A DNA stretch of 64,000 bases from Candidatus Latescibacterota bacterium (GTDB taxonomy: Bacteria > Latescibacterota > CBDEFO01): the NCBI GenBank assembly GCA_965237525.1, contig CBDEFO010000004.1:64001-128000 (forward strand), given 5' to 3'. Position 1 is the first letter of the stretch. Each line of letters opens with the position of its first letter. The notes under the pieces were generated by a model. It was not told the origin of the DNA. It saw nothing but the letters and a program-made list of their open reading frames with translations, and searched no databases. A program made the translations under genes and the position numbers. Shown piece after piece: positions 1 through 64,000 of the stretch.

Positions 1-735
1 TTTTCCGCTGCCTGCGGCGGCGACGACCAGGTTGCGGTCCTCGTCGATGACCACCGCTCTTCGTTGCTCTTCGGTGAGCGGTCTTACCTCGATCCTGTCG
101 AAGAAATCCCTTGATCGGACCAGCTCGTTGACCACAAAGGTGTCGTTGGCTTGCGCCCGCCACACTGTGGAGTCTCTCAAGAAGTTCTGTATGGTCTTCA
201 ACATTCGGATTTCTGAGGTGCCAGCCAGCTTGTCGGGCCATCGAGAGGGGAACGGGGCTATCCCGTCCTTAGCGTCACGTTCGAGGTCGGAAAAGACGCT
301 GCGGGTCATGTACCTGGGTGGGTCCGCAAGCCGAGCCAAGCGATTGTCGACGGAACGGAGTGTCCCGACGTGTGTAGCCAGCGTTCTTCGCCACCAGCCG
401 ACCCTTGCTCTTTCCAGTGCGTCGGCGAACGCCTGTGTGTCGAGCCGCGACAGCCCCGATACCGCGACTTCCCCGGAGGCGACACGGATTCGCATGCCGC
501 TCCAGAACCACCCGGTAGCTATCTCGGACGTCTCGATCTCCCGAAAGGGGATTTTCACCGATCCGAACGTGCGCGTCAGGGTCAAGTTGTCTGCACTCAC
601 CGTGGCGGCCTTGGCGTCTCTTGGATGAAGGAATGCGAACATGAACGATGCCAACCCGGCCCGTTCGACATGCAGCGGGCTCCCAGAAGTCAAATTGCGT
701 AAGCGCGGTTGGGGTACGGACCGTTTTTCCTTCAT
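1..735 (-). CDS. helD: UvrD-family helicase, DNA helicase IV-like (N-terminal part, runs off the window start)
   Basis: Minus-strand frame not in the ORF track. ATG at 735 with GAGG RBS, open to position 1, ending ...FFDRIEVRPLTEEQRRAVVIDEDRNLVVAAAGSGK (Q motif + Walker A of UvrD/HelD). Confidence 0.75.
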   Translation of the reverse strand, partial: MKEKRSVPQPRLRNLTSGSPLHVERAGLASFMFAFLHPRDAKAATVSADNLTLTRTFGSVKIPFREIETSEIATGWFWSGMRIRVASGEVAVSGLSRLDTQAFADALERARVGWWRRTLATHVGTLRSVDNRLARLADPPRYMTRSVFSDLERDAKDGIAPFPSRWPDKLAGTSEIRMLKTIQNFLRDSTVWRAQANDTFVVNELVRSRDFFDRIEVRPLTEEQRRAVVIDEDRNLVVAAAGSGK

Positions 736-1061
736 TCGAAATTCCTCAAATCAAATCCCTCCAAGCCGCGTTCTCGAATGGTCCAGAATGAGTCAACCCA
801 CAGTCTTACAATGATTTCCAACGTGCTCCTCGGCCGCGACCCGTCGATTTGGTAATTATGCACTTGACAAAGCTAAGACATCTGTTATAGACTTGTAGGC
901 ATGGAAACATCGGTATCATCCTTCGAGTCGCCGGTGAGCTTGTCAAGTTCTCCATCACCTTGTCCCCGAATAGGGTTCGCATCAGGTGCCGGTCGCCTCG
1001 GGAGAGCGCATCATCCGGCAGTTTGCGTTTACGCCGCTTCTTTGGAGAGGAGTTCTGAACC

Positions 1062-1892
1062 ATGATGAACCTCATTGCTTTAATGGAAAAGTTTAAGGAC
1101 GATGAAGATTGCCGAGAGGCCCTGGAAAAACTTCGCTGGCCTAACGGAGTGGCCTGCACCCGCTGCGGAGACATGGAAGTGCTCGAACTTCCCAAACAAA
1201 AGCGATGGGAGTGCAGGGGATGCGGATACCAATTCTCCGTGACCTCTGGCACCATCATGCACGATTCCCACCTGCCCCTCCGCAAGTGGTTCATCGCCAT
1301 CTACCTCATGTGCGTCTCTAAGAAAGGCATCTCTGCCATCGCATCAGAGAGGCCATGGGCAACGATCCCTTTGAAGGGCCGACTCTGTTTGGCATCGTCG
1401 AAGTGGACGAAACCCTGGTCGGTGGAAAAAAACGAAACATCGGATCGGGAAGCAGAGAAGGTAAGACGTCGGTGGCCGGGGCCATACAGCGTGGAGGCCA
1501 GGTCAGAATTGAGCGCGTACCAAACATCCGAAAGGAAACCTTCCACAGCTTCATCAAGCGGAACATCAAGGACGAAGCCGAGGCCATCTACACCGATGAC
1601 CTCAAGTCCTACCTGGGCATCGGAGACGCTGATACTCGACATGAGACTGTCATCACTCCGAGGAGGAGTGGGTTGTCGGTGACGTTCACACCAACTCTAT
1701 CGAAGGGGTCTGGAGCCTGTTCAAGCGCTCCATTATCGAAACCTTCCACAAGATGAGCGCGAAGCACCTGGATCGTTACCTGGAAGAACTGGAGTGGAGA
1801 CACAATAACCGTAACAACCCCAACATCTTCATTGATGCCCTTCGCAGGGTCATGACAACTGAAAATCTCACCTATCGGAAGCTGGTGGCTTA
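1062..1892 (+). pseudogene. IS1595-family (ISXO2-like) transposase, frameshifted
   Basis: Zn ribbon (RWPNGVACTRCG...WECRGC..QFSVTSGTIMHDSHLPLRKW), then GIVEVDET, IYTDD, and HTNSIEGVWSLFKR...HLDRYLEE, spread over three frames. Confidence 0.88.
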
Positions 1893-1928
1893 GTATCAGG
1901 GGAGGGATCTTTTCCCTCTTGATCTCCT

Positions 1929-2156
1929 TCATGATGGGGCTCCTCTAGTCCTCACTTCCCCTGCTCTCCTCAACCATGCCTTAACACACTGCCACTTGTC
2001 CCCGGAGTAACGGAAGTCCAGTGAGGGGTCGGCCTTCTCCGTCAAATAACTAAACAAGACAAGTGCATCTAAATCGGTTGGATTGTTGATTCCTTCCTCT
2101 GTCACCCAGCGATCCCACTTGGCTAGTATGAGGCGTTCGGCCTTGGCTTGTTTCAT
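1929..2156 (-). CDS. Hypothetical protein, IS1595 passenger
   Basis: 75 aa ORF with ATG start inside the element's inverted repeats. Confidence 0.55.
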   Translation of the reverse strand: MKQAKAERLILAKWDRWVTEEGINNPTDLDALVLFSYLTEKADPSLDFRYSGDKWQCVKAWLRRAGEVRTRGAPS

Positions 2157-2323
2157 TTTAGCTTGCTCATCATTGGCTACTCATAGTCAGGAACCAGTTT
2201 TACGGTGGAAACGCACCTTGTCTTTCCATTCAGGGGCCAAAGAATGCTGTGACAAAATCCATCCGTTCCTCGCTGTCTTCTGAGGGAGATTGTCTCCGGC
2301 CCAGATGGTCTGATTTAGCCCAA

Positions 2324-2956
2324 TTAGGGTTGCTCATCATCGGTATCGGTTTCAGGCCAGATCTGGTGCAGGTCTTCGCTTCGGACACGAAGTCCCCAGA
2401 ACATCTTTGAAGGTGGAGTCCGGGTTTCCGATGGAGAAAGGACGAAGGACACACCTTGTAAGGCGCTCGGATTTTTTGGAACATTGATTTCCCTTGGAAT
2501 TAGTCTCTGGCACTGAGGCGGCGAAACGATCTGTATGTCTCCTCCTCTACCAAGCCTGCCAACCACAGGTAGATCCCCGCTGCACATCTTCTTATGTAGC
2601 AGATCGAAAAAGTACCGACCCGAAACACCTGAAGATCTGAAACTGTGATTCACGTTCTCCCAAAAAAGTCGGAGTGCTTCTTTGATAGGCATGTCGTAAT
2701 TCTCAATCCTGGCTGCTTTCCTAAGCTCCCTTCTGTCTACCAGCAACATGGTCAACCCAAAAATAGTTACCGCACCACCCAGCAAACCCGGCCAGTGAGT
2801 TATCGTGAAGGTGAAAGCATCGGTGAAGTATTGCCATATAATCCCTATACCTCCAACAAATAACTCCTGCTTCCAGTGAGATCGGATCCAATCCCAGAGT
2901 GAAACAAGCCACTCAAGCTCTCGCAACCATCTCGAAACCCGCACGAGATTCCGCAT
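2324..2956 (-). CDS. Hypothetical membrane protein, IS1595 passenger
   Basis: 210 aa ORF with GAGGGG RBS and two N-terminal hydrophobic segments, inside the inverted repeats. Confidence 0.6.
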   Translation of the reverse strand: MRNLVRVSRWLRELEWLVSLWDWIRSHWKQELFVGGIGIIWQYFTDAFTFTITHWPGLLGGAVTIFGLTMLLVDRRELRKAARIENYDMPIKEALRLFWENVNHSFRSSGVSGRYFFDLLHKKMCSGDLPVVGRLGRGGDIQIVSPPQCQRLIPREINVPKNPSALQGVSFVLSPSETRTPPSKMFWGLRVRSEDLHQIWPETDTDDEQP

Positions 2957-3013
2957 CCGGCCACACTACATCCCCTCTTATTCTTTGTCAAGTGCATAAT
3001 TACCCAAAGATCT

Positions 3014-3955
3014 CTATACGTCTCTTACTTCTCCCGCATCTTCCAGAGGCCTGTAGGTTTCGGGTTGGTCCACCTTCAGAGCATCAATGACAAACTGCGT
3101 CCACGTGCCGTGAGTCCAAAAGTCTCCGGCCTCCAGAAGATATTGAACCGCTTTTTCCTGGTCCCCTTCCTTATAATATTTTAGAGCCTCCTTAAACTCT
3201 TCCCCCGCCTTTTCCAATAGTTTTTTCGCCTCTGGTCTTGGGAACGTCCCCTTCCGTAAAGACTCCTCAATTATAGAACCCTCCCACTCGAACTTTCCGT
3301 CCGTCAGGTTCTCGAAATAATACTCGTAAACCTTCCAGGGCTTGTCCTTGTAGTGCTCATATACTCCCTGTTCGGTGAATTTCTTCCTGCCCTCTTTTTC
3401 ATCTAAGACAGCAGCTTCGGCTACTTTTCGCCCCAGGTCCCTTGACCTTTCCACCATCTTAGCCATCTGAGCCGTATGAGCGGGAATTCCGCCTATGTAT
3501 TTCAGCTTCATAGTGAAAGCCCACTTGCAGATCTCTTGGGTCGCCATAAGCTGAAAGCCCTGATTTGTGGCACACGAGATCGATCCGAATGGAATCCCAT
3601 TGATGTCATCCGACCAGTGGAAGGGATAGAGCCGCTCAAAGTAAGTGTGAGCCATAGCTGACGGGCTCCAAAACTGCACCGGATCTGCCAAGATAACACC
3701 GTTTGCATTCTTCGTCTTAACGAAGATTTCACCTTCTCCTTGCTGTCCGAAGTCATCCCTTAAACAGCAACCTTTCCCGTCATTTTTGAGGCACCAGAAA
3801 CTGCTTAAGCAGGGACCGAACTTATAGTTGGCCAGATGGAGCATCTCCACTTCGGCGCCCTCGACTTCTGATGCCGCCTGAATCGCTTCTTTCAGAAGCG
3901 TCCCTGTGTTGCCTCTCCTTCTTCGTGTGCACAAAACCCCTAACACTTTTGCCAT
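3014..3955 (-). CDS. Flavodoxin-like NAD(P)H-dependent FMN reductase / iron-sulfur flavoprotein family protein with C-terminal extension
   Basis: Start MAKVLGVLCTRRRRGNTGTLL (RBS GGGGG). Contains PCLSSFWC..C.LRDD and ADPVQFWS..AM.HTYFERL motifs. Confidence 0.75.
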   Translation of the reverse strand: MAKVLGVLCTRRRRGNTGTLLKEAIQAASEVEGAEVEMLHLANYKFGPCLSSFWCLKNDGKGCCLRDDFGQQGEGEIFVKTKNANGVILADPVQFWSPSAMAHTYFERLYPFHWSDDINGIPFGSISCATNQGFQLMATQEICKWAFTMKLKYIGGIPAHTAQMAKMVERSRDLGRKVAEAAVLDEKEGRKKFTEQGVYEHYKDKPWKVYEYYFENLTDGKFEWEGSIIEESLRKGTFPRPEAKKLLEKAGEEFKEALKYYKEGDQEKAVQYLLEAGDFWTHGTWTQFVIDALKVDQPETYRPLEDAGEVRDV

Positions 3956-3975
3956 AAGTTCCCCCTGGTTGTACG

Positions 3976-5013
3976 TTACCCTCCTCTGGTATGCATTTCG
4001 CGGTGAGAGTCTTGTTTGAGCTCTTCTGCCGGGTAGAGGATGCCCCTCTGGGAAAGTCCCCTTCTTTCTTCTGCCCCACGGTCGCTTCTCCCGTTCCATC
4101 TACGTAAAATTATAGACTCGATCTCTTCTTTTGAAACACCGTCGCGCAGAGATTGCTTCAGATCGGTTCCGTCGCCTGCGTATAGACACAAATACCACAT
4201 ACCATCTGCCGTGATCCTGCTCCTGTCGCAGGATCTGCAGAACGGAGTTGTTGTTGAAGCGATGATACCAAAGACGGTTCCGTCCAACAGAATGTACCGA
4301 TCAGCAGGCGCTGAACCGTTTTGGGCCAAGGGCTCGATCGGCCCGTAATGTCTTTCCAGTGTTTCGAGAATTTCCCTCCGGGAGAAGACTTTGTTTATCG
4401 TCCACCTGGTCGCTCCACCGACGTCCATGTACTCGATGAAGCGGACCTCAGCAGAAACCTGTTTTCCGTATGTAATCAGATCCGTAATTTCATCGTCGTT
4501 GTACCCGCGAATGACTACTGTGTTGATCTTAGATCCTTTGAAGCCTGCCTGCAAAGCCGCTTCGATTCCCGCAAGCACTTTTTCGTGGCTACCGCTTCGG
4601 GTCAACGCCTTGAAACGATCAGGTCTAAGAGTATCCAAGCTAATCGTAATGCGTTCGAGTCCGGCATCGTAGAGCGACTGCGCGTGTTCTGTCATTAAAG
4701 ACCCGTTCGTTGTCATAGACAGATCCTTGATGCGAGCGTTTCTTGCAAGCATCCTGACCAAGTCCTCAAGACCTTTGCGCAAGAGCGGCTCTCCACCGGT
4801 CAGCCGCACTTTTTCTACGCCAATCCCGCTGAAGACATCTACAAGTTCGCTGATCTCTTGGAAGGTGAGGATGTCATCATAGTTAATCCACGTGTACTCA
4901 TCCTCAGGCATACAGTATTGACAGCGCAGGTTGCATCTGTCTGTAACTGATACGCGAAGGCTTTTAAGTGGCCTGCCAAATTCGTCTGTTATCTTATCCA
5001 AAGTTCTAAACAT
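3976..5013 (-). CDS. moaA: GTP 3',8-cyclase (molybdenum cofactor biosynthesis)
   Basis: LRVSVTDRCNLRCQYCMP radical SAM motif, FCRSCDRSRITADG..YLCL second cluster, C-terminal GG. Confidence 0.95.
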   Translation of the reverse strand: MFRTLDKITDEFGRPLKSLRVSVTDRCNLRCQYCMPEDEYTWINYDDILTFQEISELVDVFSGIGVEKVRLTGGEPLLRKGLEDLVRMLARNARIKDLSMTTNGSLMTEHAQSLYDAGLERITISLDTLRPDRFKALTRSGSHEKVLAGIEAALQAGFKGSKINTVVIRGYNDDEITDLITYGKQVSAEVRFIEYMDVGGATRWTINKVFSRREILETLERHYGPIEPLAQNGSAPADRYILLDGTVFGIIASTTTPFCRSCDRSRITADGMWYLCLYAGDGTDLKQSLRDGVSKEEIESIILRRWNGRSDRGAEERRGLSQRGILYPAEELKQDSHREMHTRGG

Positions 5014-5032
5014 TCATTCTAAAAGTGACGTC

Positions 5033-5245
5033 TTAAGGATATAACTGCTCTCCTGTTTCCTCATCGTAAAGGAAGACAGCATCCACAGGGCAGGACTCGG
5101 CGGCCTCCCACAAAGTTTCATCATCAGCGCCGTGCTCATCAACAACAATCGCTATCTCCTCACCATCAAAATCAAAGACCTCAGGGGCTACATCTATGCA
5201 TGTTCCCGCACCGATGCAAAGATCCCTTTTGACCCCTACTTTCAT
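5033..5245 (-). CDS. Single-cluster ferredoxin (likely 3Fe-4S)
   Basis: CIGAGTC...AAESCPVDA, GGAGG RBS before MKVGV. Confidence 0.88.
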   Translation of the reverse strand: MKVGVKRDLCIGAGTCIDVAPEVFDFDGEEIAIVVDEHGADDETLWEAAESCPVDAVFLYDEETGEQLYP

Positions 5246-5300
5246 CCTGACCTCCGTCAATTCGTTGTAAACACCTAAACTATAACCTGAACAGTATCAG

Positions 5301-5745
5301 TTAGCTCTTCCCTTTCCTTGAGCACAGGACACTCCATACATCCCTCTTTTCGATTTTTGTATTGCAGGGCAGGCACTCCTTTATGATCTCGTCAATATCC
5401 ATAATATCATGTCTTATATTCACATACTGTTCGATTTTGGAGTCGAGGTGACGTATCTGAAGCTCTAAGATTTCCAATACCTTTACGGCTAAATCGCCTC
5501 CCCATGTCACTCCGCTTTTTCAGGGTGAGTATTTCCCTTATACTCTCCAGCTCAAAGTCTGAAGCTTTCAAATTCTTTATGATTTTCAGCTTCTTCAACT
5601 GATCCATCCAATAGAGACGGAATCCTCCCTCGCTGCGCTCTACCGGGTCTATCATGCCCAACTCTTCATAGTAGCGCAATGTCCGAGTGGTGACGCCAGC
5701 CTACTTTGCCAGATCACCTATCTTTATCAAGGTCCTATTTGTCAT
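5301..5745 (-). pseudogene. MerR-family regulator, inactivated
   Basis: MTNRTLIKIGDLAK*AGVTTRTLRYYEELGMIDPVERSEGGFRLY, with in-frame TAG at 5701-5703 and a frameshift near 5510. Confidence 0.85.
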
Positions 5746-5801
5746 AAATAAAAACCATGCCGAAAAAGAAAAGCGCTTAACAGTAATGTAGACTTTGTTT
5801 A

Positions 5802-5830
5802 ATTATAACTAACTTTTACGTAAAAGTCAA
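5802..5830 (-). promoter_or_regulatory. Sigma70 promoter with overlapping palindromic operator for the merR-fdx-moaA-flavoprotein operon
   Basis: TTGACT-N17-TATAAT on the minus strand. Perfect palindrome ACTTTTACGTAAAAGT at 5812-5827. Confidence 0.8.
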
Positions 5831-5904
5831 TGTTCGTTTTTTGAGAGCAGAAGAGTAAAGACACATGGTATCCACCCTCATGGGATAATTTTGCCTATAT
5901 TTAG

Positions 5905-7423
5905 AAGCCTTGTGAAATAGTTATGTCCCAGGCAGCGTCTGAAGCGCCGATTATGGGTCAAAGAGTAGCATATCGTATCGTTTTGCTGTGGAATAAGCAA
6001 AATAGTCTTATCAGAGTTCTGGTCAGCAAGGAACAGGAGCTGTTTGAAGAACAGGATGCACTGTCTTTGACAGGCAGGGCACACATAGACGCTTTCCCCC
6101 TTCTTATGAAAGATACAAGCCTCTTGAGATTCTGTACTGTTGCAACAAGATTCAACTGTTCATTCAGTGAGGCTGGTCCTCTATAACGGGCTCGTCCCAT
6201 ACCGTGTTGTTGCCTGGCTTCAGCAAAGATATGTTCACTGCGTTTACGGAGTCTCCGGGAGAGTTTGTAGTCAGCTGTTAATGAGATAGACCGTGCATGA
6301 TTTCTGGCTTTCGCCTCTCGCACTTTTCTATCCCGTTCGGCCTGAATATGTGCTGAATTTGTCTTGTTTTTCCATGTAGGAATCGGTTCAATCTTCTCAT
6401 CGGCTCGCAGAGGAATATGGGGTATGATTCCCCGGTCAAGTACATCAGCGATAAAATTACCAGAACCGTAACCGGTATCGGCACTAAGTGTCTGAATGTC
6501 TTTGGGCATGGTGTATGTTTCAAGGTCATCTACCATCTTAAGGGCACTTTCGGGCTCTGCTGTCCCTGTCGCCTGCGTGCCCTGAGTCTCAAGGATTACT
6601 CTGCTTTTTGTGTCGATCAGATCATGGCCCATAAACGAGAGAAAAGCCCCTTTGCCCTTCGATTTGCTGTATAAGCGCGCGTCGGGGTCTGTAGTCGAAC
6701 GGTGTGTTTGGTTCGTCCACTTTTCACCATGAAAGTCTTTATCCTGAGGATGCCCGGACCTACCCTTTGTCTTATCACCTTCAAAACCGATTCCCTTGAG
6801 ATAATCATCAAGAGAAACAGGGGGTTCTATCGGCTCAATACTTTTCACTGAAGCATCAGCTTGTATCTGAGTGCCGTCGACACTAAGGTGTTTACCGCTC
6901 ACAAGACCGACATCTATGCAACACTGGACTACCTGACGCATTATCCGTTCAAACAACCCACTGGATGCCCACTTGTGATTGCGAAGCTTGTTGATCGTGC
7001 TCCTATCCGGAACCGCATCATCAAATGTCTGATGACAAAACAACCGATATGCCGCATGCATCCCCACTTCCTGACAGAGCCGATTCTCACTCAAATTATA
7101 CAGATAGCCAATAAGGATCATTCGAACAACTAATTCAGGATCAATACCGGGTCTGCCATTGTCAGGGCAATAACAATCTGATACAACGTCTCGTACAAAT
7201 GAAAAATCAACTGCCTCATCAATCTGACGAAGGATATGATCCTCGGGAACTAAATCCTCCATCTGAAAATAGTGAAACATCGGATTTGTCTGTTCCTGCT
7301 TTTGTGGGGTCATTGTTTCCTCCATGTATAATATTATCAATAACATAATATAATACATCGGAACTGCTTTATCAATGCTTGTTCTATACTACTTTCTGAA
7401 TCTAAGGGTTTTTCACAAGGCTT
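5905..7423 (-). mobile_element. IS1182-family element, copy 1 (1519 bp)
   Basis: IR AAGCCTTGTGAAA, TTAG target duplication (5901-5904 and 7424-7427). Nearly identical to 27127-28645. Confidence 0.93.
5958..7358 (-). CDS. IS1182-family transposase (likely start MTPQ near 7313)
   Basis: LVPEDHILR.ID, GRPGIDP, VDGT.I.ADAS, STTDPDARL, ADTGYGS and EHIFAE motifs. Confidence 0.93.
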   Translation of the reverse strand: MYYIMLLIILYMEETMTPQKQEQTNPMFHYFQMEDLVPEDHILRQIDEAVDFSFVRDVVSDCYCPDNGRPGIDPELVVRMILIGYLYNLSENRLCQEVGMHAAYRLFCHQTFDDAVPDRSTINKLRNHKWASSGLFERIMRQVVQCCIDVGLVSGKHLSVDGTQIQADASVKSIEPIEPPVSLDDYLKGIGFEGDKTKGRSGHPQDKDFHGEKWTNQTHRSTTDPDARLYSKSKGKGAFLSFMGHDLIDTKSRVILETQGTQATGTAEPESALKMVDDLETYTMPKDIQTLSADTGYGSGNFIADVLDRGIIPHIPLRADEKIEPIPTWKNKTNSAHIQAERDRKVREAKARNHARSISLTADYKLSRRLRKRSEHIFAEARQQHGMGRARYRGPASLNEQLNLVATVQNLKRLVSFIRRGKASMCALPVKDSASCSSNSSCSLLTRTLIRLFCLFHSKTIRYATL

Positions 7424-7554
7424 TTAGGTTAGGATCGAAAAAAGGAGGGTAGATACACATGGAGAATGCAATTACTTATAGCGATGTTCTTGCTCTTAAT
7501 CCTAATCCTGTTGATCTGCGTATCAAGATGGTTCAGGCTGCTCAACAATACGGT

Positions 7555-8834
7555 CATACCGCTCCCCTTGACAGAGCGAAAATATTTCGCAAATTGGGGT
7601 TTGAGAAGGGAGGTCAAATTGTCAAGCCCCGAAGTGAAAGATGGTAAGCGCTGGACGGCGACCCGTAAGGTAGAGGTGGTGTTGGCTGTTTTGAAAGGAG
7701 CGAATGTATCAGAGGTGTGTCGGAAGAATGGAATTAGCCAGTCACAGGCGTATGCCTGGCGTGATAGTTTCCTGGAAGGAGGGCAGGAGAGTCTGAAGTC
7801 TCGGCGTGGTCGCAAGGATCCGAAGGAGTGGGAGGTCAGCCGGTTGGAGCGTAAGGTAGGGCACTTAACCCTCCAGTTGGAGATACTCGAGGAGGTAGCC
7901 CGTCTAAAAAAAACGAAGCGGTTGCCTTGAGTGGGCGGTTTTTGGGTCGAGGCTATTCCCGTAAGGTGGTAGCTTTGGCTTTGGGTTTGCATCGTTCGAC
8001 TCTGTATAGGCTTAGGGATAGAGGTGTCAGTTCTTCTGTCGAAGAGTCTATGATTGATGAACAGCTTGCTTTTCGTGTTCGAGGGATACTCGACCAAGAA
8101 GAGGCATTTGGTCACAGGCGGGTTTGGGCGCATCTTCGTTTCAAGGAAGGGGCATATGTCAACATCAAGAAGGTTCATAGGATAATGAAGCTTAAGGGGT
8201 GGCAGTGTAAGCTGTGGAAGGAGAATCCCCGATAAGAATCCAATCGGGGACCCGGGAGAAAGGGGCCACAGGTTGCCCGGAAGCGTTCTGTGATGGATCG
8301 TCCTGACAGTCTCTGGTCGGCGGCTGACTTGACCAAGATCTATTGTGGGGAAGACGGTTGGTGTCCTCTTATTGCGGTGGTGGACAACGGGAGTCGGGAG
8401 GTTCCTGGGTATTGTTTTAGTCGAAAAGGGAGGGCACTGGAGGCCACAGATGCCCTGGATCGGGCCGTGATCTCTCGATACACCTGCAAAGAGGCTGTCC
8501 CCCAGGGTCTCACTTTGCGCTCTGACAATGGTTCCTTCTTTTTGGCGAGTACCGAATATTGGGGAATTCGTCAGGAGTACATACCAAGTGGTAAGCCCGA
8601 GTGGAACGGTGTTGTAGAGCGTTTTTTCAGGACCCTCAAGCAAGAGTGTGTTTGGCTTCACAAGTTTGAATCCTTTGAATAGGCTGAGAAGATCATATCT
8701 CAGTGGATCGATAATTACAACAAGACCAGGCTTCATTCATCCCTGGGATATAAGACCCCGGAAGAGTGGAGAAAACAATTTTATCTACTACCCCAGGTTG
8801 CTTAATTGATGTCGCTTTCCAGGGGGGCAGTACA
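7555..8834 (+). mobile_element. IS3-family element (orfA 7619-7930, orfB 7927-8805 with internal stops)
   Basis: CGGT target duplication (7551-7554 and 8835-8838), right end ...GGGGGGCAGTACA, A8 slippage run at ~7906. OrfB carries RSDNGS and NGVVERFFRTLKQE, with stops at 8233 and 8680. Confidence 0.9.
8226..8250. repeat. Short palindromic element (variant) inside IS3 orfB
   Basis: TCCCCGATAAGAATCCAATCGGGGA. It supplies the TAA that breaks orfB. Confidence 0.75.
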
Positions 8835-9922
8835 CGGTGTCTCGTATGCTGCAAGGGCTTTTAATACAACACGCAAGAGCATAAGAAAATGGCTGAAACG
8901 TTATCTTGAAGACCGATCCTTGAAGAGTCTAGAAAATCATACGAAATCACCGATAAACCCTCACTGTTTGTTACCGGAGGAGATCAGAAAGCTCATCGTA
9001 AAGTTCCGACAGACCCATCCTTCTTTGGGATATCCGTATCTATTGGGCTTTCTGCAAAAACAAAATGTTCCAACTGACCAAATCCCCTCCAAGCCGACTG
9101 CCTATGCTATCTGGAAAAAACACAATCTCATAAAGAAACGCAGGCGAAAATGGAGGAGAAAGAAACTTGTCTGCCAGTGGAAAAAGAAACTACGCCCCTT
9201 TGAATATATCCAGATCGATGTCAAACATCTGTGCGATATCCCCAACTACCTGAAACAACATTACAAGACAGGTGCCCAACTCCCTATGTTTGAGTATACT
9301 GCCAGAGATATCAAGACAGGCGGTCTCTTCGTAAGCCTGGCAGACGAACAGAGCCTGATCAACTCCTGCATCTTCGCCGAAGCATTACTCCAACACCTGG
9401 AAGACCACAAGGTCTATCCACGAAAGATCCAGACCGACAACGGAACAGAATTCGTCAATACAAAAGATGCCCTCAAAAAGACCCTCTTTAGCGACCTCAT
9501 CCAACAAAGCGGCATAGCACATAAACGCATCCCACCAGGGGCTACCACATACCAATCCGATGTAGAACGCGCCCACGGCCTAATCGAATATGAATTCTAC
9601 GACACCCTCAAGATTACCAACCGTGCCAACCTCTGCCGGAAACTCCAAACCTATCAATGGTTGTTCAATACCCAAAGACATAATAGCTATAAAGACTTCA
9701 AAACCCCCTTACAAATAACCACCCAACACCAACCCACAGAAAACCTCAATCCTCAACTTTTTGACTTCCCTGTCTTGATTCTCGACTCTCTTCTCTCTAT
9801 CTTTATCAAAGGTGGATACCATGTGCCTTTACCCGACACGTTTTTTGAGAGCAAAGAGAGCAATTTACGTATAGGGTAAAAAAGGTTGGGCAAGATTGTA
9901 AAGACCCAAATAGAACAGCTAA

Positions 9923-10171
9923 CCGGAATAATTCACAAAAAAAGGCTGTGTATTAATTAAGGGATTGTATTATATTATAGTTATGACGTTTAACCGCCTT
10001 CGGTGTCATTGCGAGCCGGAGGCGAAGCAATCTCGATGCTGTGGTAGATGTAATACTCTCGGGCTCTCATAGGAGACCACTATAAAACCTTGAGATTGCT
10101 TCCCCGATAGACTCAATCGGGGACCGCTTTGCTCCTCGCGATGACTCCACCAAGTTTATGAACTAATCGGG
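9923..10171 (+). mobile_element. MITE copy 1 (IS1380-like ends)
   Basis: Ends CCGGAATAATTCACAAA / TTTATGAACTAATCGGG, CTAA target duplication. Homologous to 43255-43484 and 53060-53287. Confidence 0.88.
10101..10123. repeat. Short palindromic element inserted in MITE copy 1
   Basis: TCCCCGATAGACTCAATCGGGGA, absent from MITE copies 2 and 3. Confidence 0.85.
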
Positions 10172-10390
10172 CTAAGAATGTCTGTGCTACGAAACACATA
10201 TAAAAAGGGAGGTCAGACATTCCTGTCTGACCATTGCCTCCTAAGTATGGTGCACCTGTCTAGTGACTGCCAGATTGCTTCGCCCACTTCGTGGCTGGCT
10301 GCCACCCCCGCAAAGCGGCCACGCCGCCTCGCAATGACGCATTAGGGTGAAGGCGGTGCTCCGCTTACTATCCACTTATTCAGTTTACGC

Positions 10391-11731
10391 TTATTTCAAG
10401 AGCGATTTTGCTATCTTTAGAACCTTATCCAGCACTTGTGATGGATTTTTCCCCAGTATCCTGACCATCGGCTCTTTTCCCCAGCCGCCTTGGTCGTAAA
10501 TCGCGTCCAGGACCTTTCCGCTTTGTTCTATAGCCCTTTCCACACCCCAAGCCAATGATGAACCCTCTAAATCTTTGATATCCTCTGGCTCTTCCCTACG
10601 ATCGAAGCTCCCGATCTCAAATCCCAGGTCCGCACAGCGCTCTACTATCTCCGGTGAATATCTGATGTTCATAGCTGATCTCACAGAAGGATCGTATCTC
10701 ATCGCCGTCAGGATAATCCTTGAGATATGGTGTGAGATTCCGAACTGGGGGTCAAAGACATAAGAGATCAGATCTTTGTGTCTGATCAACCTCCCCGGAA
10801 AGGACGCTACATCCTCCGGGCCTTCGGCAAAAGGCAGGGCCCCTCCTAAATTAGATTGCACCTCCGGCATCAGATGCGCTGCGTTACCTTCTTTGAGCCT
10901 TTGGGCTGCTTCCTTCAGATCCTGGACTACACTATACCTTTCCATTTCTCTTCCCAAAGGGGCGTAGTGATTGGTGGGGCCGCGTCCTTTTCCTATATCC
11001 AGTGAAAATCTGATAGCCGAAGTTACAAACTTTTTGGCCTTGTTGATAGCTTCCTTCAGAGGAATATCCTGCGCCAGGAACGTCGCTATGGCCGCCGAAT
11101 AAGTGCATCCTGTGCCGTGCGTGTTCTTAGTATCTATTCTTTCTGACTCAAATCTATAGAGCCCATCTCCATCGAACAGGATGTCCACTGCCGGGCCATG
11201 TAAATGCCCTCCCTTTATCAGGATATTTCTGGCTCCCCTGTTGTATATCCTCTTAGCCGCTTCCTCCATATCTTTCGTATCTTTAATATGGATGCCGGAG
11301 AGCACGCAAGCTTCAGGTATGTTGGGTGTGACAAGGAAAGATCGGGGTATCAGCTCATCTGAGAGTGCCTTTTCTGCTCCCTCGGTTAAGAGACTGCTGT
11401 TGTCCTTTGCCACCATCACAGGGTCCACGACCACGTTCGGGATTTGATGCTCTTTGATCTTTTGTGATACAAGCTTAATGACATCCCGATTAGCCATCAT
11501 CCCGGTCTTTGCCGCGTCAGTCCCTATGTCCAGAACCACGGAATCTATCTGCTGTGCCACAAAATCTGGGGAAACCTCGTATATCCCCTGAACGCCTGAG
11601 GTATTTTGAGCGGTAAGTGCCGTCACTGCGCTCGTGCCGAATGCGCCCAAGACGGTTATTGTCTTTAAATCGGCCTGTATACCTGCGCCTCCGCCAGAAT
11701 CCGATCCTGCGATGGTGAGCACTTTCTTAAT
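10391..11731 (-). CDS. thiD: Bifunctional HMP/HMP-P kinase fused to ThiN-type thiamine-phosphate synthase (ThiDN)
   Basis: LTIAGSDSGGGAGIQADLKT and HGTGCTYSAAI, plus C-terminal LMPEVQSN..., D.GGWGKEPM (ThiN). The natural start position reads ATT-AAG-AAA-GTG; GTG at 11722 is the alternative. Confidence 0.9.
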   Translation of the reverse strand: MKKVLTIAGSDSGGGAGIQADLKTITVLGAFGTSAVTALTAQNTSGVQGIYEVSPDFVAQQIDSVVLDIGTDAAKTGMMANRDVIKLVSQKIKEHQIPNVVVDPVMVAKDNSSLLTEGAEKALSDELIPRSFLVTPNIPEACVLSGIHIKDTKDMEEAAKRIYNRGARNILIKGGHLHGPAVDILFDGDGLYRFESERIDTKNTHGTGCTYSAAIATFLAQDIPLKEAINKAKKFVTSAIRFSLDIGKGRGPTNHYAPLGREMERYSVVQDLKEAAQRLKEGNAAHLMPEVQSNLGGALPFAEGPEDVASFPGRLIRHKDLISYVFDPQFGISHHISRIILTAMRYDPSVRSAMNIRYSPEIVERCADLGFEIGSFDRREEPEDIKDLEGSSLAWGVERAIEQSGKVLDAIYDQGGWGKEPMVRILGKNPSQVLDKVLKIAKSLLK

Positions 11732-11740
11732 AGAATTCCC

Positions 11741-11932
11741 CTAACCGACCTTGAAGAACCTGTCCCTAGATCCCCCATATTCTACTATCTTTATCTCCAC
11801 AGGCTTGTAGCACTTTGGGCAATTTCCAGTATAGGCCGTCTTGGAGTCGTTGATGTAGGCCCTTCCATAGACCTTGCAGCACTCAAATACAATACCTAAG
11901 AAATCCCTTTTCTTCATAGATCTTACCTTCAT
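11741..11932 (-). CDS. Small Cys-containing hypothetical protein
   Basis: FLGIVFECCKVYGRAYIN...Y.G.CPKC, codirectional with neighbours. Confidence 0.65.
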   Translation of the reverse strand: MKVRSMKKRDFLGIVFECCKVYGRAYINDSKTAYTGNCPKCYKPVEIKIVEYGGSRDRFFKVG

Positions 11933-12065
11933 CTGGTCCGGCACGATGCGGAAGACTCCTTTTCCCCCAAGAAAGTTCTTCGACCACTTCGACAATTGGT
12001 GCCCTCCGCAAAAAGGGCTGGCAGCAGCGCACGCAGCGCCCACGCCGCCTTTTTGATGTCCCGAA

Positions 12066-13565
12066 TCACGAAATTCCAAAACTTTTGATCTTTCTATACA
12101 GCGTTCTTTCTCCTATACCCAAGATTTGTGCAGCTTTCCTTCGATTTCCACCTACAGATCTCAGCACCTTGATAATATGCTCTTTTTCTATCTCACCGAG
12201 AGACTTTACGTTCTCTTTCTCCGCTATTTCCTCAGCCCTTTCTACCGTGCTATCCTCCGTAAAATAGGTATCTTGTGGAGTGTAGATAGCCGAATCTTCC
12301 AGGCTTCTTCTTTTGTCCGATGTAACGTATCTTTTGAGCTCATCTATATCGGATTTTAAGCCTACAATGGCTCTGTAGATCAGTTCTCTCTCCGATTGCT
12401 CGGGCGTCTTGTTGAGAGGGATCGGTAGATTTCTGTCCGAGGCTATGTCTCGGTTTAAATGGCCATATACGTCGTCAGCAGTTATGTACAGATCCTGTGA
12501 AAGTACCATCATACTTTCGATAGTGTGCTTCAACTCTCTTATATTCCCAGGCCACGAGTAATTTGTCAAGACGTCTACAGCCTCATCTGAGATACCTTTA
12601 AAATCTATTTTGTTTTCTTCAGCGTAGTTTTTGATAAAGTAATGTGCCAAAAGGGGAATGTCCTCCACTCTTTCTCTCAAAGGAGGCATCCTTATTTCCA
12701 CTACCCTTAATCTGTAGAAAAGGTCTCTCCTGAACTCTCCTTGTGCTACCCTCTCCCGTAAGTTCTTATTCGTGGCGGTTATCGTTCTTGCATCTACTCT
12801 TATAGGCAAGTCTCCGCCCACCTTTATAAACTCCTTTTCGTCCAGAACGTGCAGGAGTTTGACCTGCATCATTAAGGACATCTCTCCGATCTCATCCAGG
12901 AATATCGTCCCTTGGTCTGCGGCTTCGAAGTAGCCCTTCCTTTGAGACAGGGCCCCGGTAAATGCTCCCTTTTCGTGGCCAAAAAGTTCGCTTTCTAACA
13001 GATTTTCAGGTATAGCCCCGCAGTTAACATGGAGGAATCGTCCCTTTCTGCCGCTGTAATGGTGAATTGATATTGCTGCAAGGTCTTTGCCCGTTCCGCT
13101 TTCGCCCGAAATCAATACGTTCACATTTGTGCGGGCTATCTGAACGATGGTTTCAATTATCTCACTTATCAGCTCGGACTTTCCTAATATGGGACATTCA
13201 TCCAGAAATCTTTTTCTGCTGATTGTCTTCTCTACTATCTCCCGGAGTTTGTCACCGTCTATCGGCTTTTCCAAAAAATCGTCCGCGTCCACGTTCACAG
13301 AGCCGTTCTGCATCAGGGCCAGAACAAAAATAGGACGATCGTTCTGGCCCTTTTGAGGAGAAAATTGCGCCATTTCCTCGTTTGGAAGGGACGAATCGAC
13401 TACAACCATATCCGCCTTGCCTCGCTTTACGAGTCCGAGCCCCACATTGGCGTTATCTACTGCTATGACCTCGTGGCCGTCCTCCCCAAGCGTTGATGAA
13501 ATTGACCTTTTTACCTGGTCGTCATCCGTCACTACTAAAACTTTAAATCTGTTTTCAACTGCCAT
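12066..13565 (-). CDS. Sigma54-dependent NtrC-family response regulator
   Basis: N-terminal receiver, GESGTGKD, ELFGHEKGAFTGA, WPGNIREL, C-terminal Fis HTH. Confidence 0.93.
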   Translation of the reverse strand: MAVENRFKVLVVTDDDQVKRSISSTLGEDGHEVIAVDNANVGLGLVKRGKADMVVVDSSLPNEEMAQFSPQKGQNDRPIFVLALMQNGSVNVDADDFLEKPIDGDKLREIVEKTISRKRFLDECPILGKSELISEIIETIVQIARTNVNVLISGESGTGKDLAAISIHHYSGRKGRFLHVNCGAIPENLLESELFGHEKGAFTGALSQRKGYFEAADQGTIFLDEIGEMSLMMQVKLLHVLDEKEFIKVGGDLPIRVDARTITATNKNLRERVAQGEFRRDLFYRLRVVEIRMPPLRERVEDIPLLAHYFIKNYAEENKIDFKGISDEAVDVLTNYSWPGNIRELKHTIESMMVLSQDLYITADDVYGHLNRDIASDRNLPIPLNKTPEQSERELIYRAIVGLKSDIDELKRYVTSDKRRSLEDSAIYTPQDTYFTEDSTVERAEEIAEKENVKSLGEIEKEHIIKVLRSVGGNRRKAAQILGIGERTLYRKIKSFGIS

Positions 13566-13584
13566 ATCCACAAGACTTCTCAAG

Positions 13585-14265
13585 TTAAATAGCTATATCT
13601 TCCTTTGATTCTCTCTTTTTAAGTATTATTACGTTCTTCCCTTCAGTTGAGATGAAGCCCTGATGTTCTAATCTCTTGAGGACTCTGGAGACTGTCTCCC
13701 GCGTCGTTGCTGACATATTTGCCAGCACCTGATGGGTTGGACGGTTCTGTATCATTATGCCATCTTCGACGCTAACTCCGTGCTCCTGAGCCAACTGCTG
13801 CAGCGTTCCGGCAACTCGTCACGTTACGTCTAAGAGCGCCAACCCCTCTATCTTTTGATCTGCTTTCCTCAAACGAGAGGCAAGAATAGCCATCACCTGG
13901 GCTGCAATACGGGGGATCCTTTCAATCAGTCGGATGAAATCCCCGCGCCTTAAAATCAAAAGTTCACTTTCCTCTATAGCCACTACAGTGGCTGATCGCG
14001 GCCTGCCGTCTAAAAGAGACATCTCACCGAAGAAATCCCCCTTGCTGAGTATGTCCAGTATGGGCTCTTTTCCATCTTCGCTTAAGATCGTCACCTTGAC
14101 CCTCCCCTTGTCTATAATAAACAGTGTATCCCCTTCCTCCTCAGCTAGCAGGATTACAGTGTTCTTGGGGAAGGTCTTGTAGAGAGCTACACTGGCTAAT
14201 GCCTCCAATTCATCCTCTTTTAGCTCCTGAAAAAGCGGGACATGCTTGAGCAGATTAGGTTCCAT
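13585..14265 (-). pseudogene. Crp/Fnr-family regulator with in-frame stop
   Basis: cNMP domain (FFGEMSLLDGRPRSAT), then LLDVT*RVAGTL (TGA at 13819-13821), continuing in frame to HTH THQVLANMSATTRETVSRVL. Confidence 0.88.
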
Positions 14266-14293
14266 ATAGAGGTCACTCCTATGCAGTGTAAGG

Positions 14294-14878
14294 TTATACG
14301 TTGACTTTTGGCCCTATGATCTCATCAATTAGTCCGTATTCTACCGCCTCTTCTGCTGACACGTAGAAGTTCCTGTCTGTATCTGCATCAATCTTATCCT
14401 TAGGTTGCCCAGTATGCTTCACAAAGATCTGATTTATCTCGTCTCTTAATTTTATTATCTCCTTAGCTTCGATCTCGATGTCCGAGGCGGGACTGGTAAC
14501 CCTGCCCATAATGAGGGGTTGGTGTATCATCATCCTCGAATGAGGCCAAGCGTACCGTTTTCCAGAAGTTCCGGCTGCCAGCAGCACCGCTCCCATACTC
14601 ATAGCTATGCCCATACATATTGTAGATATATCTGGCTCTATGTTCTGCATCGCGTCGTATATTGCCAACCCTGAGGATATGCTCCCTCCTGGGCTGTTGA
14701 TGTACACAGAAATATCCTTGGCGGAATCTTCAGATTCCAAAAACAAAAGCTTTCCAACCACATCCTTGGATATCTCGTCGTCAATAGGGCCCCACAGAAA
14801 TATTCTCCTTGTCTTTAGGAACTTGGACATTACGTCGTGTTCCCGGATTATCTCCACTAAATTTCTATCTTCCTCCAT
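14294..14878 (-). CDS. clpP: ATP-dependent Clp protease proteolytic subunit
   Basis: YINSPGGS, G.AMSMGAVLL, RMMIHQP and DTDRNF motifs. Confidence 0.95.
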   Translation of the reverse strand: MEEDRNLVEIIREHDVMSKFLKTRRIFLWGPIDDEISKDVVGKLLFLESEDSAKDISVYINSPGGSISSGLAIYDAMQNIEPDISTICMGIAMSMGAVLLAAGTSGKRYAWPHSRMMIHQPLIMGRVTSPASDIEIEAKEIIKLRDEINQIFVKHTGQPKDKIDADTDRNFYVSAEEAVEYGLIDEIIGPKVNV

Positions 14879-14925
14879 ATCTTGAATTTACCTCCTTTAT
14901 TGCGTGCTTTGCAATATTAACTTTA

Positions 14926-15621
14926 TCAGCCATGTTGCACAGATTTTGCATTATATTGCGCTAAAGAGAAATAAAAGATGGTGCTTACCACAGCTTCAAG
15001 AGGAGTCAGAAACGTGTGTGCTATAACGACACCTGTCCCCCACCTTTCTGCTGTAGGGAAGATGAGCTTTACAAAATGATCAGTAAGAAGATTAATTGTA
15101 ACCACTGTGCACAGCATCGCAAGTCCCATCCAGAAGGCCCTCCACCAATTGCCTTTTATAATTTCTCTGCTCTTTTGGAGCGCTTTTAGATATGATTCTC
15201 CCTCTATTACCACAACCTGATTTATAAAGAAAAACCACACGCCCAAGATAATCCCGGGCACTATCAAGAGTATAAGTCCCGCCAGTATGAACGATCCCGC
15301 CAAGAGCCAAGTTAAAAGGAGCCTCAAGAAGAGCCGCAGTGAGAAGGTCCCGAAGGCATCAGCTATTGTCGCTTCTTTTCCTGAATAGACCCGCCATACA
15401 AAGCCTATAAATACAAGTGAACTTAAAACCTCAATAGGAGCCTGCCACAGTCCTGGAGGTGAATCCTCTGTCCTAAAGAGATTAACTATAATAAAACAGG
15501 GTAGATAGATCAGGACCGAAATGGTCATCAGCTGGGGAAAATACTCATTATAGAACCCCAGGCTCTGTCTTAAGAGGTCTCTGTACAACGTAAGATAGTC
15601 GTCTATTGTGCCGCTGGACAT
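14926..15621 (-). CDS. Multi-pass membrane protein
   Basis: Several hydrophobic segments, G.ILLIVPGII...AL.KS..I.KG.WW pattern. Confidence 0.75.
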   Translation of the reverse strand: MSSGTIDDYLTLYRDLLRQSLGFYNEYFPQLMTISVLIYLPCFIIVNLFRTEDSPPGLWQAPIEVLSSLVFIGFVWRVYSGKEATIADAFGTFSLRLFLRLLLTWLLAGSFILAGLILLIVPGIILGVWFFFINQVVVIEGESYLKALQKSREIIKGNWWRAFWMGLAMLCTVVTINLLTDHFVKLIFPTAERWGTGVVIAHTFLTPLEAVVSTIFYFSLAQYNAKSVQHG

Positions 15622-15694
15622 ATCGGAAATTTAGCAGCTTGAATCTAAAAAAACGGCATCTCTATTATCAAGATAAACCTTTATTATTTTCGGG

Positions 15695-16087
15695 TCAAGC
15701 CTTTTCTTTCCCGGCGTCTTGGCCGCTCTTGACAAGCAGCCAATTATTCCCCGGTGACCAGTCCATCTTTATAAGCCTGAACAAGCCTTTCAACTTGCCG
15801 CCGTTTAGCTCAAACAAAACGGACTCCAGGCTCCTTTCTTTCAACACATAGCTCCCCTTGTCCCATATCTCCACTTTTCCTGCGCCGTACTCTCCCTCTT
15901 CGATGGTCCCCTCAAAGTCGATGTAGTCCAGATCGTGGTCCTCCACTTCTATCGCCAATCTCTTGACGCCTTTCTTGTCGGTGGGTTCCTTAGGTACAGC
16001 CCAGGATTTGAGAACGCCGTCCATTTCGAGTCTGAAATCGTAGTGAAGATTCCTGGCGCTGTGCTTTTGTATGACGAATCTTGCCAT
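15695..16087 (-). CDS. Stand-alone LigD 3'-phosphoesterase domain protein
   Basis: FVIQKH.A..LHYDFRLE.DGVLKSWAVPK, RLAIEVEDH, YGAG.VEIWD.G. Confidence 0.9.
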   Translation of the reverse strand: MARFVIQKHSARNLHYDFRLEMDGVLKSWAVPKEPTDKKGVKRLAIEVEDHDLDYIDFEGTIEEGEYGAGKVEIWDKGSYVLKERSLESVLFELNGGKLKGLFRLIKMDWSPGNNWLLVKSGQDAGKEKA

Positions 16088-16307
16088 TAACCTAACCCCT
16101 TTGTATTTCCATAACAAAAGATAACAGACGTTACGAATAGAAGCAAGGAAAAAGGGACTCTTAGACCTTATACTCACTCTGAAAAGCTTAGATTACAGAC
16201 TCTTAGAAGGACTTAGCTTTGAAGGTAAAACCTTGACAAAATGAGAATATGACCTTATTATTAGTATTGAGAAGTTTGACGCCTATATAATCAAAAGGAT
16301 TTTGACT

Positions 16308-17828
16308 ATGCAAAACAGAATACCCAACCCCGCAGAGCTTCAAGAGGAACTCAAAGAGTTCCTCTCGCAAAAATACGGTCAGGAGGTAAATGTTGTAATC
16401 CCTGAAGGACAGACCGCAGGTTCTCAGGAGGGACAACAGACGACGGAGGAAAGACCTGCTCAAATCGACTTCGATCTGAAACCTGAGGAATTAGAAGAAT
16501 ATCTGAACCGCTTCCTTATCAAACAGCTGGATGCAAAGGAGATACTTGCAACCAAGATCTGCACGCACTTCCACAGGATGAAGCTAGAAAACAAGGAGCA
16601 GGGGACTTCCGTCGGAGATATAAAGAACAATATCATAATGATAGGCCCCACAGGCGTCGGGAAGACCTATGTCATAAAGCTTATAGCTCAAAAAATTGGT
16701 GTTCCTTTCGTCAAGGGAGATGCCACTAAGTTCAGTGAGACGGGATACGTGGGAGGAGACGTTGAGGATCTGGTACGAGATCTTGTGACCGAAGCCAAGG
16801 GAGATATAGAGCTTGCCCAATATGGGATAATCTACATAGACGAGATAGACAAAATAGCCACCGCCGGCACTATCGTGGGACCCGACGTCTCCAGGACAGG
16901 CGTTCAGCGCAACCTCTTGAAACTTATGGAGGAGACGGAGGTGGATCTTAAAGCGCCACACGATATGACGGCGCAGATGGAATCGATGATGCAGTTCCAA
17001 AGGACAGGAAAAGTGGAAAGAAAGAAAATAAACACCCGAAACATCCTGTTCATTGTAAGCGGAGCTTTTACAGGTTTGGAGGACATAATAGGGAAGAGGA
17101 TCAACAAAAAGCCTGTGGGATTCACCGCGGATGCTCATACAAAAAAGAAGGATGATAACACAGAGGACCTCAAGCAGGTAAAATCAGAGGATCTCATAAA
17201 CTACGGGTTTGAATCCGAATTCATCGGAAGACTGCCTATGGTGGCAGTTCTGGAGCATTTAGGAGAGGACGACCTCTACCAGATTCTGAAAAACCCCAAT
17301 AGTCCAGTGATACTGGGCAAAAAGATGGACTTCAAAGCCTACGGTATAGAGATAGAGTTCGACGATGAAGCCCTTAGGAGCATAGCTAAGAAGGCCATAA
17401 AGGAAAAGACCGGAGCCAGGGGACTGGTCAGCGTCTGCGAAAGGGCACTGCTGAAATTTGAAAAGAGATTTCCCTCAACTGACGTAAAGTATCTTAGGGT
17501 AACAAAGGAGATAGTGAAAGACCCGGACGTCGAGATTGAAAAGCTCCTCAACTTTGACTCTATAAGAAAATACAAAGACGACTTTTCCAGAGAGAACAAC
17601 ATAGAGATAGATTTCTCAAAGGCGGCGATAGGGACTATACTTCAGAAGGCCAGGGAGATCGGCACAGATGCCAGGACGTTATGTTCGGATATGCTCGCCG
17701 ATTACGGTCACGGACTCAAGCTTATGGATGTGGACAAATTTACAGTTACACCAGAGGTCGTAACGGACCCTAAAGCGTATATGGATAATCTGATAAAGGA
17801 ATTTTACAGTAACAGTAAAGACAAGTAA
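16308..17828 (+). CDS. clpX: ClpX-like AAA+ ATPase lacking the zinc-binding domain
   Basis: GPTGVGKT, DATKFSETGYVGGDVE, IDEIDKI, VQRNLLK, EFIGRLP and TGARGL motifs. Confidence 0.8.
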   Translation: MQNRIPNPAELQEELKEFLSQKYGQEVNVVIPEGQTAGSQEGQQTTEERPAQIDFDLKPEELEEYLNRFLIKQLDAKEILATKICTHFHRMKLENKEQGTSVGDIKNNIIMIGPTGVGKTYVIKLIAQKIGVPFVKGDATKFSETGYVGGDVEDLVRDLVTEAKGDIELAQYGIIYIDEIDKIATAGTIVGPDVSRTGVQRNLLKLMEETEVDLKAPHDMTAQMESMMQFQRTGKVERKKINTRNILFIVSGAFTGLEDIIGKRINKKPVGFTADAHTKKKDDNTEDLKQVKSEDLINYGFESEFIGRLPMVAVLEHLGEDDLYQILKNPNSPVILGKKMDFKAYGIEIEFDDEALRSIAKKAIKEKTGARGLVSVCERALLKFEKRFPSTDVKYLRVTKEIVKDPDVEIEKLLNFDSIRKYKDDFSRENNIEIDFSKAAIGTILQKAREIGTDARTLCSDMLADYGHGLKLMDVDKFTVTPEVVTDPKAYMDNLIKEFYSNSKDK

Positions 17829-17841
17829 GTAGTAATAGAGT

Positions 17842-19008
17842 TTGAGCCTACAACTTAGCGAGGTGATGATAGACCACAGGGAAGACTTTCAATACGAAAT
17901 TATAGCAGTGGATAAGGACACAAAAGCCCGAGCCGGGATATTAAGGACGCTTAATGGCGAGGTGCCCACACCCGTCTTTATGCCTGTGGGCACTCAGGCG
18001 ACGGTCAAGACTATGTCTCAAGGAGAACTTGAGGATATGGGCGCACAAATAATCCTGTGCAATACATATCACCTATATCTCAGACCTGGCCACGAGCTTA
18101 TCGAAAAAGCAGGAGGGCTCCACAAGTTCATAAGCTGGGACCGTTCTATCCTGACCGACAGCGGGGGCTATCAGGTCTTCAGCCTCGCCGATCTGAACAA
18201 AGTAACCGAAGAAGGAGTGTCATTTCAGTCGCACTTCGACGGCTCATACCATCTTTTGACGCCTGAACGTGCAGTGGAGATACAGCACGCTTTAGGTGCG
18301 GATATAATCATGGTGTTCGACGAGTGCACGTCCTATCCCTGCTCTTACGAGCACGCTAAGGGATCGTCGGAAATGACCTTAAGGTGGGCCCAGCGATCTA
18401 TTAATAGGCATAGGGCTCTTTTGGAGGAATCTGGGAAGAGGCAGGCTCTCTTCGGGATAGTTCAGGGCAGTGTCTATCCAGATCTGAGAGTAAAGAGCGC
18501 AGAGCGCCTGATGGAATTGGACCTGCCCGGGTACGCAATAGGAGGACTTGCAGTCGGCGAGCCGAAATCCAAATTGTGGGAGATAGTAGATTGCACAGCC
18601 GAGTTATTACCCGCGGACAGACCCCGATACCTTATGGGTGTCGGTCACCCTGACGATCTGGTAGAGGGTGTCGCAAGGGGAGTGGACATGTTCGACTGTG
18701 TGATTCCGTCTAGGAATGCGCGCAACGGCACGATATTCACTCGGAAGGGCAAGATGGTGCTCAAAAATGCCCAGTACGCCCACGACTTTTCTCCAATAGA
18801 CCCACAATGTCCCTGTGCCACCTGCCGCCGCTACTGTCGCGCTTATATCCGCCATCTGTTCCAGACAGGGGAGATACTCGCGCTGAGGCTTGCCACATTT
18901 CACAGCCTCTATTTTTTCCTGGAGACGATGCGTCAGATGCGCCAGTCCATAATAGAAGGAAAATTTTCTGAGTGGAGAGCCGAATTTTACTCGGAATATG
19001 AGGGGTAG
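17842..19008 (+). CDS. tgt: tRNA-guanine(34) transglycosylase
   Basis: [36 protein letters not shown] zinc site. Confidence 0.96.
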
Positions 19009-19271
19009 AGTTCTGGATAGAGTACCCAAATTAGTAGACAGTTAACCACATACAAGATAAAGGGTGCAAGATCGCCTCTACGAGTTCAGGGGAGGGCACT
19101 TGGCTGTGCTTTGATGTCAACACCTCATGCACCCTAAGAAAGAGCCCAGGGGCTGAGCAACCCAGTCCGTAGTACAGTTTCTGAGCAGACACGCGGGTCT
19201 GCCAGACAATGCGGGACGAATTTGGAATTCCAGTTGACAGTGCCAACCAAAATTAAAGTCAGGGGGTTCGC

Positions 19272-19583
19272 TTGATTGACCAAGTCTACGCAATGACGCC
19301 ACCGGGAGGAGAATCCGGTGGAGCGGGAATACTCACCTTTCTTCCTCTAATAGTTATCTTTCTGATCTTCTACTTCCTTATCATACGTCCTCAGCACAGA
19401 AAGCAAAAAGAACATCAGGAGCTTATTAGGAACTTGAGAAAAGGGGACAAGGTCGTAACTACAGGAGGCATACACGGTTCCATAGTCGGAATCAATGAGA
19501 AAGATGATATCTTAGTTCTGAGGATAGCCGATAATGTGAAAGTAGAGGTCTCACGATCGGCGGTATCAAAACTTAAAGAATAG
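19272..19583 (+). CDS. yajC: Preprotein translocase subunit YajC
   Basis: FYFLIIRPQ..KQKEH, KGDKVVTTGGIHG. Lies downstream of tgt. Confidence 0.95.
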   Translation: MIDQVYAMTPPGGESGGAGILTFLPLIVIFLIFYFLIIRPQHRKQKEHQELIRNLRKGDKVVTTGGIHGSIVGINEKDDILVLRIADNVKVEVSRSAVSKLKE

Positions 19584-19594
19584 ACAGTCCGAAT

Positions 19595-20545
19595 ATGAGA
19601 TTGATCTTCATGGGGACGCCCGATTTTGCCGTTCCGTCTCTTGGGAGGATTGCAGGGAGCAGGCACGATTGTGTGTGTGTTGTGACTCGTCCGGACACAC
19701 CAAAAGGAAGAGGACAGAAGCTTTCACCGTCCCCGGTTAAGCTGGAAGCGCAAAGACTCAATATCCCCACAATGCAGCCTGAAAACCTCAAAGATCCCCA
19801 TTTCCACTCTGCCCTTTCCGACGCTCGACCCGATCTTTTTGTAGTCGTAGCCTTTAGAATCCTGCCTCTTTCGGTTCTGATGATACCACGATTGTGTTCG
19901 CTTAACCTACATGCGTCTATATTGCCCAAGTACAGAGGAGCGGCGCCCATAAACTGGGCCATCATAAATGGTGAAAAGGAGACGGGTCTTACGACATTCG
20001 TAATAGACGAAAAGGTTGACACCGGGGACATAATCCTGCAGGAGAAAGTCGAAATAGGCGATGACGAGACGGCAGGAGAGCTTTACAACAGACTGAAAGC
20101 CGAAGGTGCAGATCTGCTCGTGGAGACTATAGATCTTTTAGAAGCAGGAAAGTCTACACGTATCCCTCAATCCCCGATAGACTCCATCGGGGACAAAGCG
20201 GGAGCGACAAAAGCCCCTAAGATTAAGAAGGAAAACGGCAGGATTGATTGGAATAAAGACCCAGAGACGATAAGGAACCTGATAAGGGGAACAAATCCGT
20301 ACCCTGGAGCATTCACTACTTGGAGGGATAAGGAACTTAAAATACATAGAGCTGCTCGTGAGGAGCGAGAATGTAAAAGTAAGCCGGGGGAGATTATAGT
20401 ATCTGATCCCAAGGGTGGGATAGTAGTAGCCACTGGAGGGGGTTTTCTCCGGCTTTTGGAGGTTCAACCTGCCGGTAAAAAGAAGATGACCGCCTCTGAA
20501 TTTGTCCGCGGCTACAGGTTGTCTCAAAAAGAAAAATTCGAATAG
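19595..20545 (+). CDS. fmt: Methionyl-tRNA formyltransferase (with 7-aa palindrome-derived insertion)
   Basis: FMGTPDFAVPSL, NLHASILPKYRGAAPI and DTGDII motifs. Confidence 0.96.
   Translation: MRLIFMGTPDFAVPSLGRIAGSRHDCVCVVTRPDTPKGRGQKLSPSPVKLEAQRLNIPTMQPENLKDPHFHSALSDARPDLFVVVAFRILPLSVLMIPRLCSLNLHASILPKYRGAAPINWAIINGEKETGLTTFVIDEKVDTGDIILQEKVEIGDDETAGELYNRLKAEGADLLVETIDLLEAGKSTRIPQSPIDSIGDKAGATKAPKIKKENGRIDWNKDPETIRNLIRGTNPYPGAFTTWRDKELKIHRAAREERECKSKPGEIIVSDPKGGIVVATGGGFLRLLEVQPAGKKKMTASEFVRGYRLSQKEKFE
20171..20194. repeat. Short palindromic element inserted in frame in fmt
   Basis: TCCCCGATAGACTCCATCGGGGAC encodes SPIDSIG between PQ and DKAGATKAPKI. Confidence 0.85.
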
Positions 20546-20573
20546 TGAAGTTCAAAATCAGGGGGTTAAATCG

Positions 20574-21280
20574 ATGTATCCTCTATTCTTCTTCCCGTTA
20601 TCTTGGGACCCCACCTTCATCCTTTTAATTCCTGCCATAATCCTCACCCTCTACGCTCAGGCTAAGATAAAGAGCGCATATGCCAAATACAGTAAGGTTT
20701 ACGCGCAAGGAGTGGACTGACCGGCGCACAGGTCGCAAGGAGGCTCTTAGACCATGACAATCTTAATAATGTGGCAGTGGAGATGATAGATGGTGAGCTG
20801 ACGGACCATTACGATCCGCGCCAGAATGTTATGAAGCTTTCGGAGGGCGTCTATTCCTCAAGGTCTGTGGCCGCCATAGGCGTCGCCGCACACGAGACAG
20901 GACACGCGATCCAGCATGCCGCAGGATACGCCCCACTGTCTTTGAGGAACAGCATAGTGCCCGTAGACAGGCTTCGGATCTAAATTAGCATGGCCCTGTT
21001 CATAGGAGGCTTCGTCTTCGGATATGAACCCCTGATGGACCTGGGCATAGCCTTGTTTACCCTGGCTATGGTTTTCACTTTGTGATTTTGCCCGTCGAAT
21101 TTAACGCCAGCAGCAGAGCCATAAAGATCCTTACAGGAAGGGGATGTCTGGCTCAGGAGGAGATAAAGTCCGCCAGGAAAGTCTTAAACGCCTCGGCCCT
21201 GAGCCTATCATGCGTCAGCGGCTGTGGCTGTCATCCACCTTATCCGTTTGCTCATACTGAGAGGCGCCTCAGACTACTGA
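20574..21280 (+). pseudogene. Membrane zinc metallopeptidase (YugP-like), frameshifted
   Basis: LTDHYDP, AAIGVAAHETGHAIQH and LPVEFNASSRA spread over several frames. Confidence 0.85.
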
Positions 21281-21302
21281 ACATAGTAGACAGTAGAAAG
21301 GT

Positions 21303-21443
21303 GAGATTGCTTCGGGGTTTCACCCCTTGCAATGACTGAAGCCGAAGCCCGGCAACGTCATTACGAATCCTCTAAACCGTCATTGCGCGCAGCCCCAATT
21401 AAACCCCCGATTGACTCTATGGGGGTCGGGGGGAAACAATCTC
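21303..21443. repeat. Cluster of GTCATTGC...GCAATCTC REP-like hairpins with nested short palindrome (21403-21426)
   Basis: GAGATTGCTTC...TGCAATGAC followed by GTCATTGCG...AACAATCTC. Related copies near 10271-10339, 22529-22583 and inside the MITEs. Confidence 0.7.
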
Positions 21444-21529
21444 GTAGTCAATACAGGGCATCCTCCCTACGTTCTTACAGGGCATCGCCCGACCTTCTTA
21501 GCGGGCATCCTCCCCTACCTTCGTGCTGT

Positions 21530-22402
21530 CTACTTAACAGAGGAGACTGACGACGCTCCTCTGTTTTGGTCATTCAGTCCCCAGTCGTATTCGTAGTATT
21601 TAATCTTGTAGTTGTCTTTAGCAAATTCTATCTTCTCTTTTTTGTCGTCTGCTATGTAGAGCTTGATGTAGTCCAGTATATGAGCATCCTCCACGTTGAA
21701 GTTCTCTTTATACCAGTCCCTAAAGTCATCTGCGTACCAGTCGAAGATGGAGGACAGGTACACGATTTTGTTCTCCGCATCTATCTTGACATTGCGTTCC
21801 TCGTTTATGAAGTGCCGGGCCGATTCTTCGAGCCTACCCTCCAGGTTATGGGCAAGAAAGGCTTTCGTTTCAAGGCGCGGGCATCCCAGAGAGGCGCAGC
21901 TTATGGCAAAGTGTATCCTCGGCTCTTTGAACTTTTCCCTTACTATGTCGTCCTCTATGTGTTTGAGCGAGTATTTGTTGCCACCTGCGTTGAATTTGAT
22001 CATCCAGAAGAAGCCTTTAAGCATCTTGATGCTAAGAACGCTGTCTGTGGGATAGTTATCCACAACTCCTTTGATGACGAAGGCGTTGTATGCGTTGATC
22101 CAGTAAGCCAATCTGTCATCTCTTGTAGGGAATGCATCCGGATCTTTTTCAGGGCTGTAGCTTTGCAGCAAATCTATATAGGTTTCGAGGTCTTCCGAAT
22201 CCCCTTTTAAAGTGGTGTAGTCCACCATTCCTTTACTATCTGTAAACCGCATTAAGGCTCTGTCGATCGGTTCGTGGGTGAAGGGATCCTGGGATTTCCT
22301 CTTTTCGTCGTCTTTGCATCCTGATACTAATAGCGAAATACTCAGAATCGTGGCGGATACAAAGGTAGCTAAAAGCAAGGAACCCCATCTGTAGGAAATC
22401 AT
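21530..22402 (-). CDS. DUF547-domain exported (lipo)protein
   Basis: LAYWINAYNA, EPRIHFAISCASLGCP, LSSIFDWYADDF, YDWGLN. Signal peptide ends VSGC. Confidence 0.88.
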   Translation of the reverse strand: MISYRWGSLLLATFVSATILSISLLVSGCKDDEKRKSQDPFTHEPIDRALMRFTDSKGMVDYTTLKGDSEDLETYIDLLQSYSPEKDPDAFPTRDDRLAYWINAYNAFVIKGVVDNYPTDSVLSIKMLKGFFWMIKFNAGGNKYSLKHIEDDIVREKFKEPRIHFAISCASLGCPRLETKAFLAHNLEGRLEESARHFINEERNVKIDAENKIVYLSSIFDWYADDFRDWYKENFNVEDAHILDYIKLYIADDKKEKIEFAKDNYKIKYYEYDWGLNDQNRGASSVSSVK

Positions 22403-22661
22403 ACCTTACCGGCCTCCAGGGAGAGCAAGCCTCTGTGTCTTTTCTTAAGTTTCGGGTCAAAATGGTCTGGAGCTGACAATAGAGATCCAGAATAGTAAGT
22501 AGCAAACAGTAGACAAGGCAGTCTATATGAGGTTGCTTCGCAGACCCTTCGCTTGGCTCTGGGCTTCGGCTCGCGATGATGACTTAGAAAGGAGAGATTG
22601 GGGCCACGTCTATCCCCGTTAGATTCAATCGGGGGCTACTGACTACTGTTTACTTAGCTAA

Positions 22662-23144
22662 CTATTCAGGCACGGCGAACTTGAAGACAAATCCGGTTAT
22701 CTTCCATTCATTGTCCACCTTTTCCAGCATCCAGAAGTTAAAGTGGTCGAACTCCCTTGGCATCTCTGTCTCTTTGTGTGTGGTCTTGCCCTGTTCCTGA
22801 GTTACTACATAGGCTCTGTTGTTTCTGGCCTCAGTTTTGGTGGCGGTCCTTTTGAGATCGTATTCCACCTTGGAGAACCTCTCTTCGAGGTAGTCCTTGA
22901 ATTCATCCAGGTCGCTAAACAGGATTCGCCACTCCCTGGGATCAGCCTTTTCGACCCCATCGTACCCTGTGAAGTGAGGCTGATAGTGCTCCGTTATCTT
23001 CTCAATGTCACCCCTTTTCCATCCTATCTTCTCGTCTTCCAATACCTTGCGGATGGCTATGGCATCTTTCGTCTGGGCGTGGGCAAGAGAAAACGTCGCA
23101 GTGAAAACAAAGACAAAAGTAGTGAACAAGACAGTGATCTTCAT
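22662..23144 (-). CDS. Exported NTF2-like (SnoaL/DUF4440) protein
   Basis: AAGGAGG RBS, signal peptide ending AHA, C-terminal LEKVDNEWKI. Confidence 0.7.
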   Translation of the reverse strand: MKITVLFTTFVFVFTATFSLAHAQTKDAIAIRKVLEDEKIGWKRGDIEKITEHYQPHFTGYDGVEKADPREWRILFSDLDEFKDYLEERFSKVEYDLKRTATKTEARNNRAYVVTQEQGKTTHKETEMPREFDHFNFWMLEKVDNEWKITGFVFKFAVPE

Positions 23145-23265
23145 CGTTGTTCTCCTCCTTTCCTGTAGTCTGTGTAGGGCGAATCCAAGTGACAGCGTGC
23201 AGAGCGATGTCGCTACAAGCCACAAAGTGGTTCGCCCAGATTTCAGAGCAGACCCGCGGGTCTAC

Positions 23266-24338
23266 CTACTGTCTGTTTGCATAGACATCTTTGAGCATTT
23301 TAAGGACATCGAAACTGTAAGGGCAGACCTCGTCGCATGCTTTGAGGTCTTCGCACGATTCGACCTGCTCTCTGTAAGATTCATATTCTTCTTTAGCCCA
23401 TTCGTAGCCGAATCTCGTGTGGCAGTCGTAGCCGAACATTATCTTTTGAACGGGAATACCATTTGAATAGGGGTGGCACAGTGCACAGCTCCTGCACGGC
23501 CCCAGTCCCAGGGCTTCGACTTTCTCCACGATGTCCCGACGCTCCGCAGAAGACAGCTTTTCGATAATATGTCCGACGGCGACATTCTCCTCTGCCATCT
23601 GGGGCGTGCTCATCCCGGAAAGAACCGCGCTGACACCGTCGTGAGAAAGTATGTAGAGGAGAGCGGCCTGTCCGGGCGTGTCTGCGTAAGGACCCAAAAT
23701 CTCTTTGAAGACTCCCCACTCCTGTGTAAGGTGTCCGTTGTAGGTCGGATAGTTGACAAAGACCCCGATGTTCTTCTCTTTGGCCAGCGGTATGATCTCC
23801 TCATCGACTCTCTCGGTGCGCACAAGGTTGAAAGGAACCTGTATCACATCGAACTCATCCATCTCAATAAGGGTTCTCATTCGATCCAGTGGCATAGGCT
23901 GAAAATGATCGAAGCTTATCCCCACATATCTGGTTAAGCCTCTATCCCTTGCCTTCTGGCACCCTTCCAAAACTCCGCCCGGGCGCATCGTATTGTGAAA
24001 TCTTTCGGGATCGTTGCACCCGTGGACGTAGAAGAGATCTACGTTGTCCAGACCTAAGATCGAAAGACTTGCTTCTATGTCCTTCTGAGCCATATCAGAA
24101 TCCACAGGCTGCGTCTTTGTGGCTATGTAGAAATCCTCTCTGTTTCTTCCCTTTATCCCATGTCCGACCTTCTCCTCGCTGTCGCCGTAGCTCCTGGCGG
24201 TGTCTATGAAATTGATCCCCAAATCAGGGCGCTCTTTACGGTGTCCACAGCAGCATCGAGATGCTCTGACAGACGCGCTGCGCCGAAGGCTACTGCGGTT
24301 ATCTCTAGCCCTGTCCTTCCGAGCGTTCTCTTTTCCAT
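23266..24338 (-). pseudogene. Aldo/keto reductase with C-terminal Fe-S domain, frameshift near 24220
   Basis: MEKRTLGRTGLEITAVAFG in one frame, GINFIDTARSYGDSE..IATK in another. Confidence 0.8.
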
Positions 24339-25885
24339 TCCAACTTAATCTTCCCTCCGATATTTGCTTACAACTTTTGAAACTTCTGAGAATTTGTCTT
24401 TCAGGGCCGGATAGAGGGATCTGAAGACCGAGTAGAAATCCCTGTACGTCCTGACATTTTCCTCTATCGGCTCTGTCGAATCCACAACCTTTACTAACTC
24501 CTCAGCGGCTTCCACGAGGTTGTCGAAGAGTCCCGCTCCCACGCTGGCCATCAGCGCGGCTCCGAAGGCGGGACCCTCTTTAACATTGACCCTCACCACG
24601 GGAGCACCGTAGATATCCGCCTGCAGCTGGCGCCAGAAGGCGCTTTTTGCCCCTCCTCCTGTCGCTCTGATCTCCTCCATTTCGAGTCCCAACTCTCTCA
24701 TTATCTCTATAGAATCGTTCATAGCATAGGTGATCCCCTCGAGGACGGAGCGGACTATGTGCTCTCTTTTGTGCCTTGCCGTTATGCCGAAGAAGACGCC
24801 TTTGGCATCTGCGTCCTGATGCGGGGTCCTTTCGCCCGTAAGATAAGGCAGAAAGATCAGTCCCTCACAGCCTTGGGGAGCCCGTGACGCTTCCTCTGTG
24901 AGCAGATCGTAGGAATCCACTCCCCTGAGCCTTTCCATCTCCTTATGACCCGAGACGTCCCTGAACCATCTTAACGAATTTCCGGCCGAGAGCGTCACTC
25001 CCATCAGATACCAGCTCTGGGGGACGCTGTGACAGAACGAATGGACCCTCATCTGTGGATCCACCTTAAGATCAGCGCTGTGAGCAAAGACTACTCCGGA
25101 GGTTCCGATGCTGGATAAGACCCTCCCCTCTAAGACTATTCCTGTCCCCGTGGCTCCGCAGGTGTTGTCCGCTCCGCCACCGACGACGAGAGTTCCAGTT
25201 TTAAGCCCCGTCGCCTTTGCAACATCTTCTGTAACCTTTCCGCATACGTCTGCAGATTCGCAGACATCAGGGAGGATGTCCCGTGGAATATCTATCTTGC
25301 CTAAGAATTCATCTGACCATTTTCTCCCTCTGACATCGAACAGGAGCGTCCCCGCTGCGTCTGAGACCTCCATCGCTTTTTCGCCTGTGAGCCTGAACCT
25401 TACGTAATCCTTGGGGAGCAACAGTGTTTTTAGCCTCTCGTAATTCTCCGGCTCGTTGTCCCTTAGCCAAATCACTTTGGGAGCGGTGAAACCCTCTAAG
25501 GCTGGATTCGCGACCAATTTAGCGAGGCTCTCTTTTCCTACGACTTCCGTAATCCATCGGCACTCTCTAGATGTCCTGCCGTCGTTCCACAGGATCGCAG
25601 GTCTTATAACGTGGTCGTTTTCGTCCAGAAAGACCGCGCTATGCATCTGGCCCGAAAGACCTATGCATTTTATATCCGCGGCATCAGCCCCTCCGATCAC
25701 GTGTCTTATGGACTTTATGGTCCCTCTCCACCAGTCCTCCGGATCCTGCTCGCTCCACCCCGGATGAGGTGTGTACAGGGGATATTCAACTGTGGAACTT
25801 GCAACTGTGGTGCCCTCTTCGTCTATCAATATAGTCTTTACGCCCGTAGTTCCAACGTCGATTCCCAGAAGGTAGGGGTTATTTA

Positions 25886-27076
25886 TCAAATGAAATCGGT
25901 GCACTTCTCTTTCGATCTTTGATTGATCTTGAATGATAGGTTTTCGACAATCTTTGGTTTCTGTTCTTTTTCAAAATGGATGTATAATTGTTCTTCTTTT
26001 AGGTTCCATTCAGCCAGGACAAAGTAGTTGGTGTAAGAGGAGGGAAGAGATACTTTCTCATTTAGGACATCGATAAAGGCTTTATCTGTCTGTTCTGTGT
26101 CCTGTTTGACTTGTCTGATAAAATAGGTCTTGGGAATGAAATCTTTCTCGTTTGACTTCTCTTGCTTAGGTGGACGGTAGCCGGTGTATCTCTGTGATGA
26201 AAGATTAAACCATTCTAACTTCTGATCAACTTCTTGTAAGCTTTTGAACTGAATTCTGTTCCAGAACTTCCTTGAAAATACAGAATTGTTGCCTTCTATA
26301 GATGCTTGAGAAAAGGGCCTTCTGGGAACGGCAAATATCGGAATCACTTGATTTTTCAAGAGAAACTGCATTGCTTTGCTGACATTCCTTTTACCTGAAA
26401 CACTGCCAATAGTCGCCGAGCAATTGTCCACCTTAACGAAATCTGGTTTTTCAAACCTGTCAAAGAAAGACTGACACTTCTCGATAAAGTTAGTTGCTGT
26501 TTGACCGTCAACCCGCCGAAAATACCTTAACTTAGGCTCTTTCTTAAAGGAAAATCCAACGAAGTTGACCGGCTCAGTTCTGCCGGTAAGATACTTTTTA
26601 CCAATAAAGTCTGATTCTAGGACTCTGCCTCCTGAAAGATAGTAAATGGTATACTCTGGATAACAAAGATAACGAGATGCACCCTTGTTTTTACCTTTCT
26701 TCCTTCTCTGGGAAAGTCCTAAATCTGAAAGCATTCTGCCGATAGTCGGCAACGACGGAGGAGGGGTGCTAGAATATCGATTCCTCCATTCTTGTTCAAT
26801 AACAGTGGCTCCTGAATAGAACTGATAAGGATCGTCCTCTAAGCTATGGTAAATCTCTTTGATTCTCTGTTCGTCAACTTTAGCCAATTTTCGCCTTTTT
26901 CCTTTTGGCCAACCCCGATTATCCATGGCAAAATCCTGATCCAGAGATTTAGTCCAAGCCGTAACGAAATCATTGGAAACTCTCGCTTGTTTGATAACTT
27001 CTCGCTTTGACATTTCTTTCTTAAAATACATCTCGTTGACTTCTTGTCTTAATACGGCCAATCTCTCTTTGTCCAT
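25886..27076 (-). CDS. DDE transposase (integrase-core type, IS481-like)
   Basis: N-terminal HTH, catalytic ESD / KVDN / ASIEGNN. Lies between terminal IRs. Confidence 0.8.
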   Translation of the reverse strand: MDKERLAVLRQEVNEMYFKKEMSKREVIKQARVSNDFVTAWTKSLDQDFAMDNRGWPKGKRRKLAKVDEQRIKEIYHSLEDDPYQFYSGATVIEQEWRNRYSSTPPPSLPTIGRMLSDLGLSQRRKKGKNKGASRYLCYPEYTIYYLSGGRVLESDFIGKKYLTGRTEPVNFVGFSFKKEPKLRYFRRVDGQTATNFIEKCQSFFDRFEKPDFVKVDNCSATIGSVSGKRNVSKAMQFLLKNQVIPIFAVPRRPFSQASIEGNNSVFSRKFWNRIQFKSLQEVDQKLEWFNLSSQRYTGYRPPKQEKSNEKDFIPKTYFIRQVKQDTEQTDKAFIDVLNEKVSLPSSYTNYFVLAEWNLKEEQLYIHFEKEQKPKIVENLSFKINQRSKEKCTDFI

Positions 27077-27126
27077 AGGACTCCGTAGATTAAAGTTAAG
27101 ACAATCAACTCAACTTAATCTACTAA

Positions 27127-28645
27127 AAGCCTTGTGAAATAGTTATGTCCCAGGCAGCGTCTGAAGCGCCGATTATGGGTCAAAGAGTAGCATATCGTAT
27201 CGTTTTGCTGTGGAATAAGCAAAATAGTCTTATCAGAGTTCTGGTCAGCAAGGAACAGGAGCTGTTTGAAGAACAGGATGCACTGTCTTTGACAGACAGG
27301 GCACACATAGACGCTTTCCCCCTTCTTATGAAAGATACAAGCCTCTTGAGATTCTGTACTGTTGCAACAAGATTCAACTGTTCATTCAGTGAGGCTGGTC
27401 CTCTGTAACGGGCTCGTCCCATACCGTGTTGTTGCCTGGCTTCAGCAAAGATATGTTCACTGCGTTTACGGAGTCTCCGGGAGAGTTTGTAGTCAGCTGT
27501 TAATGAGATAGACCGTGCATGATTTCTGGCTTTCGCCTCTCGCACTTTTCTATCCCGTTCGGCCTGAATATGTGCTGAATTTGTCTTGTTTTTCCATGTA
27601 GGAATCGGTTCAATCTTCTCATCGGCTCGCAGAGGAATATGGGGTATGATTCCCCGGTCAAGTACATCAGCGATAAAATTACCAGAACCGTAACCGGTAT
27701 CGGCACTAAGTGTCTGAATGTCTTTGGGCATGGTGTATGTTTCAAGGTCATCTACCATCTTAAGGGCACTTTCGGGCTCTGCTGTCCCTGTCGCCTGCGT
27801 GCCCTGAGTCTCAAGGATTACTCTGCTTTTTGTGTCGATCAGATCATGGCCCATAAACGAGAGAAAAGCCCCTTTGCCCTTCGATTTGCTGTATAAGCGC
27901 GCGTCGGGGTCTGTAGTCGAACGGTGTGTTTGGTTCGTCCACTTTTCACCATGAAAGTCTTTATCCTGAGGATGCCCGGACCTACCCTTTGTCTTATCAC
28001 CTTCAAAACCGATTCCCTTGAGATAATCATCAAGAGAAACAGGGGGTTCTATCGGCTCAATACTTTTCACTGAAGCATCAGCTTGTATCTGAGTGCCGTC
28101 GACACTAAGGTGTTTACCGCTCACAAGACCGACATCTATGCAACACTGGACTACCTGACGCATTATCCGTTCAAACAACCCACTGGATGCCCACTTGTGA
28201 TTGCGAAGCTTGTTGATCGTGCTCCTATCCGGAACCGCATCATCAAATGTCTGATGACAAAACAACCGATATGCCGCATGCATCCCCACTTCCTGACAGA
28301 GCCGATTCTCACTCAAATTATACAGATAGCCAATAAGGATCATTCGAACAACTAATTCAGGATCAATACCGGGTCTGCCATTGTCAGGGCAATAACAATC
28401 TGATACAACGTCTCGTACAAATGAAAAATCAACTGCCTCATCAATCTGACGAAGGATATGATCCTCGGGAACTAAATCCTCCATCTGAAAATAGTGAAAC
28501 ACCGGATTTGTCTGTTCCTGCTTTTGTGGGGTCATTGTTTCCTCCATGTATAATATTATCAATAACATAATATAATACATCGGAGCTGCTTTATCAATGC
28601 TTGTTCTATACTACTTTCTGAATCTAAGGGTTTTTCACAAGGCTT
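27127..28645 (-). mobile_element. IS1182-family element, copy 2 (1519 bp)
   Basis: Same IRs as copy 1, CTAA target duplication (27123-27126 and 28646-28649). Confidence 0.93.
27180..28580 (-). CDS. IS1182-family transposase
   Basis: Differs from the copy-1 protein at two visible residues. Confidence 0.93.
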   Translation of the reverse strand: MYYIMLLIILYMEETMTPQKQEQTNPVFHYFQMEDLVPEDHILRQIDEAVDFSFVRDVVSDCYCPDNGRPGIDPELVVRMILIGYLYNLSENRLCQEVGMHAAYRLFCHQTFDDAVPDRSTINKLRNHKWASSGLFERIMRQVVQCCIDVGLVSGKHLSVDGTQIQADASVKSIEPIEPPVSLDDYLKGIGFEGDKTKGRSGHPQDKDFHGEKWTNQTHRSTTDPDARLYSKSKGKGAFLSFMGHDLIDTKSRVILETQGTQATGTAEPESALKMVDDLETYTMPKDIQTLSADTGYGSGNFIADVLDRGIIPHIPLRADEKIEPIPTWKNKTNSAHIQAERDRKVREAKARNHARSISLTADYKLSRRLRKRSEHIFAEARQQHGMGRARYRGPASLNEQLNLVATVQNLKRLVSFIRRGKASMCALSVKDSASCSSNSSCSLLTRTLIRLFCLFHSKTIRYATL

Positions 28646-28750
28646 CTAATACTCTAAACAAAGATCAAATTAGGTGCACCGATTTCATTTGATATTCAAC
28701 CGGTAGGCCATGCGTCTCCTTCCGTTTCCGCAGATCCACGTGTCAGACAG

Positions 28751-28775
28751 GTCCCCGATAGATTCAATCGGGGAC
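28751..28775. repeat. Short palindromic element (intergenic)
   Basis: GTCCCCGATAGATTCAATCGGGGAC. Another intergenic copy at 22613-22634. Confidence 0.85.
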
Positions 28776-28878
28776 TGAGCCACCACAAGAGTGCGCTGAT
28801 AATGTAGTTAGTAGGACAGACATGTTTGTCTGTCCATTTGCATGTCAGACAGTCTGACACACCACGCACGGGTTCGAC

Positions 28879-30186
<1,308 letters not shown>

Positions 30187-30205
30187 TCACTTCATTATAG
30201 ATTTC

Positions 30206-31585
30206 TCAAGCCCTGTTCAATGCGGTTCTGAATGCATCTGCTATAGTATCCGCTTCGGACTCCGTCAGAACTAACGGCGGAGAGACGAAAAGGATATTCT
30301 CCGGATCGAACGAAGCATAGGCTACTCTTCCAACCAGGACGCCTTCTTCTTTGATGTGCCTTTGGATCTTAAGGACAGATTCGGTGTCCAGCGGAGTCTT
30401 GCTGTCTTTGTCTTTGACCAGTTCCAGGGCGATCATCAATCCCTTTCCCCTGACGTCACCTACAATCGGAAGTTCTAAAAGCTGCTTCAGTCTGCCGAGA
30501 AGGTAAGTTCCGATCTTTTCGGAGTTTTCCCACAGCCTTTCGGCAAGGAGTATGTCCAGATTAGCTAGAGCGGCGACACAGCAGACGGGGTGTCCGCCGT
30601 AGGTGCTGACCTGGGAGAATTCTCTGTGATCTTCAGGTTCTCCGAGGAACGCCTCAAAGACAGGTGATGTGGTTACACACGCTCCTAAAGGAAGGTAACC
30701 GCTGCTTATGCCTTTGGCTAAAGTGATGATGTCGGGCTCAACCTTCCATCTCTGGCAGGCGAACAGCGTTCCAGTCCTGCCGAAGCCAGTGATCACTTCA
30801 TCCAGAATCAAAAGGAGATCGTAGCGGTCGCAGATCTCCCGGAGCTTTGGAAGATAATCGTCGGGGGGCACAATGACTCCGCCGCCGCCTATGATCGGCT
30901 CTGCGATGACGGCTATCACAGTCTCGGGCCCCTCGTTCTCTATGATCCTTTCAATATCGTCGGCGCACGCTACGTTGCACTCTGGATACGAAAGACCCAA
31001 TGGACAGCGATAGCAGTAGGGAGGATGGGCGTGATGGAATCCCGGAACCAAAGGCTCAAACTTAGCACGTCTGGGCGTCTGCCCGGTCGCCGACATCGCT
31101 CCGAAGGTGAACCCGTGGTATCCTCGATAGCGGGCGATGACCTTGTAGCGGTTCTGACCAGGGAATTTCTGCCGACCGTACTGTCTTGCTATCTTCAGTG
31201 CTGTCTCGTTGGCCTCAGATCCGCTGTTTGAGAAGAAAACATGGTTCAGATCCCCGGGCAGCATGGAGCTTAATCTGTCCGCCAGACGCGTTGCCGGGAT
31301 ATTAAGCTGCGAATGGGGATAGTAAGATAGCGTCTTCATTTGCTGGTAGACCGCATCTGCGATCTCCTGGCGGCCGTAGCCGACATTCACGTTCCATAGA
31401 CCGGCATAGGCGTCCAGATACTCGTTTCCTTCGTAGTCGATTAATTTTGTCCCACGACCCTCTTTAATCAGCATCAGGTTCTGCTTTTCCAGCAGTCTGT
31501 GCTGAAATAGCGGATGCCAGACGTGTTCCCGATCCAGCTTTAGATAGTCTTCCAACGATGCATTTTCATTTGAAAGCGGTTCCAT
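30206..31585 (-). CDS. Class III PLP-dependent aminotransferase
   Basis: SGSEANE, YHG.T, LILDEVITGFGRTG, AKGISSGYLPLG. Confidence 0.92.
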   Translation of the reverse strand: MEPLSNENASLEDYLKLDREHVWHPLFQHRLLEKQNLMLIKEGRGTKLIDYEGNEYLDAYAGLWNVNVGYGRQEIADAVYQQMKTLSYYPHSQLNIPATRLADRLSSMLPGDLNHVFFSNSGSEANETALKIARQYGRQKFPGQNRYKVIARYRGYHGFTFGAMSATGQTPRRAKFEPLVPGFHHAHPPYCYRCPLGLSYPECNVACADDIERIIENEGPETVIAVIAEPIIGGGGVIVPPDDYLPKLREICDRYDLLLILDEVITGFGRTGTLFACQRWKVEPDIITLAKGISSGYLPLGACVTTSPVFEAFLGEPEDHREFSQVSTYGGHPVCCVAALANLDILLAERLWENSEKIGTYLLGRLKQLLELPIVGDVRGKGLMIALELVKDKDSKTPLDTESVLKIQRHIKEEGVLVGRVAYASFDPENILFVSPPLVLTESEADTIADAFRTALNRA

Positions 31586-31782
31586 TTAGTCCCCCTATAA
31601 TACTCATATCCGTAGTAGCACTGTATCTCTGTGGAGGCAAATGTAAGTTATTGCCAATGTCTTGTCAAGCAAAAGAATTAAGGCACTGACAATAATTGAA
31701 TAACGGTTGATATTTACTTGACTCTGGGAGTGAGATTGGGTACTTTACTATAGCAAAAAAGACCACGAGAGGAGTTGAACTC

Positions 31783-32079
31783 TTGACAGTTAAATGGAAG
31801 CATCCTGGCGGGAAACTCAGAGAAGAAGGTTCAGCCAGTCTTACAGAAGGAGAACTCCTCGCCATTCTGATCTCAACAGGCATTCCCGGAAGATCCGCTG
31901 AGAAAATAGCTGAAGAAGTACTCGAAAGGTTCGGTTCACTTGAAGGGCTGGCGAATCAGCCACTTGAGAAATTACTGGAGATCAAGGGCCTATCTGATGT
32001 GAAAATCATTCGAATTGCTGCGGCTTTTGAATTAGCACTCCGTCTTACAGGGAAAAGAGAAAATGAGTGCAATGAATAA
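31783..32079 (+). CDS. RadC/UPF0758 N-terminal HhH-only protein
   Basis: P..KL.EEG.ASLTEGELLAILISTG, L.IKGL..VK..RI.AAFELA. No JAB domain. Putative TTGACT-N17-TACTTT promoter at 31718-31746. Confidence 0.8.
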   Translation: MTVKWKHPGGKLREEGSASLTEGELLAILISTGIPGRSAEKIAEEVLERFGSLEGLANQPLEKLLEIKGLSDVKIIRIAAAFELALRLTGKRENECNE

Positions 32080-35000
32080 GCGAACGCAACTTACTGAAAA
32101 AGCTACACGTATTCCCGATACGCGCCAAGTGCAGTGGGAGGAGGTCATCCCACAATATCTGCGAGAAGTCGAGCAACAGAACAAAGAATCGGCACGTTCG
32201 CACCGCTTTGCGATGCTTGTTCAGCAACTCCTTAGCATTGAACCCGACTTCATAGAGAACTATAGCAGTGGCATTGAGCAATACCTAAAGGTCAAGCAGA
32301 AGGATCGTATCTTGAAGGGTAAAGCGGATAACCTCTTTGGCAATGTTATTATTGAGTTTGAGAGTAACATTCCGGGAAAACTCTCTGAAGCTGAAGGACA
32401 ACTGTGCCGCTATGTCGCAATTCTCTGGTCACAAGAACCCCCTGATGCCCGTACACCGTACCTGTGCATCGCCACAGATGGGGTCCGATTCGTAACCTAC
32501 TCACCAACGCTCGCTGACACAATCACGGAAGATGTGACGCCTGATGACGTGCGCCTTGAAGTGCTTGAAGAAGCGGATTGGACAAAACTCAAACCCAATG
32601 AGGTTTTCTACTGGCTCGACCGGTATTTCCTGCGCAAAGAGCTTTTGACTCCCAAAAGTGAGGAGATCGTCCGCGATTTTGGTGTGAGAAGCCACGCCTT
32701 TCAAACCACCACGAGCGCGCTTTTTACCCTGTGGCAGGAGATTAAAGGGCAAAGTGCCTTCGCAGTGATTTACGATAGTTGGGAAAAATATCTGCGTATT
32801 GTGTACGGAAGTGAGGTTGCAGGCGATGAACTCTTCGTCCGGCATACATATCTAGCAACCCTGGCGAAACTGATGTCATGGGTGCGCATTAGCGAAATCA
32901 CAAGTTTGCCCGATAACGCGCTAATCGTCCAGATGCTCGAAGGGCGATTGTTCAAGGCTCAGGGCATAGAGAATTTCATCGAGGAGGATTTCTTCTCGTG
33001 GCTGGCGCGCCTAAAAGACGAAAAAGTCGGAGTTGACGTAGTGCGTTGGCTATTCAGCCTCTTACAGAATTACAATCTGCGTGAACTCTCAGAGGATGTG
33101 TTGAAATCGCTGTATCAAGAGTTGGTGGACCCCGAAACACGGCATGACCTGGGCGAGTTCTACACCCCCGATTGGCTGGCACATCGCATCGTCCACAAGT
33201 TGCTCGATGCCAATCCGCGCGGCGCGTGTTTTGATCCTGCTTGTGGTTCAGGAACGTTTCTCTATCTTGCGATCAGAGAAAAGATTGATCGACTTAATCG
33301 TTCCTTATCCACACTAGACCATATTCTTGACTCAGTATATGGCGCAGACGTTCACCCGCTCGCGGTCATCGTTGCCAAGACAAACTACATCCTTGCCCTT
33401 GGGGATTTGCTCAAGAAGCGGAAAGGTGCAGTCACTATCCCGATTTACCTGACAGATACGATCAAATTGCCCGAACGATGGTCAAAGACTGAGACCGCAG
33501 ACTACCTAATTACAATCAATGATCGTCCTATTCATCTACCTGAAGCACTGCTCAGTAATTTCGACCCAGCGATTGAACTGGCGAAAGAGTTTGCACAGCA
33601 AAATAGAGGTAAACCTATCTCTACAGAAGAGTTCCGCAACTTTCTCACAGTACAAGGTTTCCGCGATGTTGACCATATTGAGAAGCTCTTTGCCCTTACC
33701 AGCGTGCTGAAGGACTTCATTGATACTGACCGTGACACGATCTGGGCATTTGTACTCAAAAACATCTACAAACCGCTCTCTTTCAAAAACAGATTCGATT
33801 TCGTCATGGGCAATCCACCCTGGATCTCATTCCGTTTTATGGAGTCCGACTATCAGAAATTTCTGAAAAGTCAAATCACGCAGGAGTATAAATTGCTCAC
33901 TGGAAGAGGTGAACTCATTACCCAGACGGAGGTGGCGACGCTGTTTCTCATGCGTGCTGCAGATTTGTATCTCAAAAGTGGCGGGACGATTGGCTTTGTC
34001 TTGCCCAGAAGCCTGTTCAGTGCCGACCAACATGATGGGTTGCGCAAACATAGCTTCAAATTTAGTGAAGACGAAGGACAAACACTTTCCTTCCGCGAGG
34101 TTTGGGACTGCGAGAATGTCAAGCCATTGTTCAACGTGCCTGCCTGTGTGTTGATAGCAGATAAAGGTCAGACAGCCAAGATGGAATATCCAATCGCAGG
34201 ACAGATTTTAAGCGGAAAACTCGAACGAAAAAATGCCTCGCTCGAAGAAGCTGAGGAAACACTTACAATAGAAGACACTGAGTTTTCACTTCACACGCGC
34301 GGCAAGCGGTCATTTTGGGCGACGGGCACTGCTGTGTCTACATACACAGAGAGCTACTATAAGAAGCGGTTCTTGTTGGGTGCAACGATTTTCCCACGCT
34401 CCTTCTGGTTTGTGCAAGTGCAACCATCACCGCTTGGATTCGATCCAAATCACCTCCGCTGGAAACAGCCGACCGAGCAAGAAAGGAGGCTAAGGAAGCG
34501 TACAAAAGTGTGTTTTTCAGGGATACCGTTGAAAGCCGATTTCTTTATGCGACGCTTCTGTCCACCGATTTGCTCCCGTTCGGGCATCTTGATCATCGTT
34601 TAGTCGTGTTGCCAATTGAACCGGAAGGAGACCACTACAGACTTTTTGATGCAAACGAAGCACATCGGAGAGGCTTTCTGAGTCTGGAGCGATGGCTTGG
34701 GAAGGCGGAAAAAGAGTGGAACACGCGGCGCGGATCAAAGGCAAGTCGAATGAAAGTCTATGAGCGACTTGACCGATTTCACGGGCTGACGACACAAAAT
34801 CCACAAGCTAAATATCGGGTAGTTTACAACACTTCAGGCACACATCTGACGGCGGCTGTCGTCGAAGACGAGCCAATCGAGTTTGAAGTCAATGGGCAGT
34901 ATCTCACGGTACAGGGATTCCTTGTGGATTATACGACTTATTATTATGAACTAACCTACAGCCATGAAGCTTTCTACTTAGCAGCTGTTCTTAACGCGCC

Positions 35001-35289
35001 TGTAATTGATAGGCTAATCAAGCCGATGCAGAGCCGTGGCTTGTGGGGACCGCGTCACATCTGCAAAAAAGTCCTAGAACTTCCTATCCACCAGTTTCAT
35101 ACAGCTAATCCCGTCCATTGCAAGTTAGCAGAGTTGGGTGAAGAATACAGCACCAAAGTGCAGCAGTGGCTCGCAAGCGGTGGAAAAGGTAAGATCAAGA
35201 GCATCGGCAAGTTGCGCGGGATCGTGCGAGAAATGTTAAAGGACGAATTAGAGGAAATTGATAGGATGGTCAAGGAGATTCTTGTATAA
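32063..35289 (+). pseudogene. Type IIG-like restriction endonuclease-N6 methyltransferase fusion, frameshift near 34450
   Basis: N-terminal ADNL...IIEFE..ATDG nuclease-like part, GEFYTP, DPACGSGTF and GNPPW motifs. C-terminal recognition region continues in the 34510-35289 frame. Confidence 0.8.
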
Positions 35290-35307
35290 ACCAGGATCAA
35301 ACAGTTA

Positions 35308-35574
35308 TGAAACCGACATTTATACGAAATATTCTGGCAAGTGGAAACTGACTTGTGCAGTTTCCTCTACCGGGAGTTTAAGGTGTTTAGTTCAGAAGCA
35401 GAAGTGAAACAATATGGAATGAGACCTGAGAAGGAGTTCAACGGAGGAGAAGCCATTGAAGTGAGAGCACAGGACGCTTATTACTTTAAATATCGCGGCG
35501 CTTGCAAGGTAAGAGAAATTGATGGCTTCCCAGTCAACTTGTCGAACAAAATCTCAGGATCGCGTGCTGTGTAG
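35308..35574 (+). CDS. Small hypothetical protein or remnant
   Basis: Short ORF directly after the R-M gene. Confidence 0.35.
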
Positions 35575-35586
35575 ATAAAATATGAC

Positions 35587-36726
35587 TCAGCTCTGCCGAT
35601 AGACCCGCCCGCCCTTGACAACCGCCACGGGCACGAGCTTCTGCTTGCCGATGCGCATGTCGCCGTCCGTGTCCTGCAACTGGAATTCGCCAGAACGTAA
35701 TTCGAAGACGACCGCATCGCCCCATGCTCCGACCGAGAGTGTACCGATTTTATCTGGCATCAAAATTGTCTGAGCAGGAACAGCCGTAACCTTCGCGATC
35801 GCGTTGTCGAGCGTCAAGCCCAGACGGAGAAACTTGGTAACCACCGTCGCCAGGTCGTAGACGGGACCGTCTATGTTGTAAATGTGCAGGTCCGATGAGA
35901 TAGTTTGAGGCTCGACTCCCTGCTCCATCGCTCGTTCAGCAACCTTCCAGTTGAACGATCCTGCGCCGTGCCCAACATCGAAAACAACGCCGCGCTCCAT
36001 CGCCTCACGCACCGATTTTCGCACTTGACCATGATCGTCCAGGATGCCGCACGCCATACCGTGGAAGCAGTGAGTCATGATGTCGCGCTCGCGCATAACG
36101 GCTAAAATATCGTCAATCGAGGCGCACCAGGCATCCTGCGGATGAACCATGATGGGCAATCCGGCCGCGCCTGCGGCCTCGCGCGCTCGGTGCAGGGGCG
36201 ACATCCCTGACTTCTCGCTGACGATGAGGTTCTTTGTAAGTCGAACCTTCACACCCAGAATCACATCGCGGTGCTTTTCTATCATCTGGCACGCTTTGTC
36301 CACATTTGCGTACTCAGGGATTTCGAACTCACCGATTTCGACGGTCAGCATCCCCTGTGACGAAATGTTGAGCTGCGCCAGGATACGCGTTCCGCTCACC
36401 TCAATCACATACTTGCGAAAGCCCGGAAAGGTGTCCGCTCCCGCAGAACCTGCGTCGACCACTGTGGTTGCTCCCTTAGCCAGACAGGTAGGGTCAGGCT
36501 CGATGCCGAAGTGGCTGACGCCGTAGAACACATGGACGTGCAAATCGATCATCCCTGGCGTGACGATGCGACCACTTGCGTCCAGCACCTCGCGCGCCTC
36601 CGTCTTAGACAGATCATCATCGACAGCGGAAACGACGCCATCTGTAAAAGCCACGTCCTTTTTCGCGTGGAGCTTCAGTGCAGGGTCGACGAGCGTCCCG
36701 CCTTTGACAAGCAAGTCATAAGTCAT
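35587..36726 (-). CDS. Amidohydrolase/deacetylase-family metallohydrolase (dihydroorotase-like)
   Basis: PGMIDLHVH, GATTVVDAGSAG, THCFHG, FDVGHGAGSF, ISSDLH. Confidence 0.9.
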   Translation of the reverse strand: MTYDLLVKGGTLVDPALKLHAKKDVAFTDGVVSAVDDDLSKTEAREVLDASGRIVTPGMIDLHVHVFYGVSHFGIEPDPTCLAKGATTVVDAGSAGADTFPGFRKYVIEVSGTRILAQLNISSQGMLTVEIGEFEIPEYANVDKACQMIEKHRDVILGVKVRLTKNLIVSEKSGMSPLHRAREAAGAAGLPIMVHPQDAWCASIDDILAVMRERDIMTHCFHGMACGILDDHGQVRKSVREAMERGVVFDVGHGAGSFNWKVAERAMEQGVEPQTISSDLHIYNIDGPVYDLATVVTKFLRLGLTLDNAIAKVTAVPAQTILMPDKIGTLSVGAWGDAVVFELRSGEFQLQDTDGDMRIGKQKLVPVAVVKGGRVYRQS

Positions 36727-36905
36727 GTTTCAACCTCCATATTCGTCTTCTTGTAACGGATGTTTCCTTCCATTGCTGTGCCAACAGCTTAAGCATAAAA
36801 CACAAAGTTGTCAATAAAAATTTGAGGGGATGCTATTTTGAGCAGACATGGGAGGAGCATTCCTACTGCAGAATACTTGTGGTTTTGTCAAGGGGAGAGC
36901 GTACC

Positions 36906-37017
36906 AAAATATCGGAGTTTGCACTACTTGTTTCAAAATTAGACATGAAATAATATGGTTGACTTTCAAGGGTTATAAGAGTAGATTGCACATGGGTTAG
37001 GAATTATTATCTAAGTT
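36906..37017 (+). promoter_or_regulatory. Promoter/attI-like module A
   Basis: AAAATATCGGAGTTTG..., TTGACT(36959)-N17-TAGATT, ends at CTAA/GTT. Homologous to 39695-39842 and 44218-44366. Confidence 0.7.
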
Positions 37018-37038
37018 CTGAATAAAAGGAATGGCGTT

Positions 37039-37947
37039 ATGTCGCAGCATTTTCATCACCTGCAGACCGAGGAATTGTCACTTGTGATTGGGGACAACTC
37101 CGCGCATCAGGACCACCAAGCAGGATACAACGGCATCTGGCAGATCACATCAGTTCACGATTGTCGACCCTTGTTCGTGCCCAGGTATTGCGGTATGAAC
37201 TTTGAGTTTATTGCTCCCTTGTCTGCTCCGCACGCGACGGAGCCCAAAGATCACCCCACAGAATTGCTTGTTGATGACAAACTGCGTCAGGTCACTCTGT
37301 ACCAGACGCCCACCTCCGAGCACCATGTCGAAAGTTGGATGACCTATCGGACGGCAGGCCCTTCCCACGTGGATTGGACTTTCCGCTATCGCCTGCATGA
37401 TTCAGGGGCGTTTCCCACGGAATTTGCCGGTTTCTTCTTTGCCAATTACATCCATCAACCGGAGAACAAGGCTATTTACCTGTTGAGTCGGGATGCCTAT
37501 GACGCGCTGATGTGGATTCAGTTTTGTACGACGTTTCAGGGTCGAGACAGTGCAGTAACCTGGGAGGCCGATTCGTACGATTTGCATTTCGGGCCACATG
37601 ACCGCGGATTGTATACATCACGTGCACCCATTCGGTACACTGTTCCGATGATGTTGGGCCGCCGTGGTGACATGGCGTTCGTATTGATGTTTGAAAGTCC
37701 TCGTGGCGTCGTGATCTCGCACGGTATGGGCGGAGGTGGCTTTGTCGAAGATCGTTCGGACCGTAACCCGGCGTGGGATTTCTTTCTCTATGCGAGGGAT
37801 ACTGCAGAGCATCCAGAAGGACAATGGAACGGCCGACTGGTTTATAAGACATTTCTGGGCCGCGATGAGATCCTGAGTGAGTATCAGGACTTCCAGCGTT
37901 CGTTGGGTCACAACTGGACAATTCCGTCTTATGGACCCGATGCATAG
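37039..37947 (+). CDS. Hypothetical protein, probable beta-sandwich/mutarotase-like fold (cassette-like)
   Basis: 302 aa ORF (GDN...H.AGYNGI, G.NFE, NPAWDF), followed by attC. Confidence 0.7.
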   Translation: MSQHFHHLQTEELSLVIGDNSAHQDHQAGYNGIWQITSVHDCRPLFVPRYCGMNFEFIAPLSAPHATEPKDHPTELLVDDKLRQVTLYQTPTSEHHVESWMTYRTAGPSHVDWTFRYRLHDSGAFPTEFAGFFFANYIHQPENKAIYLLSRDAYDALMWIQFCTTFQGRDSAVTWEADSYDLHFGPHDRGLYTSRAPIRYTVPMMLGRRGDMAFVLMFESPRGVVISHGMGGGGFVEDRSDRNPAWDFFLYARDTAEHPEGQWNGRLVYKTFLGRDEILSEYQDFQRSLGHNWTIPSYGPDA

Positions 37948-38076
37948 TCCGGTTCGGCGTCGGCTACAATACCAAAGCGGTCAAATTTCCTGGGTCAGAC
38001 ATAACAAGGCAAACGGAGGGTACCCGCTTGAGTTCCCGATGTAGGACGATTTCTCAAACATATTGAGATGATATTT

Positions 38077-38139
38077 ACCGAACAACCGGTTACACACCGA
38101 ACGCGGAGGACCGCGCGTGTGAGCCGTATGACGTTATGC
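38077..38139 (+). other. attC-like recombination site 1
   Basis: ACCGAAC...CGGTTACAC...GTGAGCCG...GTTATGC, 63-bp imperfect palindrome. Confidence 0.75.
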
Positions 38140-38161
38140 ATTCTGAATAGGAGGAATTAGC

Positions 38162-39049
38162 ATGCGGCCTCAGATAAGCAGTCAGTGGTGGCAGGTGGCG
38201 GGCAATCCTAATCTGAGACATTACGGAACGCCTCACCAGCAGCCTGTTGATTTCGCGATATGGCAAGCAGAAGACAGCACTTGGCAGCTGTGGTCCTGCA
38301 TCAGACACACCGCCTGCGGCGGACAGACGAGGCTGTTCTACAGATGGGAGGGAACAGACCTAAAGCAGGAGCATTGGGAGCCGAAGGGCGTCGCCATGGA
38401 GGCGAGGGTTGACCTCGGCGAGACGGAAGGCGGCCTTCAGGCCCCACATGTCATCAAAGAGAACGACACGTACTACATGTTCTATGGAGACTGGAATCGC
38501 ATTTGCCTTGCCAGCAGCAGGGACGGAAAATCGTTCGAGCGCGTGTTGGGGAAAAACGGCCAACCCGACCTCTTTTCCGGGCCGTACGAGAACAGCCGCG
38601 ACCCCATGGTTCTGACGGTCGACGGTGTTTTTCACTGCTACTACACGGGGCACAAGGAAGACGCAAAGCCGGCGGCAGCCGTCTTCTGCCGCACTTCTCC
38701 CGATCTCCTCGATTGGAGCGATCCCGTCGTTGTGTGTGCGGGAGGGGCCGCCGCCAGACAAACTGGTTGGTTAGGAAATTGTGAATGTCCATTCGTCGTT
38801 GAAGTCGACGGATTGTTCTGTCTGTTCCGCAATCAGAGATATGGGGTGGACAACCTTAATACACAATACTGCTCGCCTGACCCGCTGAGTTTCGGAATCG
38901 ACGACGATCGCTTTTATGTGGGGACACTGCCCGTTGCCGCACCGGAGATCATAGAACACAGGGGACGGTACTACATTGCGGCATTACTGCCTGATCTGAC
39001 GGGCTTCCGGATTGCAGAGCTCGACTGGGTCGATCAGGATAATGCATAA
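38162..39049 (+). CDS. Five-bladed beta-propeller glycoside hydrolase (GH32/GH43-like), gene cassette
   Basis: PVDF, LQAPHV, SRDPMV, CECPFV motifs. Cassette ends GTTATGCATT / AATGCATAAC are perfectly complementary. Confidence 0.75.
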   Translation: MRPQISSQWWQVAGNPNLRHYGTPHQQPVDFAIWQAEDSTWQLWSCIRHTACGGQTRLFYRWEGTDLKQEHWEPKGVAMEARVDLGETEGGLQAPHVIKENDTYYMFYGDWNRICLASSRDGKSFERVLGKNGQPDLFSGPYENSRDPMVLTVDGVFHCYYTGHKEDAKPAAAVFCRTSPDLLDWSDPVVVCAGGAAARQTGWLGNCECPFVVEVDGLFCLFRNQRYGVDNLNTQYCSPDPLSFGIDDDRFYVGTLPVAAPEIIEHRGRYYIAALLPDLTGFRIAELDWVDQDNA

Positions 39050-39100
39050 CTACTGTTTCCAGCCGATGGCTGGAAGCCGCGCCTGAAGCACACGTTCGGC
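39044..39100 (+). other. attC-like recombination site 2
   Basis: GCATAAC overlapping the stop codon ... GTTCGGC, 57 bp. Confidence 0.75.
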
Positions 39101-39136
39101 ATCAGTAAGATTAGAACTGGCATCCCCCTACAGAGA

Positions 39137-39356
39137 ATGGATCTCTTAATGAATTCGCAGATCAAGATTACACGGAATCCTGTCTTTGACGGGACCATCA
39201 GTCCCTTCATTTATGGTGAATTCGTGGAGTTTATAAATGACCTGATCCCTGGCATGTGGGCAGAGATGATCCGGGATCGTTCGTTCGAAGGGTTTTCGCA
39301 GCCAACGTATTTCTACCGCAAGGAGAAGGACTTCCCCAAGCCAGCATGGCGTGAGA
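39137..39356 (+). pseudogene. Truncated alpha-L-arabinofuranosidase (GH51-like) N-terminus
   Basis: ISPFIYGEFVE...GMWAEMIRDRSFE, cut off by the duplicated segment at ~39347. Confidence 0.7.
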
Positions 39357-39806
39357 TTCGGCCACTTGCGTTCAGCATCTCGCGCGCCTCCGTCTTAGGC
39401 AGATCATCACCGACAGCGGAAACGAGGGCATTTGTAAAAGCCACGTCCTTTTTCGCGTGGAGCTTCAGTGCAGGGTCGACGAGCTGCCCGCCTTTGACAA
39501 GCAAGTCATAAGTCATATTTCAACCTCCATATTCGTCTTCTTGTAACGGATGTTTCCTTCCATTGCTGTGCCAACAGCTTAAGCATAAAACAGAAAGTTG
39601 TCAATAAAAATTTGAGGGGATGCTATTTTGAGCAGACATGGGAGGGGCATCCCTACTGCAAAATTCTTGTCGCTCTGTCAAGGAAAGCAGTGCCAAAATA
39701 TCGGAGTTTGCACTATTTGTTTCAAAATTAGACATGAAATAATATGGTTGACTTTCAAAGGGTATAACAATAAATTGGAGATTGGTTTTCAATCATTATC
39801 TAAGTT
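39347..39806. repeat. ~460 bp direct repeat of 36556-37017 (amidohydrolase 5' end + intergenic + promoter module)
   Basis: Near-identical MTYDLLVKGG.LVDPALKLHAKKDVAF coding fragment and upstream region. Confidence 0.93.
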
Positions 39807-39842
39807 ATGATAACTGAAAGTTATTTTGGTTAACTAATAGTT
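39695..39842 (+). promoter_or_regulatory. Promoter/attI-like module B
   Basis: TTGACT(39748)-N17-TAAATT, then repeated GTT boxes ending GGTTAACTAATAG/TTCGCC. Confidence 0.7.
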
Positions 39843-39875
39843 CGCCTTTGACAATTAATGGGAGGCCTGAGCCAT

Positions 39876-40358
39876 ATGTTTGATATGCTGGTGAAGTTGT
39901 ATGATCTGCCCGCAGTAGAGCCTTCTGTCAGGGGTCTAAGGGAACAGGGGGTAGGTGTCCGTCGCGCGATGTCCTACGAAAAAGCCGAGGTGATCAAATG
40001 GGTCGACGGCAAATTTGTCGGTGAGTGGACAAGTGAAAGCGACGTTGCTTTTAGTAACCATCCCATTTCCTGTTTTCTAGCCACAGAGGAAGGCGAGATC
40101 ATAGGTTTTGCCTGCTATGACTGCACCTGCAAGAATTTCTTCGGACCCACAGGTGTTGTCGAAGAGAAGCGCTCTCGCGGAATTGGCAAAGCATTGTTAC
40201 TGTGCTGTCTACACGCTATGGCGGCAAACGGATACGGTTACGCAATCATAGGCGGGGTTGGTCCTGCTGATTTCTACGCAAAAGCGGTAGGTGCAGTTGA
40301 GATCAAAGGCTCATCTCCCGGAGTCTACCGCGATCGGTTGAAGAAGACGGAAAGCTAA
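39876..40358 (+). CDS. GNAT-family N-acetyltransferase, gene cassette
   Basis: FFGPTGV..E.RSRGIGKALL, GYGYAIIGG. Stop overlaps attC. Confidence 0.88.
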   Translation: MFDMLVKLYDLPAVEPSVRGLREQGVGVRRAMSYEKAEVIKWVDGKFVGEWTSESDVAFSNHPISCFLATEEGEIIGFACYDCTCKNFFGPTGVVEEKRSRGIGKALLLCCLHAMAANGYGYAIIGGVGPADFYAKAVGAVEIKGSSPGVYRDRLKKTES

Positions 40359-40415
40359 CAAGATGCGTGCACGGTACGGTGCTGGACATGCCCACCGTAA
40401 AGCAAGACGTTGGGC
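40353..40415 (+). other. attC-like recombination site 3
   Basis: AGCTAAC ... TACGGTG/CACCGTA stem ... GTTGGGC, 63 bp. Confidence 0.7.
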
Positions 40416-40594
40416 TGGAGGGAAGTCCATAGATGACAGTGCAAAGAACCACACTCTTGATACCAGGACGGAACAAAACTCATTCTATGGAGAAGGAGAG
40501 TTAAACAGGGGGCTCAGAGGCCCGGCGGCGGGCGGATGTCAAATGGCGAAAATGTCTGTTTATTTGATCTATGGGCTATGAGCAGTGAGGACTT

Positions 40595-41722
40595 ATGATA
40601 CGGAGCGCCATCCATTGGCACAAGGTGATATGCCGGCAACCCGGCGACTTCATCGGCTTCCCAACAGTGACGCAGACGGCAGACGGCGAGATCCTGGCCA
40701 TCTTCTCCGGAGACCGTGAGACTCATCATTGCCCCTACGGCAAGAGCCAGCTCATCCGTAGCAGCGATGGAGGCGAGACGTGGTCGGCGGCCGAGACTGT
40801 AAATAACACGCCGTTGGACGACCGTGACGCCGGCATTGTCGCACTAACATCAGGAACGCTGGTCATGAGTTGGTTCGTCACTGACACCCGCGAGGTCCTG
40901 GAAAATTACCGCGGACCCGTACCAAACAAGGCGTGGGGTCTCTGGCCAACGCCAAAGGAGTGGGAGTCCTGGCGGCGGCACTGTGACAAGATTCCCGACG
41001 ACGTCCGAAAGCAGTGGGTCGGAACCAAGATCCACGAACCCTATACCCGACGATCGACTGATGGGGGACGGACCTGGGAAGAACCGGTGCGATCAATCGT
41101 GATGACGCCGCATGGTCCGATCCAGCTAAGCGATGGGAGTCTCCGTTTCGTCGGAATCATCACAGACGAGGGTGGCGAAGGCGCAAGGACTCTGGCTTGC
41201 GCCGCTTCGACCGATGAGGCACGGTCATGGAGCTTGATCGGGACTATGTCCGTAGATAAGAGGTTCGGCGAAACTCACACCTTTAGCGAGCCGCACGCCG
41301 TCGAAGTAGACGACGGGCGGCTCGTCTGTATGTGGCGGCACACCCCGAGCGACAAAGATGCCTCCCAGCATTTTCTGCATCAGTGCGAAAGCGACGACGG
41401 CGGCAAGACATGGAGCGTGATCAGGCCGACACCCATCTGGGGCTATCCGGCCCATCTGCTCCGCCTTCATTGCGGCGACGTGCTGGCCAGTTACGGATAC
41501 CGCCGCGAACCCATGGGACAGCGCGCCTGCTTGAGCCATGACGGCTGCGCCACGTGGGACGTGGACAACGAGATTGTGCTCCGCGACGATGCCACGAGCG
41601 TAGATCTGGGCTATCCCTCGACCGTGGAACTCGAACCGGGGGAGATGCTGACCGTCTATTACCAACTCGTGCCGCCAGATGAGAAGCCCACCCTCGTGGC
41701 GACTCGGTGGTCGCTCGCTTGA
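40595..41722 (+). CDS. Sialidase/BNR-repeat (Asp-box) protein
   Basis: SSDGGETW, STDGGRTW, SDDGGKTW, SHDGCATW Asp-boxes, DLGYPS. Confidence 0.88.
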   Translation: MIRSAIHWHKVICRQPGDFIGFPTVTQTADGEILAIFSGDRETHHCPYGKSQLIRSSDGGETWSAAETVNNTPLDDRDAGIVALTSGTLVMSWFVTDTREVLENYRGPVPNKAWGLWPTPKEWESWRRHCDKIPDDVRKQWVGTKIHEPYTRRSTDGGRTWEEPVRSIVMTPHGPIQLSDGSLRFVGIITDEGGEGARTLACAASTDEARSWSLIGTMSVDKRFGETHTFSEPHAVEVDDGRLVCMWRHTPSDKDASQHFLHQCESDDGGKTWSVIRPTPIWGYPAHLLRLHCGDVLASYGYRREPMGQRACLSHDGCATWDVDNEIVLRDDATSVDLGYPSTVELEPGEMLTVYYQLVPPDEKPTLVATRWSLA

Positions 41723-41790
41723 CCTGAGCGACGCCTACGGTTATATGACTCGGCTCGCCAAGGTCTGGCGCACAGATTTAAGGAGAAGCT

Positions 41791-42822
41791 ATGACTCATG
41801 CAAAGATAGGCTTTGTTGGCTGCGGAACCCATGCCACAAACAACTTGTACCCGATGCTCCGATATGCGAGGTGTAGCCTGGAGACTGTATGCGATCTGGA
41901 TGAAGAGCTTGCGGCACGAAACGCTCGGCTATTCGGTGCATCCTCGTACTACGTCGATGTTGAGAAGATGCTATCCGAGAGCGATTTAGATGGGGTTCTC
42001 GTCGTTGGGCCATCTGAAATGCACTACGAGATTGGCAAAAAGGTACTTGCCTGCCGCTTGAATCTTTTTGTCGAGAAACCCCCTGCGCCTGACTTGAGGC
42101 GGACTCAGGAGCTTGTTGATCTGGCGCGGAAGAATAACGTATTCATCATGGCGGGTTTCGTGAAGCGCCACGGCATGACCTACGCCAAGGTGAGACACCT
42201 AATCGAGACGGGGCAATTCGAACCAGCGATGGGGTTTCTCAAGTACGGACACTGGCCGAACACCGATCTCCGGAGAATGGTTCTGGACATGTGTTGTCAT
42301 GCCATTGATCTTGCAATCAGCTTTTTCGGGGAGGTGTCAAGTGTAACTTCCCACCTTGTCGAATTAAGTCGGACTCTATCTCTGGCCGTGACGCTTCGTT
42401 TCCGGTCAGGAAAGGTCGCTCAACTCATGCTCGACTCGTCGCAGCCCCGGATTCAGGAACGCGTGGAGATCTCCGGGACACTCGACGGGAAGAATGCTCT
42501 GATCGTGGTAGACAACGTTCATCAGTTGGAGGTTCACAGGCAGGGACGCGACGGCATTGATCTCTTGGCTCCGAGTCTGCCAGAAGTGGTTCCTGAGTTC
42601 GATCTGGACGACATACGCGTCTGGCGTCCAGACTACGGAATCCCGAACATGGGGCAGACGCGTCACTTCTTCCAGGGCTTTGCCGGCGAGATCCGAGAGT
42701 TCGTGGACGCAATCCTGGAGAACCGTGAGCCTTACCCCTGTGCTGAAGACGCGCTGAAGACGATGGCTGTCGTTGAGGCAATTGCATCGAAACCGGATGG
42801 AACAACTGAATTTGGCGGATGA
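41791..42822 (+). CDS. Gfo/Idh/MocA-family oxidoreductase
   Basis: IGFVGCG, FVEKPP and D...H.IDL motifs. Confidence 0.9.
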   Translation: MTHAKIGFVGCGTHATNNLYPMLRYARCSLETVCDLDEELAARNARLFGASSYYVDVEKMLSESDLDGVLVVGPSEMHYEIGKKVLACRLNLFVEKPPAPDLRRTQELVDLARKNNVFIMAGFVKRHGMTYAKVRHLIETGQFEPAMGFLKYGHWPNTDLRRMVLDMCCHAIDLAISFFGEVSSVTSHLVELSRTLSLAVTLRFRSGKVAQLMLDSSQPRIQERVEISGTLDGKNALIVVDNVHQLEVHRQGRDGIDLLAPSLPEVVPEFDLDDIRVWRPDYGIPNMGQTRHFFQGFAGEIREFVDAILENREPYPCAEDALKTMAVVEAIASKPDGTTEFGG

Positions 42823-42839
42823 ATGCCAAGATAAGAAAG

Positions 42840-42921
42840 ACATAAGCAGCGCATGCAAATCGACTCCGAGATAGCCACCGCTTCGCGTGGACTCCTCGGA
42901 GCAAGTGATGCGCGTTTCTAT
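42840..42921 (+). other. Degenerate attC-like site 4
   Basis: ACATAAG..GCGCATGCA...CTCCGAG...CTCGGAG..TGATGCGC..GTT. Inner boxes intact, outer cores mutated. Confidence 0.6.
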
Positions 42922-43066
42922 ACTATACTATTAGTGTAATTTCAGTATCCAATATTATCGTCATATTGTGCATAGAAGGTATCAGCATTCGTCAGAGAAA
43001 TAAGATGTATACTTTAGGTGGACATTTTCAATGTCTTCTACCTCTATACCTATAAGAGATTGAATA

Positions 43067-44098
43067 ATGCCATTAATCGAAAAGTCAAGGCAACTGTATA
43101 GATGTTGCCCTTTGTGTTAGTCTACAAGTTTCAATTTGTCGATTTCTGCTGACTGTAGGTCTCACCCTCTATACAATTCGGAACTTCCTGGATTTATAAA
43201 CTGGCAGCAATGTAATACCTTTGGTCACAATTTTGCAGATGGATACTTTACTAACCCGATTAATTCATAAACTTGATGGAAGTCATTGCGAGGAGCAAAG
43301 CGACGAAGCAATCTCAAGGTTTTATAGTGGTCTCCTATCAGAGCCGGAGAGTATTACATCTACCACAGAATCGAGATTGCTTCGCCTCCGGATCGCAATG
43401 ACACCGAAGGTGGTTAAACGTCATAACTATAATATAATACAATCCCTTAATTAATATACGGCCTTTTTTTGTGAATTATTCGGGCTAAAGAGGCAACAGA
43501 TATTCTTTTTAGCAAAACCCATGACTATCAGTTATTTAATGTTAAGGATGTTGAGAAATTTCGATGTATGTCTGCAAGATTGATTGATAAAATATCTTCT
43601 GTCTTAAATGGTCAGAAAGGTAAATGGTTGGATGTTGGTTTCGGTAACGGTTTATTAATGACGACATGTGAAGAATATGGTTTTGAGCCAGTCGGTATTG
43701 ATCTTCGCCAAATAGCTGTAGATAAGATGAAGCAACTTGAATATGAAGCTCACTGCATGGAATTAAAAAATTATAAACAATTCAATAGTTTTACAGTTAT
43801 TTCGATGGCCGACGTGTTGGAACATATGCCGTACCCAAGGGAAGCACTTTCTCATGCTCATAAATTGTTAATACCAGGGGGAGTATTGTTTATATCGTGT
43901 CCTAATATGGATTCGTTTCTTTGGAAGGCCTTAACTAAAGAAAACAAGAATCCATATTAGATAGAAATAGAGCATTATCATAATTTTGGACGGAAGCTCC
44001 TTTATTCATTATTAACTGAGCATGGATTTAACCCCTTAACTTATAGCATAAGCGAAAGATATCGAATTGGTATGGAAATTATTGCGATTCGAGAATAA
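43067..44098 (+). pseudogene. Class I SAM-dependent methyltransferase cassette, interrupted by MITE and two TAG stops
   Basis: Removing the MITE restores ...ADGYFTKEATDILFSKTH.... WLDVGFGNG and DVLEHM motifs. TAG at 43118 and 43958. Low GC. Confidence 0.85.
43255..43484 (-). mobile_element. MITE copy 2
   Basis: Reverse complement of copies 1 and 3, CTAA target duplication (43251-43254 and 43485-43488). Confidence 0.9.
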
Positions 44099-44102
44099 TG
44101 AA

Positions 44103-44174
44103 ATATAACAAGGCGCTACACCTGACCGCTATTCCGCTACGTTGTATAACGGCTGGTGAGCTTGGTCTTTATTT
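44103..44174 (+). other. attC-like site 5 (core G mutated)
   Basis: ATATAACAAGGCGCTACACCTGACCG...CGGCTGGTGAGCTTGGTC(T)TTATTT. Confidence 0.72.
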
Positions 44175-44217
44175 CACTTTGGTGAGGATGAAAGAACTGC
44201 GAGCTCAATACTGTATG

Positions 44218-44366
44218 AAAATATCGGAGTTTGTATTACTTGTTTCGAAATTAAAAATGAAATAGTGTGCTTGACTTTCAAAAGTTTTAACGGTAAATTG
44301 CAGATTGGTTATGAGTCATTATCTAGGCTATGATAAGTGGAAGTCATTTGGGTTAATTAATAATTA
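44218..44366 (+). promoter_or_regulatory. Promoter/attI-like module C
   Basis: TTGACT(44271)-N17-TAAATT ... GGTTAATTAATAA/TTAGGCT. Confidence 0.7.
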
Positions 44367-44388
44367 GGCTGCGCCCCAGGAGATTTGT

Positions 44389-45156
44389 ATGGGAAATCAA
44401 AAGACACTAATTGTTGGTTCCATTCTATCAGTGATACTCCTGCTTTTTCTGGGTTGGCTGCAGAGTGAAGAGGCGAAGTTTCTAAACCTTTCTCCTCAAT
44501 GGCTAGCAATCGCGGTATTGCCGGTGTTGGTAGCACTTTTTGCTGGGGGATTCATAACACGGTTCAAGGGTTTCGGCGTTGAACTAGAGGCGACTCTGAG
44601 AACACCGGTTGCATCTATGAACTTGACGGCATCCGGTGCAGTTGCAGATATCCCGGGTGATGAGAAGAAAAGCTTCCTATATATCGATAATCTACCGGAC
44701 GATAAGAAGCTCGCAACTCGGAGGCTCCTCTTTAGATCTGGACGGCAGGATTTCTACACTCCCCATGGCATCGAGCGATATGCTCAGGAACTACCAAATA
44801 TTAAGTACTTTGAGATTCGTACCGAGTCTGGAGAGATAATATGCTTTATACCGATCTCTACTTTCCGTGACACCGCCCAACCACGACGCGCTCTCGATTT
44901 CGAAAAACTAAAATTGTTGGTCCAAGCTATTAAACAGAACGAGGTTCCCAACGCTTTCAAGGAGTCTGCCATCACGTTGACGGTTTCTAATGACCAAAGT
45001 TTAGTCGATGTATTAAAGAAGATGCGAACTGAGAGCGCGGAGTTCGCACCGGTAGTATCTCCTACGGGGAAGTACTTGGGTGTGGTGTTTGCCCGTGACG
45101 TGGAGAGACGAATTGCGGATTCAGTGCTGGCGACAACGAAGGCAAGTTCAGCCTAA
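44389..45156 (+). CDS. Membrane-anchored protein with C-terminal CBS-like domain, gene cassette
   Basis: Two N-terminal TM segments + FKGFGVEL, C-terminal APVVSPTGKYLGVV. Cassette ends TTAGGCTG / CAGCCTAAC are complementary. Confidence 0.72.
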   Translation: MGNQKTLIVGSILSVILLLFLGWLQSEEAKFLNLSPQWLAIAVLPVLVALFAGGFITRFKGFGVELEATLRTPVASMNLTASGAVADIPGDEKKSFLYIDNLPDDKKLATRRLLFRSGRQDFYTPHGIERYAQELPNIKYFEIRTESGEIICFIPISTFRDTAQPRRALDFEKLKLLVQAIKQNEVPNAFKESAITLTVSNDQSLVDVLKKMRTESAEFAPVVSPTGKYLGVVFARDVERRIADSVLATTKASSA

Positions 45157-45239
45157 CAACAGCGTGAACGGGACCGGCTTCCAACCGGCCGGGGATTCCG
45201 CTTCCGCTCCACCGCGGTGGATGAGCCGCAGCGTTATAT
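45151..45239 (+). other. attC-like recombination site 6
   Basis: GCCTAACAACAGCG ... GTTATAT, overlapping the stop codon. Confidence 0.68.
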
Positions 45240-45351
45240 TTTTCATGTAATTTCAGTATGGAATTTTATCGTCATGATAGGCATAGAAGCAATCCGCATT
45301 CCCCAGCCACACAACAGATAGCAGCTCCACCTCCTTACAGGCAGAGATCGC

Positions 45352-47193
45352 TTACTCTGATGCGATCAGTTCCTTAAATTGAGGTTCCTCTCTTACAAAG
45401 TCTAAGTCCTTATCATGCTTCATCCATTCGAAGTCTTTAAGCCCAAGATCAATTGCCCGTTTGATCCACACAAGGGACGTCTTTAGGTCGCGTTTGAGGG
45501 AGTAGTAGCACCCGATGCTGTAGGATGCCCAGGGATCGTCCTGGAACTTTTCTGCCTCCTCTAAGGTTGATTGGGCCTGTTCGTACAGACCCTGGATGTG
45601 GTAGATGGAGGCCAATCTTCCATAAGCGTAGCCGTAGTGGGGATTCATCTTCAGGGCTTTTTGAAACTCAACTACGGCAACGTTGTACATTCCTCTGTGT
45701 TTATATATGTCCCCTATGTTAGACTGGGCGTTTACATAGCTGGAGTCAGTAGATAGGGCTTTCTGGAATTCCGATATAGCCTCATCATATCGGGCCTTGT
45801 AATAGTATTTTACCCCTAAGTTGTTGTGTGCCAGCACCTGTTTTGGATCTATCTCCACAGTTTTTCTGTATTCCTCTATAGCATCGTTGGTCATCCCCTT
45901 TTGGGAGTACGCGTTTCCAAGGTTATAGTGGGCTCCGGCGTAGTTGGGTTCAAGCTCTACTGCTTCCTTCCATTGTGCTATTGCCTCGTCCAACAACCCC
46001 TTCTGGGAGTATGCGTTTCCGAGATTGCTGTGCGCTAAGGCGAGGCTCGGCTCGATCCTTATGGCCTTTTTGTATTCTCTTATAGCTTCCTCGATCGTTC
46101 CCCTCTGGAGATAAGCGTTTCCAAGGTTGTTATGGACTTCGGCGTAGCCGGGATATATTTCTAATGCTTCTTTCCATTCCTTTATAGCTTCACCCATAAG
46201 GCCGTTGTTGGCGTAGGAAAGAGCCAAGCTGTTGTGCGGTCTGGCTCTGTAAAGGAGCTCTTTCTCCCGGTAGATCCTATATTCTTCAAGTGCCTCGTTG
46301 GCCATCCCATTTCGTCTGTAGGCATCAGCTAATTCCCTGTGGGCTTCAGCGTAATCGGGATAAAGATCTATTGCTTTTCTATAGCTATCTGTAGCCCGAT
46401 CCAGGAGTCCCTCTTTCTTGTAGGCGTTTCCAAGCTGTAGGTGAGCCTGGACGAAATTGGGATCCAGCTCTAGCACCCTTTGATATCTTGCGATGGATTC
46501 TTTCAGAAGTCCCTTGTCTGCGAACACTAACGCAAGGCCATAGTGCGCTTCTTCGTAGCCGGGACGTATGCCGATGGCGGTCTGGTATTCTGAAATAGCA
46601 TGGTCAGACAATCCTTTCCTTCTAAAAACCTCTCCAAGGCCGTGGTGAGCTTCAGCAAAACCTGGGTAGAGCCTGAGTGCCCTTCTGTATCCTGCTGCGG
46701 CTCTGTCGAGTTGTCCTTTCTGTCTGTAAACCTCTCCAAGGCCGTAGTGAGCTTCCACGAAATCCGGATAGATCCACAGCGCCCTGTCGTACTCTTTGAT
46801 AGCTGCGTCCAGTAGGCCCTTTAAGGCATATACCAGCCCGAGGTTATAGTGAGCTTCTGCATATCCGGGATACCTCTTAAGTACCTTCTTATACTCCGAT
46901 ACAGCCTCGTTCAGGAGACCCTTATCTGAGTAGGCGTTTGCCAGGTCGAACTGCGCTCTGGCGTATTCGGGCTGTATGTCGAGAGCCTGCCGGTATTCGG
47001 ATATGGCTTCGTCCAAAAGACCCCTGGAGTGGTATTCACTTCCGGCTCTGTAGTGCTTTTTGGCAGGACTGGCGCAGCCTGCAAGCACGATTAAAGCAGA
47101 CAGAAGACAGTAACCTCCGATAGATTTAATCGGGGGGCACAGGGCATCCCTGCTCATCTGCAGGGATATGAACAAGAGGGCGTGTCTCTTCAC
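45352..47193 (-). CDS. TPR-repeat lipoprotein
   Basis: About 15 TPR units (A.AHYNLG..Y..KG..DEAI), lipobox LAGC. Confidence 0.9.
   Translation of the reverse strand: MKRHALLFISLQMSRDALCPPIKSIGGYCLLSALIVLAGCASPAKKHYRAGSEYHSRGLLDEAISEYRQALDIQPEYARAQFDLANAYSDKGLLNEAVSEYKKVLKRYPGYAEAHYNLGLVYALKGLLDAAIKEYDRALWIYPDFVEAHYGLGEVYRQKGQLDRAAAGYRRALRLYPGFAEAHHGLGEVFRRKGLSDHAISEYQTAIGIRPGYEEAHYGLALVFADKGLLKESIARYQRVLELDPNFVQAHLQLGNAYKKEGLLDRATDSYRKAIDLYPDYAEAHRELADAYRRNGMANEALEEYRIYREKELLYRARPHNSLALSYANNGLMGEAIKEWKEALEIYPGYAEVHNNLGNAYLQRGTIEEAIREYKKAIRIEPSLALAHSNLGNAYSQKGLLDEAIAQWKEAVELEPNYAGAHYNLGNAYSQKGMTNDAIEEYRKTVEIDPKQVLAHNNLGVKYYYKARYDEAISEFQKALSTDSSYVNAQSNIGDIYKHRGMYNVAVVEFQKALKMNPHYGYAYGRLASIYHIQGLYEQAQSTLEEAEKFQDDPWASYSIGCYYSLKRDLKTSLVWIKRAIDLGLKDFEWMKHDKDLDFVREEPQFKELIASE
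47114..47136. repeat. Short palindromic element inside the TPR protein signal peptide
   Basis: CCTCCGATAGATTTAATCGGGGG, read as PPIKSIGG. Confidence 0.75.
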
Positions 47194-47336
47194 CGCTTAT
47201 TTCCCCTTTTCCCAAAAGAGTATCGAAGAACTTTTTTGGTGTCTCGAAAATGTGAAAAGGGAGAGTCTGTATTAGGCTCTCCCTTTTGCACTATATTCCT
47301 CAGTCTGATGAAGATGCAATTCCTTAAAGTTCTACG

Positions 47337-48146
47337 TTAGAATCTTCCTTGTCCTGTTCGCCTCTTAGGCGGAGATTTTTTCGAACTGGATTTAGCCGCT
47401 TTCTTACCGCTGCCTTCTGATGCCTTGGAGGCAGAGCCGGCCCTGCTTGACGAGACAGAGTGCTTGACAGTCCGGATGCTCTCCGTTCTCGACCGCTCGG
47501 AAGTGTACGAACTGCTGTAAGGCGACTTCTCGGCACTGCGCCTTATTGACAGCGTCCTCGTCCTCTGAGGGGTCGGAATAGGCTCAGGCTGATAACCCGG
47601 AATAGGCCTGAGCTCGTACGAACCCCTGACCTTCACAAGTTCGTGGCCGGCAGGTACATCAATCCTTGCTATGATATCTTCCTCTCTGACCGTATTCTGG
47701 TCTGTCTGAGCAGGATCGTTTATCGGGACCAGCTCATATCCAGGAGGCACATAGTACCCTCCGGAATTTCCATAGTAGCCCCCAGTATCTCCGTAATATC
47801 CGGAATTAAGAGGAGAACCGTAGCCGTCGTAGTAGCCCAACCCGTTGTAAGATCCGTAATCGCCGGGATACGATCTGCGGTTCCTAACACCCGGTGCATA
47901 AGGGTCGTATTTGTCAAGCGGACTGATCTCACCTGTCTCTGGCCCCTCATTGATAATTTCGACGTCGGGAAAATCTTCGTCGGAGATCTCGCCTCTTAGC
48001 CACTTGTCTTCGATCTCTTCGCCTTTAGGACTGTCGGAGGGCGTTCTGGGGGCTCTAAGCTTGGTGTAGCCGCACCCGAATGCGAAGAATGAAGCGAAGA
48101 TTCCGATAGCCAACAGCGCTGTTATAAGTCTATTCATACTGATCAC
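47337..48146 (-). CDS. Hypothetical lipoprotein (G/Y-rich middle, S/R/K-rich tail)
   Basis: GGGAG RBS, signal peptide ending AFGC. Confidence 0.7.
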   Translation of the reverse strand: MISMNRLITALLAIGIFASFFAFGCGYTKLRAPRTPSDSPKGEEIEDKWLRGEISDEDFPDVEIINEGPETGEISPLDKYDPYAPGVRNRRSYPGDYGSYNGLGYYDGYGSPLNSGYYGDTGGYYGNSGGYYVPPGYELVPINDPAQTDQNTVREEDIIARIDVPAGHELVKVRGSYELRPIPGYQPEPIPTPQRTRTLSIRRSAEKSPYSSSYTSERSRTESIRTVKHSVSSSRAGSASKASEGSGKKAAKSSSKKSPPKRRTGQGRF

Positions 48147-48269
48147 TCCCTTCAGGAATAAGGGTTGACAACGACATTCCCACCCTTTAGACGCTCATCC
48201 TCCCTTAAAGATTCAGAAATCATCAGATGTGATTCATCTGAGTACAAAATATACGACATAATTTCAAAC

Positions 48270-48566
48270 ATGCAAGGAATATTTTTCTATTTTTTCAGGG
48301 ATGCAAAGGGAGAGTCCCTGTGTACTTATTTGAGGCCAGGCGATAAGGTATGAGGTGTTGTATATGAGATTCCCGGCGACGAATTTTCCGCCCTTGACAA
48401 GAAGAAAGGATACCCAAAATACTACGACCGTGTGGATGTCTCTGTGACCGATCCCAAAGACAATACCCACAGGGCACAGGCATACGTGGGGGCGGATAAG
48501 AATCTGGAGGGCTATCTCCCCTGCAAAGATTACATGAATCTCCTGATTGCCGGTGCGAACACTTGA
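48270..48566 (+). pseudogene. Gamma-glutamylcyclotransferase-like remnant
   Basis: PGDKV*GVVYEI....SALDKKKGYPKYYDRVDV...PCKDYMNLLIAGA, with TGA at 48351. Confidence 0.65.
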
Positions 48567-48689
48567 AGCATCCTGATGACTAAATATAAGTATCGCGGTC
48601 AAGTTTGACTGTCGCTTGACCTCGTCCTACTTAAAACTGCAGCTGCCCCACCTCAATCATTATCACTAAACTCTCGGTGATAACCTCGA

Positions 48690-48812
48690 TGAGGCCTGGT
48701 CTCTGTTCAAGCTCTAATAGAAGTTATCGAGCCCGGCGCGAAACAATAGATCCTAAGGCTAGAGATCTTGCTCTTTTTCAAAGATCGGTTGCCTGGCCAC
48801 AAAAACTCCATC
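48690..48812 (-). pseudogene. EAL/HDOD (YuxH-like) N-terminal remnant
   Basis: GGAG RBS, then VFVARQPIFEKEQ...LLFRAG with breaks. Confidence 0.5.
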
Positions 48813-49035
48813 GTTGATCTCCTTTGCGTCAAAGGTCTCTGTACTACGAAACGTTCTCCAACCCACCTGCTAAATGCGATTCTTCCTATCTATTCTTTTG
48901 CATTTTCTCATACGCCGCTTTCATCTTATTCACGTCCATACCACTCCCAAAGGTATTGTCTCCTTCCCGTTTGGAGTAATTAGAGTACCTTAGGATCGAT
49001 TTGCGGTGCTCCTATTCATCGTTAAACCCACAGGG

Positions 49036-49476
49036 TTACGTAAAAAATCGGGAATTGCTTATTCTGATCTTTACAGAGAGATCGTTTATAACATTTCTTA
49101 ACATCTTGAGACCTATACAGTGGTATTTTCTGAGCAGTCTGTCGAACTCCGCGGTGTTTAAGCTCAGCGCTATTGACTTTTCTGAAGAAACTACCGTCGC
49201 TGACCTGATCTTTCCCGTGATGACGCCCATTTCCCCTACCATTTGTCCAGGGTTGATCTGAGCTACGCTGACACCGCCGAGGGACCTTACGTCCAGTTCA
49301 CCAGACATGAGGATCAACATCTCACTGCTGCCTCCCCCGTACTTGAATATCACCTCATTGGGCTCATACTCCTTCTGCTGGCATACGCTCAGCACGAGTT
49401 TTGCCTCATCCACAGAAAGTTCCCCAAACATGGGGATCTTTCTTATCATGTTCAGCACTTTGAAGTCGGTTGCCAT
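49036..49476 (-). CDS. Cyclic nucleotide-binding domain protein
   Basis: IPMFGEL, GQMVGEMGVITGKIRSATV. Confidence 0.88.
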   Translation of the reverse strand: MATDFKVLNMIRKIPMFGELSVDEAKLVLSVCQQKEYEPNEVIFKYGGGSSEMLILMSGELDVRSLGGVSVAQINPGQMVGEMGVITGKIRSATVVSSEKSIALSLNTAEFDRLLRKYHCIGLKMLRNVINDLSVKIRISNSRFFT

Positions 49477-49868
49477 GTCTTATCCTCCTTCACGTAACGG
49501 AAGGCTCTTCTCCCAAAACAGTAACGTGAACTCCAGTACATCCAAATTGGACAGATAGCTTAGCAACTTCTTAAAGTCGTCAAGAGCTCAAAATGAGTCT
49601 CCACGGGGGCTGTTATGTCAAATAAACCTTGTATCTTTACAGATGCAATTTAGAAATAAGTTGTCTTGTACCACTCGATTTGGTACAATAGTATGCCCAC
49701 CAACAGAAAGGTAAGACTGTCAAGTCGGGTAGTCTGTGCAACCAACGCGAAAAACTTGCTTTACTTGTCCAATTACGTGCTCAGAAAAACGGGTTCGGTT
49801 CATTCCCGCTCTTGCATTCCTATGACAAACTTCTGTCTAAATGTCCTACGCGGAGATAAGTTTAATCT

Positions 49869-50465
49869 CTATCCTGTCTCGTTAAAAAAGTAACTTATGC
49901 GGACATTTAAGGCGGACGCGATCTTACGTAAAGTAGAAATTGAAGCTGAAGTGTCTCCCAATTCGATCTTGGATATTAGGCTAACAGATAGCCCTGTCCT
50001 GTTTGCCAACTGCTTGATCGTTAACCCTTTTCCCTGCCTTAAAACCCTAATTCTTCCTCCTATCTCTGATCCTAACTCTTCGTCAGGATCAACTTCCATG
50101 CCCTTTTCAGCCAGAACCTTTTTTATGACATCTAACAGTTCTCGCATCCTGAACGGTTTCGTGATGTAATCAGTAACACCCAGCTTCATCGTGGTGATGG
50201 CCGATTCCACGGTCGGGTAACCCGTAACTACGATTACGGACACATCAGAATTGAGCTTCTTTATGTCTTTAAGGAGATCATCGCCTGTTATTGTGGGCAT
50301 TCTTAGATCCAGAAGTACCACGTGATGCATCCCACTTTTAAGTTTGCCCATCGCCCTTCGGGGATCAGTGACACTTTCAACATCAAAACCCTCTTGAGTC
50401 AGGTAATGACTAAGCGAATCGCTAAATTCTTTGTCGTCGTCAACTATCAGTGTCTTAATCTTCAT
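49869..50465 (-). CDS. Response regulator with C-terminal XRE HTH
   Basis: LIVDDD, LLDLRMP, TKPF, then LTIKQLANRTGLSVSLISKIE. Confidence 0.9.
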   Translation of the reverse strand: MKIKTLIVDDDKEFSDSLSHYLTQEGFDVESVTDPRRAMGKLKSGMHHVVLLDLRMPTITGDDLLKDIKKLNSDVSVIVVTGYPTVESAITTMKLGVTDYITKPFRMRELLDVIKKVLAEKGMEVDPDEELGSEIGGRIRVLRQGKGLTIKQLANRTGLSVSLISKIELGDTSASISTLRKIASALNVRISYFFNETG

Positions 50466-50857
50466 CTTAGCTTTACTTCAATTCATGCTGAAGTTTTTGT
50501 CAAAACATCTTCAAGTTCTGACAATTTAAAGGTTTTGTACAGTATCGCGTAAAAGCCTATTCCCCTTGCCGCTGTCCTCTTAGTAAAAAGCAATTAGGAT
50601 CAAGCACTTGTCGATAAAAAGTTTCAACTATTATTTTATGATATGACGTGAACCCCAAAGTGGACAGGGTCTTAATATACGACGATGCCGACTCTTTGTC
50701 AACCTTTTTCAAATCATAACATATATATTCTACAATTATTTAGTATGAATAAACTATTCTATAAATACTATATAAAAAGAAAGCCCCCCATTTCTGACGG
50801 GCTGTGTGTTTGAGTATCGCCGACTCTTTTACATTTAGAGACTCTTTACCTACAGGA

Positions 50858-52993
50858 TTATTCACTCGTTCCCATTATCACCTCGCGTAATGTCTTGCTC
50901 AGTTCTTCGACCTTATATGGTTTGGCAACAAAACTGCTAAAACCATATTGCCTGAAATTGGCTAATACCGGATCGTTAGAATAACCGCTCGATACAATGG
51001 CCTTAACCTCAGGGTCTATTTCAAGCAGCTTCCTGATGGCTTCTTTTCCCCCGATACCGCCAGGCACAGTTAAATCCATAATAACTGCATCAAAGGGCTG
51101 TCCTTATTTCTGGGCCTGCTTGTAAAGCTTGATAGCTGCGGCGCCATCTTCGGCAAACTGTGCCTCATATCCAAAATGAGTCAGTATCTGGCTGAGGGAC
51201 TCTCTGATGTCTTCCTAATCGTCCATAATCAAAATCTTGCCCTTGCCGGCAAGGGGTCTGTCCTCTAAATCTTCCTTTATCTGGATTTCTTTTGAGGTAG
51301 CGGGGAGATAGATATGGAAGGTGGTTCCAACTCCCAACTCGGATTCTACACTTATGTACCCATCGTGGTTTGTAATTATGGAATAGGAAGTCGTAAGACC
51401 AAGGCCGCTGCCTTCCTGTTTAGTCGTGAAAAAGGGATCGAATATCTTATCAAGATGCTCCTGGGATATACCGATCCCCTGATCTTCAACGCATATTTTT
51501 ATGTATTTTCCCTCTTGTAAAGGGAGAGAGTTTTTTGCTCCTACGGTAACATTTTCAGCACGCATCTTAATTGTACCGCCCTCGGGCATCGCCTGGTCAG
51601 CGTTGATAATCAAATTGTTGATGACCTGACTTATCTGTCCTTCATCAACTTCGACCGCCCAAAGATCGTCAGGCATGGAGAATTCGCACTTAACATTGGA
51701 GCCTCTCAAGGCAAAGCCGACTGAATCTTTTATTAACTCTGAGATAGAGATCGTCTCCTTAATCGGCGCTCCGCCGCTGGAAAAGGTGAGCAATTGCTGG
51801 GTCAGGTCCCTTGCCTTTATGGACACTTTCTCTATCGTAGTCAATACCTCAGAGATTTCATCTTCCGATTTTGCATACTTTGCAAGGGAGACATTGACCA
51901 AAATCGTAGCTAGAACATTATTAAAGTCGTGTGCAATTCCCGCTGCTACGTGTCCTAAAACATTGAGCCTTTCCATCCGGACTATCTGCTCTTGCGCCTC
52001 CTGCAATTTTCGATAGGAGTGATCTAAATCCAGGCTCATCCGGCTCAGTTCCTGATTGGCTCTCTGCACAAGAGTAAAAATGTCCTGACTGGAGCCTATG
52101 TCTCGACCTAAAATCTGAGCTATCTCCTCAACTTTTTCTGTGGCCTTTGAAGTTATCTCCTTTAGGTCGTCTTCGGACATCTTGAATCTATCTTTTAGCT
52201 TTTCTATCTTATCGAAGGATCCAACTGTCCAGATCTTTCCGGAACAGGCATTGGATACGTTATCAGCCAAAGCGACCAAAGAAATCATAAGCTGTTCCCG
52301 TCCGTTCTTCTTTGTATCTAAATCTGGCGGGGTGTGATGCAGCCAGGCAACTCCTATCAGATGATCAGGAAACCTCCACTTTTCCATAATCCACTTGCCC
52401 ACCAGACCGTGGCCAACTCCGATTATGCGCCTTTCCGCCTCAGACGAGTCAATTCTCTCCTTGATAGATAGCTCAAGCGCAGCACCAAATTTTTCAGGGA
52501 CCTGCACATCCAGAATTAGTTTTCCTACATCGTGAAGCAGACCGGCTACGAACACTTCATCCGAAAAGTCGAAACCGAGCTTTTCTGATATGTCCTGGGA
52601 TAAAACAGCGCAGGATAAGGAGTGTCGCCAGAACTCCTTGATGTCTAAGTTGGAGTTTTCCAGGAATGCTAAGGTGTCCATCAAAGAAATGCTCAACACG
52701 ATGCTCTTCAGCTTATTAAATCCCAAGGTAACTATGGCATCTTTGACTGTGGATACGGCTTTGGGCCTTCCGTAGAGAGCGGAGTTGGCAACCGTGAGAA
52801 CTTTAGCTGTCAGAGATTGATCCTTTTCCACAAGTTCCGCCACATCCTGGATGCTGGAGATCTCAGCGAGCACCCTGTTCATTATCTCCGCAACCACCGA
52901 AGGCAGTGTGGGAAGACCATCCAGATTCTCTATGGCTTTTTTTATCTTTGCCCTGTCAGAATCCCTTGAATTGACCATCCTATTGTCGCCCAA
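50858..52993 (-). pseudogene. HDOD-histidine kinase-receiver hybrid with two in-frame stops in the receiver
   Basis: HDOD (LPTLP, FWRHS, GLLHDVGK), HDFNN, FDPFFTTK, then IMDD*EDI (TAG 51215) and QK*GQPFD (TAA 51104). Confidence 0.87.
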
Positions 52994-53059
52994 GATTTAC
53001 GGCAGCCAAGGTAGGTAGGAAGTCCTGTACACCGTCTGCTCTTTTTTTCTCCTTATTAG

Positions 53060-53287
53060 CCCAAATAATTCATAAAAAACGCCGTGTATTAATTAAGGGA
53101 TTGTATTATATTATAGTTATGCCGTTTAACCGCCTTCGGTGTCATTGCGAGCCGAAGGCGAAGCAATCTCGATTCTGTGGTAGATGTAATACTCTCCGGC
53201 TCTCATAGGAGACCACTATAAAACCTTGAGATTGCTTCGTCGCCTTGCTCCTCGCAATGACTCCAGCAAGTTTATGAATTAATCGGA
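53060..53287 (+). mobile_element. MITE copy 3
   Basis: TTAG target duplication (53056-53059 and 53288-53291), overlapping the stop codon of the adjacent gene. Confidence 0.9.
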
Positions 53288-54325
53288 TTAGTACCCTTCA
53301 AGGGGTAAGGATATGGTTTTCTTCTCATCGGCTGCGCGGAACACAGCCTCTGTGAGCTCCATGTACTTTAGTCCATCATAAAATGAGGGCCACACAGGCT
53401 CTCCATCTCTGATCGCGGCGATGAAATCGACCTCGACCTTTCTTAGCCCTTCTTCGGGGATGGGTATCTCCGAAAGCTCCTCCTGATCGGATTTTGCTCC
53501 GAATATCTGACAGTTGGAAAGATCATAGATCAAAGTCCCGTCAGACCCGTAGACCTCTACCTTCTCGGCAGGTCTCGACATCCCGCTGAAGTGGTATTCG
53601 ATCAAGGCTCCGTTTTCCATCTCGCCTACAACGGCCACGCTGTCGGGTCTATCGACCTTTCTCATCTGGCTTGAACCTTCAACCTTTCTGTGGGTTATGA
53701 AATGTTTTGCCACGGCGGCTACGCTCTTACAATGACCGAACCAACTGTGTATCTTCTCTGCGTACATGCCCACATCGAGCGTGTTTAAGCCTGATATCTC
53801 ATCCATCTGTCTCCAGTGGAGCGGCTTGTCCGGATCGGCGTACGCCGAATTCATCGACGTAACCACTATATTGTAGGGTTTTCCGACGAATCCCGCATCG
53901 ACTAACTCCCTCATCTTAGCGTCTCCCGCATTGTCCCCTGGGTCCGCTGGACAGAGCATCGTCACGCGGTCTGATTCTAACGATCTTTTGTACATCCGCA
54001 ACGCTTCTTCGACGTTCATGGCCATTCTGGCCTGACAGAAGACGTGCTTGTTCGCGTCTAATGCTGCTATTGTAGCCTCGCAGTGCAGATAGGGCGGAGT
54101 TGCAATTATCACGGCGTCCAGATCGTCCATCGCGATAATGTCTCTCCAATCTGTCACCGCCCTTGAGATGTTCAGCTCCCGGGCCGTTGTCTCAACTTTT
54201 TCCTTTGTCCTGTTGCAGACGGCGACGACCTCCACGCCCTCAATTTGCTTTAAGGCGGGAAAATGTCTTCCCTTGAATATGCCTCCAGCTCCGATAACTC
54301 CTATCTTGATAGTGTTCTGATTCAT
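53288..54325 (-). CDS. Gfo/Idh/MocA-family oxidoreductase
   Basis: IGVIGAG, IIATPPYLH and KHVFCQARMA motifs. Confidence 0.9.
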   Translation of the reverse strand: MNQNTIKIGVIGAGGIFKGRHFPALKQIEGVEVVAVCNRTKEKVETTARELNISRAVTDWRDIIAMDDLDAVIIATPPYLHCEATIAALDANKHVFCQARMAMNVEEALRMYKRSLESDRVTMLCPADPGDNAGDAKMRELVDAGFVGKPYNIVVTSMNSAYADPDKPLHWRQMDEISGLNTLDVGMYAEKIHSWFGHCKSVAAVAKHFITHRKVEGSSQMRKVDRPDSVAVVGEMENGALIEYHFSGMSRPAEKVEVYGSDGTLIYDLSNCQIFGAKSDQEELSEIPIPEEGLRKVEVDFIAAIRDGEPVWPSFYDGLKYMELTEAVFRAADEKKTISLPLEGY

Positions 54326-54398
54326 ATTTCTCCCTGTGATCTATGAGAGCACTTAAAGCCTTCGTAAGACTATCTCGTTTTGTTGCAGAGACGCTCAT

Positions 54399-54469
54399 AT
54401 AGGGGCGAACCCATGTGTTCGCCAATTTACCTAAATTTTTCCGGGCAGACACACGAGTCTGCCCCTACA
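54399..54469. repeat. Paired GTAG-type REP hairpins
   Basis: ATAGGGGCGAACCCATGTGTTCGCC ... GGGCAGACACACGAGTCTGCCCCTAC in inverted arrangement. Confidence 0.7.
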
Positions 54470-54505
54470 GATCTGTCTGTACGTTGCCCAATTCTAAAAG
54501 GACCG

Positions 54506-55438
54506 TCAGCCGTTTTGCATGTCACCTACGAGTTTCTTGAATTCTTCGCGCAGTTGGGGCGTAATCACCTCATCTCGAGACGGAAGGCGAGAACGGCCGG
54601 ATTTAAGCCCTGCGGCTTCCATCGCCGGACGTACAAAGACCCCTTCACCACCGGTTTGGGCTGCGAACTGGCCTCTAAGCTTTTTCCATGGGATCTCGAA
54701 ACGATCGAGTTCTGCCTGTGCTTCTTCGTACTTGCTTTCCTTGAGATAGTCTATCACGCGCCAGTAGGGTTCGGGACAGAAGTTAGGAGTGTGGCTTATG
54801 TAGGTCCGAACGCCAAGGATACAGGACATCACTGGCAACCCCGCGTTATCCACCACTGCAGCTTTCGGCAGGAAGCGGCGTACTCCCTCCATATACGTGA
54901 AGTAATCAGGCGAACTCCACTTGACGGCGATGCTGTTTTCTATGTCCAATATCTCGTCGATCAGGTCCATCGGCATGTCGTAGCCGGTGTACCAGTTGTT
55001 GTAAACCGCGAAGCCTATATCCGTGTCCTTGGCCACTTCCTGCATCCAGGCCATAGAGTCGCCGGGACGCCCGTCATAGTAGTACGGGCCGGCGAGCTGG
55101 ACGCAGTCGTACCGATATTCCTCGCAGAAATTGCAGAGCTCGATGCAGACCCTGATATCGGTGCTTTGTGTTCCGGCGACCATCGGAACCCTGCCATCTG
55201 CCACCTCAGCGACCGTCCTGATAACCTCTTTGCGCTCCTCTGTACTCATGCCAGTGAAATCGCCGCCGCTGCCGCCGGCCAGGAAGATCGTGTTTCCCAT
55301 GCGGGCTCCCTTGTCTATCAGCCACTGGACGTTGCTCTCCATGGCGGGAAGATCCAGAGAGAGATCCTCCTTGAACACCGTGACGAGAGGTACCAACACT
55401 CCCTGCCAACGCTCTTTCATCTCTTCTACTGTAAGCAT
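54506..55438 (-). CDS. Dihydrodipicolinate synthase (DapA)-family aldolase/lyase
   Basis: GGSGGDF..MSTEERK, AVYNN and AVKWS motifs, GGAG RBS before MLTVEE. Confidence 0.88.
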   Translation of the reverse strand: MLTVEEMKERWQGVLVPLVTVFKEDLSLDLPAMESNVQWLIDKGARMGNTIFLAGGSGGDFTGMSTEERKEVIRTVAEVADGRVPMVAGTQSTDIRVCIELCNFCEEYRYDCVQLAGPYYYDGRPGDSMAWMQEVAKDTDIGFAVYNNWYTGYDMPMDLIDEILDIENSIAVKWSSPDYFTYMEGVRRFLPKAAVVDNAGLPVMSCILGVRTYISHTPNFCPEPYWRVIDYLKESKYEEAQAELDRFEIPWKKLRGQFAAQTGGEGVFVRPAMEAAGLKSGRSRLPSRDEVITPQLREEFKKLVGDMQNG

Positions 55439-55539
55439 ATTTTCTCCTTGTCTGTTGTCGTAGGTGCTTTGTGCGCACCGCCCCAATATGCTGATAGCTG
55501 AAAAACTCCCTGGGGTCATCACGTACCCCAGATTCCCCC

Positions 55540-56202
55540 CTAGGCTCCCAAGTTTTGGTGGGTCAATATCCTCAGGCGGTCGGCCTGAGTGAGGTACCCC
55601 TCTATATTACTGAGAAACTCAGCAAACGTCTCCTCGATGGATGCTGTGGTGGTTTCCAGCGCAAACTGTCTTCGGATCAATGAGGCCGCGAAGAGTTCCT
55701 CAAAGCGCTTAAGGACTAACTCGATGTCCTTCTCTTGAAGGACTGATCTGTGGTCCGGATCCGCGGCCATACGTTCCCTGATCACCTCCGGAGACGCCCT
55801 CAAAAGCACGAGCACCGTGTCGTCAGCGACCTGCATGACCTTGTGGTCCAAGGCTTTAGCCATCGTGACCCGATCGGCGTACTCGCCGGGCCCGCCGTAC
55901 CCGTAGTAAAGCGGAGCGTAGACCGCTTCAGAGTAATAAAACCCGATCAAGCAATGATCGTTGTCGCTGTAGAAACCTGTACCGAAATGGTAGTCGATCA
56001 TGTAGCGCTGATACTTCTCTTTGAGCGATGGCACCAGAGCCAACAGCTGCTGCTGCTCCTCTTTGCTGGCTTCCTCATCGGGAAAGACGAAGTGGTCGTG
56101 AAAGGGGATGGTTCCTCCAAGCGTCTCCTGACCCCACACCCTGATTTGCGCCGCCAAAGTGCTTTTTCCCGCATACTCACATCCGATTATGATCAGTCTC
56201 AT
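55540..56202 (-). CDS. P-loop NMP kinase-like protein
   Basis: IIIGCEYAGKSTLA, LLRASPEVIRERM. Confidence 0.7.
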   Translation of the reverse strand: MRLIIIGCEYAGKSTLAAQIRVWGQETLGGTIPFHDHFVFPDEEASKEEQQQLLALVPSLKEKYQRYMIDYHFGTGFYSDNDHCLIGFYYSEAVYAPLYYGYGGPGEYADRVTMAKALDHKVMQVADDTVLVLLRASPEVIRERMAADPDHRSVLQEKDIELVLKRFEELFAASLIRRQFALETTTASIEETFAEFLSNIEGYLTQADRLRILTHQNLGA

Positions 56203-56322
56203 ACGGAGCTCTCCTCTCTACTGGTTGGTACTGTCAAATCTGTCCGCACAGATCGCGTTTAACGTTTGAACGTTCATGCATCTTCTGCGGTTTTGGTTTT
56301 CGTTTGGACAATGCCCTAAGCT

Positions 56323-57249
56323 TTAGGGAACAGGCCAGCCGAACCCTATCAGAATTTGGCGGAGTCTTGCCACCTCGTCGTCGCTCAGCGGCATGGAGGG
56401 CGGACGGGGGTCGCCCATCGGATGCCCCATAACCTTCATCAGCGCCTTCTTCATCCGGGACTGCCCACCTGAACTGGTACACGACGCAGAGAAATCTATT
56501 AAGGGGGTGTTCACCTTGTCAAACAGGGCGCCCGCCTCATCGTACTGCTTTGACTCCAAGAGTTCCCATATCTTCTGATCGTGGGGAGGGTAGACCTCAG
56601 CCGTCCGATTGATGTAGCCGCGGCCTCCCATCTTATGGTTGTCCACCGGCCGACTGCTGTTGCAGATTACGTTATAGTGGTCAGAGAACTTCGCCATGTC
56701 CTCGTATTTCATTGTCTCCGGCACCTCCCACTTCACTGCGACCAAGTTCTCAATGTCCTTCATGCGCAAAACCGTCTCGGTCGTGATGCTCTCACAGCCG
56801 TACCAGAAGGTGTTGTAGAGCATAACGCCGATGTCCACAGCATCGGAGATAGCCGCGAAGTAGCGGTACAAATCGTCCTGCGTCGGATGATTAAATACCG
56901 GGAGCGGAATCTGCAATCCTACTGCTCCCATATCCTGCGCCCGCTTGGCATCTTCTATTGACCGCACGGTGTCCTTGTGCTGGATGCCGCAGAGGACAGA
57001 TGCCTTGCCGTTGGCCGCGTTGACGACGGTTCTCAGCAGGTACGGCCACTCATCGTCACGAAGCGACGGACCCTCGCCCATCGCAGCCACCACTTTGATA
57101 GGCACCTTGCCTGCTACAAGGCCCTGCTCAACCCACCACTGGGTCATCTCGCACATCAGACCGTAGTCGATCTCGTACTGATCGTCGAAGGGGGTCGGAA
57201 CGGTTGCCATGGGGCCCTGCAGGTGGAATTTCATTTCCTCCCGCGTCAT
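56323..57249 (-). CDS. DapA-family aldolase/lyase, paralog 1
   Basis: TPFD, AAMGEG, MLYNT and AVKW motifs. Confidence 0.88.
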   Translation of the reverse strand: MTREEMKFHLQGPMATVPTPFDDQYEIDYGLMCEMTQWWVEQGLVAGKVPIKVVAAMGEGPSLRDDEWPYLLRTVVNAANGKASVLCGIQHKDTVRSIEDAKRAQDMGAVGLQIPLPVFNHPTQDDLYRYFAAISDAVDIGVMLYNTFWYGCESITTETVLRMKDIENLVAVKWEVPETMKYEDMAKFSDHYNVICNSSRPVDNHKMGGRGYINRTAEVYPPHDQKIWELLESKQYDEAGALFDKVNTPLIDFSASCTSSGGQSRMKKALMKVMGHPMGDPRPPSMPLSDDEVARLRQILIGFGWPVP

Positions 57250-57478
57250 GAGTCTCTCCTCCTTTTCATATTTGAAAACGTTGAAAACTGGACTCCTATT
57301 TCAGACATGCCATCTTCCTAAATCCCTAAAGCCTATCCACAACAAACAGGATATCAAAAAGATTGACTATGCCACCAGCACCTCCTCTCTACCGGCTTTG
57401 CACTGGCAAATCTCACAGCCGGGATCGCTTTTGTGAGTGCTCTACGGTTTTATTTTTCTCTGGACAATGTCCTTTGCT

Positions 57479-58405
57479 TCAGGGAACAGGCCAGCCGAAC
57501 CCTATCAAAATTTGGCGGAGTCTTGCCACCTCGTCGTCGCTCAGCGGCATCGAGGGCGGTCGCGGATCACCCATCGGACGCCCCATAACCTTCGTCAGCG
57601 CCTTCTTCATCCGGGACTGTCCGCCTGAACTGGTGCAGGTGTTAGCGAAGTCTTCCAAGGCAGATTTCACCCTCTGATACATCGCACCCGCCTCATCGTA
57701 CTGCTTCGCCTCCAATAGTTCCCAGATCTTCAGATCGTGCGGAGGATAGATCTCAGACGTCCAATTGATGTAGCCGCGGCCTCCCAGCTTATGGTTGTCC
57801 ACCGGCCGGCTGCTGTTGCAGATTACGTTATAGTGGTCGGAGAACTTCGCCATGTCCTCATATACCATCGGCTCCGGCACCGTCCACTTCACTGCGACCA
57901 AGTTCTCAATGTCCTTCATGCGCAAAACCGTCTCGGTCGTGATGCTCTCACAGCCGTACCACCAGGTATTGTAGAGCATAATGCCGATGTCCACAGCATC
58001 GGAGATAGCCGCGAAGTAGCGGTACAAATCGTCCTGCGTCGGATGATTAAATACCGGGAGCGGAATCTGCAATCCTACTGCTCCCATATCCTGTGCCCGC
58101 TTGGCATCTTCTATTGACCGCACGGTGTCCTTGTGCTGGATGCCGCAGAGGACAGACGCCTTACCGTTGGCCGCGTTGACGACGGTTCTCAGCAAGTACG
58201 GCCACTCATCGTCACGAAGCGACGGACCCTCGCCCATCGCAGCCACCACTTTGATAGGCACCTTGCCCGCTACCAGGCCCTGCTCAACCCACCACTGGGT
58301 CATCTCGTACATCAGACCGTAGTCGATCTCGTACTGATCGTCGAAGGGGGTCGGAACGGTTGCCATGGGCCCCTGTAGGTGGAATTTCATTTCCTCTCGC
58401 GTCAT
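57479..58405 (-). CDS. DapA-family aldolase/lyase, paralog 2
   Basis: Tandem duplicate of 56323-57249. Confidence 0.88.
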   Translation of the reverse strand: MTREEMKFHLQGPMATVPTPFDDQYEIDYGLMYEMTQWWVEQGLVAGKVPIKVVAAMGEGPSLRDDEWPYLLRTVVNAANGKASVLCGIQHKDTVRSIEDAKRAQDMGAVGLQIPLPVFNHPTQDDLYRYFAAISDAVDIGIMLYNTWWYGCESITTETVLRMKDIENLVAVKWTVPEPMVYEDMAKFSDHYNVICNSSRPVDNHKLGGRGYINWTSEIYPPHDLKIWELLEAKQYDEAGAMYQRVKSALEDFANTCTSSGGQSRMKKALTKVMGRPMGDPRPPSMPLSDDEVARLRQILIGFGWPVP

Positions 58406-58481
58406 GAGTATCTCCTCCTTATCATATTTGAAAACGTTGAAAACTGGACTCCTATTTCAGGCATGCCATCTCCCTAAATCC

Positions 58482-61400
58482 CTAGAGTCTATCCACAACA
58501 AACAGGATATCAAAAAGATTAACTATTCCATCAGACCCTCCTCCTCTTCCGTCTACTGCATCCATAAGGAACCTTGTTACTTTATCCACTCCTGATATCA
58601 CATCCGACACGCCAGACTCAGAAATCCTGCTAAGAACCACATCCACTACAAAGTCCAAATCCTCCGTGCCAATCTCGCCGTCTGGTACTCCCCTACCGGG
58701 AGGAAACTTTGACACATCCCCCATAATCCCCGTCACAGTCCGTATCATAAATCCTCCATCACCTGTTATTCCCTCAAAATCAGAACCCCGTCTCCAGCGC
58801 GTCACTCCTCCAATTTCATCGAACGTCCAACTCTTGCGCGGGTCAAGAGCGATATTTACTCCTATCGAAGGACCCACAGCAGAAGATAACTCCATAGCTA
58901 TGAACAGAGTCTGTCCCTGAGTGATTCCTAAACTAACTCTACCATCTTCAAACCTTGTGAATCCTTCCGATCCAAGCTGACTGAGACCTCCAGCAGGATC
59001 TATCACCTTACTTGTCAACGCCACGCCCGGCTCACTGCCGCTGACGTCAAAGACCCTGGCAACAAAAGGATTAAGCACACCAGTAACGTTATAACTCACA
59101 GCTAAAAGACTATCCCTCAACGTCCCTCCTGTGTTGGTCTTAACCGTATCTGTCAGGATCTCAGTCGCTGCTCTGTCCCCCACAGCGTCAAAGGAGACAG
59201 TATCGGTTACCGCATCAATAGAAACAAAAGCAAATCCGTTAGCGAGCGTGTCTGCCTGAACGTCTTGATTTCTGACTATCACGTCCACAGTGCCAGCAGA
59301 ATGAGCGGGAGTCACAGCAGTAATAATCGTATCTGACACTATGACTACATCTGTAGCTGAACTATCGCCAAAAGCAACAGTCGCTCCGCTCTGAAAACTG
59401 CTCCCTGCTATCGTCACAGGGGTACCTCCCAATTCCGTGCCAGAAGTAGGATCAATAGATTTCACAACTGGAGGAGCAATAAAAGTAAATGTATTCTCAA
59501 GTGTATCCGCCTGAGTGTCGGGATTTGTGACTTTAAGATCTACTGTACCGACAAGATGAGCGGGAGTCACAGCGGTAATAATGGTATCTGACACTACGAC
59601 TACATCTGTGGCTGAGCTATCGCCAAAGACAACAGTCGATCCGCTCTGAAAACTGCTTCCTGCTATCGTCACGGTCGTACCTCCCAATTCTGTACCAGAA
59701 GTCGGATCAATAGATGTAACAACTGGAGGAGCAACAAAAGTAAATGCGTCAGAGAGCGTGTCTGAAAGACCACTGAGGTTTGTGACGATCACATCTACAG
59801 TACTGGCAGAATGAGTGGGAGTCACTGCGGTAATAAGGGTATCCCCTACCACCACTACCTCTGTAGCTGAACTATCGCCAAAAGCAACAGTCGCTCCACT
59901 CTGGAAATTGTTCCCTGCAATGGTCACAGGCGTACCTCCCAATTCCGTGCCAGAAGTCGGATCAATAGATGTCACAGTAGGTTGAGGAAAAAAAGTATAC
60001 CCTTTCTCAAGTGTGTCTGCCTGACTGTCTGGATTTGTGGCTATTACATCTACGGTGCCAGCAGGATGAGCGGGAGTCACAGCAGTAATAATCGTATCTG
60101 ACACTATGACTACATCTGTAGCTGAACTATCGCCAAGTGTGTCTGCCTGACTGTCTGGATTTGTGGCTATTACATCTACGGTGCCAGCAGGATGAGCGGG
60201 AGTCACAGCAGTAATAATCGTATCTGACACTATGACTACATCTGTAGCTGAACTATCGCCAAAAGCAACAATCACTCCGCTCTGAAAACTGCTCCCTGCT
60301 ATCGTCACAGGGGTACCTCCCAATTCCGTGCCAGAAGTAGGATCAATAGATGTCGCAACTGGAGGAGCAATAAAAGTAAATCCATCAGAGAGCGTGTCTG
60401 CAAGACCACTGAGGTTTGTGACTATCTACATCTACTATACCAGCAGGATGAGTGGGAGTCACAGCAGTAATAACGGAATCCGACACTATGACTATGTCGG
60501 TAGCTGAGCCATCTCCGAAAGTAACAGTCGCTCCACTCTGGAAATTGCTGCCTTTTATCGTCAAAGTCGTACCTCCGAATTCTGTGCCCGAAGTAGGATC
60601 AATAGATGTCACGGCAGGAGGAGTAATAAAAGTGAATCCGTTAGAGAGGGTGTCTGAAAGACCATCTAGATTTGTAATTATCACATCTACGGTACTGGCA
60701 GGATAAGAAGGTGTTGTGGCAGTAATGCTATCCAAAGACGCTACAACTATATTTGTAGCTGTGCTATCTCCAAAAGTAACAGTCACTCCACTTAGGAAAC
60801 TGCTCCCTACTATCGTTACAGGCGTACCTCCCAATTCTGTGCCGGAAACGGGATCGATGGATGTCACAACGGGAGGAGTGGTATTCAAAAAGACTGATAC
60901 ATTATCGTTGAACACATTACTCACAGTTAGGTCATTATCGCCATCTCCATCTAAATCCGCAACGAAGACCGACCAGGTCTGAACTCCAGCGGCGTAGTCA
61001 GTCTTGGGTCCAAATGTACCATCTCCATTATTTGACAGTACTGATACACTACTGCTGGACTCATTTGCTACAACCAGGTCACTATCTCCATCACCATCTA
61101 AATCCGCACTGAATACTGAATGGGGACTACTCCCGGTGGCATAGTCCACTTTAGGCGCAAATGTCCCATTTCCACTATTCAATAAGACTGATACAGTATT
61201 ATCGCTCTTATTACCCAAAATTAGGTCATTGTCGCCGTCCCCATCCAGATCTGCACCGAACAGTGAAAGTGGACTGCTGCCGGTGGCATAGTCCACTTTA
61301 GGCGCAAATGTCCCATTTCCACTATTCAACAACACTGACACACTGTTGACGAACTGATTAGCCACGGCCAGGTCATTATCGCCATCACCATCTAAATCCA

Positions 61401-61974
61401 CACCGAATACTGCATTCGGACCAGCCCCGGCGGAATAGTCCACTTTAGGTAGAAATGTCCCATTCCCACTATTCAATAACACTGATACAGTGTTGCTGTT
61501 CTTATTGACCACGGCTAGGTCATTATCGCCATCACCATCTAAATCTGCACTGAATACTGAATGGGGCTGATCGCCAGCGGCATAGTCCACCTTAAGACCG
61601 AATGTCCCGTCTCCATTATTTAATAAGACTGATACACTATCGCTGGCGATATTGGCCACAGCTAAGTCATTCTGAAGATCTCCATCTAAATCTGCAATGA
61701 ATACTGAAAAGGGCTGATCCCCAGCGGCATAGTCCACCTTAGGTGCAAATGTCCCATTCCCGTTATTCAATAACACTGACACATTATCACTGTTCCCATT
61801 AGCCACAGCCAGGTCGTTATCTCCATCCCCGTCTAAATCTGCACTGAACACCGAAAAGGGCTGATCCCCAGCCGTATAATCAGTCTTGGGTGCGAAAAGA
61901 GCCTGCGCATAGGCAGGCGTATTCAAAGTGACCAGCAGTACCAAAGCGGTGTAGAAAGTTGTCCCTCTAATCAT
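58482..61974 (-). pseudogene. Large secreted FG-GAP + IPT/TIG repeat protein with dockerin-like C-terminus, frameshift near 60420
   Basis: Signal peptide, six ADLDGDGDNDL repeats, multiple P.VTSIDPTSGTELGGT.VTI.G units, terminal DG.VNLFDI. Split over two ORFs. Confidence 0.85.
60008..60259. repeat. Perfect 126-bp tandem duplication inside the IPT/TIG array
   Basis: CAAGTGTGTCTGCC... starts at both 60008 and 60134. Confidence 0.85.
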
Positions 61975-62151
61975 ATCTTTCCCTCCTCCCTCAGCGTTGG
62001 TCCGTACTCCACAAGTTCGGCTTTCTATGGTGGAGTTCTAGTGGTGTTATGTGATAGGGCAAATGCAACCTGCCCGAAAAGATGGACATTTTTCAACGCC
62101 ATAGGTGTTATGTTGACCGCATCATTGCTGAAAACACAGCGGTAGAGTGGC

Positions 62152-62560
62152 TCACTCGGGTGCTCTCCAGAACCAGCTGAAGTGCCTTTCATTGCGCGAT
62201 GCGTTCAGAATGACCACGCCCCTGTCGTGCGCCACAGCCTGTGAGAAGACACTATTCTTAGGCTCTCTCATAGCGCAGTTGTACCAGCACAGTAGGGTGT
62301 GGACGAGACCTGTGGCATCTGCTGTTCCACCTGAATCCTCTCGTGGCCTGTGACTCCCATCAAGCGTATAAGTCACTCCTTCTTCTCCTTATAGAATGTC
62401 TCTATCGCGCCTTTTTCGCCTAAGGCCTGCTCGCGCTCAAATCGGATGTCGAGACAGTGCATCTGGCAGAGGTCTATGCAGTCCGTACCGAGCAGTGTAA
62501 GGGATATCTCAAAGTCTTGGCGCGCTCCTTTGGCATCGCGTTTCCCGCCTTGGTAGCCAG
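62152..62560 (-). pseudogene. Aldo/keto reductase remnant
   Basis: ATK...RDAKGARQDFEISLTLLGTDCIDLCQMH, fragmented over frames. Confidence 0.6.
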
Positions 62561-62903
62561 GTTGATGGCCGATGCAGAAGCAACTGAAGGGACAAATCCA
62601 AACATCCAAAAGCCCAGAAGCAACACGCTAATCAGAATTTCTTTAAAGTAATCTCTTCTCATAGTTTAATTTTGGGATGAATGAAAAGGGATTACTCTCA
62701 AAGGATCATAAGCTAAGGTAAAACGAAATAGATGTCAAGGAGAATCCTATCGGGTTTTGACCCCTTACTAATGACTAAGGTCGAGCCATAGGAATGCAAT
62801 AGCGAGCGACACCGACCCTGTCAGGACTTGCGACTCCCAAGGAGACGCGGAGTGAAACTAGAATAATTCTCATTTAGACAACTTCCTACCCCTGTACTTT
62901 TAG

Positions 62904-63167
62904 CCCTAATAGTTAACAAGAAAAGGAAGTTCATTAACTAAGGGGTTGCATTATATATAGTTATGCTGTATATTCCACAAATTCTTAAGATTAGCAAGGT
63001 ACTACGCATGAACAAAAAAGATAAGTAAGTTTCGCTCAAGTTAAGGACACTTCCTGTAAGAAACTGACTGCAGATTCTTTCGGTTGAGATGTAAAACCCC
63101 ACGCTGGAGTCCCTGCTTTGAGAGAAGTTGCAAAGAACATTGAGATCGTTAAAGATCTTGCAGGATT
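62904..63167 (+). mobile_element. Degenerate IS1380-family left end and transposase N-terminus
   Basis: TTAG followed by ~60 bp resembling the MITE left end, then ADSFG*DVKPHAGVPALREVAKNIEIVKDLAGL. Confidence 0.55.
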
Positions 63168-63753
63168 GAGTCCGTAACTTTCTGTAAATTTGGCTGAATC
63201 AAAAAAGGTCATCGCCTAACCGAGGGCAGGATGATATATTTAGGAAGCAAGTGGTATTTACATTCATCCTTTACCTTGGAGGGAACGATGACCTGCAGTA
63301 AAGATACTCTATCTTTGGAGAATAAGCAAGCTTCATTGTTGGTCCCCGATTGAATCTATCGGGCAGGAAGATTTCTTGAAACAAATCGTCAGCAGTTTTT
63401 GCCAGAATTTCTTGGAACGAGAGATCACAGCTTTTCTCAAAGCAGAACTCTATGCCAGAGTAGAAGATCGTAGAGGCTATCGCAATCGCTACAAGCCCCG
63501 AACCCTAAAGACTCGTGTGAGTCGTCTACAGTTAAATGTACCGCAGGATCGACTGGGACAGTTCCACACAGAGTTATTTAGTCGTTATCAACGCAATGAG
63601 AAGGCGTTGGTGTTAGCCTTGCAGGAGTCATATCTACAAGGAGTCTCTACCCGCAAGGTGGAAAAGGTCACCCAAAAGCTCTGCGGGACCAACTTCTTCA
63701 AGTCCTTAGTGTCAAAGTTGTGTGAGGACCTGGATGACCAGATCCCCGATTGA
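63168..63753 (+). mobile_element. IS256-family element remnant (transposase from 63288, disrupted and truncated)
   Basis: GYRNRYKPRTLKTRV..LQLNVPQDR.G.F.TELFSRYQR, YLQGVSTRKV. Palindromic elements at 63342-63363 and 63741-63767. Confidence 0.85.
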
Positions 63754-64000
63754 ATCTATCGGGGATCCATCTGTCTCCATCCGATATAGACAGACTCCAC
63801 TGGCAAGGCTCCCTTGGAAGATACAAAATGAAATGGTGGATGTCAATGAGGAACTGTGCAAGATAATCTCAGTTCAACTGTGCAGCGGATTGCCCAATCC
63901 GAAACCACTGCACATTTCGGCTCTTTTCTCTCATTGCACTTTCAAGCTCTGCTTTAGCTGTAATCCTTGATGGAAGTCCCTGAGCATAAACAAAGAACCT

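Follow-up and report, generated by a model that had tools for sequence, protein, structure and literature searches.

How does a cassette array come to hold three attI heads, each with a predicted promoter, without an integrase gene nearby? This question is raised by a locus of a Candidatus Latescibacterota genome (assembly GCA_965237525.1; here, G000), which lies in a 64,000-nucleotide stretch of contig CBDEFO010000004.1 (the window; positions count from its first base). The locus is a decayed, integrase-less cassette array derived from an integron, and its attC sites, heads, and close counterpart in a complete congener, G001, allow parts of its history to be reconstructed.

A decayed array of cassettes

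Six attC-like sites, for which the R″, L, and R′ boxes were mapped, lie on the same strand:

38077-38139, + strand: degenerate attC, 8-nt R spacer; R2 score, 11.5 bits
39044-39100, + strand: degenerate attC, 5/7 L-box pairs; R1, 16.4 bits; R2, 22.2 bits
40353-40415, + strand: degenerate attC; R2, 11.1 bits, local E 0.26
42840-42922 (start approximate), + strand: attC relic with a strong hairpin, L-box pairing probability 0.74
44103-44174, + strand: attC, the best of the six, 7/7 L-box pairs; R1, 16.8 bits; R2, 37.9 bits
45151-45239, + strand: attC with good outer boxes and a broken L-box stem (3.5/7 pairs); R2, 17.7 bits

The scores come from purpose-built, lineage-matched covariance models rather than from IntegronFinder's: R1 was trained on 19 attC sites, all from outside the window, and R2 on 24, none from the window and one of them 85% identical to the 44103 site. 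The top two R1 matches in the 64-kb window were the sites at 44103 (E 0.04) and 39044 (E 0.05); 45151 scored at E 5, and those at 38077, 40353, and 42840 were not reported. R2 recovered three of the six when 64 kb were searched (E<0.05) and five when 10 kb were searched (E<0.3). The proposal of six sites, made from the sequence alone, is thus largely borne out, with five recovered by R2 and two by R1 at E<0.1, but the 42840 site was scored by neither model and all six are degenerate. Its corollary that each site adjoins a stop codon is true of five, whose first bases fall between −5 and +18 nt relative to one, whereas the 38077 site sits 130 nt downstream. A position-weight scan gave 34 hits versus 21 and 28 in shuffled sequence at the chosen cutoff; because of this high background, it was used only for picking high-scoring sites. 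A candidate second attC at 37999 was not counted, as it offers only an AAC box plus a left half that scores weakly (0.6).

Decay takes several forms. The R″ box of the 38077 site matches an R′ box now located after the next cassette, which looks as if it had been inserted into this attC. The 42840 relic has a mutated R″ box (AAG for AAC) and a shortened R spacer. The 44103 site, 85% identical to an attC elsewhere in the genome (G000:C7:461147) behind an attI of a second class (type B; the window heads are type A), has TTT for GTT and an R′ box that is destroyed in the window and intact in G001. The 45151 site is possibly chimeric.

Between and around the sites lie the following features:

35587..36726, − strand: amidohydrolase/deacetylase-family metallohydrolase (NF006689 over cutoff)
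37039..37947, + strand: 302-aa open reading frame (ORF), first gene behind module copy 1, no Pfam or NCBIfam match
38134..39094, + strand: cassette with 10-bp complementary ends; gene at 38162-39049 with a weak GH43 beta-propeller match
39095..39350, + strand: cassette start cut off by a duplication junction, no Pfam match
39347..39694, no strand assigned: duplicated amidohydrolase 5′ end plus intergenic DNA, a copy of 36556-36905 with a microhomology join
39858..40358, + strand: GNAT acetyltransferase cassette gene (Pfam PF13508/PF00583)
40595..42822, + strand: unit of two genes, for a BNR-repeat protein (40595-41722) and a Gfo/Idh/MocA oxidoreductase (41791-42822)
42923..44102, + strand: methyltransferase cassette, broken in the window; a 265-aa ORF in G001
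43255..43484, no strand assigned: MITE-like insert of 230 bp that has duplicated 4 bp of its target
44389..45156, + strand: cassette gene with a predicted membrane N terminus and a weak CBS match; ends complementary over 8 bp
45233..45306, + strand: initial ~70 bp of a cassette homologous to the methyltransferase cassette but diverged (78%; repeat family D5), truncated against the end of a TPR gene

Both reported pairs of complementary cassette ends were found again (38133-38142 with 39041-39050, 10/10; 44364-44371 with 45149-45156, 8/8); in the remaining window cassettes, R′/R″ complementarity is absent or partial. Among first cassettes behind type B heads, 5/16 match over ≥7 nt at R′/R″ (null mean, 1.0; p 0.0015). 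The MITE-like insert, which has 51 genome copies of ≥200 bp, faces an empty site in G001.

No intact integron integrase in either genome

The divergent gene at the position expected for intI is an amidohydrolase, as had been read; with relatives at E≤1e−80 in 120/168 phylum genomes, it is a resident chromosomal gene. The absence of intI was likewise confirmed over the whole 64 kb, and the window and its contig gave no IntI match beyond weak generic recombinase matches. No IntI exceeded the TIGR02249 cutoff in G000 or G001, both of which contain C-terminal remnants only; the best G000 match to P0008, a cognate IntI from other Latescibacterota data, covers only residues 249-338 and is frameshifted. 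Neither genome has the intact intI with an IntI-specific domain that defines a complete integron. The array itself combines at least two co-oriented attC sites, called by covariance model, with no integron integrase nearby, which is how a CALIN is defined.

A recombinase without the IntI domain was also considered as the integrase: in sequence and context, the two long ORFs inspected resemble XerC (the one beside topA/hslV) and XerD. The genome also has one 393-aa phage-type integrase and several recombinase fragments. With a completeness of 96.6% and 8 contigs, the G000 assembly could miss an intI located in one of its gaps or on an element that did not assemble.

Three attI heads with a predicted promoter

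A repeated module precedes the cassettes, in exactly the three copies claimed from the window, now counted genome-wide (80 to 86% identity):

36906..37017, + strand: module copy 1, predicted Pc at 36959-36987 and an upstream GTT box; attI L/R boxes missing
39695..39846, + strand: module copy 2, predicted Pc at 39748-39776
44218..44369, + strand: module copy 3, predicted Pc at 44271-44299, L box at 44351-44357; ~80% identical to the others

The motif TTGACT-17-TA(G/A)ATT is indeed kept in all three, with 9/12 consensus matches in each; its frequency shows no excess above chance (8 sites found versus 9.6 expected), and a test of promoter conservation among the copies gave p=0.09. In copy 2, an L box (GGTTAAC, 39828-39834) is followed by a 5-nt spacer and an R box split as G|TT at 39840/39841; the copy 3 crossover is A|TT at 44363/44364, with A replacing G. 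The L/R boxes that copy 1 lacks are intact in G001, so that copy 2 and copy 1 of G001 both have GGTTAAY-N5-GTT, and the cassettes that they carry at that base differ. Two of the three window attI ends are therefore broken, and the claim that homology stops where a cassette begins is upheld for copies 2 and 3 but not for copy 1, in which it ends ~35 nt early at the upstream GTT (37015). The cassette that follows differs from one intact copy to the next, and G001 has an additional cassette, whose attC scores 46 bits, inserted exactly at the G|TT predicted for copy 1. These comparisons support reading the module as an attI head that includes a predicted Pc.

Could the module instead be an ordinary promoter region, behind which cassettes landed at GWT (attG) sites that happened to be there? 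IntI inserts cassettes at such sites genome-wide (10.1101/2022.09.11.507474), and no intI was seen beside the type A module. Yet the three intact copies (copies 2 and 3 and G001 copy 1) take cassettes at the same base behind the GGTTAAY-N5 L box, and the parallel type B head lies directly behind intI 3′ ends. We regard chance insertion as very unlikely.

Duplication and mosaicism

The sequence-only reading overlooked a 467-bp duplication (91% identity) that spans copy 2 and the amidohydrolase 5′ end; the left edge of copy 2 is a microhomology join of a truncated cassette to the amidohydrolase interior. Up to the end of the −35 block, G001 copy 1 and copy 2 differ at 18/394 positions (4.6%); after it, they differ at 21/80 (26%; Fisher p 3e−8; best-breakpoint permutation p 0.001). 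The orthologous copies 2 of G000 and G001 show 1/80 differences in the same tail, and thus the head tail is not hypermutable. Copies 1 and 2 are mosaics, best explained by homologous recombination.

Copy 3 is absent from G001. The head, the cassette behind it, and 70 bp of the following cassette make up a block of 1,136 bp whose ends are ragged; G001 has a different block, of 1.2 kb, at this position. The junction between the 44103 site and copy 3 is spanned by contigs from other studies' runs (X2 record 15 and X5 record 31), so it is not an assembly artifact; at copy 2, contigs from four runs gave only known alleles as long loose ends.

A single resident integron that lost intI and then underwent local tandem duplication and differential cassette deletion, with no import, would account for the duplicated amidohydrolase flank of copy 2, the location of every type A copy within 7.5 kb, and the D5 repeat, a duplicated cassette start. 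However, local duplication predicts uniform divergence rather than a jump from ~5% to 26% inside the head; copy 3, at ~20% divergence, lacks the amidohydrolase flank, and for none of the seven cassette proteins tested does the genome encode another close copy. This history appears improbable.

We favor, with a probability of roughly 60%, an array composed of three or more related integron heads with their first cassettes, imported by homologous or microhomology-assisted recombination after IntI had captured the cassettes in donors. In the donor integrons, IntI likely captured cassettes behind heads made of a predicted promoter plus attI, and a head with its first cassettes then likely entered the chromosome. 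The amidohydrolase flank and the conserved 5′ head block ending at the −35 box would have served as the homology anchor, with incoming DNA of relatives replacing or adding the −10/attI half plus whatever cassettes came after. Because this half would bring its own cassettes, copies could diverge at G|TT without a local integrase. Earlier work describes cassette arrays replaced by recombination without an integrase (PMC3410848) and active integrases as costly and prone to inactivation (PMC3510236); intI may have been lost as such a burden, with the head retained to supply a promoter to the cassette genes. Excision of attI1-ORF-attI1 by IntI1 is reported as about 100% (PMC12901181), so attI sites stacked in this way would not be expected to survive next to their cognate integrase while it is active. 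The one gene that points to natural competence is of the ComEC family and intact in both G000 and G001.

Search for a donor of the type A head

Among 41 relatives and 168 phylum genomes, type A heads were found in G000 and G001 only; a 29-bp match in G047 lies inside a coding sequence and was rejected. Pattern scans gave two metagenome matches and one in Scytonema, all with no flanking homology, none in viral sequences, and one chance match in plasmids, and head profiles found nothing near phylum or viral IntIs. As baits for a donor, the CBS cassette protein had a hit in 1/168 phylum genomes, its own, and the GNAT protein in 6/168. Since no type A head next to an intI was found in the phylum genome, metagenome, genome, viral, and plasmid scans, the type A donor is hypothetical.

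Type B heads elsewhere in the genome

The window array is a secondary, decayed example; the larger finding lies outside it, where G000 carries 18 type B attI heads at 11 loci, likely products of the same process on a larger scale. Type A and type B heads do not match each other. In genome G047 (contig C684), an internally deleted intI, 88 to 96% identical to P0008, is directly upstream of a type B attI; most of intI is missing from every type B copy seen. The 338-aa cognate IntI survives only in other Latescibacterota data; full-length cognate proteins exist (P0001-P0010, 83 to 89% identity over 64 aa). Type B heads are mosaic as well (C7:837051 versus 842423; 0/34 and then 17/82 mismatches).

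Are such heads orphan platforms, loaded in place by an IntI acting in trans, one that incoming DNA or a mobile element supplied transiently or that was lost only recently? Several orthologous type B heads bear different first cassettes in G001. Heads that share a non-intI flank split exactly at G|TT into different first cassettes (L104, C7:369248, and C1:79541; also, the same-flank pairs L105/C6:75631 and L106/C6:278355), and window copies 1 and 2 do so too. In G001, a number of first cassettes possess a good attC site, and the complementarity of their ends is fresh. An attC family is common to both head types, full-length cognate IntIs exist, and 15/151 phylum genomes encode a full IntI. Against loading in place, G000 and G001 lack an intact IntI, recombination between two attI copies also yields divergence at G|TT, the mosaic break falls within the head, two of the three heads and all window attC sites are damaged, and the G000/G001 difference at copy 1 is no clean cassette excision. 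Of the proposal that the platforms are served in trans, the integron origin and the attI head with its predicted promoter are retained, and present service is not, given the missing IntI, the broken sites, and the mosaics. We consider loading by a trans-acting IntI, including one supplied transiently from outside, unlikely.

Because the type B copies have a nearly star-like phylogeny, most pairs cannot separate import from capture in place. L105 and C6:75631, with different cassettes, share a private base ~70 nt before G|TT; this fits capture in place equally well and counts against import. A model in which type B heads travel as circles made by IntI, with the cut at one constant GWT upstream, was discarded, as their left ends are ragged (profile positions 1-110). 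More speculatively, and in a reading that we consider unlikely, Latescibacterota may have a distributed integron of ~20 promoter-attI docks in two classes scattered over the chromosome, with no adjoining intact integrase, still reloaded via a borrowed, transient IntI or dock-anchored recombination and kept as expression ports for foreign genes.

Relation to known systems

CALINs are usually recorded without attI sites, which obscures how they arise and whether they still take up genes. The heads described here are legible, and counting them and comparing them across sister genomes reveals that intI was lost repeatedly while the predicted promoter and attI stayed in place, and that cassettes turn over at integrase-less sites. 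They offer a testable route for the origin and upkeep of CALINs, two predicted attI classes, and a candidate cognate integrase (P0008 class).

Like the CALINs of Cury et al. 2016 (PMC4889954), the window array is small, with at least two co-oriented attC sites and no nearby intI; unlike them, it retains three heads with attI and predicted Pc, and it is thus a CALIN variant. Such heads normally go unrecorded because IntegronFinder searches only attI of classes 1 to 3.

The complex class 1 integron In104 of SGI1 keeps an intact intI1. It has two attI sites with different cassettes in one region and cassette arrays swapped through homologous recombination, but it is a mobile resistance island, whereas the window array is a chromosomal locus (PMC7056807). 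Delta-attI-type cassettes of classes 1 and 2 also place attI pieces of ≤244 nt, or a whole attI, within an array; there, the attI piece replaces the cassette attC and intI is in the array, whereas the window has whole heads and no intI (PMC12901181), copy 3 following an attC and a 45-bp linker and copy 2 following duplicated amidohydrolase DNA. In the Shewanella prophage M16-3, an attI also heads an integrase-less array, but a complete integron is in the same element (PMC9892861). Inverted-integrase integrons, e.g., of Treponema, resemble the type B head in having attI downstream of the intI 3′ end and co-oriented cassettes (PMC4889954); every type B copy seen lacks most of intI, and no intI was linked to a type A head in any of the scans. 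SALIN/attG insertions, too, place cassettes away from any integrase gene, at dispersed GWT triplets instead of the conserved attI-type sites of the window (10.1101/2022.09.11.507474). Duplicated attI heads and cassette swapping without an integrase are already on record; a genome-wide scatter of orphan attI heads was not found in the literature searched.

Predicted attI heads and attC sites of the window

The module of the window, a 110- to 150-bp predicted promoter plus attI-like unit (here the type-A head), occurs exactly three times in the source genome (G000; 4.58 Mb, 8 contigs, 96.6% complete; the window is contig C4, 64001 to 128000), matching the three copies that the sequence-only reading saw in the window.

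36906, 39695, 44218 (starts): type-A head copies 1, 2 and 3
38077, 39044, 40353, 42840, 44103, 45151 (starts): sites with attC-type boxes, all on one strand, 3' of co-oriented genes

For comparison we used G001, a single-contig congener with ∼95 to 96% identity to G000 in shared blocks. Its copy 1 is complete, and at the crossover point (G|TT) sits a frameshifted DinB-family cassette that ends in a 46-bit attC; on this alignment the module is best read as an attI head, in line with the attI-like interpretation. Copy 1 of G000 terminates at an upstream GTT, without that cassette and without the attI end present in G001, while copies 2 and 3 end in GGTTAAC-TAATA-G|TT and GGTTAAT-TAATA-A|TT. The predicted promoter motif occurs in all three copies, but statistically it does not stand out. 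The leader of the first ORF (37015 to 37041) resembles that of a GH43-like cassette (38141 to 38164) and not the G001 leader.

The attC sites were scored with two covariance models of our own, not with IntegronFinder's. R1, trained on 13 class 1 and 6 Gemmatirosa attC sites, gave held-out phylum sites 22 to 46 bits as a positive control (6 matches, 27 loci); in the window it ranked 44103 (E 0.04) and 39044 (E 0.05) highest and missed 38077, 40353, and 42840. R2, which adds sites from elsewhere in G000, from G001, and from the phylum, recovered five of the six proposed sites (37.9, 22.2, 17.7, 11.5, and 11.1 bits, the highest being inflated by a training site 85% identical). Some kind of box damage affects every site. 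Perfectly complementary ends were confirmed for two cassettes. The feature is real; it is a CALIN (clustered attC sites without an integron integrase) and not a complete integron.

Weak opposite-strand attC matches (12 and 15 bits) also lie at 56820 to 56896 and 57976 to 58052, inside a ∼1.1-kb tandem duplication. On the Gemmatirosa kalamazoonensis plasmid NZ_CP007129.1 (9944 to 17864), a long array of homogeneous 94- to 130-bp attC sites lies 3' of a co-oriented IntI.

Integrase search and origin of the copies

Neither G000 nor G001 has a TIGR02249 match over the cutoff. Six short C-terminal IntI remnants occur in G000, on contigs other than that of the window, the best a 54% match to class 1 IntI1; full IntI is encoded by 15 of 151 phylum genomes (0 in this genus). 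A module copy adjoining intI had been proposed as a check, and none was found in the phylum genomes, in pattern scans of metagenomes, genomes, and viruses, or on plasmids. The label Candidatus Latescibacterota is attached both to a record that shares this module and to the full-length integrase that comes closest.

Copy 2 forms the terminal part of a duplicated 467-bp segment; the segment begins inside the coding region of the amidohydrolase, and microhomology links it to a truncated cassette. Between copies 1 and 2, mismatches number 18/394 up to where the -35 block ends and 21/80 beyond it (permutation P = 0.001). Orthologous copies 2 of G000 and G001 differ at 1/80 positions past this block, and their copies 1 are more divergent in the tail (9/48 versus 25/394). 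The jump after the -35 block suggests that different alleles of the -10/attI half and the following cassettes were spliced onto one flank. In G001, the 44103 site is intact and is followed by a second methyltransferase cassette with a related attC; in G000, copy 3 comes next, then a CBS cassette, and then 70 bp belonging to another cassette. Both arrangements are present in sequencing run X5 of another study, and run X2 bridges the copy-3 junction.

We infer that these halves and their cassettes would have been imported from relatives by homologous or microhomology-assisted recombination and would then have decayed. Integrase-free replacement of cassette arrays by recombination has been shown experimentally (available text of PMC3410848), and both genomes carry an intact ComEC-family gene. 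The sequence-only reading instead had three platforms served by an integrase in trans. Such service is possible; however, no IntI exceeds the cutoff, and IntI1 excises attI1-ORF-attI1 at about 100% (available part of PMC12901181), which argues against stacked heads lasting next to a cognate enzyme that still works. Of the two readings, import by recombination with later decay is the more likely.

Other features of the window were noted as well. A 230-bp MITE-like hairpin with a 4-bp target duplication (43255 to 43484) has 51 near-full copies in G000, and its site is empty in G001 and run X5. A UPF0758-N fragment and a frameshifted restriction-modification methyltransferase gene (∼31750 to 35305), and also a DDE transposase (DUF772 plus DDE_Tnp_1; 27180 to 28580) are missing at the equivalent places in G001.

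A second orphan head across the genome

Sequence 3' of the IntI remnants revealed a ∼180-bp head, type B, unrelated to type A, in 18 copies at 11 loci on C1, C6, C7, and C8, none with an intact intI. Examples are as follows.

C7:460446-460624: type-B head
C7:836365-845137: type-B heads, five copies stacked as in the window
C8:1490332-1491567: type-B locus

The right end is reached by 16 of the 18 copies and carries GTT in 13 of these; different DNA follows each, and left ends are ragged. Inverse matches of ≥7 nt at a downstream gene end were found for 5/16 (null mean, 1.0; P = 0.0015). Among 12 type-B matches in G001, two have the same first cassette as in G000; at least four loci (L104 to L107) share the upstream flank between the genomes and differ from G|TT on, and three different first cassettes stand behind one flank (L104, C7:369248, and C1:79541). 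These swaps fit either import or in-place capture, which alignment tells apart in only a few cases. A 3-kb paralogous block (C1:76640-79731 and C7:∼366300-369409), 90% identical to the G001 copy, stops where the type-B crossover lies, and the cassettes that follow differ from copy to copy.

In family f6, 6/13 genomes have a type-B match. A further search of five of them gave 12, 7, 16, 3, and 5 matches, not all of full length, with no intact cognate intI (genomes 64 to 95% complete); G047 encodes an unrelated full IntI at 46%. On its contig C684 (2526 to 3040), a cognate intI that has lost its interior, residues 1 to 56 being fused to 284 to 338 in a single open frame, lies immediately 5' of a type-B head. 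Together with a clade of 331- to 338-aa IntI proteins 83 to 89% identical to the G000 remnant, this arrangement identifies type B, as judged from gene order and homology, as the attI of an inverted-type integron.

Comparison with known systems

The main weight of the finding lies in the genome-wide pattern of orphan attI heads. A literature search, run mainly on openly available main texts, returned nothing on such heads genome-wide or on Latescibacterota integrons. Selection against the integrase has been published (available text of PMC3510236). Cassettes are recruited from transformed DNA in the system of PMC12614218 which, in the available text, has a resident integrase, unlike what the window genome shows. 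As far as the available sources go, individual elements of the locus have published counterparts: SGI1 has two attI heads in one region, a CALIN headed by attI has been described, in-trans mobilization of cassettes from CALINs has been published, and attI pieces occur within cassette arrays.
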